A stretch of 63,934 nucleotides of DNA, the filler included, from Craspedostauros australis (Eukaryota), in assembly GCA_030167865.1 (NCBI GenBank). It is 9 parts of 9 records of this genome, joined end to end, with 100 filler letters (N's around TTAATTAATTAA, not from the genome) between each part and the next. Parts side by side here need not be neighbours in the genome. Positions count along the whole stretch, not along the records: positions 20,078 to 47,438 come from JALAGF010000898.1; 8 more parts are not named here. One strand, given 5' to 3'. Made by a program: the position numbers and the translations under genes. The notes beneath the pieces were generated by a model that was not told the origin of the DNA, did no database searches, and saw only the letters and a list, made by a program, of their open reading frames with translations. Positions 1 to 63,934 of this stretch are shown in pieces. Position 1 is the stretch's first letter, and each line of letters begins with the position of its first letter.

Positions 1-311
1 GGGATGGCACCACCAATGCTTTGCTGCTTGACACAAAACCGGCAGGAGGAAACACCCAAAGGAGCCAAATCACCAACAGCGTGACACCGGACCTGTCACC
101 GGACCTGTCACAACATCACCATCCACACCATTGAATACAATTTCGGTCTGTCATCGACCGTCAATGACGTCACTCTTTTTGTCCGCGTTGAGGACAAGCC
201 AGCCAGTATTGGTGTCGTAGACATATAGCTAAATATGTCTAACCCTAGTTGACAACACAGTACATCGCCATCTAAGAAAGTAGTGTTTTCCTATTATTCA
301 CCTTCAGGGAC

Positions 312-373
312 ACATGATGGTACCCAGCATGGGGCTTACAGAAAACATGATGGTACCCAGCATGGGGCTTACA
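312..373. repeat. Two copies of a 29-bp direct repeat (ACATGATGGTACCCAGCATGGGGCTTACA) separated by GAAA
   Basis: Exact copies at 312-340 and 345-373. Confidence 0.9.
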
Positions 374-522
374 AGAACCACTGAATTGGCAGCAGAAGAA
401 TTGTTCTTGCTCACTACGACCACCTTCCACTTGTGAAACAGTCGTCTGGCTCATGCAACCACCAGTTTTGCGCCCAGCGGTTGGATGTGGCGAGTTCACG
501 CCAGGAGGATCCATTCACGAAT

Positions 523-760
523 TGTTGACAGCAAAACCGATGAAGTGCATTTAATGCACTTCAAATGCATTTTTTGAACCCCAAATGCATTAAATGCACT
601 CCAAGTGCATTAAATGCAAAAGGAAGCAGGTTCGACGGGACTCGATGACACTTCAACCAAACGGAAGCAATGACTAAATTTGTCCGAGTAACACCGATTG
701 ATAAAGTGGTAATATCAATGAATCAAACGAAGACGTCGCTGCGACATCGCTTTGTCAACA
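523..760. mobile_element. Possible MITE or solo-LTR-like element with TGTTGACA...TGTCAACA inverted ends and internal TGCATT(A/T)AATGCA palindromes
   Basis: 8-bp perfect terminal inverted repeat with an imperfect extension, and 3-4 palindromic motifs at about 545-620. No target-site duplication seen. Confidence 0.3.
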
Positions 761-1184
761 TCTCACAAACAACGAAGAAACACAACAAATGACAAAAAGC
801 ACTTTGGGGTCGTACTAGTCGTAAACTGAAGTATTTGATGCACTTGCCGGGTATCCCAGCGGAGAGGTCATCGTCGCCATCACCATCGACATCACCATCA
901 GCATCAACATCACCATCAACATCACCATCGACATCACCAACCCACAATCTGCAATCCACGATCCACGATCCACGGCTCACAATACATACACTGATCATTC
1001 TCATCAGAGGATCATCAGCACAAGTCGTACACCAGTAAGAAGGAGATCGCTGCCATCCATACTAACGCAATACGAACGCAATACTCACGCAATAGTCTCT
1101 CTAGACTATTATTCTACATCATATTCTATTCTATTATATTCTATTATACAATACTTCGCACGACGAGAACGAGCGTTGGTGGCC

Positions 1185-3818
1185 ATGGCAAAGTCCAGAG
1201 CAAAGAGAAAGGCGAAGAAGCCAAAAGCTGCAACAGCGCAGAATTCAAATGCGGATCAGCATGGCAGCACGAACGACAATGGTGCGACTCGCAACCCACG
1301 CAGCCAAGAGCTTGAGGAGGAGGTGGCTGCACTGAAAATGCAGTTGGAACAGGCTCAACAGACGATTCGTGCGCTGCAAGGTTCGGGAGCGAATGGGATG
1401 GGGCCAGCCAACACAATCAGCAACGGCAGTACCAACGACGGCACCAACGGCAGTACCAACGACGGCATCAACGACGACAACGATGAGACAGAGACGGATT
1501 GGTCGAACCATGTTGCGGTGGATCTAAGTGAGCAACCGATGGCGAACAGTCCATCGATGCTGACTTCCATCTCACCGCCCGCCGTGTTTCATCGACCGCT
1601 CGGAAAGAAGGGCTACCTCTTCAAATGGCAGGACAGGAGCATTGGCTGGGGTGGCACCAAGTGGGCGCTCAGATTTGTGGCCCTGGAGGATGGAAAGGTG
1701 GCGTACTTTGGCTCCCACCACGATCCGCTCACATCGCCACCGCGGTACGTGCTCAATCTCAAGGGCTGCGCCGTGCGAGACGAGGGTTGGAAGAGGAATC
1801 GCCGTCACAAGAGCACCAGCCGCGGTCGCACGAATTCGGGTGATGGATCCGACGAACCTCCCTTGGATGAAAGCGGAGCCTACTTCTTCGTCTTTTCGAT
1901 CTACCTGCGTCAAGACCAAGACGTCTCGCAGCGCAACGCAGGGCGTGCTTTGCATCCAGGACAGGCAGGCAAGGGCAGTTCCATCCTGTCGCAGAGCAGC
2001 TCCGACAGCAGCAGCGCCAAGTCCACGACGGTCGCATTCGAAGATGTCGTGCCCTTGCTGCGCTTCTCGACGCCATCCTTGGCCGAGAAGCAACGATGGA
2101 TCCAGCTCATTTCAGAAACGTGCGCCTATTGCGAGACGGAAGCGTACCTGCAGGATGAGGCCGATCGCTACGACGAATCGCGTTTCCGCCGCGAGCAGCA
2201 AATGAAGATGGCCCTGGCGATGCCCGAAGCCAAGACCGACGGCACCTTGCCACCGCTCTACTTCGCCCCGGCATCCACGCGCCGCTTTCCGAAACGCCAT
2301 CCAAGCCACAGCAGGCTGCCATTGGATGCAAAGCTCTTTCGTTCCAAGACGGCAGACCCCAACGCGGACAAGGTGGAATCCAGATCCATCAAGGGCTACC
2401 CACCCTCGAAGCCCATGCATCGCAGCGCAGCGCCGTCGTACCTCAGCCTGGAGGCGCCACCTCAGAACTACCGCGGCTTGTTCAATTTGGGCATCATCAT
2501 CTTGGTCGTCAGCAACTTCCGATTGATGCTCGGAACCGTGCGTCGACATGGATTCGTCATCACGAAATTGCTGCGCCATCTCCAGGACTTCCCCACGGTG
2601 AGGTACAACCGTGAGGCCTGGCAAGAATTCCCAATCCTCTCCGCCCTCATGCTGCAGGTCTTGTTCGTCATCACAGCATTCGGTCTGGAACGCTTGCTCA
2701 GCCGGCGGCGGTTGCCCAATTCGTTCGGCATGATGCTGCACTACGCCAACGCGTACAGCGCCTTGCTCTTGCCCACGGTCATTGTGTGGAAGTTCATCGA
2801 GTCGCCACCCGTGGGTTCCGCCGTCCTCATGCATGCCACCATCACGTGGATGAAGCTGGTCTCGTACGCGCACGCCAACGACGACTATCGAGCATCCGCC
2901 CAGAGCATGGACAAGGACGCTGTCAACCCGCACAATGCTACGCTTGCGCTGATCGAGAATCTGGAGGATGCCGACCTGGCGCTGTCGTACCCGCAGAACG
3001 TGACACTCAACAACCTGCTGTACTTCTGGTGCGCCCCGACACTGACGTACCAGATCGCGTTTCCCAAGTACCCCAAGATCCGCCTGTGGAAGATCTTGGC
3101 AATTCTATTGCGAATGGGAATAGTGACGGTCATGTTCACCTTCCTGGCAGCCCAGTTCGTGTCCCCGACGTTGCAGAGCCTGGTGACCGAGCTGGACGCC
3201 ACTCACGGACGGCTGACGATGAGTCTCATGGCGGAATACTGGCTTCGCCTTTCCATCGCCAACACCTACCTTTGGCTGCTCATGTTCTACGCCTACTTCC
3301 ATCTCTACCTCAACCTCATCGCGGAAGTGCTGCGATTTGGCGACCGCGTCTTCTACAAGGACTGGTGGAACTCCTCCGACGTCTCGTCGTACTGGAGGCT
3401 GTGGAACATGCCCGTCCACTTCTGGCTGATCCGCCACGTGTATTTCCCGTGCATCCGATGCAACATGCCCAAGGTCATGGCAACCTTCGTCGTCTTTCTG
3501 GTCTCCGCCGTGATGCACGAAGTGCTCGTGAGCGTCCCCTTCCACATGATTCGTCCGTGGAGCTTCTTGGGCATGATGATGCAGCTGCCGTTGGTGGCCG
3601 TCACCAAATTCTTGTGCAGCAAGTTTCCCGGCAGCTCGATTGGCAACCTGATCTTTTGGATCTCATTCTGCGTGGTGGGACAGCCGATGGCGATTCTGCT
3701 GTACACCGTCGACTATCAGTACGAGAAACAGTTCGCCAATGTTGTGGATGCGTGCAGTGCTGCCGCAGCTGGCGGCGGCGTGGATGGTGTGGTCGGTCGA
3801 TCCTGTGTCGCATCGTGA
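1185..3818 (+). CDS. DGAT1: Diacylglycerol O-acyltransferase 1 (MBOAT family) with N-terminal pleckstrin-homology domain
   Basis: PH-like KKGYLFKW...WALRFVALE...EKQRWIQLI segment. MBOAT/DGAT1 motifs NYRGLFNL, APTLTYQ, FGDRVFYKDWWN, YWRLWNMPVH and SAVMHE (catalytic His). First ATG at 1185; single open frame. Confidence 0.95.
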   Translation: MAKSRAKRKAKKPKAATAQNSNADQHGSTNDNGATRNPRSQELEEEVAALKMQLEQAQQTIRALQGSGANGMGPANTISNGSTNDGTNGSTNDGINDDNDETETDWSNHVAVDLSEQPMANSPSMLTSISPPAVFHRPLGKKGYLFKWQDRSIGWGGTKWALRFVALEDGKVAYFGSHHDPLTSPPRYVLNLKGCAVRDEGWKRNRRHKSTSRGRTNSGDGSDEPPLDESGAYFFVFSIYLRQDQDVSQRNAGRALHPGQAGKGSSILSQSSSDSSSAKSTTVAFEDVVPLLRFSTPSLAEKQRWIQLISETCAYCETEAYLQDEADRYDESRFRREQQMKMALAMPEAKTDGTLPPLYFAPASTRRFPKRHPSHSRLPLDAKLFRSKTADPNADKVESRSIKGYPPSKPMHRSAAPSYLSLEAPPQNYRGLFNLGIIILVVSNFRLMLGTVRRHGFVITKLLRHLQDFPTVRYNREAWQEFPILSALMLQVLFVITAFGLERLLSRRRLPNSFGMMLHYANAYSALLLPTVIVWKFIESPPVGSAVLMHATITWMKLVSYAHANDDYRASAQSMDKDAVNPHNATLALIENLEDADLALSYPQNVTLNNLLYFWCAPTLTYQIAFPKYPKIRLWKILAILLRMGIVTVMFTFLAAQFVSPTLQSLVTELDATHGRLTMSLMAEYWLRLSIANTYLWLLMFYAYFHLYLNLIAEVLRFGDRVFYKDWWNSSDVSSYWRLWNMPVHFWLIRHVYFPCIRCNMPKVMATFVVFLVSAVMHEVLVSVPFHMIRPWSFLGMMMQLPLVAVTKFLCSKFPGSSIGNLIFWISFCVVGQPMAILLYTVDYQYEKQFANVVDACSAAAAGGGVDGVVGRSCVAS

Positions 3819-4268
3819 GGCAACCAAGTGTTGGCGTGGGCTCTTGCCGCAGAGTGGTGGAGTAACGTGCTGACTTGCATGGATAACGGCATACAATAGA
3901 GCAATAGTGCGACCTACTCATGCTGTGATGGGAATGCATACTCTCTAATATCATACAATACAATGCAAACTGCGATCTGAACTATGATACCATTAGATCC
4001 CATACCATATCATACCATACAGTAGCACTGCACTGTCCTCCGCAGCGATACTCCTCTCTCGAGAGATCCAACAGTAGAGGTGATGAACATGGATGTATGC
4101 ATACACTTATGCATGGATAGGTCGTAGACATGTAAAATATATTGGGGGTACAATTGAGCAGATGATGCTTTTGGTTATCAACTTAATGTCCTGTCTTGCG
4201 TCGCCATCGAGTTGACCATAGTACCATACTCTGCTCTACGACACTCTGCAGTAGAAGCCGCAGAAAAC

Positions 4269-6203
4269 TCACAGCAGGTGTTCCAGATCGAGCTCCATGA
4301 CGGATGCGGGGTACTGGATGTCAAAGTTCTTGAGGACGTTGGGATGGAGGATGCCGAAGGTTCCCAGACGAATCTTGGACTCGGTGCCTGGCTTTGTGAG
4401 AAGAATTGTGGCAGCCCGACCCGGGAAGTACATGCCGAATTCGTGCGATCCTTCCGGCAGCGGGTTGATGGTGTACTCCCAGCCTTCCTTGCTGACTCGG
4501 TACTGCTCGTCCTCGGCCTGCGCCTTCTTTGCGGAGGTGGCGACGTAGGCCGCCTCGGGACCGACCTCCGTGAGCGTCATGATGCGATCGACGAGGCCGT
4601 GCAGAATCTCGAATCCGGAGGTGGGTCCCGCGTACACGGCGGCGACCTTGCGCGAGTTCTTGGCACCGACACGAGTTTCGGTGGCGACGTGGTCCGCATC
4701 AGCCACGACGACGTCGCTGACTTCGAAGAGCTTGAATCCGTTGGTGAAGGAGGCCGACTTGTTGTGCTGCAGGGTTTTGAGAAGGCCTGGCAGCAGGGTG
4801 GTTCGGACGACCTGGTACTCTACGTTGGCAGGGTTGGAGAGGGAGACGGTGGTCTCCATCTTGATGGGGCATTGCAGGGCGGTGAAGTTGTCGTGGATGC
4901 TGCAGAGACCGTGGGTGAGGACCTCTGTGTATCCGGCGCGCGCAATTTCGTCGCGCAGGAGATCTCCGAGCTGGTTGAGGGGGAACTCACCGCCGACCGT
5001 GTGCGTTTGCGGCACCTTCTTGACGATGTTGTTGTATCCGAAGGCAATGCCGATGTCTTCGGCGATGTCGACGGGGTGCAGGATGTCTGACCTCGTGGGC
5101 GGGACGGTGACCTCCAGGACGGTGTCATTGTCCAGGAGCGTGGCCGGTCCCAGCTGGACCTTGTTGCAGAGGGTCTGCATCTCGGCGGCCGTGATGTCGA
5201 TTCCGATGAGGGAGTTGCAGAAGTCGACCTTGGCCTTCTCGCGTCTGGTGAATAGCTTTGGCGTGACGTAGGAATCGGCGATGGATCCATCCGCTGCCTC
5301 GTAGTTGACCTTGACCGGGTGGACGGTGAATGGCTGCGCGCAGTACTCGGAGAACATGGTGACGACGGTGTCCAGCACGATGTTGGCCTTGGTGAGGTCC
5401 GTGGCCGTGCACTCGATGAAGACGTTCTTGGTTGCCAGGGTGAGCTTGGAGTGCGCGCCGTTGATGATGGGCGGCAGAGACATGACGCGCTCGTCCGCAT
5501 CGAGGACGACCGGGTAGAGCGGCGAGTCCTTGATGATGGCGACGTAGGGCTTGAGGTGCTTGACCTCCGGCTGGGTCTCGTAGAATTCGAGGAGGTCGTT
5601 GGCCTGGAAGCTGCCCTTGTCATCGGGAGTGAGGGGCACGAAGTTGATGTCTGCGGGAGCGCGGGCGTCGTAGACGAAGGGTCCCTTGACGGTGTCCATG
5701 TCGTGCGTCCCGATGGCCACCAGGGTGCGCAGACGGCAGAGGTTGCGGTGCAGCTGGTCCTGCAGGTCGATGAAGGAGTCGTACCGCTCCTGCGTGAAGG
5801 TGACGTCCTTGAGGATGGCGGCCACGCAGAACGGGCGGATGGTGTCGGCGTTGGCCTTCTTGACCGTGAGGGTGACCTCCGCCGCGTCGTCCGAGACGAT
5901 GCTGTAGGTGGGGGCCTCCTGGTCGCCCAGGAAGATCCTGAGCGCGCGGCTGAGGCCCTCCACGCACAGCAGATCGTATCGGTTGGCGGGGACGTCGATC
6001 TTGTAGAGCACGGCAGCGGACAGCGACTCCAGCTGCTGCTTGCTCAGCTTCACGGTGGCGGACTTCTGGGCCTCCTCGCGCTCCGATGTCACCTCGTCCA
6101 GCTCCACTCCGAATTCGAAGCACAGCTCGTCGAAGGCCTCATCGCTGTATGTACGTCCCAGGTGGGTGTACAGGATGTCGCGTTCTACGGAGAGGGTTGG
6201 CAT
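4269..6203 (-). CDS. FARSB: Phenylalanyl-tRNA synthetase beta subunit (cytosolic type)
   Basis: FDELCFEFGVELDE, IDVPANRYDLLCVEG, LQDQLHRNLCRLRTLVAIGTHD, VPPTRSDILHPVDIAED, RTTLLPGLLKTL; intronless 644-aa ORF. Confidence 0.97.
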   Translation of the reverse strand: MPTLSVERDILYTHLGRTYSDEAFDELCFEFGVELDEVTSEREEAQKSATVKLSKQQLESLSAAVLYKIDVPANRYDLLCVEGLSRALRIFLGDQEAPTYSIVSDDAAEVTLTVKKANADTIRPFCVAAILKDVTFTQERYDSFIDLQDQLHRNLCRLRTLVAIGTHDMDTVKGPFVYDARAPADINFVPLTPDDKGSFQANDLLEFYETQPEVKHLKPYVAIIKDSPLYPVVLDADERVMSLPPIINGAHSKLTLATKNVFIECTATDLTKANIVLDTVVTMFSEYCAQPFTVHPVKVNYEAADGSIADSYVTPKLFTRREKAKVDFCNSLIGIDITAAEMQTLCNKVQLGPATLLDNDTVLEVTVPPTRSDILHPVDIAEDIGIAFGYNNIVKKVPQTHTVGGEFPLNQLGDLLRDEIARAGYTEVLTHGLCSIHDNFTALQCPIKMETTVSLSNPANVEYQVVRTTLLPGLLKTLQHNKSASFTNGFKLFEVSDVVVADADHVATETRVGAKNSRKVAAVYAGPTSGFEILHGLVDRIMTLTEVGPEAAYVATSAKKAQAEDEQYRVSKEGWEYTINPLPEGSHEFGMYFPGRAATILLTKPGTESKIRLGTFGILHPNVLKNFDIQYPASVMELDLEHLL

Positions 6204-7289
6204 TATTCCTTTTGTGTTCTGCTACTGTTGTTGTTGTTGTTGTTTGCTACTGCAGGTTCTTGTGGGATTTATCGGAGGGAGATCCTGCTGTCGTTGTCGC
6301 TGTCGATTGCTCGTTGCTGATCAAACGAGTACTGATGGACTCTGCTGGTGTTGGTGGCGATGTTCTGTTCGATGGACGATCGATTGAGGTCGTTCGTTCG
6401 ATTGCTTCTCCGACAAAGGCTGTCGTCGATCCTTGATCCTTGATCGCAGTCTCTCTCTTGATGTCGGTGAGGCTCCGGTTGTGGATCTTCTTGTTGGTTG
6501 TTCTGTCGCTGGTTCTTCCTGTGGTGGATCATCTCGTTTTTGTACCTTGTGTTTGCGTGCATGTTTGGGTTTGGACGTCCGCATCCACGCGTCACCGTGT
6601 TGTTGCGCGCACTTGTTTGTGCGGTTCTGAACGATTCAACAGCACATGGGCCAATTCGTGTAAATCAGGTTGAGCAATGGACTCGCGTGATCCCTTTCGT
6701 TTTGGCGCCAAACCGACAACAGAAATCGGGTTCTCTCCCTCCTTCTACCGAATCCACACACGAGCATCCACACACAAACATCCACACGCGCGAATATTTG
6801 TAATCTACGAGTGCATCCCTGCGGTACCGACACTTACCTGCAACACACTCCTTCTATCAAGCTCGTGGACACTAAGAGATTCGCATCCCACACCTACAAC
6901 TAAAACGGTTGCGCTAACTATGCGAATGGAAGAGGTGCAGGTTCCGCCAAACAACAGGATGATGTTCTCACAAGTAATCGCGCGGAACATGAAACCCAAC
7001 AGAGCACGTGCAGCAGGAAATGAATTGAATTGAAGTGACTCAACCTATATCTGCTTTATTCTGCTTGCATTCGCTTGTGTTACCGCTGCCGCTGTTATTC
7101 TTGTTCGTAATCGAAGTCCAAAGAGTGACGAGCTTGGTTGTTGCATCCCCGTCTCCATTCGATCTCCAAGTGCGTGGTCGAACACCTTCGCGTTTCAGCT
7201 GCTCTCATCATTTTCACATGATCTTGCGAAGAAGAAGAACGACGACGACGACGACAGCGGATGCCCGTGCATGTCGTTGCAGTCATCGC

Positions 7290-7583
7290 TTATTCGCCCT
7301 CGACCATGACGTGGAAGCTCTTGGCACCCTGCTGGCGCTTCTCGAAGTATGGTTGGTACTCTTCGCATGCCATGAACTCAAGGCCCTTTTCCTTGCTTGG
7401 CCACTCGATCATGGCGTAGAGCTGTGGTCGCTCCCTTGGCTCGCCTTCGATCTGCTCGTGGTTGGGGGTGCGGGCCCTGTACACACCGCCGTACTTGGCG
7501 ACGATGGCGGGGACATCCTTGAAGTAGGATGCCATCAATACAGCGTCCGTGACGGTGATTTCGAGGATGGAGTAGTAAGGCAT
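7290..7583 (-). CDS. DUF1330-family small protein, copy 1
   Basis: 97 aa; Y..DVPAIVAKYGGVY, IEGE, IEWPS.E....F....EYQP pattern typical of DUF1330 (dimeric alpha-beta barrel). Confidence 0.85.
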   Translation of the reverse strand: MPYYSILEITVTDAVLMASYFKDVPAIVAKYGGVYRARTPNHEQIEGEPRERPQLYAMIEWPSKEKGLEFMACEEYQPYFEKRQQGAKSFHVMVEGE

Positions 7584-8784
7584 GGTGGATATTGCTGTTG
7601 CTGTTGCTTTAGTTGTGCTGTTGTTTGCGTTTGATCGCGATTTGGATTTTATGAGAGTTGTTGGAAGTCCTCAGGGGCAACGACAACTTGTTGCGATTGC
7701 CGAGGACCTTGGGTGTTTTGATCGGTCAGAAAGACCAAGTATAGCGCTGAGACTACAATACTCTGCGGGGTTGCGCAACGCTCTTTGGCATTTATTGGAC
7801 ACCCATTCCCGCAGAATCTCTGGTTTCTCACATGAACGAACCAGAACGACGGATTTATTGGAAGTAGAAGTATAGCGGAGTATAAGTAGCGTCCTTCCAC
7901 ATGACAACTTGAAGAGCTGCATTCATGTGGCGTTGAATCGCGTTGCTTTCCTGATCCAGACCAAAAGATACGATGATCCTTCCTCTCTTCCGGGTCGCTT
8001 CCGGCTGTGTCCAAGCCAAGTGTTGTGGAATTGTGTTTGGGACACTCTTCATTTTTAGCGGACAGTCAAGCCAGTGCAGAGCCGAGCAGAACGAAGTCGT
8101 GTTGATGCCAACGTCCGTTACTGGACAGACTTAGTATCTGCACCGAACCAAGATCAAGCATATGCGGTTGGTCCAGAGACATCGATTCTGTGTGATGTCT
8201 GGTGCGAAACGATTCGCACGCACCAAAGTCTGATGCTGGAATATAAATGAACAATCAACAGTGAACCATCAACGATGAACAACAAGGAGTGATTCCTCTC
8301 TCTCCCCCTTCCACTGGCTGATGAGCACGTACGCATCGATGCGTGATGCAACTGCTCCTCTGCTTGCGAAGAATCCAACATTCCTACGAACCATACAAAC
8401 TCTAATTTATGGCATCCCACGACAATGAGAATGCGAGTTGCCATTACGCCAAACATGGAGAAAAGTTGTCTGTCTGATTCTACCCGCGGCAATTACATTG
8501 CGAGCATACCGACGTTGCTGCTGTTTCGATGGCAACTTGCGGAATGAGGAAATGAACTGTTGTGCCCATGTATCTGTCTGAGCATCGCGTGCACTTGCAG
8601 TTAGGTATCGCTTTCCAACTCCATTCGATTTGACGGTTTCCGTATGGCACCACGCTGCCGCAGAGACCACGAAGTCTCCACCGAATGTGACCGTCAGCAT
8701 TTCCATTTCCTCTCCCCATTTCACAAGGCGTTACCAAGAAGGACGACGGCAACGACTGCCTGCATGGTTGGTCGCAGCCGGACT

Positions 8785-9078
8785 CTACTGGCCTTCGACA
8801 AGGATGTGCACGGTCTTGGCTCCCTTCAGGCGATTTTCGAAGTAGGGTTGGTACTCGGGACTATCCCTGAATGCCATGACGCTCTCCTTGCTTGGCCACT
8901 CGAGGATGACACGGAGCTGTGGTCGCTCCCTCGGCTCGCCTTCCATCTGCTCGTGATTTGCTGTCCGAGCCTTGTATACGCCGCCGTGCTTGGCGACGAT
9001 GGCGGGGACATCCGTGAAGTAGGACGCCATCAAGCTCTGGTCGATGACGGTGACTTCGATGATGGAGTAGTAGGTCAT
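8785..9078 (-). CDS. DUF1330-family small protein, copy 2
   Basis: Start placed at MTYYSII (9078) by alignment to the other copies; 97 aa, colinear with copies 1 and 3. The upstream in-frame extension is only a simple repeat. Confidence 0.85.
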   Translation of the reverse strand: MTYYSIIEVTVIDQSLMASYFTDVPAIVAKHGGVYKARTANHEQMEGEPRERPQLRVILEWPSKESVMAFRDSPEYQPYFENRLKGAKTVHILVEGQ

Positions 9079-9096
9079 GGTGGATATTGTCGCTAG

Positions 9097-9210
9097 GTTG
9101 CTGTGTTGTCGTTGTTGCTGTGTCGTTGTTGCTGTGTCGTTGTTGCTGTGTCGTTGTTGCTGTGTCGTTGTTGCTGTTTTGTCGTTGTTGCTGTTTTGTC
9201 GTTGCTGTGG
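9097..9210. repeat. Imperfect GTT-rich minisatellite (GTTGCTGTGTCGTT-like units) upstream of DUF1330 copy 2
   Basis: About six near-identical units seen directly. Confidence 0.8.
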
Positions 9211-10145
9211 TTTGATCACGTTCTTCATTTTGTGAGCATCCTACTCATCCTCGCATCTCACCTCGAATCACCAACACGGTTCACACAGCATTTGTTTGTG
9301 CAGTCTGCACAATGCAGCGATTGCAGAGTCTCGATGTCTTTGATTCTGTCAGAAAATCCGTTCTATCCATCAACCACCGATGTGTGGACGTATGTGTGTG
9401 ATGTTGTGTGGCACGTAAGTTCGGTTTCCGCCGAGGGCTGTCACCAAGATGCATCTCGAAATCCTTCATTTGCATTCCAAACTGAGGCATCACATGTTCC
9501 AAAGACTTCTGTGGCAATGAAAAGCCACGCCATCAAACCCAAATCACATGGCGCAAACATGGACCACCCAGATGTATGCCCCCAACCGAACTCTCGAGCA
9601 GCCACAAGGGACACCATTCTGTTGACACCTCCAAAGTTGATGTTGCATTTGGGACACTCTGATTGTCTTGGTCCATTCGAATCAGTCGTAAATCGATAGA
9701 AATCAAACTGTCCGTTGTATACCACGTTTGTAAACGTCCGTTAATTGTACGGCCTAGTGTATGTCGTGAACCAAGAACTGTACTTCGCGCTGCCGACATC
9801 CCAACGACTATCAATCCACGTGCGACTGCACAAGAATAAGAATTGAATTGAATTAGTTTGAGTGACGCCATAGCTGCATGGTTCTACGACACTTGTCTGG
9901 TGTGAATGGCCGCAACACGTGCATTCCTTCTGCTGGAGTTGCTGCCTTCGTGGTTGCAATTCGTAGAAAAATGAAGGTAACTCTTCGCCCAGATCTCCAT
10001 CTGGAACACCAGGTGCGGTTGGCGCCAGCTTCCCATAAACCTGGCTTGAAGTGGCGCTTTCCACACGAAGCCAGAAAAGCCAATGAGTTGCCTATGGAAT
10101 GGATGTCTCAGTGTTTCCACCTTCTCTCGCCATTTCGCATGCCCT

Positions 10146-10439
10146 CTAGTTGCCTTCGACGAGGACGTGGATGGCCTTGGCCCCCTTCTTTCGGTTTTCG
10201 AGGTGTGGCTGGTACTCAGGGCATTCCTCGAACGCAATAACGCTCTCCTTGTTGGGCCACTCGATGATGACCATCAACTTTGGCTGTTCCCTTGGCTCGC
10301 CTTCGATCTGCTCGTGGTTGGTGGTCTTCGCCCTGTACACGCCGCCGTATTTCGCGACGATCGCGGGGACTTCCTTGGAGTAGGCTGCCATCCAGCTATC
10401 TTCGGCTGGGGTCAGTTCGATGATGGAGAAGTAAGTCAT
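10146..10439 (-). CDS. DUF1330-family small protein, copy 3
   Basis: 97 aa, colinear paralog (VPAIVAKYGGVY, EQIEGEPRE, IEWP, PEYQP). Confidence 0.85.
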   Translation of the reverse strand: MTYFSIIELTPAEDSWMAAYSKEVPAIVAKYGGVYRAKTTNHEQIEGEPREQPKLMVIIEWPNKESVIAFEECPEYQPHLENRKKGAKAIHVLVEGN

Positions 10440-10956
10440 GGTGGCTGTTGTTATTGTTATTGTTGCTGCTGCTACTACTGTTGTTGTTGATGATTCGATG
10501 TTGCACTTGGCTTCGTTTAAGACTGCTTTCGATTTATGGGCATCCCATCCGCAAATTCGGTGCCAGTAGCAAGATCCACCTCCTCATGTTTCATTTGAAC
10601 TCCAATCCAAGACATCACGTGTTCGAAAGACTTCTTCACGGGGTGGACAGATGATGTCGAACATTACCGGCGCCAGTCTCTGTGGTGCAACCAGGGACGT
10701 TTCAGCACAGAGCCTTCGAGAGGAAGCTGTCAGAGAGGAAGATTGTGTATCAGATACTACTAGAGTACGAGCTGCGGGTGGCTCGTATGGTAGCAACCCT
10801 GTCGGTCCCAGGCCCTCGAAAATTCTCACTCTGGATACTCGTGCCCATGCGAATACGAGGAACGTTCGTGGATGTTTGGCTTGGACCGGCACGTGACGAC
10901 TCGCACCATACCTTCGAATAGCATCATTTTTGTTCTCAGCCATCGCAGAAGTTCTC

Positions 10957-11434
10957 TAGTGCCTCAAACAAACGGACCCCAAAAATTGGCGATTATTGGC
11001 GATTATTGGCTACAGTTGGCTACAGATTTTGGATCAGTTTTTCCCAAACTCCGCCTTCGTTTCATAGACACTCAATCCAACATCTCTTCACATCTACGTA
11101 AACTTAAGAGCCAGGGCTATCCAGGCAAGTGTTAACATTATAATGTTGTTACTACCATCTCGTCGATCTTGATGTGTTTGTTGACCCCCTTGGTGTGGTT
11201 TTGCCTTCGGACGAAGGACGGACCGGGTTTTCATTGGCTACAATTGGCTACAAGTAGGATTCTACAGGGGTCCGGTAGGATCTGGCCTCTTTTTTCCGAG
11301 AAGTTCGACCCTCCATCTTTGAAGTCTCCGCGCTGAGCATTCTTTGGCTAAATCTGTACAATAGATATCATTTCAGAATCCTCTCTCCGAGGCGGTCACA
11401 ACTATATGATCTATATTATGTTTGAGTGCGATGG
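10957..11434. mobile_element. Possible DNA-transposon end running into the contig break
   Basis: Begins TAGTG (fits the hAT-like YARNG terminus), carries repeated ATTGGCGATT/ATTGGCTACA motifs, is AT-richer than flanking genes, and ends at a linker. Confidence 0.3.
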
Positions 11435-11534
11435 NNNNNNNNNNNNNNNNNNNNNNNNNNNNNNNNNNNNNNNNNNNNTTAATTAATTAANNNNNNNNNN
11501 NNNNNNNNNNNNNNNNNNNNNNNNNNNNNNNNNN
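11435..11534. other. Artificial contig-joining linker
   Basis: N44-TTAATTAATTAA-N44 (stops in all six frames); the identical linker recurs 8 times. Confidence 0.97.
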
Positions 11535-13589
11535 GGATGTGATGTGATGGGATGTGTGGCAACTGGTCGTTGATCACGACTTGATGTAGGGGACGGAACA
11601 CACCACACCGGCGCGCCAACATTGTTGAATCGAAGAAATATAGCCAAATTAGAACCTTCTGAGGAGGAATATTCAAAGTAGCCATCTCACTTGTTCTTGA
11701 TGTTNGAGCAGATTGTTGGTGTTGAGGCGGATTGTGTTGTAGTTTGGCCGGGTGGGTCGATTGTATTCGTTTTGATTTAGTCGAAGTGGTCGTTGTGTCC
11801 TCAACGCTTCTGTGCACTTGTTATGGGACCCGTGATGTCAGCAAAAAAGCAAATTATAGTTTTTTGTAACTTTTACGATGACTCCCAGATGGTCGAACCA
11901 GCGAAATCAAGCAGAATTGTGGACTGAATTCGCAGAACAGTCGTTTGTGTTGGCAGATGCTGTGCGTGGCCAGAATCTCGCCACGGTACATCGCGGTTTT
12001 CTCGCGTGGGAAGGAAAGGGCTCGATTGCGTCTGCACTCAACGCCACGCACGCAATCCACCCAACGAACCGCGAGAACAGCGCGGAAAAATCCAACACCG
12101 ATAACAACGACGCCGCCACCACTACACTCCATTGGTGTCGACGGTGTTGCCTTGATGTTGCTGTTGACGCTGTGATGTCATCATCCGATTAACCACAAAA
12201 TCGCAATCCCCGAGCGAGGAACAGGAAAGAAATCACAGGCACCGATCACGACGCATCATCCCCCTCAGGCTGCACAGTCTCGACAAGGCACACAATCAAG
12301 TAGTCGACCAAGAAAGTGGAATCAAGGAAACAAGAAACACACAAGCAGTCTACTCCACTCCACTCCACTCCACTTACTCCATCCACCGCACACTCAACAA
12401 CAGTTGACCGGAAACAGCAGCGCGAGGATCTGGGTTGTTCCTGATCGTCCTCGTATCCGCATCAACGGACGCAATCATCTTCACTTGTCTTCACGCCGCT
12501 GCCATCGCAATCACCGCAATACCAGGCAAGCAAGAAAGCAAGAAAGGAAGAAAAGACATTGCTGATCATCTGGCAGAGTAAGTCAACCCCATCCAAGCCG
12601 TGCGTCAATCCATGCGACAGCTTCCAAGCACGAACATTCTTGATGAACGTCCTCGAAGCACGATCTTGATGCACCATCGGCACTCTCTTGGGCCACAGGC
12701 GGTGATGATCATGCAAGAAATGACGATCGGCACTTTGGTGTGTGGCTGTTGGGAGAACTCAAAGTTCTCGTGTGCAGAATTTGAGCCTGCGCGCCATTTT
12801 TAGGCAGCTCTCTGATTGGCCAATCGATTGGCAGATCTCACAGAGGGCCGCCCGATCGGCACATCAGAGATGTTCACGAGGATCCTCACAGGTGTGGCTC
12901 GGCGCGTGTTTCAATCAATGGCGCAACGCGTCCTCCGATGAGTGATTGGCCATTCAGGAGAGGGGGTGTTCTGATCGACAGGAATCGGCTCGCACATCAG
13001 ATGGTGATGCAGAACATCTCAAGATGCGGAGTGCCGCGTGTCCTGTTCTGATTCGGAATTTGGCTTTTTTGGCGTGCTGCGACATCGCCCTTCTCATTGG
13101 TGATGCTCACAACTCCCTCCTTCCTCTCACTTCTTCCTCCTCATCCTCTTCATTTGGCATGTCTTCGTTCTGCCAACTTTGTTCTTTTCGTTTTCGGGTT
13201 CGCGCGTTCGCTTTTCGACTCCTTCTCATCTCCAAACACCCATCATTGCTCTGTCACACACCCATCACACATCCATTATCGGAACCGCAATTCACACGTT
13301 CGAATCAACATCAATAACATCTGCATCTGCGTCGCACGAATTGCAAACAGAAACGCAGACACGCTCGCACACACTCGCACACACTTGCACATGGCCGTAC
13401 CTGACCCTCAACTTCAACTTCACCAGCTCCCCCCAACAACGCACATCTCATAAAAACCGAAGGTCCAGAGCAACAACAAGAACAGCAAACACCAACGCAT
13501 CTTGTGTCACGAGATCAACATCAGCAACATCAGCAACAAGAGCAACATCGGAAAGAATAGAAAGAATAGAAAGAATACCTTGAGGAAGG

Positions 13590-15815
13590 ATGCTGCTACC
13601 ATCCGCCAAGTCGGCAGCGTTGGCTGTCTCGTGCCTCTACTTCGTGCAATCGGAAGAGCACCTGCAATCGGTCCATGCCGTGCGACCATCCTCGCGGGGT
13701 GGCAAGAGCCCCAACTCGGGCCTGAATGGAAGAAGGTTATCTCGTGGACACCGGCAGCAGCAGCAACAACAGCAGCACAAGACGCGTTCCTCCTTCTTCA
13801 CCGGCACGCGGTCGCTCTTTGGGGATCGACAATCGGACGGGCTTCTATTTGCGTCATCCTCGGCATCCGGCATCGCGGCGGATGATGATGGCTTTGCCAG
13901 TGGCAACAGTCTGCCTTGCGGTGCTGGACTGTCCCAGCCAAGCATTCGCAGCAGCAGCAGCAACAACAACAACAACAACAGTATTCGGGCGTACCAGCAC
14001 AATCACATCGCTCCAATTCGTGGAGGCAAGGTCGGGATGCAGCGCCAGAAGCCCACGCCGAGATCGACGCCATCATCGTCATCATCAACGACACCATCAT
14101 CAACGACGTCCAAACCTAAGAACAAGCCATCAGCACATGGAGTCTCGCAACCATTGGGAATGTCCAGCGCTCGCTTCCAAACGAAGCCTGCAACATCGTG
14201 GCGCAGGATCTCAAAACCATCGGTCTCGCCTCCGACGGCCGCTGCGGCAAGCAAGCCGCGGCCACACGTATCTGCCTCATCCACCGCACTGTCTTCGGGG
14301 TCGCAAACGTCCCTGGCATCTCCCACGCTGTCATCATCGGTGCCTCCGTCAACCACCGTGGCGAGAACGGGTCATGGCATCCCCTACAACCCCAACAAAG
14401 GCACCCTCCTTCGCAACATCCGCGAAAACCTGCGCTCGGCCAAGAACGTCCTCCCCTTTGACTGGGCCGTCGCGTCCGTCTTCTTTTGCACGTCCTGCGC
14501 CATCACGTTGCCAACCACCCTTGTCCCCATGATCGCGCAAGACGCCGTTCAACAGGCTGCCTTGGCTTCTGCGTCCAACGCCGCGGCGGGGGCGGCACCG
14601 CTTTCCCTCACGGCCTTCGTCACGCATGCGGCATCCATCGCCATCATCGGCGGAGGCAGCGGCAAGTGGTTCAACGGGGTCATGACGCAGACCCTGCATC
14701 CAAAGACGATCGCCAACTGGTACCTCCTCATCGTCTCCGGCTTCCTCCTCACCCTGTCGGTGATCCCCACCAATCCGACCATTGCTGGCTTGACGATCGC
14801 CGGGCTGGAATTTGTGGCGTCCGCGCTTTGGGCCGTCTGCTCCATCGTTGTCGCTCAGAAGTACGCCGCGCCAGGCCAGAAGAAGACGCCAGAGAACAGC
14901 CGGAAGTTCTCCAGGGCCATCACCCTCCTTGCCCTCTCTGCGACGAGCGGGCAGGTCTTTTCGAAGATGGTCCTCGGCACCTTCCTTCTCCCCTTCTTCC
15001 ACTGGCGTACCGTCGCACGCTGCAGCACCCTGCTGCCTCTCATCGGATGGGCCTTGGCACGCGTGTACTTCCCATCCGCACCCACCAAAACTGCACCACC
15101 CTCCAACATCATGCGACGTCAACCGCGCGGTGACGCAGCCTCCAAGCCGGCCCAGGAGAGCCTCATCGTCACGATTCGCAAGGTTCTTGGAAAGCCGCTC
15201 TTCTGGGTGGTGGGATTGGCACACATCGCCGGGTACCTGTCGAGAACGTCAGACCGTATCATGGGACCGTTCCTGCACGAATTCACTGGACTGTCGCACG
15301 CCATATGCGCGGGACTCACGACGGCGCTCACCTTCGGCTTTGTGCACGGTCTGTCCCAATCGTCGGCATTCCTCAAGCTGCCAACGGTCGAGCAAAAGAC
15401 CAGGCGTCTGCGAAACAGCTACCTCCGCAGCATCACTGCTGTGCTGGGATTGGCGGCATGCGGACTGCAGTCGGTTCGATCGGCAGTCCTTCCGCATCCG
15501 TACATGGTGGCGGCAGCCGTTGTTGCCTGCTCGGCCACATTCACATCCAACCTCGCTTTTGCATTCTTCCAAATCCCGAATCTCATCTCCTCTTCTTCCA
15601 CCTTCGCCGAACAGAAGGGCATGACGCTCTGCTTCCTTGATGGACTTGGATTCATCCTCACCGCGCCATTCTGGGCCATCTCCAGCCACATTATCACATC
15701 CGTCGGCTGGACCGCGATGTGGTCAATCCTGGCTGGAATCATCGGCATCGGGGGACTCTTGATGATCCCCGCCGCCACGCCTATGTTCCGTGAGCAGCAG
15801 CAGCAGCAGAAGTAG
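13590..15815 (+). CDS. Major facilitator superfamily transporter with long Ser/Thr/Pro-rich N-terminal extension, possibly organelle-targeted
   Basis: About 12 hydrophobic segments in two halves in the C-terminal 450 aa. GSGKWFNG resembles the GlpT/UhpC-like GKF..G motif-A region. Hydrophobic N-terminus followed by a basic, Ser-rich stretch. Confidence 0.75.
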   Translation: MLLPSAKSAALAVSCLYFVQSEEHLQSVHAVRPSSRGGKSPNSGLNGRRLSRGHRQQQQQQQHKTRSSFFTGTRSLFGDRQSDGLLFASSSASGIAADDDGFASGNSLPCGAGLSQPSIRSSSSNNNNNNSIRAYQHNHIAPIRGGKVGMQRQKPTPRSTPSSSSSTTPSSTTSKPKNKPSAHGVSQPLGMSSARFQTKPATSWRRISKPSVSPPTAAAASKPRPHVSASSTALSSGSQTSLASPTLSSSVPPSTTVARTGHGIPYNPNKGTLLRNIRENLRSAKNVLPFDWAVASVFFCTSCAITLPTTLVPMIAQDAVQQAALASASNAAAGAAPLSLTAFVTHAASIAIIGGGSGKWFNGVMTQTLHPKTIANWYLLIVSGFLLTLSVIPTNPTIAGLTIAGLEFVASALWAVCSIVVAQKYAAPGQKKTPENSRKFSRAITLLALSATSGQVFSKMVLGTFLLPFFHWRTVARCSTLLPLIGWALARVYFPSAPTKTAPPSNIMRRQPRGDAASKPAQESLIVTIRKVLGKPLFWVVGLAHIAGYLSRTSDRIMGPFLHEFTGLSHAICAGLTTALTFGFVHGLSQSSAFLKLPTVEQKTRRLRNSYLRSITAVLGLAACGLQSVRSAVLPHPYMVAAAVVACSATFTSNLAFAFFQIPNLISSSSTFAEQKGMTLCFLDGLGFILTAPFWAISSHIITSVGWTAMWSILAGIIGIGGLLMIPAATPMFREQQQQQK

Positions 15816-16398
15816 AGAGTAGACGACTACCAGCACTTGAGTTGCACCTTTGATGACAATCATCATGATCGCGCGAGACATTGACACGACAATTGACGAC
15901 GATCACATACTGAGACGTACATGCGGAGCACCGAATACAACACGACTTCCGGCAAACTCCATCGAATGAATAGACACAATAATAATAACGACATGCATCA
16001 AATACAATACTGTTGAACTCCGCAATCATTCTTGTTGACGTTGATTCGATGGATGGGATGTGTATGGGCGACAATCAATGACGAAGCACCTTGAGGTAAA
16101 GCGCATGTTACTTGCGTACAGCGCTCGCCTGACCGAGGCAAGCCCAAGCACATGGCTTGGTGCCAGAGATCGTCATGGCCCACCGGAACACAAGAAAGCA
16201 CAGATGGTACAGTATGGTGCACGCTCATGCCATTCTTATGGACAAGACAGATGGATGATGTTGGCCATCATAATTCAAAGGCTCCCCTCTGCATTCAGTC
16301 TCGCTCATCTCATCGAGAAAAAGAGGCAAGTTCTAGAAGATGGTATGTTCTGATTCCTCCAAAGATTGGCATGCAAAGGGCTTCACAGCTCGACCACA

Positions 16399-16469
16399 GC
16401 ACCAGTGGTTTAGTGGTAAAATCCAACGTTGCCATCGTTGGGCCCCGGGTTCGATTCCCGGCTGGTGCA
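16399..16469 (+). tRNA. trnG-GCC: tRNA-Gly (anticodon GCC)
   Basis: 71-nt cloverleaf: GCACCAG/CTGGTGC acceptor stem, TGGTTTAGTGG A-box, CAACG-TTGCCAT-CGTTG anticodon arm, GGTTCGATTCC B-box, no encoded CCA, T5 terminator just downstream. Confidence 0.97.
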
Positions 16470-16981
16470 CCTCTATCTTTTTGGATGAAACAATCCAGGA
16501 AGCTACGGTTGCTCATGCTTTTGCTTGAGCTGTACGAGCGATCCGTCCTTGTTGAATGGATAGGTCGTCAACAACATTGATTGGGAGGGCTGCCACAACG
16601 TGAAAGGAAGGCATGGGTGGGGACGAAATTCCGAGGGTGATCGCCATCGTTCTTATTTCCTGGTGCAGTTGTTCCAGCATTTCCATTTTGATGACGCGTT
16701 GTGCGACGTCTCGGACCGAGAGTCTGCTCGATGCCATGGTTTGATTTGGATTCGTCTTCATCCGATCCCCGTCATCTCAACCAACAATAAAAACAGCAAC
16801 TTCCTGGGATCACCTGGTTGGAAGTCACATAGAATACAAACCGATTGCTTCTCGCATTGCGGCTCTCTCTCTCTCCATTGGCAGGCCATCCATCCAACAA
16901 GGACGGATCGCTCGTACCGTTCAAGCAAAAATCCAAGAAAAACCGTAGATTTCTGGATTGTTTCGTCTAAAAAGATAGGAA

Positions 16982-17052
16982 TGCACCAGCCGGGAATCGA
17001 ACCCGGGGCCCAACGATGGCAACGTTGGATTTTACCACTAAACCACTGGTGC
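16982..17052 (-). tRNA. trnG-GCC: tRNA-Gly (anticodon GCC), identical inverted copy
   Basis: Exact reverse complement of 16399-16469, also followed by T5. Confidence 0.97.
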
Positions 17053-17791
17053 TGTGGCCACACTTCACGATCGTGCTCATGCTGACGTCAGCCGAATATT
17101 GAGTATATGTTCTTTAAACATTAATCACATTCTTCGTCTATTTCCAAAATTGGGTCTTTTTTCCACTACCACAAGACATCGGCGTTCAAATGAATCAGAT
17201 CAACATGAGTTGATGGAACTGTTACCTGTTGTGTGTCATCTTTTCAGAGTGTGCAGGAGCGCGCAAGAGTTGTCCTTGGAACCCTCCAGGCGCTGGTGTC
17301 GATGAATTCTCTGAAGCAATCCAAGTGCAAAACGAAACAAGCCAGACAACAACCAAGTTCCATGCGACAGTGGAGGTGGTTGTAAGGGTCATAATTTCAT
17401 AATCTGGGCCTCTCGACCAATCATATCGCTCCATTTAGGGCACAAGATACCTTTNNNNNNNNNNNNNNNNNNNNNNNNNNNNNNNNNNNNNNNNNNNNNN
17501 NNNNNNNNNNNNNNNNNTTGTCCGCGAATATGAACGCTCCTCGGAGACCGTTCATAATTTCATAATCTCTCTGACGAGTCGTGGTAGTCCAAAATTCGTT
17601 CTCAACAGCTACATCGGAGCAAAACTTTGTGCTCACACCAGATTGATCCGATGTGCTCTACTGCAAATTGATTATTCGTTCCCACCCATTGTATCGCAAC
17701 TGTCTGTTGCAATTTAACTCCTTCTTTAGATGCACCTAGTGTACCTCTGTATTTATCATCCGATGAACTCCAGCGGATCATATCTTCCCAC

Positions 17792-17891
17792 NNNNNNNNN
17801 NNNNNNNNNNNNNNNNNNNNNNNNNNNNNNNNNNNTTAATTAATTAANNNNNNNNNNNNNNNNNNNNNNNNNNNNNNNNNNNNNNNNNNNN
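17792..17891. other. Artificial contig-joining linker
   Basis: N-TTAATTAATTAA-N, 100 nt. Confidence 0.97.
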
Positions 17892-19744
17892 GGATGAGTC
17901 TTGATACACGATTCAGATTCAGTCACTACAGTCATCGAACCTGACGTAGGCACTGACATCATCAATGACGTCAGAGGATCGGTCATTGTGATCCTCGGAA
18001 TCGAGATTATGTTTTAGTCATGGTACGCTGACCTGTCTAGCCATGCCGAGTGCATCATTGAGCACGTGGCAACAACATTTAGGATCCAGAACAACATCGT
18101 CAGAGGTGATGCATGCACCTTGTCGACGTAGACGGGTCAATCCATATATGATCAAACAGAGATCAAGATTAGGCAAGACCAGGAGAGATGAAGAAAGACC
18201 CAAGGGCGAGAATAACACGGGATATCGTGTAAATCAACATGCCATCTTGGGCAATGTTTTAGAAAAGACTGCGAGATACACCACGAGGTAATCGAGCAGC
18301 ACGTTAGCAACCGTGCAATAGGCACCATCATTGGAAATAGGAGATCATCATCTCATAATTCAAACTCAATCATCAATTGAACACAACCTATTAGAACAAC
18401 AACAAACACCAAACATCTCCAACTCCACCTGACGGATTGATCACCCTGGCGGCGTAGTAAGTGCAGTGTTTGGTGCCCCTTTTCCTGTGTGTAATTGCTG
18501 ATTATCACTCAGATACATTCACTCAACAAAGACAGCAGACATGCCCTGTGAAGGCGGATTCACAGGGATGCAGACATACATGTTCATGTGCACATGAGGA
18601 GGATGACAGGCAGGGCCTAACGTCCATGTATTAGCTTGCTGCCATCCTCAGACACCAAGACAGGTATCTGATGGCCGTCGGGATTTGCGGGAAATGAGGT
18701 CAACAGAGAAAGAGAAAATGGTTCATGACTAAAAGTCTCCTGCGTGACCTGAAGCATTCTATAGAGAACAAGATTAGACGTAGGCTAAGGTGAATATAGA
18801 CTTTTGATCTGATAACAAGTGCATCCTTGGATGGGGGCCTACTCTGGAGCACCACCAAACTTCGCTGTTGTTGGCCACGACCCCTGCTGGATTGTGCAGT
18901 GACCATCCTTCCCACGGCGCCAACGAGAGCTGCGCTGGTCAGTATGGCATTCGTTTGCCCCATAGTCACCGTATGCGAATTCGTGCACCCATACGGGCAC
19001 TCCCCTCAGAGAGGCTTTCAACAACAATCGTACCAGCGCATGACATCAAGTCATTACAAGCATGAAACCCAAAATGAGTTGCAACAGTGTAAGAACGCAG
19101 ATTATGAGTCTTACTGAGTGCAACATGTACGCTCAATTACGCTACTGCTACTTCCTGATTGGTTGACACCTGTGTTCACACCGCAACGCCAATTCAACGG
19201 TTTCACATGTATCTCTGTTTGGCATATCAGCATCATGCGTATGGTGCAACGATCGTGCTCGTGGCGAAAATCGCACCTCATGGCAGAGGCGGAGGAGGAG
19301 GGGGACCGATACGGCACACAAATAAGCAAAACATCAGAATGGCGTTTTCGTGTGTGTGGTCATTTGATGTTCCTACTCAGACATGTATGATTGTGTTTTG
19401 GTACTGTGGACGTCGCCTGTTGGGGCTGTGAGAAGTTGGTCAAAATGTGGGAGTGCATCGATTTCTCGTCCTGGGAATGTGATTGCNGACGTNCTTTGGG
19501 TTGGCACGTTCACTACTTTTGCAGATGCTTGCTGTGCTTTCTCATCATCTGCCTTTGGTGCTGCTTTGCAGGTANTTGTGCTTTGCANATTTCAGTTGGG
19601 CGGAAGGCACCATTTGGAGACGATGATGAGATCATCATCCGTCGTTGGCTCAAGCCCTTCAAGACTTGGGTTTGGCGTGGAGCTGATCCGGTCAGAGAAG
19701 TGGGTCGTTCCCTTGGTGCCGCTGCCGCTGAGCAGACAAGCCGC

Positions 19745-19975
19745 TTAAGATGTGCAGGCTGGGCAGGAGCTGCCGGACGCGACGGTAAAAACGGCAGTGA
19801 GAGGCGTGCAGGCGTTGGGGGCCTCAAAATTGTAGTAGCAGTAGCTGCATCCGGAGTATTTGGCAACAGGCGTGTCGTTGCACACGCCATCGGAGAGGTT
19901 GATGTCGGCACTCCAGTAGAACTGGTATCCCAAGTATCGGCAAGAGTAGGCTGGAACGCAGGTGCCATCGCCAAT
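19745..19975 (-). CDS. C-terminal fragment of a Cys-rich, probably extracellular protein (5' end lost at contig break)
   Basis: Frame open from the contig edge: IGDGTCVPAYSCRYLGYQFYWSADINLSDGVCNDTPVAKYSGCSYCYY...CPACTS-stop. IGDGxC..xC resembles repeats seen in diatom surface proteins. Confidence 0.5.
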   Translation of the reverse strand: MGDGTCVPAYSCRYLGYQFYWSADINLSDGVCNDTPVAKYSGCSYCYYNFEAPNACTPLTAVFTVASGSSCPACTS

Positions 19976-19977
19976 CA

Positions 19978-20077
19978 NNNNNNNNNNNNNNNNNNNNNNN
20001 NNNNNNNNNNNNNNNNNNNNNTTAATTAATTAANNNNNNNNNNNNNNNNNNNNNNNNNNNNNNNNNNNNNNNNNNNN
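19978..20077. other. Artificial contig-joining linker
   Basis: N-TTAATTAATTAA-N, 100 nt. Confidence 0.97.
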
Positions 20078-23000
20078 CATATGATGATGGAATGAGGAAT
20101 CAGAGAACGCATGGAAGAGAGCAGCTGACGTTGACAGGATGTCATTGTGTCACCACATCAACAGCTGTCTCAACATCCGGCAGAGAACAAGGAAGATTCA
20201 ATGACGATTGGTCATCGAGATCTTGAAAGGTCAAGAAGGAGTTCGGAATTAGACAAAAGCGCCTACACGTGCGCATGGTAGTATGCTCATGGAAGATAAG
20301 GTGATGAACAATGAATNNNNNNNNNNNNNNNNNNNNNNNNNNNNNNNNNNNNNNNNNNNNNNNNNNNNNNNNNNNNNNATGATGAGCATCATGAGAGGGA
20401 GCACCTCTGCATCTGACTCATGGTTGGTTTGGATCAACAGACAGGACATCCAGGAGCACTGGAGTCAACACCAAGAGTATCGGTTTCTATGTAATGAAAT
20501 AGCAAACAGAATTAAGATCAACCACCACCACCATCTTCATCGCAAGCAACAACAAGTGTACCAATATCGGGACTTGCCAACAAGCACATGCCGAACACAA
20601 CAATGCTTATGTTTGGAATACATGCCATGATCATTGCAAGTTGGCAGTTGTTGGTCGGCTGTCATACACATGGGCAATGCATAGAATTGGCTATCTTGAT
20701 GTTGCCATCACCTCCAACGAAGCGGATGGAGACTGCATTGTTGGATGTGCGTCTTTGGATGTGTATCGTCGGAAGCGTGGCTGAATGTGTTCAACAGGTA
20801 GTTGTTCCAAGCACTATACAGAGCATGGGTTGGACCTTTTTGTTAGTGCAAGCCTCTGCATAGTTGGACTCAATGACGGTGTCAATACCATCTTCTGTGT
20901 CGATGCCAATCGTGGTGTTGATGTTGGCATGGTTGGTGGCGATGGCGCTGTGTCGCCGTTCGCATCAAAGGGACACTTCTGTCCTTGTTTTGTTGGGATT
21001 TTGTTGAAACAAATTTGTCAATTTTTCGTTTGATTTGGTATTATGGTGGTAGTACTTGCGATGAGCGACAACAATACGGAGCATACGATAGTCCCATAGC
21101 CATGATATTATGAAGGTATCGGTCGGAATCGTCGTTCAGTTACGACAATGGAGTTTGCCACGTCGAGATACTCACACGGAGATACTGCACGTAAAAATTG
21201 CATTTTATTTGCTCAATACGTGATTTCTGAGAAAGTGTCAAAGTTGTTCAAATCCTCGTGCGAAACCAACCACGCAATCCCAACGTCTCTGTCAGCGTTC
21301 ACAACGAGAATCGATCTGGCATGGAACAGATCATCTGTGTCACACGGTTCCAAATGAGAACCCCAAGCGCAACAAAGCTCGGGAGAAATGACCCAAACTC
21401 CTCTCAATTCACCCTTCAATGGGATGGCTTGCTCGTGCCAGTGATAAAGTCTAAGCTATTTGATTGGCTGGAGTCGCCAGCCACGCCAAAAAATAGCCAC
21501 TCGAACCCCTCCACTGTCGCAACGCAGAATGACCCCACTGGTGTTGGTGTTCTGATGCCTCATTCTCTCCCTTGGTACTTGGATGACACCAGAACAATCA
21601 CATCATCGGGGGTCTTGACTTCGCAGGAGCATGTGAATGTGAAGCCATGCACTACAATGCAGCCATGCACACATCACAGCCCCGAAGCAAAGACAAAATA
21701 GCTGGTGGCCAAAATCCGAACCAAGCTGATCAAAGCTGCGAGACGAACACGCTGTTCTGACATCTGCTTGGCAGCTGTTCGCAATCCCATGGATTCAAGC
21801 GTGCATCTTCGCAAATCGGGTTTCGTTCCTTCACACGTTGATTCCGTGCGCAGTGTGCTGACAACACGCCGAACACATTTATCATATGTGAGAAATGTCA
21901 CAAAGCGAAAGCGCCGTTGACAATGTCTCATGTTCTTCGCAAACTTGATGGACCTGAATAGGCACAATTATTCTCCGCCTTGAGCTTCCGGCGAGAGCAC
22001 AAAAGCGCGGCGTCTTGCGCGTGGCGGAACTTTTTGCGCCTCGGCGCGAGGGTCATTAATCCCTCAGCGGCTAGTATGAGCATGGACAGAACAGATCATG
22101 GAATGGAATGCACGTGGGGAATCAGAAAAACCCAACGAGACAAAGAGGCGGTTACAGGATCAGGTACGAGCATCGCGGCGACCAATGCGAGTACAACCGC
22201 ACAAACATCACGCGCGCAAGCGCTTTTCCTCCTCAGCACAGGATCGCCTTTTTGGGCTCCTTCTGTCGCAGGCTGCTGGCTGGTTTCCCACTGTGATGTT
22301 TCGTTGTTGTCGCACGAAGTTCTGTTGACACCACCTCCGAGCCAACCGAATAGGTTCGCGAGTGGAACAAGGGCCAGCGGTGGAGATGCCATCGTCGCGT
22401 GGCGCCAATGCGAGTCCTCCTCCTTTCGGCGAAGCGTGTTGAATGAAGGGGAGTCCATCACAGTGAAAGCCCCAACACAGACACGAGTGGACGGCCACCA
22501 ACCAACAAGGGAAGGAAGGAACAGATCCTCCAATCCACCAGACCGCTCATCCAACTCCTCAATTCCAAGAGCCGCCAAGACAGAGGTCTCGCATCCATCC
22601 TGCGCGGGCTGCCGATCCATCTTGAAAACGCATCGTCCTCCTCTCTATCTCTTGGTTGCTCTTGGAGTATTTGAAGTATCGACGTCCCAGAATACTTGTG
22701 GAGCAAAGCTGAGGACTCTTCCGGTGATCTATTCCCTCTCCGTATTCTGGAGTACGGACTCGTGCGAGCATCATCATTTCTGTCATCGCCGTCGCCGTCG
22801 TCGTCGCCCTCGCCAAACAGAACCCATCACAAGGACAAGCATTCACTCGCGCAGCAGCCGGCAAAAGACAGGCAAAGGAGACAAGGGAGGAAGGAATCTG
22901 CAGCATCACCAATCCTACCAGTCCGCAACGACCGACCACAAGAGAGCAGTCGATACGAGCAGGAGTCAACCAGAGATACACACCTAAGCCTCTGAGAAAG

Positions 23001-23683
23001 CAGATGGAGAAACATTCAGAAATTCTGAGGGATACACACTGTTAGCAATACCACAACGAGAATCCGGGCCAATCACCCATTCACCCATTCGGCCAATCCC
23101 TCCTCTCTCTGCGGTTCAGTGGGTACACATCAGCGAAACCGGGTCGATACTCCCCCGCTTTGGGCCTCAGCCTGTCCCGTCGAACATCGAATGGCCACAG
23201 GGGCGACGCGACTATCCCGGATCATAGATCGTACTCATTGAGGACCATCGCCACTGCAGTCGCAAGCGCCCAACTCTGTCACAATCGCCTTGGGACAACT
23301 CTCTCTTGGTCGTATTTGTACGCGAGTGCGCTAGTGAGGATACCTGCTATACCATACGTCCACGCCTTCGCTTCGTCCACACACAATCGACCTCTCGGCG
23401 ACGGCCATCAACGCAGTCCCGACATTGGCATCAGCTCTCTGGATTCGGCACAACTTGTGCACAAACTTGGATACCGACTTGGGCACAACTCTCCATCGAC
23501 GTGAGCAGTTGCATCATCAGTACGACCTCCTTGTACCAACACCAATACACACACCAATACACACAACCATCACAAGAAGGACAACAGCGTCAGCAACAGT
23601 GACGACGCTTGTGCCGATACACGTGCTCCAGCTGACACCCCACCCGCCACAAGACCAGAACCATCTGGCCAATCGCGGCAACA

Positions 23684-25657
23684 ATGACCATCCTGGTGAC
23701 GAAGGCCAACAACAACAACATTTACAACTACAGACGCCCGCTTCAGAACTGCAGCGACAAGCAGGGCGACGACGGTGATGCTTCCGTCGCTGCCATGGAC
23801 GCCACGAGCGCCGTGCTTGCTGTCACCAACGAGTCCGAGAGCGATCATGTGGCCAGCCAGCTCATCCAGGCGCAGCACAATCCGCAAATCATCGACCTCT
23901 CATTCCACAGAACAAACATCGATCCCAACATCTTCGATGCCCTGCGCACGCTCATGTTGCAACGCGCAGCAGACACTGGCGTGCACGATCACAGCATCGA
24001 CAACGGCGCCGACAACACCGACCAATCACATCCATCGCACAGCACTTCTCCACCATGGCACACCATCTCTCTCATCAACTGCGAAGGCCTCGTCCAGGAG
24101 ACCTTGGATCTCATACTATCCCTGGACTGCCTCCGATCGCTGCACCTCGGCTTCGATGCTGGCGACGACGTGGCGTCCAATGCGCCAGACAACAACGCGC
24201 AATGCAGGATCCCGGAGATCGCGACGCTCACAAGATGGCTCTCCCATTCGTCACACTTGAAATCGCTGCGCATCACGGCGACCATGCACGCGGGCGACGT
24301 GGCCGAACTGGGCCAAGCGATCGGCTCCAACAAGAGCCTCACCTTGCTGGACCTCAGCTGGAGCTGCTTCGTCGAACCAAGGCTCGAAACCGAGCTCGAC
24401 AACACCCACAGGCATCACGACACGACCGGAAATCCCGAACACATCAGCATCATCCACCATCTGGCCGGTGGCTTCCGCCGCAACACGTCGTTGCGAACGC
24501 TCGACCTCTACGGCTGCAACCTCAGCGACCATCAGATGACGATCATCCTGCACAGCCTCGTCCAGCACCCCACGCTGCAGTCCCTGGCGCTCAACGACAA
24601 CAAGTGCGGCAGCAAGGCCAGCCTCGCCGCGAGCGATGTTCTGTGCCATCCCGAATGCCTCGTGCAGAAGTTCGTCCTCAGCTTCCAGAGGGTGGCAGAC
24701 AAGGCCGCGAGCGCCAGCGCAGCAACGCCACCTGCTGCTGATATCAATGTGGCTACAAACGTCAATGCCAACGCGAATGTTGCTGCAGATCATGGTGCGA
24801 CCAACGATGGGAGCGCAGCAACAACAACGGCACTGGCGACACGAACAGACACAAGCACAGCCAGCACCAATGTGGAGCACGATGCCAACAGTGCCACCAC
24901 CCTCGTCCCATCGCCTGGCCGCCTCAACATCGCGGCACTGGCCCGCGCCATCCAGTACAACCCGTCCTCGTTGGTCAGCCTTGATCTATCGAGCTGCGAC
25001 CTGCTCGACGCTGATGCGGTGTACTTGGCAAGGGCCATCCACAGCCGTCAATCGGTCCCCTTCTGCGACGCAGCGTCATCGCCTGCCCTGCAGGAGCTGG
25101 TCCTGTCGCGCAACAAGATCACCAACATTGGCATCCGGGCCCTGGCCAGATCGTTGCATCACTGCAGCAGCGACAACAACGCCGCCAATTCCAAGCAAGA
25201 CGACACCTACATGGTGTGCAGGCCCATCGGTTCTGGCGTTCTGCAGAACTTACCCGAACCCATCCACCGCTGCCAGCGATGCAGGGTCGGCCTGCGAAGG
25301 CTGTCGGTCTGGGGCAACCCATTCGACGAGGCCGGTGCCGAGGAACTGCTCGCCGCCCTTCGCAACAACACCGAACTCGAGACGCTGGATCTCTTCCGCG
25401 AGTTCAAGTGCTCCAAGCAGATCCGCCATCTGCTCAACATGAACCGGGTGGGCCGTCGTTTCCTGCGTCACACGAACGACGGCAGCGCCATCTACCAGGA
25501 CAGGTCGGCCGTCAGCGTACCGATCGGGTTGTGGGCTCACGTCCTAGCGCGATGCAACAAGGTCAAGCTCGTCCAACGCAGCGAGAATATCGAACAGGAA
25601 CGAGCTCATATCATGTTCGACTTTCTGCGGGAGAGCCCACATCTCTATCAGCAGTGA
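23684..25657 (+). CDS. RNI-like/NLRC3-like leucine-rich repeat protein (diatom-expanded type)
   Basis: Repeats NKSLTLLDLSWS, NTSLRTLDLYGCNL, LQSLALNDNK, LVSLDLSSCDL, LQELVLSRNKI, LRRLSVWGNPF; C-terminal NRVGRRFL...PIGLWAHVLAR cap. Confidence 0.85.
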   Translation: MTILVTKANNNNIYNYRRPLQNCSDKQGDDGDASVAAMDATSAVLAVTNESESDHVASQLIQAQHNPQIIDLSFHRTNIDPNIFDALRTLMLQRAADTGVHDHSIDNGADNTDQSHPSHSTSPPWHTISLINCEGLVQETLDLILSLDCLRSLHLGFDAGDDVASNAPDNNAQCRIPEIATLTRWLSHSSHLKSLRITATMHAGDVAELGQAIGSNKSLTLLDLSWSCFVEPRLETELDNTHRHHDTTGNPEHISIIHHLAGGFRRNTSLRTLDLYGCNLSDHQMTIILHSLVQHPTLQSLALNDNKCGSKASLAASDVLCHPECLVQKFVLSFQRVADKAASASAATPPAADINVATNVNANANVAADHGATNDGSAATTTALATRTDTSTASTNVEHDANSATTLVPSPGRLNIAALARAIQYNPSSLVSLDLSSCDLLDADAVYLARAIHSRQSVPFCDAASSPALQELVLSRNKITNIGIRALARSLHHCSSDNNAANSKQDDTYMVCRPIGSGVLQNLPEPIHRCQRCRVGLRRLSVWGNPFDEAGAEELLAALRNNTELETLDLFREFKCSKQIRHLLNMNRVGRRFLRHTNDGSAIYQDRSAVSVPIGLWAHVLARCNKVKLVQRSENIEQERAHIMFDFLRESPHLYQQ

Positions 25658-26356
25658 CGTGGTCTTCTGTTCGCTTTGGTGGCGCGTGGCGCAGTCCAAT
25701 CGACACTTGCCTCGCAACCGGGTTAAAGTCGTGCCAAGCATCGCGCGCTCCCACCGTCCTTGTCCCCTTCCTTTTGTTTATAGAATTATCCATATACTCT
25801 CTCGAGAGCAGAGCGCAAGGAAGGCCAAGTGCGATTTGTCATTCCATAGAGACGTAGTATAGTAATACTGTATACTCCACTCTACCTCGTCGCTCTTGCT
25901 CGACTGACCCCTCTTGGTGGCGCCAAACGATCGCAACAACTCTACTAGTAGCAAGCTATGGTGCCTCGTCGCGAGGGACTTCATGCCTGCTGCGCGGTCC
26001 ACCCAGACTTGTCTCCAGCACTCGTGGACTACAGAGTAATACCAACACGCTCATGTGCACGTCGAATCCTCCATTCTGTCCTCTTGCAATCTTATTCAAT
26101 CGCAACATGCAATGCTCTCTGGAGAAGTTGAGAAGAGCACAATAGAATGATACAGCGAAGCAGACCAACGGTACGCCACCCTCAAAGGTGCTGTGCACAA
26201 TAGACTCCCGGCGCTGATTGCGTGTCAAATTTCATGTTGATTTCTGTATAGTAGAGTATTTAGTCATGCATCTTGTGCCTTTGGACGTGGGGGATACTAT
26301 CTCTTTTTCACATAACATACACCTTTTCCATCGTGCGGTCCCTGCATTGGATGCGC

Positions 26357-29254
26357 TCAATTGCCGACGGCTATCTCACGTCCCTTCAGATCGTCCTTCT
26401 CGTCGGGATCGTTGAGGCTGAAGTCCGTCAGTTCCGACATGACCGAATGCGTGGACATGGCCATGCCCATGTCACCGGATCGCAACGATGCCGTGTCGGC
26501 ACCTACCGATTGATCCATGTCAGACAATGCCATGCTCATTTGGGAGGTCCCGAATGACATCCTCGAACCGATGGACTTGTTCGACGACAGAGCCGTGGTG
26601 TGGTTGCTGGTGGCGGCGGCGGCTGCCGTGGCCCCGCGCAGCAAGGCCCTGGGCGAGGCGCCGCTCATTTCACCAGAATCTTCGAATGTATTCGTCATCC
26701 ATTCGTTCTGGTCGAAGCCTTCGATCTCGATAACCTCGTCGTCGGAAAAGTCATCTTCGTAGTTGTCATCCAACTTGTCGATGGCCGGCGGTGTGATCTT
26801 GTGGTTGGTGATGAAGTCCTGGAGTGTTTTGCGATACGCGATTTCGCCTGCTGACGCGGATGTCCGTTCCTGTCCTGTCGCAGGCAGGTCGTTGCCAGCG
26901 GATGCAGTGTTCTGCGCGCTTGGCTTCTTGTCTTCCGTGGATTTCATGATGCCCACTGGTCGTCCCGAGGCATTTAATGATCCAGATCGAGGTTGTTGTC
27001 TTTGTTCGTGCTGTTGTTGTTCGTGCTGGGCATGCTGTTGTTGCTGCTGTTGTTGATTCATGGCATGCGCCGCATTGGATGATGTGTTGGCATTCTTGGG
27101 CGTTGTCTCATTGACCACTGCCGCCGCCGCCGCCGATGGCGAGGCCGATTTCACTCTCAGCGGCAGAGGTGACAAGCCCGACGAAACTGGAGGTGGCTTG
27201 GAATCATGTGAACCCTCTTTAACGTTGACTTCTCCATTCGTGTCTTCCTTGATCGGGGGCGTTCGCCCGAAGGATTGCTGCTGCTTGTCGGATTGTCCGG
27301 CAGGGAACGGCAATGGTTCCATCGGAGGATTGTTTGCGTTACCCTGCATGTTCATGAGGTGCTGTTGCTGCTGCATTATCAGCATCTTCATGTCGGGCAA
27401 CTGACGTTGCTGCTGGTGTGCATTGAGCAGGTTGTTCGATGAATCCACCGGCGATGAGAGAGTCAGCTGATTCATTCCTTGCATGGCAGCACGGCTTGGT
27501 GTTGGTGACAGCAGGGGGTTGCCGGCGTTGTTGTTATTGTTCATCATTGGGTTGTTCCCATTCTGCTGCTGCTGCTGAGCAGCATTGCCCATGGCATTCT
27601 CCATCGATGCAATCTGTTGCTGTTGCTGCTGGAGGAGCATGGCGTTCATTTGCTGCTGTTGCTGCATCTGCTTCATCATCATCATATTGTTATTGTTGTT
27701 GCTGCCGTCGCCACCGTTTGGATCGCCTCCGTTCATGAGCTGCAGCAGCTGGATCCGAGACGTCTCCGATGCTGAGTTTTCAAACAGACCGTACTGCTGC
27801 TGCAACATGATCTGATGCTCGGATGAGAATTCACCATTCATGCCTGGCATCATCATGCCGTTGCCGCCGTTGGTGTTGTTGTTGTTCATGGGCATGTTGA
27901 TGTTCATGCCGTTCGCACCTTGCTGCTCGATCATGGTGTAGTTGTCCTGCATCAGCCTCTGCTGCTGGATGGAGAGCAGATTCATCTCGTGCATCGATAG
28001 GTTGTTTGTGTTGTTGCCATTCATGCCGTTGTTGTTGTTGTTGTTGTTCTGGCTGGAGAGAGATGATACAGGTAAGCTGGTGCGGCGTGCTGCCATGTTG
28101 GGTGTCATGCCGAGACCATTCATGTTGCCATTGCTGCCATTGTTGATACCGTTGCCAACGAAACTCATGCCCTCGTTGTTGTTGTTGTTGCTGCTGCTGT
28201 TGTTGTTCGTACCCATCCCTCGCATCATTCCATTCGACGTCATGACTGGAAGGCTGCCGCGCCTTTGCTGCAGCTGCTGTTGTTGCTGCATGAGCATCGC
28301 CATCTGCTGATTGTCGTTGTTGTTGTTCATGTTGTTGTTGTTGTTGTTGTTGTTCATGCTGTTGGTGTTGTTGTTTCCATTGTTGCGCATGGCCGCCATC
28401 ATCATCATCATGTTTCCATTGTCGTTCATGTTGTTTCCATTGTTGTTCATTCCCATGTTCATGTTGATACCAGCATTGATTCCCATGTTCATGTTCATAT
28501 TGATAGCACCGATGTTGTTGATGGCATTTGGATTCTGCATCATGGCGTTGGGACTGTTGAGCGGGTTGGCAACGCCGCCCATCCCATTGATCTGCTGTTG
28601 CATCGCGGCCAGCTGCTGCTGCTGTCGCTGAGCCTGCAGTTGCTGCGCGCGATGTCGGAGCTGTTCCTGCTGGCGCGTTCGGTTGGCCAGAGCAGGATCG
28701 AATGCCTGGCCGGGATACTGCTCCTGCTGCTCCTTGATCTGCTGCAGCAGCGGTTGGACGTCGGGCGTGCGCTCGCGCAGGCACTGCGATGCTTTCTCGC
28801 GGGCCTTCTTGTCGCCCACCTCGGTCCACTTGTACTTGGTGATGGAGGTCGTGGTGCCGTCCCCATTCTTCTTCTCGGCCTTGAAGTCGTTGCGCGCGAG
28901 GAATCGGCCGGGCGGGATCATCTTCCTCCAAATCTCGACGACGTCGCGGGCGACCTTCGGTTTGTCGACCTTGCTGCTGGCGATGTACTTGTACTTGTGT
29001 TCGTTGACGAGGCGGCGGAACTTGATGTTGCCAGGGTGGTTGTTGGTGCCGCCGCCGCGTCCCAGCAGCACGTCGTTCTCGCCGGGGCGCGTCGTGGAGG
29101 TGGGCGTCTCCTCCTCCGCGTTGTCATCGTCGTGGTTGTTGTTGTTGTTGCCCGCATCCGCGCCATGATTGCCTGCGCTGCTGCCGATGCCATCGGGCGT
29201 GGTCTTTGCGTCGTCCACGGCAGATCCATTCTCACGTTCCGTGTCTGGCGCCAT
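26357..29254 (-). CDS. DUF6824-domain protein with long Asn/Gln/Met-rich low-complexity region
   Basis: ENDVLLGRGGGTNNHPGNIKFRRLV...YIASSKVDK...PPGRFL...WTEVGDKKAREKASQCLRE is the diatom DUF6824 signature; 965-aa uninterrupted ORF. Confidence 0.88.
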   Translation of the reverse strand: MAPDTERENGSAVDDAKTTPDGIGSSAGNHGADAGNNNNNHDDDNAEEETPTSTTRPGENDVLLGRGGGTNNHPGNIKFRRLVNEHKYKYIASSKVDKPKVARDVVEIWRKMIPPGRFLARNDFKAEKKNGDGTTTSITKYKWTEVGDKKAREKASQCLRERTPDVQPLLQQIKEQQEQYPGQAFDPALANRTRQQEQLRHRAQQLQAQRQQQQLAAMQQQINGMGGVANPLNSPNAMMQNPNAINNIGAINMNMNMGINAGINMNMGMNNNGNNMNDNGNMMMMMAAMRNNGNNNTNSMNNNNNNNNMNNNNDNQQMAMLMQQQQQLQQRRGSLPVMTSNGMMRGMGTNNNSSSNNNNNEGMSFVGNGINNGSNGNMNGLGMTPNMAARRTSLPVSSLSSQNNNNNNNGMNGNNTNNLSMHEMNLLSIQQQRLMQDNYTMIEQQGANGMNINMPMNNNNTNGGNGMMMPGMNGEFSSEHQIMLQQQYGLFENSASETSRIQLLQLMNGGDPNGGDGSNNNNNMMMMKQMQQQQQMNAMLLQQQQQQIASMENAMGNAAQQQQQNGNNPMMNNNNNAGNPLLSPTPSRAAMQGMNQLTLSSPVDSSNNLLNAHQQQRQLPDMKMLIMQQQQHLMNMQGNANNPPMEPLPFPAGQSDKQQQSFGRTPPIKEDTNGEVNVKEGSHDSKPPPVSSGLSPLPLRVKSASPSAAAAAVVNETTPKNANTSSNAAHAMNQQQQQQQHAQHEQQQHEQRQQPRSGSLNASGRPVGIMKSTEDKKPSAQNTASAGNDLPATGQERTSASAGEIAYRKTLQDFITNHKITPPAIDKLDDNYEDDFSDDEVIEIEGFDQNEWMTNTFEDSGEMSGASPRALLRGATAAAAATSNHTTALSSNKSIGSRMSFGTSQMSMALSDMDQSVGADTASLRSGDMGMAMSTHSVMSELTDFSLNDPDEKDDLKGREIAVGN

Positions 29255-32200
29255 GGTGGTGATTGTGCTTGCGTTGAGCAGAGGAGCGGATGAGTTGGAC
29301 TATGAACAGAGCAGCGTGGAGTTCGGCAGAGTCGGAGATGGCTTTAACAAGGCACCGTCCAGTCCTATCGTGTCCAAGTCCGGGCGCGAGTGGTGGTGTG
29401 AGCAATGGAAGCAGCAGCACCAATCCTGTGTCGTGCTTGCGTTCGCGATCGATCGCTGCCAAATGACTGGATTCCGATTCTGCCGCGGGATGAAGTTGCT
29501 CCGGATGGCCTCTTGCGCTGCAGGAAGCACCAGTGGACGGTTGGTTGCGGCTCCTCAACCAGAAGGGGTGGCTGACTGTGTCGACGAGTGGGGTGAAGGA
29601 TGGTTCGGATGCTCCCCACCAGAGTCAAAACCCAAGGGTGAATTGTCTCCTCCGAAGAACAATCTTGACAGAGATGATTCGGACGGCGTGGGCAATGGGA
29701 ATCTGCTCTACTGCTGTTGCGAACAGATGCTCTCTCTTGGCGTGGGTGTCGCCGCGTGGAGTGGATGTGCACAATGGGGAGTGCGATGACAATCGCGCTG
29801 ACGCGGCTCTTTTGCCGGTGCCAAAACAAACTGCAGTGGACTCGGGGCCGCCAACCTTGCGAAGTGTCGTGGTGGCTTACTCGCACACTCTGTTTCTGTT
29901 CGTGTCGCGATGACACAGTCCAAGCGACTACGGATGACAGCGGAGACACCGATGATAACGTCGGAGGTGATGCGCCCGCTGTTGCCTCTTGGAAGCCTTT
30001 GGTGGGTGGGTACTCGTCGGAGCTGTTCGCGTGGTACTGGCAGTGATGCTGTTGGTGATGGCGTGACGGATGCGCGTTTGCTGATGATCAGTTCCAGTCT
30101 TCTCTGTCAAGTGCGACAACTCTCTTGGTTCGAATACCAAACTCTTGGACGAGCACGAGAAAGAGGGATGAACAGCTGCGTGCCTTCGTCGTCGTCGTTG
30201 TTGTGATTGTTGTTGTTGTTGTTGTTGTGGTTGTGGTAGGGATGAGACAGAACCGGATGGAGACCTTACTCTCATGTGGACGGGCGTGGATGAGTTCTCC
30301 GCAAGAGATCAACAAACAACAACAAACTCGGGAGCGGAGACGGTGGTGGCGATGTCTCTATCGCGCCTAAATGCAGCGCAGAATCACATTTTCGCACCAT
30401 ACCCTGCTCGCACTTGGCAAACGACACAAGAACACGATTGTAGTACCCCAACGGGGTGTAGAGGGCTATTTGGACTTCGTATTCTCGCGGACACACAAAG
30501 ATGCCCTCCGCGAAAAGAGGCCGAGACTATCGAACAGACACACAGAACACACGCACATGAAGACGTGGCCAAGGGAACTTGAAAGAGATCGCAGCGGTAT
30601 CCTCGCCGACGCACACACCCAGCAACAACCAAGTGAGAGAACAAGGAGAACAAGAACGTTAGGCTTCAAGAACAGCCCTGATTCCTTGAATTCACCAGAA
30701 CACAGTTCTGCCAATGTCCTCATAGTGTCCCATACGACATGTCTCAGACGGTATATACATATGTGATGACATCGACGAGGCTCATGATGTTTCTGCTGTG
30801 CATGTCGCTTCGTTCGTGGTCATTACATTGTTCTGTTGGCCATTCTTGACAACTTGGAATGGATTGAAAGACCAAACTCTGTGCAGAAACCGCGACCTTC
30901 GTTGTGACACATGCCAGAAATGGTGATGCTGCTCACTGTCACTGCCGCTGGTCCATCAAGGCCGCCATGTCCAACCGTGGCACCAATACTCTGCACTGGC
31001 GACGGCGATCACAAGACCGCAGCATGATCATCGTGGTGGTCGTCTCTGTGGCCGTTGAGATGCGACGAGTGCTGTACTAAATCACATTCCATACATTGAG
31101 ATGACGAGTGCATGGATGCCACGCACATACACGCCAATGGCGCGACAACAAGAAATCTCACAGCAGAGTTCGAGTTCATTCGGAATCAGATCGATCCTCA
31201 ATGTACGAGGCAAATGATTCGTCGCCGTTGCAAATGCAATCGATCCTCACGAAGGACGAAATTGGTAGATGTGCACATGCATCGCAACGATGAAATCGAA
31301 CCGACTTGTGTTGCATTCGTTCGCCAAATACTATTCATCAACCGAAACTGACAAAGGTCCAAGATTGCCTTGTTGGGTCGTGCAGCAACAACACAGAAAA
31401 GAGGCTGGATCAATTTTTTTGTGCAACGCATGGAGAGGTGTCAGAGTCTTCGACGTTGTCCCATCAGCCAAGGGAGGATCTCTCTCGACCGACCGACCGA
31501 CCGACCGACCGAGGGATCATGGTCAATGCGAAATCCGAAACATTGCGTGCACGACTTGACCTGGGAGAGTGCATAGCACAGCACAAGACCAAAGAACAAT
31601 CCTGTCTCGTGTTGGTGTCTCCTGCAACGCTCCCTGATCCCGACCACGTTTTCTGCGATGAGCATGGCGTGCTTGTCTGCAACCTACCTACCCTTGCACA
31701 AGCAACAAACATGTGCATCCTTTACCAGACATGGCCGAAAGTTGCATGCCCCGTGCATCTGCCAAGAGACTTGCATCAGTCCCTTCTGCTGAGCATTGTT
31801 GAAGACGTTCCGTGTGGATCTTGGACGCAGTTCTAAATACTCGCAACGGGTTCTGTATTTCGGCAGTCGCAACGAGGATGACGTGAGGGAGAATCTCAGA
31901 GTATTTCAAGTCGAGTACAGTACCATGCTGTACAATTTCTCAAGGCCTCACTCCATTTCACTCCACTCCACCCCAACCTGCTTCATTTGATTGTGCTTCA
32001 TTCATCACCCGCCACCCATCGCCCATCGCCCATCACCCATCACAACCTCGTACCACTCCATCATCATCGCTCTCACTCATTTTGTGTGATGAAAAAGTGA
32101 ACGGAACCGCCGATGAATGGTTCGAATCACAAAATGCCAACGAATTGGATGGAGTCGCATCGTTGTTGAATGCACACTCCGACTAACCGCTTCGGAAGAG

Positions 32201-32832
32201 GGCATTTGACATTTCCACTATGGACAAAAACAACCGGGTGCCACATTAATTTGCATATTTATTTAGTATCAACTCTGCATACATATATTAACTTTAAAAG
32301 ACTCGAGAAACATGATGTTGCACAAGAAAACGCAATCCCCATCTCACATAACGGGGACGTTATCTCACTTGCATGAGAAAATGCGCGGCACAACGCCACA
32401 CTTAGATCAGCTCCATCCGATTGATTCCCGATGTGCTGCCAGGCGACCTTGTTGACGCAAACACACACAATTTCAACTCTTTTTCGATGGCTCTGGCACG
32501 AAGATTGCGATTGCTTTACCGTTGCAGGCACCGTAATAAAGATCGACAACAATGAGGGAGAAGTGGTTGTCCTGTGCGCAGTCGTCCATGTTCGGCAACG
32601 CGCACCTCCCGTCCTCGTTTTGAATTTCATAAAATCCGCAAGCCACGAAACGCAACGAAGCAAACACAGGAAACCAACGCAAACAGCCAACCAACCAAAC
32701 ATTCAAGCAAGTAGAACGGAAGAGGGACAGCTGATCCATCGACCACTCTCACAACAAACAAGTCACAACAGACGACAACGCACACACACACACACTTCCA
32801 ACCAACAACCACACCAATAGAGCAGAGAGACC

Positions 32833-34128
32833 ATGATCGCAACGAAACTGGCATGCCTGCTGCTGACCATCCTCATGGTCGACGTGCTCAGCATCAGTAC
32901 AGATGGCAGATACCTCAGATCAGAGATGGAGACATCGAGGCAGCTCGGCAAGGACAAGGGCAGCAAAGACAAAGACAAGAAAGACAAGGATAGCAAGGAC
33001 AAGGATAGCAAAGACAAAGACAAGAAAGACAAGGATAGCAAGGGCAAGGATAGCAAAGACAAAGACAAGAAAGACAAGGATAGTAAGGACAAGGACAGCA
33101 AAGACAAAGACAACAAAGACAAGGATGGGGGTGATAACCAGGACGACACAGACAGGAGCGATGGAGTGAAGTACCTGTACCAGCCGTACGAAAAGGGCTA
33201 CATCTCCCCAGCCGGAGTGTACGAATCAAGAAAGTGTATCATCATGGGAGAAGACGCCGCGACCTGCGACGCTGGATGTGGTGGATGCTGCCGGTACGTT
33301 ACACACGAGCTGGGAGCTACGAACTTTTGGAATCGTGCGGTGTTCTGTCTTGTGCCACCGATATGTAGTGGAATTGCTGATGCCATTGCCGATGCAATAG
33401 AAGGAAACCATGAGAGTTGTTCACACTGGATCATAGCCACCGTGCGGGCACAGCAGAACCTTGAAGATGCGTTGTCGAACATGTACATCAATCCATCATG
33501 GAAAGCAACAATCAATTCACTCACTCACTTCCTCACTCACTCACCCACTTGCTCTCGCTAACACAACAGCATCTACGTCGGACCCTTCTGCGACGCTGAG
33601 AATAAGTATGACCACATGCCATGCGCATGCAGCGGAAAGACCATCCCACGATCATTCTGGGATGGCACCAACAACATCATCGATGTCATTGTCGAATCTC
33701 CTAGTTCAACGCCCTCTGCGTCGCCCACCGAATCAACCAGTGCGCCAACGAGTGCTCCAACATCAGAACCAACGGCGGCACCAACGACGACGGACCGTTC
33801 TGGCAGCGACGGCCTCAACATCCCGGTGAATGTTACAAGCGAACCAACTGCCCAGCCAACACTAGAACCAACGTCAGAACCAACCGAGGAACCGGTGGTC
33901 ACCTGCAAGAGAATCTACGGAACCTTCGAAACTAACGGGATCATCGAGGAGAAGCCGTGCATCGATATGGGAGACAACCCAGCGTACGAGGATTGCGCAG
34001 AGAACTGCGGCGGATGCTGTCGAGTGTACAACGACCCATGGTGCGACAAGAACAACGGGATCACGCACATGCCATGCGCCTGCAGTCCCTACACGAAGCC
34101 ATTAGATTCGTGGTACGAGTGCTCTTAG
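32833..34128 (+). CDS. Secreted protein with RXL sites, KD-rich tract, two 8-Cys modules and a PT-rich linker; exons 32833-33293 and 33570-34128
   Basis: Signal peptide MIATKLACLLLTILMVDVLS. GTACGT donor at 33294, CTAAC branch site and CAG acceptor ending 33569. Splicing restores CGGCCRIYVGPFCD...HMPCACS, matching the second module CGGCCRVYNDPWCD...HMPCACS. Confidence 0.85.
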
Positions 34129-34638
34129 AGTAGAGACATTTGGAGAGTGGAAGCAAGCCTTGGCATCACGCAGTCGGCGCTGAGCCAAGCGAGAACTGAA
34201 CCTCTTGGGGCGTCGGCAGTACTTGGACTCGTCCAATGCGATGAGTACTCGGCGGATGCGCAGTCGTTCAGCGCGGGTAGAGAATGAATAGAGCAGAGAA
34301 CGACGAAGACGGCTAATTGTAGGAAAATATACATGATACAACAACAGAACCATACTGTCATTGTCAGCCGTTCGTGTTCTGGGCTGGTGGAGCGTTCACA
34401 CAGCACAGATCCGTTGACCTGAAACCATACGTAACGTGAGGAAAGTACTTGTTAAAAAAGCAGGCAGCAGCAGATAACATATGGTTGACAAGGAAAGTGG
34501 CGGATTGAATGCTTGTCTATCCATGTTTTAAAGATCACCGATATTCGACTGCTGTGTTAAGTCGTCGTTGTTGCATCCCCATTCTGCATCGTCACAAAAT
34601 GAACGCCCCGCCTGTGCGATTGCAATCACACAAGCCAC

Positions 34639-36643
34639 TTAGGCATCATGACGGAAGTTTCGGACGGTCTCGATGAAGAAGTGTGCGTTCTCCTCTGGCG
34701 TGCAGGCCTCGATTCCGTGTCCCAAGTTCATGACGTGACCGGTTGGTCCGGCTTTTCTCAAGATCTCCTCTGCACGTTCCTTGATGATGTCGTGGTTGGA
34801 CATCAGGATGCTTGGATCGAGATTGCCCTGGACACCGCCGACACCCTCGAGTCCGGCTGCCTTGCGTCCGTTGGTAACGCGTTCGCGTCCGACCTCCATA
34901 TCGACGGTCCAGTCCAGCGAGACGACGTCGACACCGGTGCCCGCCATCTTCTCGATGAGTGCACCGGAGTGCTTGATGTAAATCACGGTCGGGATATCTG
35001 GGTACTTGGCCTTGACCTGCGTGGGTGTGTGGAGTCGCACGTTGATGATGAAAATGATGTTGAGTGAGATTGCACAGATTGGGGTTAATTCATGAACGGA
35101 AATCAAGTAGCAGGTGCTGTGTCATGTTGCTCAACAACGGCAGTGCCTGGAGCCACCACCATCACAGACAACACGCATGCAGAACAGACAGCACATGTGC
35201 GAGCCGAAGAACGTACCTTGTCCAGGATCTGCTTTTGGTATGGAGCGGCGAATTCATCGTAATCACGTGGCGACAAGTGACCGGCCCAGGAATCGAAGAT
35301 CTGGATCAATTGGGCACCATTCTCGACCTGGTACAGCGCGTACTCTCCGATGCTGTCGGCAAGATTCTGGAGGATGGAATGCAAGAGCTTTGGCTCGTTG
35401 AAGGCCATCTTCTTGATCTCGAGGTATTCCTTGGAGGTCTTACCCTCGACGAGGTAGGTGGCCAAGGTGTACGGGCATCCGACGAAGCCCAAGACGGCTG
35501 TCTCTGGTCCGACCTCGTCACGCAGGATCTTGAGCGTCTCGGCGACGAATGGTGCCGCGCTGGATGGATCGATTGGCCTCATCTACAATTCATGTTGAAG
35601 AAGATGGAATGGGATGGATCCAAGGTGAGATTGCAAATGTGTGCATGTACGTTCGGTGCCAAAATGCACAAGCAGCAATGCAGATTTAGGAACACGGTGG
35701 AGCAGTTCACGAGAAAGGGTGCAGATGCAAAATGAAGTTCGAGGAATGCAATGGAGCAGTCAAGAATTCAAGTCAAGTCGATCGAAGCGGGGAAATCAAG
35801 CAAAGCAGATGGTGAGATCTGAAGCATTCAAGAAACGAAAAGCGGAACAATCCCAATTCTCGTCCACCGAGTTTGATTCTTCCGCCGCAATGCCCAAGTA
35901 CCATGACGACAGATGTGTGATAGCACACGGCATCAACGTCATGGTGTGTGTCTTGCATTTGCAGCAATGTCGATGCTCTTGTCCTTTCCACGCTGTATAG
36001 TGCCATGCCCGATCCTGTGCTCGAACTTCTTGCATGAATTTTACTGCCAGAGTGCAATCTTCCAATCTCCCGGGATTTTCGTGAATGTCTTCTGAAGCAG
36101 GAAATGAGATCCACGCGATAAAGCGATCCCGCAATAGCGATGCGTGCGGCACGGACAACTTACTTTCTTGAGATCCTCGTAGTTGCGGATCGGTTCCATG
36201 ATGGGCCCGAGCTTTTCATCGATGGAGAACTCGCATCCCATCCCCGGCAACGGCGTGAGGATATCGGAGAAGAGGATGCATCCATCCGTCTTGTAGTTCC
36301 TCCACGGCTGCAGAGAGACCTCGACGGCCACCTCCGGAATTTCGCTGCGCTGACGGAACGTGGGCCATTTCTTGCAGAGATCGCGGTATTCCTGAATGTG
36401 ACGTCCGGCCTGTCGCATCATCCAGACGGGCGTGCGCTCGACCTTTTCACCGCGCGCCGCACGGATGAGAAGCGGGGCATCGGTGTTGGACGATGACGAT
36501 GCGGCATCTCCGCTCGTGGCCTCGTCGACGACGCTCTGCACGACGGTCTTGGTGCGCGCGGCGTGGGTCTGGACGTTGAAGGCCGTGGCGGCGTGCTGGT
36601 GGACGGCGAGCACGAGGGCGGCGGCGGCGATTGACAACTTCAT
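34639..36643 (-). CDS. hemE: Plastid-targeted uroporphyrinogen III decarboxylase; exons 36643-36164, 35582-35217, 35016-34639 (407 aa)
   Basis: [53 protein letters not shown] motifs; two phase-0 GT-AG introns; bipartite presequence [22 protein letters not shown]. Confidence 0.95.
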
Positions 36644-38061
36644 GATTTTGTGTATTGCAGTGGATTGGAGGAGTGTGTATTGGTGTGGTACGAATGATTT
36701 TGTGCGATTTCGAGGATCGGCTGGGGTTGTGTGAGGTGTGATGCAACCGCAGTGACAGGTGACGAGAGGGTATCCTTGTCGCACGAAAGAGAGCACGGTC
36801 GCTGCAGTTGTTGGATCGGATGAGAGGCAGGTTGTTGCCGACGTCGTATCTGTCACTGATGCGGTTGCGGATGTCATCATGAAGGCAGCGTCGCTGATGA
36901 CCACAAGAGAACAGTTGGGAAATGGGCGTCACTCACCACAAGTTCAACTTGGGATCCGGTCGATTGGTTTTCTGTGTTGTCGTTCCCGGTGGAAGCTGAT
37001 TCATGCTCTCGATTACTTCGATCATAGTCATGGACTCGATGGAGTCGGAGATGACAGGTAGGAGAGACCCGTTTTTCGTTCATGATCGTGATTGGCGTCG
37101 GCCGGGATTGGATGGCTTCCATCGGCATCCACATTCGTCCGCTAAAAAGTGCTAAGTATGAGAATCCCTGTCTGCGCAACCACCCAAGCCCTTCGTAGTC
37201 GTGAGTTAATTAACGCAGTGACAAGAACGACGACCATCGAATTCGCAAAACTTCATGCGTGCGCAGTCGTTTTCACGACAAGAAATGCCACAAATGTCAA
37301 AGACAGTTGCCTCACGAATCGCGCATCGGCTCAACAACCCCACGACAACACGGTTGGGAGCGTCTGAAATACACCGCGAAACCGAGTTTGTCGACGACCA
37401 CACGAAGCAGGCACCTTCTTTGTACCCAGGGTGGGAACAGACGCGACAACGATAACGACAACGACGAAAACGATGATGGCCACGAAAGAGAGAACAAGAA
37501 ACTGAGAGGATTGGAAAAGAGCGGGCAAGAAACAACAGATAGTGGTGCACAACACGGAGCCACACAAAATGCCAGCACTGACACAAAGTCGTGGCACAGA
37601 GCAGAGGACCTCGATTGCCCTTCTCCACTCATCCACATACTCAGACTCGCACTCACACCCATAGTCACGCTCATAGTCACTCGTGGTGGACCATAGTCGT
37701 ACCAACACGGCACGGCACTATACGACCCCACAATACGAGCTTCCCACAAGTCCAGAGCAAGGTCGATGCAAACACTTTGCAGACCATCCTCGGACCATCC
37801 TCGGACCATCCAAAGCACCATCATCGTTGCCATCGTTGTCATAGTCATAGCCTTCTTGGTGGGAGAAAGCACATGCTTGGGACTTTACATGCATTGAGTT
37901 GAGTTGAATTGAGTGGAGTGGAGTTGAATTGGATTGAGCAACCGCGGAGACGACAGCAGCAGGACCACTCTGGGATTGAGGCAATCAGGTTGGGATAGAC
38001 GGGCTGTTGTGGGCTGTTGTGCAAATAATCGAACGAAAGAAGGTGAAGCCCAATCGCAAAG

Positions 38062-39282
38062 ATGGTGGAGAAACGAGGCCGCGCACCTTCGCCTGCTGGA
38101 GGCAATGGCGCTTCGCAGCACAGCGCGCTTGCGGAGTCTCCCAGAAGCCGAAAGCGCTTTCGAATACAAGCGCAGCACCAGCCTGCCGCTGAGCCAAAGG
38201 TCAAGAGGAGGCTCACCTTCTCTGCCAATGGACCCACCGTGGCGGAGTTCTTCGTCGCTGATCCCGTTCGAGGATGTCTCAACATCATCCATTGTGGTGA
38301 GCAGGCATCCAAGGCGACTGCTTCAACAGCAACACCAGCATCAACGGACTCATCGCCATTGTCTGGCTGTGACTCCTTCAACAACGCGGACGGCTCTTCG
38401 CTGCCATCGACAGCCTCGACGCGATTTCGATCGCGAGCAGAAACACGGCCATCATCGCCGCCGTTGTCGCAGGTGGGAGCGTGTGAGGAGGACTCGAAGC
38501 ACAACGACTGCGCTTCCCAATCCAACTCCACAGCCTCCACCATGGACATCGACACGGAGCTCGCCGAGAGCGACAGCACCACAGCAACCGCAACGGCAAC
38601 CACAACAGAAACCACAACAGCATCCTCATTAGGCGTCAATCGTTCGAGACACATGTGGCTCACACGCGACGACCTCGCACGATTCCGCTCCTGCGCCAGA
38701 CGCCTCTGCAGATCCGTCAGCATCGATCACATCCTGTCGGACGCCTACGCCGACGCCTGCAGCACCATCTCCATCGAACAGGTCCAGACGGTGCCCTTCG
38801 TCACCAACTGCGATTACATGGACCAGCGCGGACTCGAACGATGGTCGTCGTCCTTGCACGCCCTCGAACGCAGCTTCAAGATCGTGCAGGTCAAGTCGGC
38901 CGTCCTCCTCGAACAGGCCAGCCAGTTCCTGACGGGAAAACGCGATGCCCACAAACTGGCCAAGGTGGCGCAGGAGGCCTCCATCACGTCGCTCCGATTC
39001 GCGCAGGTCCTCGCGGCCGGCGACGCCGAACTCGCCAAGCGCTTGCAGCTCGAACAGTGCGGCGTGGCATCCAACGACGAAGACTACGAGCACGGCATCG
39101 TCAATCCGCACAGCATCTTTGGTCTCTGTCCCACGGACGACGACACCTCCAGCAGCTCGTCGAGCAGCGATTTCGCCGACGATGACATCGACGAAGCCGC
39201 CGCTGCGTCCGACAACGGCACCAAGCCATGGGTGGACTACGCACTCCAGATGTTCAATGCGTCGTTTCCCGCCGTGGCATGA
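38062..39282 (+). CDS. Uncharacterised diatom-type protein with KRRLTF, WLTRDDL and RGLE motifs
   Basis: 406-aa ORF with coding-like codon bias. The motif order (basic-x-x-F, W....E/D, RGLE, VLLEQ) recalls a widespread uncharacterised diatom family. Confidence 0.7.
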   Translation: MVEKRGRAPSPAGGNGASQHSALAESPRSRKRFRIQAQHQPAAEPKVKRRLTFSANGPTVAEFFVADPVRGCLNIIHCGEQASKATASTATPASTDSSPLSGCDSFNNADGSSLPSTASTRFRSRAETRPSSPPLSQVGACEEDSKHNDCASQSNSTASTMDIDTELAESDSTTATATATTTETTTASSLGVNRSRHMWLTRDDLARFRSCARRLCRSVSIDHILSDAYADACSTISIEQVQTVPFVTNCDYMDQRGLERWSSSLHALERSFKIVQVKSAVLLEQASQFLTGKRDAHKLAKVAQEASITSLRFAQVLAAGDAELAKRLQLEQCGVASNDEDYEHGIVNPHSIFGLCPTDDDTSSSSSSSDFADDDIDEAAAASDNGTKPWVDYALQMFNASFPAVA

Positions 39283-39805
39283 TGCGGTGTCGACCAAAGG
39301 ATTCTCCAGTCTGTCATGCTCTGCGAGGATGCAACTTAAAACACTCTAACATTCCAATTTTGAACATATATCCGCGATCGGGTCCTGTCATGTTGCGCAG
39401 ATGTGTATGAGTCTGTTGGTGAGTGGTTAGTTTCTACGTCCATCGACTAGAAAGAGAGAGAGAGAGATGGATATCGCTTCGTGGACCTGAAGATCAGCGA
39501 GCATACTGGGGGACTGGAGAATGCCTCTCTCTGCGTGGATGGTACTTCGAAAACAACGCAACGCAATTGATGTGAAAGGTAACGACCTCAGAGAAGATGT
39601 GGAACCATGGAATTCATTGCTCTACTATATTCATAGCGATTGCGTCTTCGGAATGCTGTGGAGATGCATAGTATCGCGGCACCATCACCGCCGTCATCAC
39701 CATGACAGTTTAGGCCCGGATCTCTTCTCCCGCATATACTATTCTACGACCCAGAGTCGACTCCATCACAGCCGTAGCAAATGGAGAAAGGTATAGACCA
39801 CGACG

Positions 39806-40228
39806 TCAAGACGTCCCCACGATCAACGCCACGGACAACACCAAAAGACCCAACGCCACGAAGATGAGCTTACCACCTTCCTCAAAGGACGGCGTCAGCA
39901 GGATCATCTCATCGCTCGATGCTTCCCACACCAACTGCGCGGCATCCGTCACTTCCACCAACGTGCCGGGCGCCACAGTCTGCGCCGCTTCACCATCGAC
40001 ACGTAACGTGCCCGTGCCGTCGAGCACGTATCGCGTCAAGACATCACCATCAGCACACGACTCCTGCCACGTTCCTGATTGCACTTGCTGCGGCCATTCG
40101 CGCATGCCCATGTCAGCGGCGTCATCGGGGGATGGTTGCGTGATGCGGCAGGCGTGCAGAGCCGTGCTGCGGATGACGAAGGAGGATGTGTGTGCGATCC
40201 ACGCGAAGAGGCAGATGATGGCGCGCAT
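39806..40228 (-). CDS. Small plastid-targeted cupin-like protein (DUF861/EutQ-like) with C-terminal transmembrane helix
   Basis: Signal peptide ending TSS-F; MGMREWP, TRYVLDGTGTL..DG, VAPGTLVEV, LVW cupin pattern; hydrophobic C-terminus. Confidence 0.65.
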   Translation of the reverse strand: MRAIICLFAWIAHTSSFVIRSTALHACRITQPSPDDAADMGMREWPQQVQSGTWQESCADGDVLTRYVLDGTGTLRVDGEAAQTVAPGTLVEVTDAAQLVWEASSDEMILLTPSFEEGGKLIFVALGLLVLSVALIVGTS

Positions 40229-40304
40229 CGGGATTGTATTTGATGTTGTGGGACAATTGTGGGATGCAATACGAGCTGTCTGATGGATTGCGAATGAGCG
40301 AATG

Positions 40305-40380
40305 AGTGATGTGATGTGATGTGAGTGAGTGATGTGAGTGAGTGATGTGAGTGATGTGAGTGATGTGAGTGATGTGATGT
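40305..40380. repeat. (GTGAGTGAT)n-like simple repeat
   Basis: Seen directly, upstream of the cupin gene. Confidence 0.85.
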
Positions 40381-40778
40381 GGGTTGGGGCAAGACATTGT
40401 GGCCAGCAACATCACAAGAAACTACGATCTCGCGATCTTTGACTCCGATGACTCAAACTGCCGCAAATTGCGCAAACGAAGAGAGGTTGATGCTGTCCTC
40501 TCGTGTCAACCTCAGCGGAATGCGATAGGTTCACTCGACTATCGTTGTTACCCAAGGATACTGTCGCATCCCCTTTCATGCATTCATCATTCGTATTCTA
40601 TAATATAATAGAATACAATAGGTAAAGAGTAGAGTGCCCTCATTTGTCTATGCATTGGTCTGTGGTTCCATCCACGAGCCATGTATTATATTATGCAGCT
40701 CATCATGAATCGCCGTGTTCATGTTGTGCTGTGTGTAGAATAGCCCTCTTCCAATCGCCCCTCGCAACCACCATGCCA

Positions 40779-41777
40779 TTATTGCACAGATTTAGATTTC
40801 TTTTTCTGCGAAGATTGGTACTTCTTGATTTCGCGCTGCGCAACGGCTGCAGCGCCTCTGGCCTTGTGCGATGGCTTGTTGGACTTGGTCTTTGATTTGA
40901 GAATGGCCTTCATGTCGACTGGTGACACGGCAGCGCCATTCTCGGAAGCAGCAGCTGGTGTGGTGGAATTCTTGGCAGAACCATTGTGCTTTTTCTTCTT
41001 GCGATGTCTGCGGTTCTTGGAGGAGGATGATGTTGTCGTTGGCGTCACTGTTGGGATGATTTGCTCCGACTCCACCGCCTTGTCACTCACGAGAGCACTC
41101 GCCGAAGGCTCGTCGCCACCATTGACCGAGGCCGGATTGGACGACACGACTTTGTCCGTCGAATCGGTGTGCTGCGTCATGGACACGTCCTGCTGGATTG
41201 TGACTTGAATGATCTCCTTCGGAGGCAGCTCCTGCGCCACGACCATCGCAGTCGGCTTGGAGTCCGTGGAGACGATGGAGCTGACCTCGGAGCTCGCGAT
41301 GGCGTCGTTCGTTCCGGCGAACGATGGCTTGGTTTGGAACTTGGCGTCCTTGATGATGACCGTGTAGTCCACGGCGTCGTTGGTAGAGCCTGTCACGTTG
41401 GATGCGACCATGGTGCACGTCGTGTCCATCGTTTCTGGCAGGACTTCCACGGATAGGGTGGGGAGCTCCGCCTTTGGTTGCTGCGCACCAATCACTTCCT
41501 TGGTCACATCGACGGGTTCGACATGGCGCGTTTTGGTCTCTTGTGGTTGTGGTTCTGGTGTTGGTGTTGTCTCCTCTTTTGGTTCTTCGTCGATCTTTGG
41601 AGCGGATCTGCTGCTGCTCTTGGTGTGGTTGTCGCTGTCACCACGATTGTCACCACGATTGTCACTCCCATGGTCACCACCACCACCGGCGTATCGCAAG
41701 GCCAAACCCGCACCAACGGCAGCCACGCAAAGGATGAGAAGCTTCGTCGTGGAGGATGATACGGATGCTGAACTCAT
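40779..41777 (-). CDS. Hypothetical N-terminally membrane-anchored low-complexity protein with basic C-terminus
   Basis: MSSASV...LLILCVAAVGAGLALRY anchor, then a Ser/Thr/Glu-rich disordered region and a Lys-rich tail. Confidence 0.6.
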   Translation of the reverse strand: MSSASVSSSTTKLLILCVAAVGAGLALRYAGGGGDHGSDNRGDNRGDSDNHTKSSSRSAPKIDEEPKEETTPTPEPQPQETKTRHVEPVDVTKEVIGAQQPKAELPTLSVEVLPETMDTTCTMVASNVTGSTNDAVDYTVIIKDAKFQTKPSFAGTNDAIASSEVSSIVSTDSKPTAMVVAQELPPKEIIQVTIQQDVSMTQHTDSTDKVVSSNPASVNGGDEPSASALVSDKAVESEQIIPTVTPTTTSSSSKNRRHRKKKKHNGSAKNSTTPAAASENGAAVSPVDMKAILKSKTKSNKPSHKARGAAAVAQREIKKYQSSQKKKSKSVQ

Positions 41778-43261
41778 CGTGTTATAATTGCGTGAAGTAC
41801 AACGCTCTACACTGTACGAATATCGGGGGTGGAGAGTATGGTGCACGATGGATGCAATGTATAATACGATCTATGGTATCCTTCGGTTGATGGATCTGTA
41901 TCTGCGCGCAATACTACTACGAGTGGATTGTGCAGTGATGATGTGTCGTGCTGAAGCTCTCTTTTCTGTTCGTTTGCCTGCTCGCCTTGTGTGCCTGTTG
42001 CGTTCGTTTCGTTATCCGAAGCACCGCCCTGGTGTTGCCTCAGCACTTCCCTGATTCCGCCCAGATGTTCTCACCTCCCTCGGAATCGATTGATGGGTCG
42101 ATTGACTTGATTTGATGTTGTGTCTTCGTCCGAGTTCTCGTTTGTGCGAACTGCTTCGTTCTGATACTTTGGAGGAAATACAGTCACAAAACAACGCAGT
42201 CCAAAGATCTGGTTGTGTGTGTGTGCGGCAAGACGTGAGAAACTCCCGCGGTACTGTTGTCTGCGCCGTCATCGTGGCCACAAAATACGAGTACACACGC
42301 GCACGCAACGTCATCGTGGGGCAGGAGTGAATCACGCCCCCCAAAACACGGGAACGGATAGTTCGTAGACTTTCTCAAACGTTAACCACCGTTAAATGAA
42401 GGACCCGTTGGATCAACCATAGCCTAATAATCGGTTTGATCGACTGCGATAGGTCATTGTCAGTCGTGAATCGCTTCTTTTCGTGACATTTCGCCGCTCG
42501 CCAGTGACGCATGCAGAATTTAAACGACCTGTCCGGTCTTGGGTTAGTTGTGTCAAGCGCCGGCGATGTTTCTTTGTCAACTACTCTTGATGTTGCGGCA
42601 GGGCAATAAATACTTTGACGGGACCTGTTGAAGGGAAAATGACCACAAAATCGCTCGAAGGATCGTGTTGACGCAGCGAGAAGAGCAGACACTTCGCTGC
42701 AAGCACATCCACGCGTGTTGTTGTGTTCGTGGATTGGGGGAGACAGGTTGTGCAGTAACGAACAACCACGGTCATTGCGACTGCGTCAACACGCTCGCAC
42801 ACAGAAGGAAGGGAAAAAAACGAAACATGCCTCATCACCCAAGCCCGCGAAGTTGAATGCGACGGATGACAAGCCCCACACCGCAGCCCACCATTCCCAT
42901 CCGTATCCCTCGTCGCAGCCACCGGAATCCAAAAGGCATCAGAATCTCAACAAGGCACCAAAGCTTCCCCAACAACATCTCCCTCCTTCACACGACGAGA
43001 TCACAATCCAACAAAGCCCAAGTCGTCGTAAGCCAACACCACAATCCAAACGAATCCAAAGCAAGGCAAGAGGCAAGAGCGAGGAGTGGAGGTTGACACA
43101 AGACAGGACAACGGAATAGAACAAGGCAGTAGCAAGGGAGTATCACATCATAATCCAAGGCACCCGGCAACTCCATCCAACAGATACAAGCAAGTACAGC
43201 TCCACCCGATCCAATCCAATCCACAACACAACACAACTCACATTCAACAGCAACAGCAACC

Positions 43262-45017
43262 ATGGTCGGCAAAGATCCCAACAAGTCCAACCCCATCAAG
43301 AATGACCCGCTCTTGAAGGAGCTGATGGGCCAGGCCAAGGAATTCTCATCAGAAGCCGACTTCAAGGGATGGAGAACATCCTTCCTCGATGCCTACACCA
43401 CCTATCTCGACGACATCGGTCGCGAGAATGCGCATGTCTCCGAAGCGCACGTCCTGCGCACCATCAAGAAGCTGTCGCAGACCGTCATCAAGGTCTACGG
43501 CTTCACCATGGATGGCGCCATCTCCAAGGAGAAGACTTCCGTCAAAGGCCAGCGCGCCCTCACCGACATGACGGATCAGATGGCAGGATGTGAGTGCGAC
43601 CTATGGCACCAATAGCGGCGTTGCCTCTCTCCATTGCAATGGTCTATCCTTGCTTGCACCTCACGCGCTCGTCGATGCGATGGGAACGCTCATGGACGCA
43701 CGGACCGCCGCCGGAATCATGTCTCACCCATAAATCCGTTTCCCTTGTACCTCTTCCGCTGTCACTGCAATCGCCACCACATTCAACGCCAACATTCAAC
43801 GCCCACATGTATCATCGTCATCGTCGCGGACGCTCTGGTATCATCTCCAATTCTTCTGCCGCACCATGTGCCAACCTCCGTTGCAACCAACAACCACAGG
43901 CGAAAAAGAATTGCAGAGATTCCTGCCGTCCACGCAGCAGGATGAAGAACGCGTCGGATACAACAAATTCGAGCTGGGCGCCGTCCTCATCGCCGACGGA
44001 TTCGAGGTCTACGAAATCCTCAAGAGCATCAAGGACATCGTGCTCACCATGAAGGACGTCACCTTGCAGAACGTCTGCTCGTCCAACAGCATCAGCGTCG
44101 TCAATTTCTTCATCCGCCAGATCGACAGCTTCGCCGACGTCATGGCCGACCTTGGACTGCTCAAGCTCATGGAGAATGTCGTCGCCATGTACGAAGTCAA
44201 ACCGCGCGCCAAGAAATCATCCGGCATCTCGCCCAAGTCGTCGCCCAAGCCGGCGGCCAAGCCAAAGGTCAAGCCAAAGACCAAGCCCGTGACGCCGAAG
44301 GCCAAACCGGCGCCCGCCGCAAATCCAAAACCAAAAACGAAGGACAGCAGTCCCAAGACAAGCCCGGATCAGGATCCGAAACCAAAGGTCAAGGCCAATC
44401 CGAAACCGAAAACGAAAAACATCGTCTACAAGCCCAAGAAGCGAACCAAGAGCACCGACAGCAACGATCCTAAGGATCTGGCATCGGAAGAAGCACCATC
44501 GCAGCCACCATCCGACGAAGAATCGCCGAAGCAGCAATCTCCCAAGCAGGCCAAGCCGGATTCACCCAAGGAGGAACCAGAAAAGCCAAAAAAGAAAAAG
44601 AACGTCAAGACGCGCGCCATCATCGACAACGGCTACGTCAATCCATTGCTCGGCGGAGGACCGTCCAAGGGCCCCAACAACAAAAAGGGCGACGCATCAC
44701 CCGATGCCGCCAACTCCAAACCGAAATCCAAATCCAAAAACAATCCGCAAGACGACAACAACAGCAACAGCGGCGGCGGCGGTGGTGGCGGAAATGGCAA
44801 GCCGGAAGAAATCATCTACTTCGATCTCAAGACCGGCCGCATCGGCAAGATCCTGCGCAGCACGGTCATGGATCAAGGCTTGATCATCACGAAGGATGAC
44901 AATGGCAAGGAAAAGCTGGACGGTGAGGTCGAAGACGAACAAGCACGCGAGGATTTGATATGGGCGATGAAGAAAGCCATGAAGAAGAAAAAGAGCATGC
45001 CGGGCAAGAAGAAATAG
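43262..45017 (+). CDS. Hypothetical protein, exons 43262-43589 and 43900-45017; helical N-domain plus Lys/Pro-rich linker
   Basis: GTGAGT donor at 43590 and CACAG acceptor ending 43899 join in frame (MAG-C-EKELQRF); strong coding codon bias. Confidence 0.75.
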
Positions 45018-46050
45018 AGATCTTCCACAGAGAGCATCATAGATCGATTGATCGATGCCAAGAGGCATGGGGTGGATAAAGAACAGCGCTGCAGACGAAT
45101 TCACTGCACTGGCAGGGGAAAGAGGGTTATGCTGAAATATGTTATACTACAATACACAAATAATACAAAGTCCTATAATACCACACGCTACTCAGCACAA
45201 TGCTCCTACCATCGTGCGACGAGTCCGGTCTCTTCCGAGCCTCGTCAAGTCGTCATTGATGCACATCCTGGAAACCAAGCACGACCGAGATGAGCGTTCC
45301 ATTTTCTAGGCACCATAGTCATGACAAGCAAGCGTGTCCCTTATTCTGAAACTATGTTCCCCAAAACAGAAACAACAAATGGTACCCTACATATAGTACC
45401 CAATGCGCACAGAGGGCCCATGCTTTCGCGGACTGTGAGTTGAGTGCCGCGGATGCTCACATTTCACAACACGTCACCCAAACGTCATTTGTTCTACTCG
45501 TTCATCGTTCCCGCTAAACGTACACTCAAACATGTGCGCTCATAAACACTCGTAGAACCATACATCTCACTTCAGACCTATAATACAACCTTCCACGCAA
45601 GGGCGAGGTCCAACGATGGGAAGTTTGTTGTGCCAATTTGTCCACGGATCATCAGGTGGAGCCATTGCTTTTTCTCTGTTGCCGGCGCTGTTGTCGTGCA
45701 CTTGTATCACCCCCAACAACAGATCCACTCGTCGAGTACGAGTGAAGCGGAGTACCGACATTAGGCGCAGAAAACTCATTGTAGTTTTGGCGGTTTGGAT
45801 CACTGCCGTTGATTGCGGCGACAGAACGGAATAATGGTCGATCATGCGCGGAAGCAACCATCCATCGATTGGCCATCAATCGGACTTGCTTGACACATCC
45901 GCCACCAACGAAAGTTGCCTTCTTCGTTCACCCCAGGCCACATACTCCCCACGAGCATGATCAGATCACGCATCAACTCCACGCATTCCTCACACAATCT
46001 CACAAATCGAACAAAGAAAACACCAATATCACACGATCTGAATTGCAACG

Positions 46051-47438
46051 ATGAACACAACAACAACGACAGACACGTTGATGGACTTTGACTTGGCAAT
46101 GGCATTGCGAGACAACATCGCAGATGCGATCGTCATCTCATTGGCACTTGCGGTGGGATGGGTTGTCGTCGTCTTGAGCAGACCACCCGCCAAGGATGCC
46201 CCTGCGAAGAGTCCTGCTGGGATCATGGAGTCCGTCAAGATGTTTGGATCATCCGAAGCACCATGGTGGCATCTCCAGCTGCAAGAATCCTTGGGATCGT
46301 CTATCTTCCAACACAACCTCCCGATCCGTGGTGGCACGTACGTGCTCTGCGCTGCGAAAGATCAGCGCGAGGTTATGCTTGACAAGACGACTGACAAGCC
46401 GTTGCAACTCTATTCGAATTTCGACAGTATCATGGGACGCAAACAAATGATTTCGCGCTCAACATTCAGCCCTCTCTTCAAGAAGATGAGGAAGAGCGTC
46501 TCACACTCATTTTCCTCTTCGGATATCAACCGGATGAAATCCATCTGCACGAAGTATGTCGAAGAATGGGAAACAGAGTTCCTCGAGAAGATAGTGGATA
46601 CTGATGCCACATTCGATCCATCTTTCGAACTAACAGGGATCGTATTCAAGACCATCATGGAGGCGGCCTTCGAATACAAGTCGACTTCCGAAGACTTCGA
46701 CTCGTTCGCGTCCAACTTTGAGGTGGCTGCCATTGAACTCACTTTCCGTCAAGCTACTAATCCCTTGCGGAAGGTATTCGGTTTTCTGATCCCAGAAGTA
46801 TGGGCAGCGCACAAATGCAGCTCCCACTTGAGGGGCTTCGTGAAGACGGTCTTGGAAGCTTACCGCAAGAATCCCAACAAGTCGGAGAGCACCACTGTGA
46901 TCAAAGTGGTTGAGTCCAATCCGTACGATATGTCCGATGAAGAGAAGGTTGCGGAGCTACTTATTTGGCTCATTGGTGGTTTCGAGACGACGGGATACAC
47001 ACTCGCCAGCACCATTACGTTGCTTGCAAAACACCCGAAGGAGATGAAAGACCTGCAGCAATCGTTGTTGCAGGGTGATCCGACACAATCCAAGGATCAT
47101 CTCAAGCGTGTGATCACCGAATCTCAACGAGTGATCCCTGTTGCTGCAATGGGGTCGGCTCGCTTCACCGGCCGTGATTTCATCTTTTTCGATGAACCCT
47201 CCAACCGCAAGGTCAAGATTCCGAAAGGCGCCTCTGTGTTTCTTCCACAGATCACGGCCCACCGAGACGGGATGGTGTTCGAAGATGCTGGGCAGTTCAA
47301 ACCTGGTCGATGGAAGAATCCGACCAAGGAAATGACACACAGCATCCTGGGATTCGCCTTGGGCAACCGCGACTGTCCTGGTCGATCGATGGCAATCGCT
47401 GAGCTCTACTTGATATTGTCAAGAATCTTGTCCAAGTA
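46051..47438 (+). CDS. Cytochrome P450 (3' end truncated by contig break)
   Basis: N-terminal membrane anchor, I-helix GGFETT, K-helix ESQR, FKPGRW, heme ligand loop FALGNRDCPG. Confidence 0.93.
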
Positions 47439-47538
47439 NNNNNNNNNNNNNNNNNNNNNNNNNNNNNNNNNNNNNNNNNNNNTTAATTAATTAANNNNNN
47501 NNNNNNNNNNNNNNNNNNNNNNNNNNNNNNNNNNNNNN
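47439..47538. other. Artificial contig-joining linker
   Basis: N-TTAATTAATTAA-N, 100 nt. Confidence 0.97.
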
Positions 47539-48097
47539 CCAGCCTCTGTATTTTTTCTGGAAGCGGTGATGCGCGATCTCATCGAGAAGCGCCAAGATGT
47601 CGATCGTTCTTCGCAAAAACTTTGTTCGGGAGAATTAGTTCGGCTCAGTCCCTGGAATGAGGTGAGAAAAGAATGCACGTTTCAATGGTCGCTTTGCTGG
47701 AGGGAGTCGCTGAGCAGTGTTGCACAGAGAGAGTATGTCGTAGGCATAAGTAACTTTAGTCGCAGCGGTCGTCCAAACACACGACGAGAAGTTCGTGGCC
47801 AACGATACAGACGAGCAGACGCGGCAACGACAATCTGTCGGGCGCGGATTGTGCTGTGCAAACAAGGATGATGACACCTGAACTCTCACGAAAAGCTCTC
47901 ACTTGCGCACAGGTTTTCAGCGATGTGATGATCGCAGTTGATGTGGCAGCAACCACAACAAGGAAAGGCGTTCATGATTTCGCAATCGTTCAACCCAAAC
48001 TGCTGAAGGAAGAGGCTTCAACAGGGGAGGCATCGCCATCAGACATCATCATCGCCAACAACAAGAACATCGATCCTCCCGTTGCCCGAAAGCATCA

Positions 48098-49710
48098 GTG
48101 ACGACAATGGCCACGACAACTGCGATGGCACACAGCAAAGGTGGCAAGCTCGACGATCGGACGGCGGCATCCTGTACCGCTGACGATGCCGCCTCTTGTG
48201 AACGCTCTGCCGCCATCAATCGCGAGGGGCAAGTCAATTACAATGGCTCCTCAAGCTTCATTGAAGCATCAGGCACACCGTCCACCGACTTCAGTATCAA
48301 GAGCGACACCGGCAGCCAACAGGTGGGAAGAGGGTCCTCCCATTTCTCCACCCCCAGACTATCCTCCTCGAACCGCCCCCCACCACCAAGCGACATGCTC
48401 GAGCTTCGACCAACAATGGTCACGGAGACCAAACGCATGCGCACGGCCAGAAAGCTGGCAGAGATCTCGCAGGCATCTCTAGACTTCTCACGTATCGGAC
48501 TCATTGGGAGGGACAACGAAAAACGTGTCCTCAACCGGCTCTTCCAACAGATCCTCAAGAAGCCATCATCCGAAGAATCCGCATCTTCGTTGGACAAAAG
48601 GGCTGCCGACCACGACCAGGAAACCGGTATCTCAGGTTTCCACGACACTGACAACGATGCCGACAATGGCAAGCCCACCGACCAGCATGCAGACACAGGA
48701 GGGAGCACCGTCCGATCCCTCGTTTCCATCTCCGGATACTCTGGTACCGGCAAGTCGGCGTTGGTTGCCACCCTGCGTCCCAAATGCAGAAGCAACCATG
48801 TCTTCTTCGTGTCCGGGAAATTCGATCTCAAGCAGATGAATGAGCCATACTCGGGTTTCCGAGCTGCCATGATCGATCTGTGTTCGCAGATCTGCAGCCT
48901 CCCAAGGACCAAAGCCAACGGCAGCGTACGTGAAGGACAGGACATCCGCAGTTTCGACGAGATCAAACAGCACATCATCAAGGGTCTCAACGTCGACGAG
49001 CTTCAAGCACTTCACAAGCTCGTCCCCAACCTCGCCAATGTCATCGGCAACGATGCGCTGTGTCACGCAGACCATCACGCCAACGATGGCGGCGAAAGCA
49101 CAGTCGTGTCTGCCCATCAACGCGCGCAAGTGGCACAAGGTTTCAAGGAACAGTCCATCCAGCTCAAGTTTGCCTTCCGCCGCTTCATCAAGGTCATCTG
49201 TGCCTACTGCCCCCTTGTGTGGGTTTCCGACGATGTCCAATGGGCAGACAAGGAGTCGCTCAACATGATCGAGTCATGGGTGTTGGATATCACCATCTCC
49301 TCTCTCATGGTTATCATCTGCTTCCGATCCAACCTCGTCGACATGGAAGGAGTCAGAAATGGTACTATCAGCAATGGGAACGTCCAAGGCTCCGATTTGG
49401 ACTCTGTGGCCACGTCCAGCGCAGCTAACGCAGTTGGCCAGATACTGGCGTCTATCCAGAAGATGCGACAGGAGCGCTTCATCCGGTACGTCGATCTGGA
49501 GGTCAACAATCTGTCACTAGACAACGTGCACACCATGCTCAAGCAGCTGTTGGGAATCTACAACGACGATGACGATGGCGATGGCAATGATGCTGAGCGC
49601 GACAGCAACAGAAGCGACAGCAGCTACGGACTGGCAGAAATAGTCTTCAAGAAGACCGATGGGAACGTCTTCTTCGTCCAACAGTTCATTCGGATGCTGG
49701 TCAAGGACGA
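48098..49710 (+). CDS. AAA_16/STAND-like P-loop ATPase (COG3899-like), truncated by contig break
   Basis: LIGRDNE, Walker A GYSGTGKS, FVSGKFD, EPYSGF, Walker B VWVSDDVQWAD, KTDGNVFFV. Exact start uncertain. Confidence 0.88.
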
Positions 49711-49810
49711 NNNNNNNNNNNNNNNNNNNNNNNNNNNNNNNNNNNNNNNNNNNNTTAATTAATTAANNNNNNNNNNNNNNNNNNNNNNNNNNNNNNNNNN
49801 NNNNNNNNNN
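49711..49810. other. Artificial contig-joining linker
   Basis: N-TTAATTAATTAA-N, 100 nt. Confidence 0.97.
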
Positions 49811-50184
49811 CTTGCGCGCAGATATCATATGTGAAGCTTACAGGCATATTCGACATCGTAATCGCTCTCTATCGCTCCATGCACCTCTCATTCGTAATGC
49901 TAGTTTCATTGTCACTAGCATCTCAAAAAAATATCATTGTCACGACAAGGACGACTCAACATTTCTGCAAATGAAGAGAAATGATTGGCCATTCGTTTCG
50001 TTCCAACACGTGGAAGGNNNNNNTGCCGGGACTGCAATGTGAAACTCAATTGTGTTTTTGGCTCCTAAAACGCAATCGAGTTTCACTTTCCGAGGGGGAA
50101 GTTCGCATGTTGCCCCTCTAAAAATGTCATTATCAGGTTATTTTGTACCGTGGGACTCGCAATGTGAAATGCGATATCCCCCTA
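49811..50184 (-). mobile_element. Terminal segment of a putative DNA transposon, copy A
   Basis: Inverted homolog of 57492-57866. Homology stops sharply at ...GATATCCCCCTA. Contains internal hairpins and a repeated GGGACT(C)GCAATGTGAAA motif. Confidence 0.65.
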
Positions 50185-50745
50185 GTTTGGCCCCAAGGAC
50201 GCATTTCCGAAGGAGGACTCATCCGCCAACTCCGCCTTCTTGTTCGCCTCGCTGAACACATGGCACGGGAGAGAGTGGGTGGGAATACCCTTTGTGTTGG
50301 CGTGTGCTTATCCCTTGGATTGGATCGCATCGAATAGGACTGTTACGGGTACGAGTTCATGTACATGTGCGTGTACGTGTATGATGATCTCTATGTTACG
50401 CGCGTGGACGGTATGTATGTATTGCTCGAGCTTCGTCAGTGGATGCTGCTGCTGCTGCTGCGTTGTGTCTATGAGTATTGTTTGGTGATGCGGATCAAAT
50501 GGCATCCTGGTTCTTGTTGCGTTGATGGAAGTTGACTCCTCTACCCTGTCCGAAGAGTATGGGGTCTTGCCTCTTCCGCAATGTTGTGCTGGTGCCTTGA
50601 CGATTCATGGTTCGGTTGCACCCCTCCTTGCTCGCCCCCAGCGCGAAGCAGCAACCGTATCCATGCATCCACTCGTGGCATTGCCATTGCCACTATGACT
50701 GACTATCACAAGCCTGTGCGAGAGCCACCTTTGCATCGCTTCTCT

Positions 50746-50779
<34 letters not shown>

Positions 50780-50959
50780 GCGTGTTGCGTGGTGAGATGG
50801 TTGACTTTCCCTTCCCCAGTTCAATCCATTTGCAATGTGACGCCTCGCCAACATCCGACCTGCTGGTGTGGCTCATACTCCGACGGAGGGCTGTGACTGA
50901 CGCTGAGACTGCACTGAACTCGCATGTCGCGATCTTGTGTACGGTACCGTACTCATGTG

Positions 50960-51184
50960 TCAGCAAGCGATGTCCTTGACATTGGAAAAGTACGAAGGCG
51001 TCGGTCTCGTTTGCTTCATCGCCCTCAATTCATCCCTCGTGTACCAGATGGACAATCGATCGGCCTTGCTCAAATCGTTCATGTGGGGCATGCACACCAT
51101 GGTCACTTTCCGCGAGAAGGACACCATCTTCTTCTCCTCAGTGTGCGTCGATTCTGAGCTCTCAGAGTCCTGTGGTGCGTTCAT
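50960..51184 (-). CDS. Short (74 aa) member or fragment of the same diatom-type family as 38062-39282
   Basis: KKMVSFSRKVTMV...DRLSIWYTRDELRAMK motif pair; lacks the RGLE region. Confidence 0.5.
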   Translation of the reverse strand: MNAPQDSESSESTHTEEKKMVSFSRKVTMVCMPHMNDLSKADRLSIWYTRDELRAMKQTRPTPSYFSNVKDIAC

Positions 51185-52429
51185 GGTGGCTGTTTGCTCG
51201 TTTGCTGATTTGTCGTCGTGAACTGGTGGAAGTATTATATGAGTGAGAGAGTCTCTTGCTGTCGTTGCTGCTGCTGTTGCTGCTGTTTTGAGAATGGATG
51301 TGATGATGGGGGCAGGAGATGGATTTTATGTTGGAGTCCTCGACTGGTATGTATTGATGCCGTAACCGTGCGTTGTGTGTGGTTCTTGGGTGTCCCAACA
51401 AGAGGGGGTGTGGCAGTTCCTGATGGGGTTGATGTTGCTTTTCGGCGGTGTGCTCTCTGTCTTTCTCGCGCTTCCCTCTACGCTCAGAGGTCGTGCTTCA
51501 ATGAGAATCGACAACATCAACGAACGCCAATCGAGGGTCAGACGTCCGCCATCCGCAACTGTTACCCTTGTCGTTGGTGTCCGACGTGGATTGTCGTCAC
51601 CGTATCAGGTATCCATGGACACTTCTTGCCAGATACAGATGGGGACATCTGGACGATGATAGAATCATCCGATGGTCAGGTGTCAAGTCGGTTGATGTTT
51701 TGCGTTGACGGGATCTCTCGCCCCCAACACTTCGCAAACATCACCAGACGAAGAATGGAGGTATCATCACGATACTCGTACAAAGCCATGATGGGAAGGA
51801 TGTCACGCAAACATGATGCCTGTTGTCTACCCGGAGGCTTCCTTCACAGACAGAGAGGAAAGTGTCACACACAGCAGATGTTGTGTTCGTCAACTCCACG
51901 CGGAATCTGTTCCGTGTGGTCAAAACGGCATCTGCACGAGCGAAAAGATCATTCGTTGTCTCTCCACCAGTTCAAAAAATAGCAACCAGGACGACATCAG
52001 CCTCCAACTCGAGTCTTGGGATCGGGCTCAGCGCGTCTGCTTGGGTGGTCCTCATGCTCTTTCTTTGTCGGTACTTTCTGGAATCCAACTTGTTTGCGTA
52101 TTTGTGGAGCATGATGCGCTTTCATCATCTCTTCATTGATCCTCCTCCAGAGTGTTGGAACGGTGCACTGCTCCAACATTCATGCACGCGGAGTCTTGAA
52201 CGCGATGCATTCCGCCTACGTTTCTTCCTATACTCTACTTTGCTTTACTATGTTTTGTTCTACAGTGCTGCTACTTGCTGCGACCACACTTTAACCTTGT
52301 GATCGAAAGCTGAAGGATGATGCGGGCAGACAGCAACGTTGCGAAGACTTGCACATCACACAACGAACCCATCTTCTTCCTCCACCTCTTGTACAATAAA
52401 ATGACGGATCACATTCGATCTTCCTCTTT

Positions 52430-54538
52430 TCATTTGCGCCAATTCCAGGTGCCGCCGTTGTTGTTGCTGCGACGTCTATCCCCGTTTATTCGATAACCTC
52501 GCGAGTTGCCATGACCAGGCGGGTTAGATCGATTTGAGTATCCTGCGTTGCGGTGCGGTGAGTGTGAGGGCACGCCATAGGGCGGACGTTGCATCTGCTG
52601 ACGCTGTTGCGCAGGATGGAACGGAGGTTGGGAGTACTGCATGTTCTGTGGTGGCCCCGCCGTCCCCGTGGCAGCATGCTGTTGCCCTGGCTGGAATTGG
52701 CCCGGATTCCCATGCTGCGACCGTGGGTCTGATGGCCGGCCGTACCTATCACCCCCGTGTTGCTGCCATCCTCCGTTGTGGGGTGGGTGGGGCGGATCAT
52801 GCCCGTGGCCTGGACCCGCGTTACCGTATCTGCCACTGCCTGCTGGTGCTCCAGGTCTCATCTCCATTGGTATCTGCCGCTGATAGTGATCGTGCGGGGT
52901 ATGTTGCGATCCGTTCGAGAAGCTGGATGAATCGCCGCCGCCATTATTTGGATGGTTGTGTGAAAACTGCGCCTGTACATAGTCGTGATTGGCACCAGGA
53001 TGCGTGTGGCTTGGAGGAGGCGGCGGCAGTGTGTGGGAATACCGCTGATTGTGGTTATAGTTGTGTCCGTGCTTGTGCTTGTGATTGTGTGGCAATGCTG
53101 ATTGCGCTGAGAACGATGAATTTGGTGTCCAAGCGGAATGTTGGGTTGGCTGGTAGGTTTGCTGGCGCATCGGTGTTGGTTGTTGTCGCTGGTGCCGCTC
53201 TCCCTGCACGATGCTGGCGGTGCCGCTTGACTGCTGCTGTTGCTGGTCTCCCCCCACGACGCTGGCGGGGTTGCTTGGCGGCTGCTGCTGTTTCGTTTGT
53301 TTTGACTTGGACTTGGATTGCCCCAGCCCAACCCCAACAAGCTGATCGTCTGGAAAGTCGGGCAGCAGCCTTGGTCCCTGACCAAGTAAGTACGGTTCCT
53401 CATTACAAAATCGCGCACTGGGATCCCATTCCGATCGGCGAAGTCTGAAGCAATCGACGGCACGTGCGGCAGCTGCGTGTTCCGCCAGAACTTTTTTGGC
53501 AAACCACACAACATCGACAGACGTCGTGGGGTCCTTGACAACGTTGTAGGTCCCCTCGTTGCCGTGCCTTCCCGACGCGAATCTCTCCTTTGTGATGGGG
53601 CACGTAAATCTGGATGTGTATCTGGCTAGATGTGGCAATGCGTTGTTGTGCCACGTGGTGAAGTCCTTGCCGACCAGCTGCCGCTTGTGCGGTGGTGCCG
53701 CGTACATCCGGAACAAGGTCTGCTTGGCGGTTAGCGCTTGGCTGCTGCCTTTGGAGTCGTTGGATTTGATCGAAGAAGCTCTCGATTTGGTCGATGACAT
53801 GCTCGTCTCTGATCGATTCGATCCCTTCCCGATCGATGCGGTTGAAGCAGGGCCTGGGCTTGCGGACACTGCAGAAGCTTTCGATCCAGACATTTTTCTG
53901 GTGCGCGCAGACCGATCATCACTGCCGCTCACCATTGTAACAGAAGGTGTGATGTTCCATGCCTGAATGTCACCTATATCCCCGTTGATCTCCGCGTATT
54001 CTAGCACCGGGGAGGTCGCCTGCCCCGAAGTTCCCGTCACGCCTGTTTGGACCTTCACGCTTGGAACAGACGGTTGACTGGCAAAGACATCATCATGTTG
54101 GACTGGAGCTGCCGCCTGTGGCTCAACACCTTGAAGTTCGATCTGCTGCTGCTGCTGCTGCTGCTGCTTCGGCCTTTCCACTTCCATATCGTTGGGACGT
54201 GCCGTGCCATCGTCGCTGCCGCAGGCGAGGAAGAGGCCTCGCGAAGATGTCGTCGACCAAGCAGTGCTGTGATCGTCGACGTCTTCGCGAGGCCTCTTCC
54301 TTGCCTGCGACAGCGACCATGACTTGTGCGCGCAACCCAACGAGTCGGGGACGTTCATGTCGTAGCGCCAGCCGAAACGCTCCGTGAAGTACTTCGTGGG
54401 CGGCCTCGAGATCTTCCCCAGCACGTTCTCCGTCAGCAAGGGCCGAGGATACGCAGCATGCAGCCGCAGCCCGCATTCTTCGGATGTGGGAATGAAGTCA
54501 TGGAAGTTGAAGTCGTCGGCTCCTCGGTTGGACGCCAT
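52430..54538 (-). CDS. Protein with a dsRNA-binding-motif-like domain and a Gln/Pro/Gly/His-rich C-terminal low-complexity region
   Basis: TAKQTLFRMY...FTCPIT...WFAKKVLAEHAAAARAVDCF resembles dsRBD helix-1 and the KKxAExxAA helix-2. Start could be 54538 or 54550. Confidence 0.65.
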   Translation of the reverse strand: MASNRGADDFNFHDFIPTSEECGLRLHAAYPRPLLTENVLGKISRPPTKYFTERFGWRYDMNVPDSLGCAHKSWSLSQARKRPREDVDDHSTAWSTTSSRGLFLACGSDDGTARPNDMEVERPKQQQQQQQQIELQGVEPQAAAPVQHDDVFASQPSVPSVKVQTGVTGTSGQATSPVLEYAEINGDIGDIQAWNITPSVTMVSGSDDRSARTRKMSGSKASAVSASPGPASTASIGKGSNRSETSMSSTKSRASSIKSNDSKGSSQALTAKQTLFRMYAAPPHKRQLVGKDFTTWHNNALPHLARYTSRFTCPITKERFASGRHGNEGTYNVVKDPTTSVDVVWFAKKVLAEHAAAARAVDCFRLRRSEWDPSARFCNEEPYLLGQGPRLLPDFPDDQLVGVGLGQSKSKSKQTKQQQPPSNPASVVGGDQQQQQSSGTASIVQGERHQRQQPTPMRQQTYQPTQHSAWTPNSSFSAQSALPHNHKHKHGHNYNHNQRYSHTLPPPPPSHTHPGANHDYVQAQFSHNHPNNGGGDSSSFSNGSQHTPHDHYQRQIPMEMRPGAPAGSGRYGNAGPGHGHDPPHPPHNGGWQQHGGDRYGRPSDPRSQHGNPGQFQPGQQHAATGTAGPPQNMQYSQPPFHPAQQRQQMQRPPYGVPSHSPHRNAGYSNRSNPPGHGNSRGYRINGDRRRSNNNGGTWNWRK

Positions 54539-55464
54539 CACTCGCAACATGCATGTATGTATGTAACCGAGTAGAGGGTGTCTGTATGTATGGACGTCTG
54601 CGTGCACGCACTCTTATGCTTGCCTGGAGAGCGAGAGAGAGAGAGAGTAGCGTTGGCACAGACTAATGAGCAACGCCGTCAACAATGCCAGTTGCAGTTG
54701 CAGCAGCGGCGGCAGAGATGGCGTGCAAGTTGGGATTACCAGATTAGTTCGGTTGAACGCTGTCCTCTCTTCTCCCGCTGGATCATCCACAGCACCCTGA
54801 TTAACATGGGTTGCCGTGTGACCGAAGACTTCGAAACGTGAAACCCCTGCGCATTGTAATTTGTGTCCACGCAGCGTGGTGAAAAATCTCAAAATTGCGC
54901 CATCGGCGACATCTTTCACAGTCGTTGTTGCTGGTGTTCCTTCCGTTTGTGTTTCGTCGAATCGAATTGTTGGCGTGTGTGTTTGGTGTGATTGATCGCA
55001 GAGTGAGTCACGGTTAAGACAACACGGTGATCGACTGGATCGACTAGATGGAACACACGATGTGACACAAAACAGCCCAGAAATTGCGGCTCGTCCAATT
55101 CTCTGTTTTTCGCATCGAAATCACCCAATACGGTCAATTGACAGACGGAGAAACAATGTGCATTCTTGTCGTATGTGCTTCGTTCAGTCGTGCAAAACAG
55201 AAACCGATTCGTAATATACGGATTAATGATTAAGATTCGTAGCTTTCGTGGAACGCCACGACTGGGATCTCAATAAGAAACGAAACAAATGATGGGATCT
55301 CGACGACAACATTGATGACGACAACAACAACAAAGAGACGGCAGAGCAGCAACAGCGACTCCATACCCAAACCTATTGAAGAGACTCCATACGAGCTACT
55401 GTAATCATATCCATCACGTTGGGATCACCCATCGGAATCATGCTGGAATCTGCAGATGCCGTCT

Positions 55465-55670
55465 CAGAAGGGACGGGAACGGGAATAGGGACATGAGCCC
55501 TTCACTCGCGGTTGATGGTGGCAAGCTGCCACTGGACATCGCAGCTCCATGACTCTGGCAACAGTGGTCATTAGATGGAAGGAGTACGAGGAAGATCTGG
55601 ACGCATTTCGCAGTGAGCCGGGATCATGAGAGCGTGGTGGACCTGCTGCTGCGTGCCCGCCATCGACATG
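55465..55670 (+). pseudogene. Degenerate ankyrin-repeat remnant
   Basis: One frame reads GKLPLDIAAP-stop...THFAVSRDHESVVDLLLRA, with a DGNGN...ALHS-like fragment upstream across a frameshift. Confidence 0.4.
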
Positions 55671-56366
55671 GTGATGGATATGTGGCACACGGATCATGCG
55701 GTGATGCAGTTGGGGATGAGCACGAGGAGCAGACCGAAGCATGTGGTGGAAGATGCTCGTGCGGAGGATTTATCGCAAGATACATTCCGGAGCGAGCTGT
55801 AGGGGACGAAGATTGTTGCTGGTGCTGCTGCTGCTACCGCAGCTGATGTTGCTAACAGTGCACCAATCGCGAAGCGGCGAAAGTGAGAGGCGGTGTTGAC
55901 GAGCGAGAGCTATCTCACTCAACAACATACGAGTATAATAGATGCTCGGTGGAAGAGTGCCACTTGATGTGCCCAGATGTCCTCCCAACAAACAGTTTGT
56001 TTCCTCATCATGTGAGGACCAGTGCACATACCAGTGCAAATACCAGTGCAAGTATTCTATGAGTAACAGTACCAGTACGAACACAAGGAACGCGTTGCTG
56101 CGATTGATACGTGGGAGTCTACCAAATGTATATATGTATGGTACTCTCCACACAGAGAGAGCTGCGTGTGCTGTACCAAAGTTCGTACTCTTCCAAATGT
56201 AATCCCTGCGCGAGCTTCTTACGCCCCTCACTTGATGGTGTGCCCACCCTCGGGCCATTCCGCTTTGATCTGTGCTACTATCATCATCATCCACCATCAT
56301 CATTCTCATCACAGCCACTGGTTGGCATGAATCCAATGTGCCATGAGACTCCAAATATTAGCAAAC

Positions 56367-57020
56367 TCAACGTTGAAACTCCAAGGACACGTCGAAGTCT
56401 GGCTGAAACCCGTTGTTGGCCAATTTCTGACCGATGGAGGCGTACAGATCAAGCTCGCTCTTGCGGCAGTAGTGCTCGTCCTCGTGGATCTCCTTCTTAC
56501 GCCACAGCCGCTCCACGACGGCGGATGCGGGTTGCAGCACCTGCTTCCATGCGGAGGAGTGGGACGAGGTGCAAGTAGGATGGGTCCTTTCGCTGTCGCC
56601 CAGATCCTTCGATTCGTACGGCGCCGTCAGATGCGGCGAGAACTCGATGATGTGAGAAGCGTGCATCTGCTGCATGTTCTGCTGCTGCTGTTGTCTGTTG
56701 CGTTTGGGCGACAGCGATCGGACCTTGCGTCTCAGTAGCGGATTGATCCGCCGCATGCACATGCCATTTTCTTCGTTCGTGGCTTCTCGTCGCGATCTGC
56801 CTCTGTTTGGCTTCTCGTTGATGGACATGGTGGATTCGTCGAGGCTCGCGTCGTCCTGGCTTGTATCGATGATGATCTCGGATGGGATGAAGTCGCAGTC
56901 GCCGAGGGAGGATTCGTCCGCATGCTCATCATCGTAGCCGACGTCGGCCTTGTGGTTGTTGCGCGGCTGGTTCCTTGTGGGGCTGTACTTCCGCAGTGTC
57001 TTTCGGATTATGTTCACCAT
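56367..57020 (-). CDS. Hypothetical protein (217 aa)
   Basis: ATG in CACGATG context, plausible composition (acidic patch, poly-Q); no recognised domain. Confidence 0.5.
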   Translation of the reverse strand: MVNIIRKTLRKYSPTRNQPRNNHKADVGYDDEHADESSLGDCDFIPSEIIIDTSQDDASLDESTMSINEKPNRGRSRREATNEENGMCMRRINPLLRRKVRSLSPKRNRQQQQQNMQQMHASHIIEFSPHLTAPYESKDLGDSERTHPTCTSSHSSAWKQVLQPASAVVERLWRKKEIHEDEHYCRKSELDLYASIGQKLANNGFQPDFDVSLEFQR

Positions 57021-57491
57021 CGTGCTGATCTTCGTTGCGCGATTTTGGCTGAGGATGCTGATGGTCAGGCTGGTGCTGTTTTAGTTGTGTCAGTGGCTTC
57101 ACAAACGTTGGCCAATATTTTATGATGTTATATGTAGTCGTAGAGCAGTATCAGTATGCTTTTGTGCTTTGTGAGGATGTTGATGTTGAGCGAGTTGTTG
57201 TGTGGTATGCAATGCAATAGTTGAAGCAGCAGCTTTGGGTGATGGCTGTTGACGTGATGTGGAGCGTGTTGTTGGGTGTTGTGCAAGATTATGGAGACAT
57301 GCTGCACAGGTTGCGCAACGAGGGCTGTTCTTCCCACCCAAGACATCCTCGATCCCGGCGATGGCGGCAGTGTCGGTGGCAAGATCTCCCGCCTCTCCTT
57401 GGCTGCACAGACACCGCGTTCTCTTGCGCTATTTGAGTGGTTTGTTTGTGGTGCTCAGATCGCACAAGATGTGCTCGATTTGGAGTGTGAA

Positions 57492-57943
57492 TAGGGGGAT
57501 ATCGCATTTCACATTGCGAGTCCCACGGTACAAAATAACCTGATAATGACATTTTTAGAGGGGCAACATGCGAACTTCCCCCTCGGAAAGTGAAACTCGA
57601 TTGCGTTTTAGGAGCCAAAAACANNNNNNNNNNNNNNNNNNNNNNNNNNNNNNNNNNNNNNNNNNNNNNNNNNNNNNNNNNNNNNNNCCAATCATTTCTC
57701 TTCATTTGCAGCAATGTTGAGTCGTCCTTGTCGTGCTGATGATAGTTTTTATGAGATGCTAATGATGATGAAACTAGCATTCCGAATGAGGGGTGCATGG
57801 AGCGATAGAGAGTGATTGTGATGTCGAATATGCTTGTAATCTTCACATATGATATCTGGGCGCAAGTATCAAAGGCCCCCTTCATGATCCAGCTGAGGAA
57901 TCTTTGCTCATATCCTATTTCACCCGATGCAACATCCGCGGCG
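57492..57943 (+). mobile_element. Terminal segment of the same putative DNA transposon, copy B (inverted relative to copy A)
   Basis: Starts TAGGGGGATATCGCATTTCAC; first ~130 bp identical to the reverse complement of ~50053-50184, outer part diverged; runs into the contig end. Confidence 0.65.
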
Positions 57944-58043
57944 NNNNNNNNNNNNNNNNNNNNNNNNNNNNNNNNNNNNNNNNNNNNTTAATTAATTAAN
58001 NNNNNNNNNNNNNNNNNNNNNNNNNNNNNNNNNNNNNNNNNNN
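57944..58043. other. Artificial contig-joining linker
   Basis: N-TTAATTAATTAA-N, 100 nt. Confidence 0.97.
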
Positions 58044-58167
58044 TTGTGGCTCTCTTGCCAGTTGACTTGTTGCATTCCATCAGCAGGATTCGTCTAGTTA
58101 CAACAAGCAAACATTGTACATTCTGACTCCACTATTTATGGTATTCTCGTTTGCCTTGCTGAGGTGG

Positions 58168-59904
58168 TTAACTTGCATCACCACGGCGTTGTCGTGCTGA
58201 CCTCCCACGGGTCCTCATCCCAGTAGTAGTCGGCTTTCTTCGTTCTTTCTCTTGGTCATCATGCTGGTGCTGTGATTGTTCGTCTCCTATTGCTTGTTCT
58301 GCCATTGTGAAATTATTCGTGGTTGCTTCCGCCGTTGTTGTGGGCACTGTTGCAACCTGCGGCGGCTGTTGGATGCTTCCTTCTGCTGTCTCTCCTCTTG
58401 CATCATCTTTTGGGACCGATTCGGTTGATGCCAAAGTTGCACTTGGCGATGGCATCCGGACTCCAGCTGTTTCGGCTCCTCTTTTTGATGCCGGTGATGG
58501 TGGTGATGGCAAGATCGCCACCTCCGTTTGGGCATCTGTTTGTGTTGTATGCTGCACACCGCCTGCCTGGGATGGCACGATCCATTGGGGTGATCCTGCT
58601 GTTGCCATCTCGTCTGGCCATGCCCTTATTCTTCCAATTTCTGAGACTTTCGAACTTCTGGTTGCTGGTGATTGTGGTGGTGTTGGCAAAATCGCCACCT
58701 CCGATTGGGCATCTGTTCCTGTTGTATGATGCACACNGCCTGCCTGGGCTGTTGGGATCTCTTGGGGCGATCCCACCACAGCAACCCCCTTTTGCTGTGC
58801 CTGTCCCCCTCCACTGTCTGAGCTTTCCACCAATACTCGTGCTGGTGATCTTGGTGGTGGCATTGCCAGTGTGTCTGTTTGTGTTCTGTGATGTGCATCG
58901 CCCGCCTGGGCTGGTAGGATCCGCACAAGTGATTCCACTACAGCAATCGCCTCTTCCTGTGCCCCTCCTCCTCCACTGTCTGAGCTTTCCACCAATGCTT
59001 GTGCTGGTGATCTTGGTGGTGGCATTGCCTGTGTGTCTGTTCGTGTTCTGTGATGTGCATCGCCCGCCTGGGCTGGTAGGATTTGTACAAGTGATCCTGC
59101 TCCTGCCATCCCCTCTTCCTGTGCCCGTCCTCCTCCACGGTCTGAGCCTTCCACCAATGCTCGTGTTGGTGATCTTGGTGGTGGCATTGCCTGCGTGTCT
59201 GTTCGTGTTCTGCGATGTGCATCGCTTGCCTGGGCTGGTAGAATCCGTTGGAGTGATGGGTGAATGCCACTGTTCTGGCTTCTTTCATCCATAGCAGTGC
59301 GACGGTGCGTGTACTGATCTGTACTGGCTCTCACACCTGCTGCTGCTGCTGCTGCTGGAGGTTCACCACCTGATCTGCTTGCCAACTGGCCGGCAGCATC
59401 AACCAACGCCGCATCGAGGGAGATATCCTCGTGCTCCCACCATCTGTTGGCATGTTGGGAGACGTCCACATTGACATTGGGGCCACCTGCCATGGGCACT
59501 TGTGTGAGAGCACGAGGCTTCTTTGTTGCTTGGCTTTCTTCAGTTGCATCTGCAAACAATCTGGGTCTCTCTTGCAAGGTGTCCTCCCGTGCCCGCTTTG
59601 CACGCTTTTCCTCCACCTTGAGAGCCAGCTCAGCCTCCATCATCTCAAGCGTTGCCCGTTTGATTTCAATACGATCTCGCATTATTTCGGTACTGTCTGT
59701 AAAAACTGACATGGTGTCGTCGGTGGCAGTCTGGGTTGCTGTCTGATGACTGATGGCAGAAACCGTGGGTGTGGCTTGTTGGCCATGCAGCCTTGGCTGC
59801 GTTGCTGATGGTAGTTGTCTGTTGTTGTTGTGGTGACTGTCCGCTGCTGGGGTGGGGCGACGACCTCCTAGGTGGATTGTGGGTTGGGGTGTTGATGGTG
59901 TCAT
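58168..59904 (-). CDS. Low-complexity ORF with ~54-aa tandem repeats (possibly repeat- or TE-derived, possibly decaying)
   Basis: Three near-identical 162-bp units (ILPAQAGDAH.RT.TDT.AMPPPRSP...) plus two diverged units; short coiled-coil upstream. Confidence 0.45.
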   Translation of the reverse strand: MTPSTPQPTIHLGGRRPTPAADSHHNNNRQLPSATQPRLHGQQATPTVSAISHQTATQTATDDTMSVFTDSTEIMRDRIEIKRATLEMMEAELALKVEEKRAKRAREDTLQERPRLFADATEESQATKKPRALTQVPMAGGPNVNVDVSQHANRWWEHEDISLDAALVDAAGQLASRSGGEPPAAAAAAGVRASTDQYTHRRTAMDERSQNSGIHPSLQRILPAQASDAHRRTRTDTQAMPPPRSPTRALVEGSDRGGGRAQEEGMAGAGSLVQILPAQAGDAHHRTRTDTQAMPPPRSPAQALVESSDSGGGGAQEEAIAVVESLVRILPAQAGDAHHRTQTDTLAMPPPRSPARVLVESSDSGGGQAQQKGVAVVGSPQEIPTAQAGXVHHTTGTDAQSEVAILPTPPQSPATRSSKVSEIGRIRAWPDEMATAGSPQWIVPSQAGGVQHTTQTDAQTEVAILPSPPSPASKRGAETAGVRMPSPSATLASTESVPKDDARGETAEGSIQQPPQVATVPTTTAEATTNNFTMAEQAIGDEQSQHQHDDQEKERRKPTTTGMRTRGRSARQRRGDAS

Positions 59905-59917
59905 GCTGTTGCCAGCC

Positions 59918-60017
59918 NNNNNNNNNNNNNNNNNNNNNNNNNNNNNNNNNNNNNNNNNNNNTTAATTAATTAANNNNNNNNNNNNNNNNNNNNNNNNNNN
60001 NNNNNNNNNNNNNNNNN
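59918..60017. other. Artificial contig-joining linker
   Basis: N-TTAATTAATTAA-N, 100 nt. Confidence 0.97.
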
Positions 60018-60750
60018 GATGCACTCACGATAACACTAGTTGTGGAGTTTTGGCCCCTTGTTGCCACTGGTTTGCTTGCTTTTGGGAGAATCGGCGATTG
60101 GATATTTAGAGCTATTGTGTGTTTGCTCTCGCTGATCCGTCTTCTACGTCACAGGGAACGTATTCCACGTCATGAAAAACGAGTCACAACAGAGGAAGAG
60201 ACATCGTGTGACTCTTCCTCCACAAGACAACATGATGACTGCACGCGGCAACAACAGAATGTGCCAGGCCAGGACAGCCAACAACACTCCACGTTGACCA
60301 GTCTCACAATGGAAACCAGCAACATCCAATCGTCTCNGAATACGACGAAGCGCATTGGCGATCTGTACGACGCAGACGACAGTGCTTCGCCAATCACCAC
60401 AACATCGTCTTCACCTCGGCTGCCAATCCTGTGAATGCTGCATGCACAGCTCAGCCAATCCACATTCTTGCCACTGTTGCTGTTTCCATTTTTTCTCCGA
60501 CAACATGCGTTGCGCACATGATCAACGTGGTACGGTATGCATCCTGCGCAACCGTGCAGCACGATCCTCTTGCAAGAACGCCAAGGCGCAAGGGACGACA
60601 TCAACACAACCAAAAGTACCGATCCAGCCACGAGTGTGAAGGAGCCTCGAAGCAAATACGAGCAATAGTAAACCGCTCGTCCAAATTCGAGAGGAAAGAA
60701 ACAGCATTCCAGCAAACCACAACCAAGCAAAGATCACGTGGAAACCGAAG

Positions 60751-61658
60751 ATGCTCAACTTCAAGGCAGCGATCATCACGGCGATCTTGCTTGCCGAATG
60801 CAAGACAATCGATGCCATCCTTCGCGGCTGTAGATTGGTTGACCCAACCAACGAACTTTATGTCGCGATGCAGGCAACCAGACTGCTGAAGGCCGACGGT
60901 GGTTTCATCCCTAAGAACTTCAAGGGTAACAAACAGACGGGAGCACCGTCCAACAATCCGAGCAGCAATCCCAGTGTGGCACCAACCAGTTTGCCTACCA
61001 GCTCTCCTACATTGGCACCAACTGCGTTGGCCAGAATAATGACAACAACACCGACTTCTACACCAACCTTGCCACCAACTGGGGCACCAACTTCAAGGCC
61101 AACTGGGCGGCCAGTTGCCTCACCGACCAGCAATCCAACCTTGAGGCCTACCTCATCACCGACCAATCAGCCAACAGGTGGAGCAACCAGCATGCCGACG
61201 CGAGATCCAACTTCCATGCCGACATTGGGGCCTACATCTGCATCAACTACCGCCTCGTTTGTATTTGATTCCAGCATCTCCGTGGCCTGCGAGCCAGATG
61301 TTGCGCCGCCATGCTTTCCGCCTGATGCATTCGACCCAAATGCCATCATCTGCAATCCATCCAAGACTTCGTGCCGCGAGGCCGTCACTGCTGTTCGAAG
61401 CACACCAGGATTGCAGAATTACTTCGCATGCGCTGGCCTCTTGACCAAGGGGGATGTGCGCAAGCTATTCAACCGATATGCATCCAACCCCTTGCTAGCT
61501 GAGGAGCTGACGCTATTGTCCGTCGCCGGCACCACTCTGCTCACAGCTCTTGGTGGTGAGGACATCTACTACGCGTGCCAGGACGCCGGGGCTCCATGCT
61601 GTGCAGAGGAGTATCACTGTACCAGCGCCGACGGTTACAGTTTCATGACCATTGCCAC
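60751..61658 (+). CDS. Secreted PT-repeat (mucin-like) protein with Cys-rich C-terminal domain, truncated
   Basis: Signal peptide MLNFKAAIITAILLAECKT, LRG and RLL motifs, many xPT/xPS tetrapeptides, then a Cys-containing domain. Confidence 0.75.
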
Positions 61659-61758
61659 NNNNNNNNNNNNNNNNNNNNNNNNNNNNNNNNNNNNNNNNNN
61701 NNTTAATTAATTAANNNNNNNNNNNNNNNNNNNNNNNNNNNNNNNNNNNNNNNNNNNN
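61659..61758. other. Artificial contig-joining linker
   Basis: N-TTAATTAATTAA-N, 100 nt. Confidence 0.97.
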
Positions 61759-61759
61759 C

Positions 61760-63934
61760 AACTCATCCCGCCTCTGGCCCATCTGGGAGGTCAAGAGCTC
61801 CAAGTCAGCCCTTGATGCAGATATCATCTACGAACTTTGCGTCGCTGAGGAGGACACCCAGCGCATTTTGGAGGAGAAAGGCCACTGCTTTGGATGCGAT
61901 GAAGGATGTCTCCCACCCTTGTCCATCGTGCTCTACGCCCGACTCGCCTTGACCTCCGACGACGGTCTGTCCATGTCCTGCGCAGCCCTTCGAGATGCAT
62001 GGGGGCCATACGAGGCCAAGACGAAGCAAGAATGGATCACCTGCGTCACCGACTTCGATACCGACTACGACCCAGAAACCAAGACCATCCCCGCATCTTG
62101 CCCTGACCATTTCTCCTCCGCCATGGTGAACTTCGACTACGACGAGACTGGCGTGGTGTCTTACACCTCCTCCATCTTTGCCACCTATAGCGACGATGAC
62201 ACTCTCGAGGACATGTTCGACGATGTGGACAAGTACGCCGACGGTAGTGGCGGCGTGACTGGGGTGTACGACACCCAGGAGGAAGATTTTGTCGACCTTT
62301 ACGCTGATGGCGCGCTGACATCCGATATGGCCTTGGCCATGGCATCGGCTGTGATCGTCGCCATCGCCATCATGGTCCACACCCGCAGTCCCTTCATCAC
62401 ATTGATTGGCCTGGTGCAGATCATGTTCAGCTTCCCACTGTCCTTCTTCGTCTACAGCCTGATCCTTGGGCTGGAGTTCTTCCCATTCTTGAATTTCCTC
62501 GGCATGTTCGTCATCTTCGGACTTGGTGCTGACGACGTAAGTACCACATGGCCTCATACTCGTGTCATGGACGCACGATGAAGGAGCCAAGAGATTGCAT
62601 ATGCACTGATAGCTCACGCAATTTTGTATCTAACCAATCGCATATGCTGTTCTGTTCATTTCATGTCGCCGCTCTACCGCCATTGAATCTATCCACACCA
62701 TCACCATACCGACATGCCGTCGTGCCATATTTGCATGCCACGCAACAATACTCTCAACGCGTATAAATGGAACACACGCACGCACGCACACAGGTCTTCG
62801 TTGCCATGGACAAGTGGAAGAATGCCCGCCTGGATCACCCCAATTCATCCACCGAAGACATTGCGGCTATGGCGCTACCAGATGCCGCGTCTGCGATGTT
62901 CCTCACCACGATCACCACCGCAGTCGCTTTCTTCGCCACCGCCATCTGCCCTGTCGCACCAGTCAAGATGTTCGCGATCTTCTGCGGTCTCCTCGTCCTC
63001 CTCGATTACTTTCTCAACGTGCTGCTGGTTTTCCCAGCCCTCTGCATGTATGACATCGCTATCCAAGAGAAGGGCGATCAGGTCAGTTGCTGCATTCACT
63101 TTGATCACTGGTGCAACCTGTGCTGCCGCAAGAACGGTGGGGACAACGACAGCGAAGCGGGCTCAGTGACCTCCTCGCAACGTGAGGACGGGGCAAAGCG
63201 CAACGGCGATCGGCTTCACGATTCCAACAACGATGCTGTTGGCAATGGCGAAGATGAAGATGAAAACATATCCCTTATTCGACGGGCCCTGCTGGGGCTA
63301 TTCTACATCCTGAAGCGCGGAAAGTGGCCAATCTTCGTGCTCTCCATGGTTGCGCTTGTGGTGACCGCCATCTTTGCAGCAAAGCTAGACCTCCCAACCT
63401 CTTCGGATGTCCGCGTTCTGGGGGATGACGTCGAGTTTGAGCAGGCGTACGTCTGGAGACAGAAGCTTCTGTACGATCAGCTCGATAGGGCAGAAGGCAG
63501 CGTCGCTTACATCATTTGGGGTGTCAAGCCCGCAGACACCGGCAACCACGGTAAGTGAACCTCGTGACTTCGTGCGAAGAGATCCTGGCCAGCGCTTCTC
63601 TATCCATTCGATAACCATTGGATGCTCTTTCAACTCACGCCCTCCGTTCATTCCGAATCACTTTGATCCAACATCGACTTTCGTTCAAACTGATCCGCAT
63701 CCACATGATACAACAACCTCAGACAACCCGGACGAATGGACACAAGTCGTCCTTGACGAGTCGTTCGACCCTGCCACCCAAGAGAGCCAGCAGCACCTTC
63801 TCGACATCTGCAGCAGTACCTTCGCCCAAGACTTCGCTGACCCCATCGGGTCCAACTACACCTGCTCGTTTTCTGGGTTGAACCAGTGGCTCGTTGACGA
63901 GTCATCTGCGGCCTCACCAAGTCAGATCTACCAA
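61760..63934 (+). CDS. Patched/Dispatched-family RND protein with sterol-sensing domain, partial; exons 61760-62536, 62794-63550, 63723-end
   Basis: HTRSPFITLIG, FPFLNFLG, GLGADD/VFV (GxGADD across intron 1), AMFLTTITTAVAF, WGVKPADTG, FDPATQESQQHLLDIC; GTAAGT donors and AG acceptors preserve frame. Confidence 0.9.

What the first reader, a model, noticed from the sequence alone, without database searches (positions are those of the whole stretch)
32833..33150. Silaffin-like architecture: signal peptide, RXL sites, then a zwitterionic KDKDS/KxxK tract
Seen: after the signal peptide come RYL and RQL, followed immediately by ~60 residues of K/D pentamers (KDKDK/KDKDS, 15-bp units in a 45-bp higher-order repeat) containing many KxxK motifs. 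Established: diatom silaffin and silacidin precursors are processed at RXL, and KxxK lysines of silaffins carry polyamine or methyl modifications, with phosphoserines supplying negative charge. Inference: here Asp supplies an encoded negative charge, giving a self-neutralising polyampholyte that could act in silica deposition or in adhesive mucilage. This would be a candidate new biomineral/adhesion protein type.
Basis: partly seen in the sequence, partly recalled or inferred. Interest (0 to 1): 0.8.

Follow-up and report, generated by a model that had tools for sequence, protein, structure and literature searches.

The report
Secreted diatom lysine-aspartate, cysteine-domain protein
A diatom gene encodes a probably secreted cell-wall or cell-surface protein in which a recently expanded, charge-balanced lysine/aspartate repeat sits in front of two copies of an unclassified cysteine-rich domain; it resembles silica-shell proteins in layout but fails the published sequence criteria for a silaffin.

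Summary
The gene has two exons (intron 33294-33569, inferred) and encodes 339 aa: signal peptide, RYL/RQL propeptide, a 61-aa K27/D22/S7 tract, an 8-Cys domain, a Pro/Thr/Ser stalk and a second 8-Cys domain.

The tract is charge-balanced and strictly alternating. Its silaffin-like motifs are no more frequent than its composition predicts (KxxK 14 vs 11.1 in shuffles; pentalysine regex 3 vs 1.2). It fails the serine criterion and the K[SG][SG]K criterion, and no second RXL would release it as a peptide.

The conserved part is the Cys domain. It has no Pfam, PDB or fold match and occurs in three own-genome paralogs and five outside proteins, one of them from Nitzschia. None of the 6 N-terminally complete homologs has a long K/D tract. 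Several have short Lys tags at that position, and sister genes carry long K/G/D tracts.

Best reading: an RXL-processed modular wall or surface glycoprotein whose Lys tag was recently expanded. It is a new variant of a known kind, not a new biomineral class. A silica-precipitating role stays possible (about 0.12).

The parts
32833..32892 (+). Predicted signal peptide, aa 1-~20 (cleavage site inferred)
   Evidence: Hydropathy maximum at the N-terminus only; passes my heuristic; SignalP not available
32893..32946 (+). Putative propeptide with RYL(R) (32908-32919) and RQL (32938-32946)
   Evidence: RXL precedes domain A in 4 of 6 N-terminally complete homologs and RRY in the other 2. Cleavage is inferred from literature
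32947..33129 (+). K/D tract, aa 39-99: four 45-bp copies of three 15-bp units; K27 D22 S7 G4 N1; strictly alternating charge
   Evidence: (kappa 0.003 vs shuffle mean 0.103). Three contig pieces of run X1 lie on it without mismatch
33130..33165 (+). Acidic flank, aa 100-111, that brings aa 39-111 to net +1
33166..33293 (+). 8-Cys domain A, copy 1, exon-1 part (Cys 135, 145, 149, 152, 153)
   Evidence: 43% identity over 35 aa to copy 2
33294..33569 (+). Intron, GT..AG, 276 nt (inferred; no RNA contig bridges it)
   Evidence: Splicing restores a full domain, 48% identical to copy 2 over 56 aa, E 8e-21. In-frame codon score -0.03 vs 0.13-0.66 for exon parts
33570..33636 (+). 8-Cys domain A, copy 1, exon-2 part (Cys 161, 172, 174)
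33697..33894 (+). Pro/Thr/Ser stalk, aa 197-262 (61% P+T+S), likely O-glycosylated (inferred)
   Evidence: Pfam PT repeat PF04886, E 2.5e-6, 27.3 bits vs cutoff 26.2
33895..34128 (+). 8-Cys domain A, copy 2, plus an extra Cys pair (266, 338) and the stop codon
   Evidence: No Pfam. Homologs P0005-P0010, L124, L126, L127. AF2 pLDDT 73.8. No fold match
34129..34322 (+). Probable 3' UTR, covered by a contig continuing from the coding end
   Evidence: Run X1 record 5 spans 34044-34322

Best explanation
A secreted, modular diatom cell-wall or cell-surface glycoprotein. Shown: the ORF, the module order, the tract composition and a Cys domain conserved across diatom proteins. Inferred: (1) ER entry by the signal peptide; (2) removal of the propeptide after RQL, so that the mature 301-aa protein starts with the K/D tract, which stays attached because no second RXL follows; (3) the two disulfide-bonded 8-Cys domains, held apart by an O-glycosylated PTS stalk, do the conserved job of binding or cross-linking partners in the organic wall matrix; (4) the tract is a recent 45-bp tandem expansion of the short Lys tag that family members often carry after the Arg site, and acts as a disordered, hydrated, pentalysine-like tag that sorts or retains the protein at the frustule. 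It does not act as a free silica-precipitating peptide.
For: The module order is conserved: signal peptide, Arg site, variable low-complexity slot, domain A, PT stalk in L124, L126, L127, P0009 and P0010. The slot holds short Lys tags in L126 (canonical KSGK), L127 and P0009, an N/G tract in P0008, and no Lys in L124 or P0010. Genes sharing domain B with L126/L127 carry 140- and 147-aa K/G/D tracts with 14 and 8 K[SG][SG]K straight after the Arg site. The pentalysine regex matches 3 times here and in only 2 of 151 sampled gene starts, this gene being the only one with a signal peptide; it is reported in 29% of silica-associated proteins vs 1.5% of background. Signal peptide + RXL + KXXK + PT repeats is a described class. 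The repeat copies are 94% alike, so the array is young. The gene is covered by contigs of a run that holds spliced RNA.
Against: There are no localisation, processing or proteomic data. The pentalysine matches are expected from composition (P>=1 in 62% of shuffles), and the regex also hits 3 of 5 unrelated K/D-run proteins (L134, L138, L139) with no evident signal peptide. All tested targeting clusters seen in the papers are K/S/G-based, not Asp-rich. RXL enrichment after signal peptides was not significant in my small sample (5 of 16 vs 21 of 134, P=0.16). The binding role of domain A is pure inference, with no fold or family match. The intron is not bridged by RNA.
Confidence: 0.45

Rival explanations
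1. The protein is a secreted Cys-domain/PTS protein, and the K/D tract is dispensable filler produced by slippage and unequal crossing-over in a slot that tolerates any low-complexity sequence.
For: The slot content differs among all homologs (0-3 Lys in 10-48 aa). The 45-bp copies are 94% alike and share synonymous codon choices. KDKDKD-type runs are common in the genome (51 pattern hits vs 24 control) and sit in non-secreted proteins, including a P-type-ATPase-like ORF (label recalled). Three of the non-synonymous changes inside the array remove a charge.
Against: Copy differences lean synonymous (3 changes in 5 synonymous sites per copy vs 5 in 40 non-synonymous; tiny numbers, not all independent). 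Long Lys-rich tracts recur at the same position in L143. The pentamer design is unique in the genome.
Confidence: 0.22
2. The protein is an outer-surface or mucilage glycoprotein of CaFAP1-like layout. Its unmodified alternating K/D tract is a zwitterionic hydration brush (lubricating, non-fouling or solubilising), not an adhesive and not a silica factor.
For: Charge is near neutral with 80% charged residues and kappa 0.003, below all 500 shuffles. Alternating-charge EK peptides form hydration layers that resist protein binding, also in multivalent-ion solution (synthetic peptides, E rather than D). Alternating PTS and Cys domains describe the cell-surface glycoprotein CaFAP1. RXL also occurs in frustulins.
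Against: The protein lacks the domains named for the trail proteins in the passages read (CAA, vWA, DUF4215, GDPH; no such Pfam hit). A 61-aa tract at unknown density is a small brush. Any Lys or Ser modification would destroy the balance.
Confidence: 0.18
3. One reading: a silaffin-type protein whose Lys are polyamine- or methyl-modified and whose Asp replace phosphoserine, so that it self-assembles and drives silica deposition.
For: Signal peptide + RXL + Lys-rich tract; 3 pentalysine-regex matches; 7 Ser available for phosphorylation. Native silaffins are zwitterionic and self-assemble through an intrinsic anion source. Sister genes have canonical KGGK tracts with encoded acidic residues.
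Against: It fails the >=18% Ser criterion and the repeated K[SG][SG]K criterion (vs 80, 29). It has 18 Cys against one or none in silaffins. No closing RXL is present. The tract is absent from 6 of 6 complete homologs, and the motifs are not above chance.
Confidence: 0.12

Closest known systems
KXXK-motif / silaffin-like proteins with PT repeats of Thalassiosira pseudonana, e.g. TpSil1 (Brembu et al., PMC5501833; passages read)
   Same: Signal peptide, RXL site, Lys-rich tract with pentalysine-type spacing, PT repeats; TpSil1 also carries a chitin-binding domain
   Different: Their KXXK has X = S or G; here 13 of 14 contain Asp. Ser is low, and the folded module is an unclassified 8-Cys domain in two copies
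Silaffin precursor Sil1p (Cylindrotheca fusiformis) and silacidins (review PMC4557024; passages read)
   Same: RXL after the signal peptide; repetitive charged low-complexity sequence; zwitterionic end product
   Different: Those precursors are cut at RXL between repeats into Ser-rich peptides charged by phosphorylation. Here there is one uninterrupted tract, encoded Asp, no closing RXL and 18 Cys in the mature protein
CaFAP1, mucin-like cell-surface glycoprotein of Craspedostauros australis (as described in bioRxiv 10.1101/2023.03.06.531300; passages and section 16 read)
   Same: Secreted; alternating PTS-rich and Cys-rich domains; probably the same genus
   Different: CaFAP1 is 40% PTSG vs 31.6% here, and no K/D tract is mentioned in the passages read
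Soluble silicome proteins of motif clusters 2 and 5 (bioRxiv 10.1101/2021.09.18.460806; passages read)
   Same: Cluster 2 joins S/P/T-rich and Cys-rich regions; cluster 5 (TpSil3, CcSSP19) has acidic KxxK motifs
   Different: The quoted Cys motifs (IGxxSC, GxxACxxN) and Lys motifs (DAKA.K, KSSKA) differ from the motifs of this protein; sequences were not compared

Membership tests
Silaffin-like proteins (Scheffel screen, as quoted in PMC3478156) | ER signal peptide | tested here: met
   Hydropathy heuristic only; SignalP not available
Silaffin-like proteins (Scheffel screen, as quoted in PMC3478156) | >=10% Lys per 100 residues | tested here: met
   27 Lys in the best window
Silaffin-like proteins (Scheffel screen, as quoted in PMC3478156) | >=18% Ser per 100 residues | tested here: not met
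   Maximum 15 per 100 anywhere, 12 per 100 where Lys >=10 (criterion)
KXXK-motif proteins (Brembu, PMC5501833) | Repeated KXXK with X = S or G, 1-6 residues apart | tested here: not met
   One KGSK, 0 pairs
Silaffins | Pentalysine cluster, regex K..K..K.{1,2}K..K | tested here: inconclusive
   3 matches, but shuffles of the tract give mean 1.24, P>=3 = 0.16
Silaffins / silacidins / cingulins | RXL after the signal peptide | tested here: met
   RYL 26, RQL 36. Not specific: also in frustulins, silicanins and SAPs and in 5 of 16 other signal-peptide-like starts
Sil1p- and silacidin-type precursors | RXL closing each repeat, releasing peptides | tested here: not met
   Only two RXL in 339 aa, both before the tract
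Silaffins / silacidins / cingulins | One or no cysteine, random coil throughout (PMC5525289) | tested here: not met
   18 Cys after the signal peptide in two predicted folded domains (criterion)
Silaffins | Polyamine/methyl-Lys and phospho-Ser; silica embedding; silica precipitation | not testable with these tools
   Needs MS, localisation and an in vitro assay
Adhesive trail proteins (Trailins, GDPH proteins) | CAA, vWA, DUF4215 or GDPH domain | tested here: not met
   No such Pfam match in either exon product; no GDPH string in the translation
CaFAP1-type mucin-like surface glycoprotein | Homology of the Cys-rich domains | not testable with these tools
   Paper not held; preprint supplements closed
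Frustulins | Repeated acidic Cys-rich (ACR) domains | not tested
   No frustulin sequence or profile was compared. Domain A is acidic (pI 4.4-5.1), but none of its database hits was named a frustulin

The most novel reading that the evidence does not exclude
This diatom lineage encodes a zwitterion directly. An alternating Lys/Asp tract stands in for the phosphoserine-plus-polyamine zwitterion of silaffins and either templates silica without a kinase step or forms a natural non-fouling brush. It is anchored by an undescribed disulfide-rich fold that belongs to a shuffled module set (domain A, domain B, PT stalk, interchangeable Lys tracts) of diatom wall proteins.
Probability: 0.15. Interest if true: 0.72.

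Novelty: new variant of a known kind. Interest (0 to 1): 0.4.

Why it matters
Diatom wall proteins are poorly conserved and are usually found by K/S/G composition screens that would miss this gene. It offers a natural test of whether Asp can replace phosphoserine in pentalysine-type silica targeting, because close relatives carry K/G, K/G/D, N/G or no tract in the same slot. It also defines an 8-Cys domain without a Pfam, PDB or fold match, found in soluble and membrane-anchored diatom proteins. If the tract is a hydration brush, it would be a natural counterpart of engineered alternating-charge antifouling peptides. As it stands there is no functional evidence, and the layout is of a known type.

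Tried and rejected
Protein searches: the exon-2 product against longer proteins returned 4 hits whose aligned part and Pfam labels point to the PT repeat; they were dropped. The ESM Atlas gave no usable hit for domain A or for exon 1, which shows neither novelty nor absence. The CGGCCR DNA pattern matched 32 times vs 31 control; of the 30 loci returned only the two in this gene were domain A. The GCCR[IV]Y pattern gave 4 vs 4 control, two of them real. Metagenome scans: none for P0005; 2 loci for domain A, both judged chance after translation.

Structure: the first AF2 model from 4 rows was too poor to use (pLDDT 52). The second model (73.8) had no match in PDB Foldseek (0 at E<=0.001), VIA-align wide (0 of 48,161 at Z>=2) or BFVD (0 at E<=0.001); a missing match for a small disulfide-rich model does not show a new fold. 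The PDB sequence profile search found 0 hits.

RNA: no holder on record as RNA was listed. No contig covers or bridges 33075-33907, so the intron is unproven by reads, and contig depth cannot rank expression.

The unspliced 242-aa reading was rejected because it truncates domain A and its tail scores as non-coding. An oomycete-like RxLR-dEER effector reading (motif recalled) was considered for RYLR and dropped: the organism is a diatom and RXLR occurred in 2 of 17 signal-peptide-like starts.

Papers not held: Poulsen 2013 pentalysine paper and the CaFAP1 paper. Searches for a described Lys/Asp-rich biosilica repeat protein or polyampholyte silica peptide returned 0 papers. RXL + adhesive + diatom returned 1 listing, not read. 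Earlier scan notes had nothing near this place or like these sequences. No complex prediction was run, since no binding partner is claimed.

Full report
OBSERVATION. An ORF starts at 32833 with a hydrophobic N-terminus (best 19-residue hydropathy 2.17 at residue 1, nothing above 0.84 later). It contains RYL at aa 26-28 and RQL at aa 36-38, followed directly by a 61-aa tract of K27 D22 S7 G4 N1 with 14 KxxK. The DNA is a 15-bp unit (11.9 copies, 76% matches) inside a 45-bp unit (4.0 copies, 94%) at 32948-33126. Two degenerate patterns for the pentamers match only this locus in the own genome, with no control hits. The description is accurate. The tract alone is net +5; with the acidic flank (aa 39-111) it is 28 basic against 27 acidic. 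It is 80% charged and far more alternating than shuffles (kappa 0.003; 500 shuffles mean 0.103, minimum 0.016; measure recalled from the polyampholyte literature, my own implementation).

THE WHOLE GENE. A GT..AG intron at 33294-33569 gives a 339-aa product ending at 34128. Two lines support this intron. Splicing completes a Cys-rich domain that is 48% identical over 56 aa to a second copy at the C-terminus (E 8e-21). The in-frame intron sequence scores -0.03 on a codon model trained on 180 long ORFs, against 0.13-0.66 for exon parts. The order is signal peptide, propeptide, K/D tract, domain A, PTS stalk (aa 197-262, 61% P+T+S; Pfam PT repeat above its cutoff), domain A. There is no transmembrane segment. 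Each domain A has eight Cys spaced C-x9/11-C-x3-C-x2-CC-x7-C-x10-C-x-C; copy 2 has an extra pair. Run X1 is not on record as RNA, but one of its contigs skips a 200-base intron of the neighbouring gene, so it holds spliced RNA. Five of its seven laid records lie on this gene without internal mismatch, three on the tract and two on exon 2 and the 3' end. None bridges the intron, this is one study, and DNA cannot be excluded for these pieces.

RELATIVES. Domain A has no Pfam match in any of 10 aligned members, no PDB sequence match and, from an AF2 model of mean pLDDT 73.8 and pTM 0.58, no fold match. One hit among 1.84 billion representatives (P0005, E 4e-4) led to three own-genome paralogs. 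L124 is a 634-aa type I membrane protein. L126 and L127 are a tandem pair of soluble proteins with domain A, a PT stalk and a different Cys domain, B. A profile search then gave 6 proteins among 425 candidates: P0005; P0006, which is identical to L126 and carries a source label beginning 'Craspedostau'; P0009 from Nitzschia sp., with the same layout as L124; and three unnamed proteins. The organism is therefore most likely the raphid pennate diatom Craspedostauros, and the domain is shared at least with Nitzschia. Among the 6 N-terminally complete homologs, an RXL precedes domain A in 4 and RRY in 2. The slot between that site and the first Cys is 10-48 aa with 0-3 Lys, against 96 aa with 30 Lys here. 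It holds a short Lys/Gly/Asp tag in L126 (with a canonical KSGK), L127 and P0009, an Asn/Gly run in P0008, and no Lys in L124 and P0010; P0010 has a K/E/G stretch after domain A instead. P0005 and P0007 lack a recognisable N-terminus and were left out of this count. None of the homologs has two A domains, so no strict ortholog was seen. A search with domain B gave 6 own-genome matches. Two of them, on the contig of L126/L127, carry 140-aa and 147-aa tracts straight after the Arg site, with K28/D26/E12/G58 and K31/D14/E7/G55/Y13, and 14 and 8 K[SG][SG]K. They are linked to the window gene only through shared modules. They show that long, acid-interspersed Lys tracts after the processing site recur in this module set.

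HOW SPECIFIC ARE THE SILAFFIN SIGNS? KxxK: 14 observed, 11.1 +/- 1.9 in 20,000 shuffles of the tract (P=0.11). The pentalysine regex quoted in the silicome preprint: 3 observed, mean 1.24, P>=3 = 0.16, P>=1 = 0.62. That paper states that K..K is common in background proteomes, and that the regex occurs in 29% of silica-associated proteins against 1.5% of background. In my sample it occurred in 2 of 151 gene starts, and this gene was the only one with a signal peptide. The regex also matches 3 of 5 other K/D-run proteins that I inspected, none with an evident signal peptide. A (KD)4 pattern has 51 genome hits against 24 control. RXL: in 857,634 bases (80 fetched stretches from contigs that had surfaced, plus the window), RXL lay in residues 18-57 in 6 of 17 signal-peptide-like starts and 21 of 134 others. 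Without this gene that is 5 of 16 vs 21 of 134 (P=0.16). The heuristic set includes plastid-targeted and false starts. RXL is described from silaffins, silacidins, cingulins, frustulins, silicanins and SAPs. Formal criteria: Ser never reaches 18 per 100 residues (12 where Lys >=10; criterion quoted second-hand). There is one K[SG][SG]K and no pair (criterion). The mature part has 18 Cys, where silaffins, cingulins and silacidins have one or none. No RXL closes the tract. It is therefore not a silaffin by the tested definitions, though it may work partly like one.

MECHANISM. My best reading (0.45) is an RXL-processed, modular wall or surface glycoprotein. The signal peptide and propeptide are removed. 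The two disulfide-bonded domains on a glycosylated PTS stalk bind or cross-link the organic wall matrix. The K/D tract, a young expansion of the family's short post-RXL Lys tag, stays attached and serves as a disordered pentalysine-like sorting or retention tag. Architecture, composition and conservation are shown; processing, glycosylation, localisation and binding are inferred. The rivals are: dispensable slippage filler (0.22; copy differences are 3 synonymous to 5 non-synonymous, too few to decide); a zwitterionic hydration brush on a CaFAP1-like surface protein (0.18; alternating EK peptides are reported to resist adsorption, which argues against the tract being an adhesive); and a true silica-precipitating polyampholyte (0.12).

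KNOWN KIN AND NOVELTY. Signal peptide + RXL + KXXK + PT repeats is a described class in T. pseudonana. Acidic KxxK motifs are known from TpSil3 and CcSSP19, and alternating PTS/Cys domains from CaFAP1. I found no description of this K/D pentamer tract or of domain A in the searches made. Frustulin ACR domains were not compared. Verdict: new variant of a known kind, interest 0.40.

PAPERS SEEN. Keyword passages only: bioRxiv 10.1101/2021.09.18.460806, PMC9650480, PMC5501833, PMC4557024, PMC5525289, PMC5647440, PMC3478156, PMC8775195, PMC13148926, PMC4584364. Passages plus section 16: bioRxiv 10.1101/2023.03.06.531300 (23, 67, 100). Not seen: Poulsen 2013, Scheffel 2011 and the CaFAP1 paper, which are known here only as quoted by others. 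No supplements were read.

Noticed in passing
L143:1-2067 and L143:3845-5038 (G000:C4393), with L126, L127, L144, L145: Cluster of secreted modular genes. Two have long K/G/D(E) or K/G/Y/D tracts with 14 and 8 K[SG][SG]K after the Arg site, then PT repeats and Cys domain B. They are better silaffin/cingulin-like candidates by the KXXK criterion than the window gene.
   Followed up: partly
L124:25-1926 (-) and P0009: Type I membrane proteins with signal peptide, RXL, domain A, PT stalk, a second luminal domain containing another RXL, and a TM helix; similar layout in this genome and in Nitzschia.
   Followed up: partly
window 60640-61710 (+): Another signal peptide + RLL + PT-repeat + Cys-rich ORF, cut by an assembly gap.
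   Followed up: no
window 33294-33569: The intron is open in frame for 88 codons and holds a second donor-like site at 33483 that would give a 402-aa form with an insertion inside domain A; its codon score is non-coding.
   Followed up: partly
window about 34639-36640 (-): Neighbouring gene that looks like uroporphyrinogen decarboxylase with a plastid-type bipartite leader (labels recalled, not tested); a contig of run X1 skips its 200-base intron at 35014-35215.
   Followed up: no
L098 (+, from about 7823) and L050 (-, 4011-8559): Signal-peptide ORFs with RXL: one with two RHL followed by an N/Q/D-rich stretch (silicanin-like by recall), one of 1485 aa with RNL followed by K/S/G-rich sequence.
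   Followed up: no
window 58498-59247: 162-bp and 177-bp tandem repeats inside a minus-strand ORF (58168-59961) next to an assembly gap.
   Followed up: no
P0005: The JGI protein appears to carry retained intron sequence inside its second, domain-B-like Cys domain.
   Followed up: no
window 825-3818, 4269-6221, 46042-47490: ORFs resembling a PH-domain diacylglycerol acyltransferase, phenylalanyl-tRNA synthetase beta subunit and a cytochrome P450 (labels recalled from the translations, not tested).
   Followed up: no
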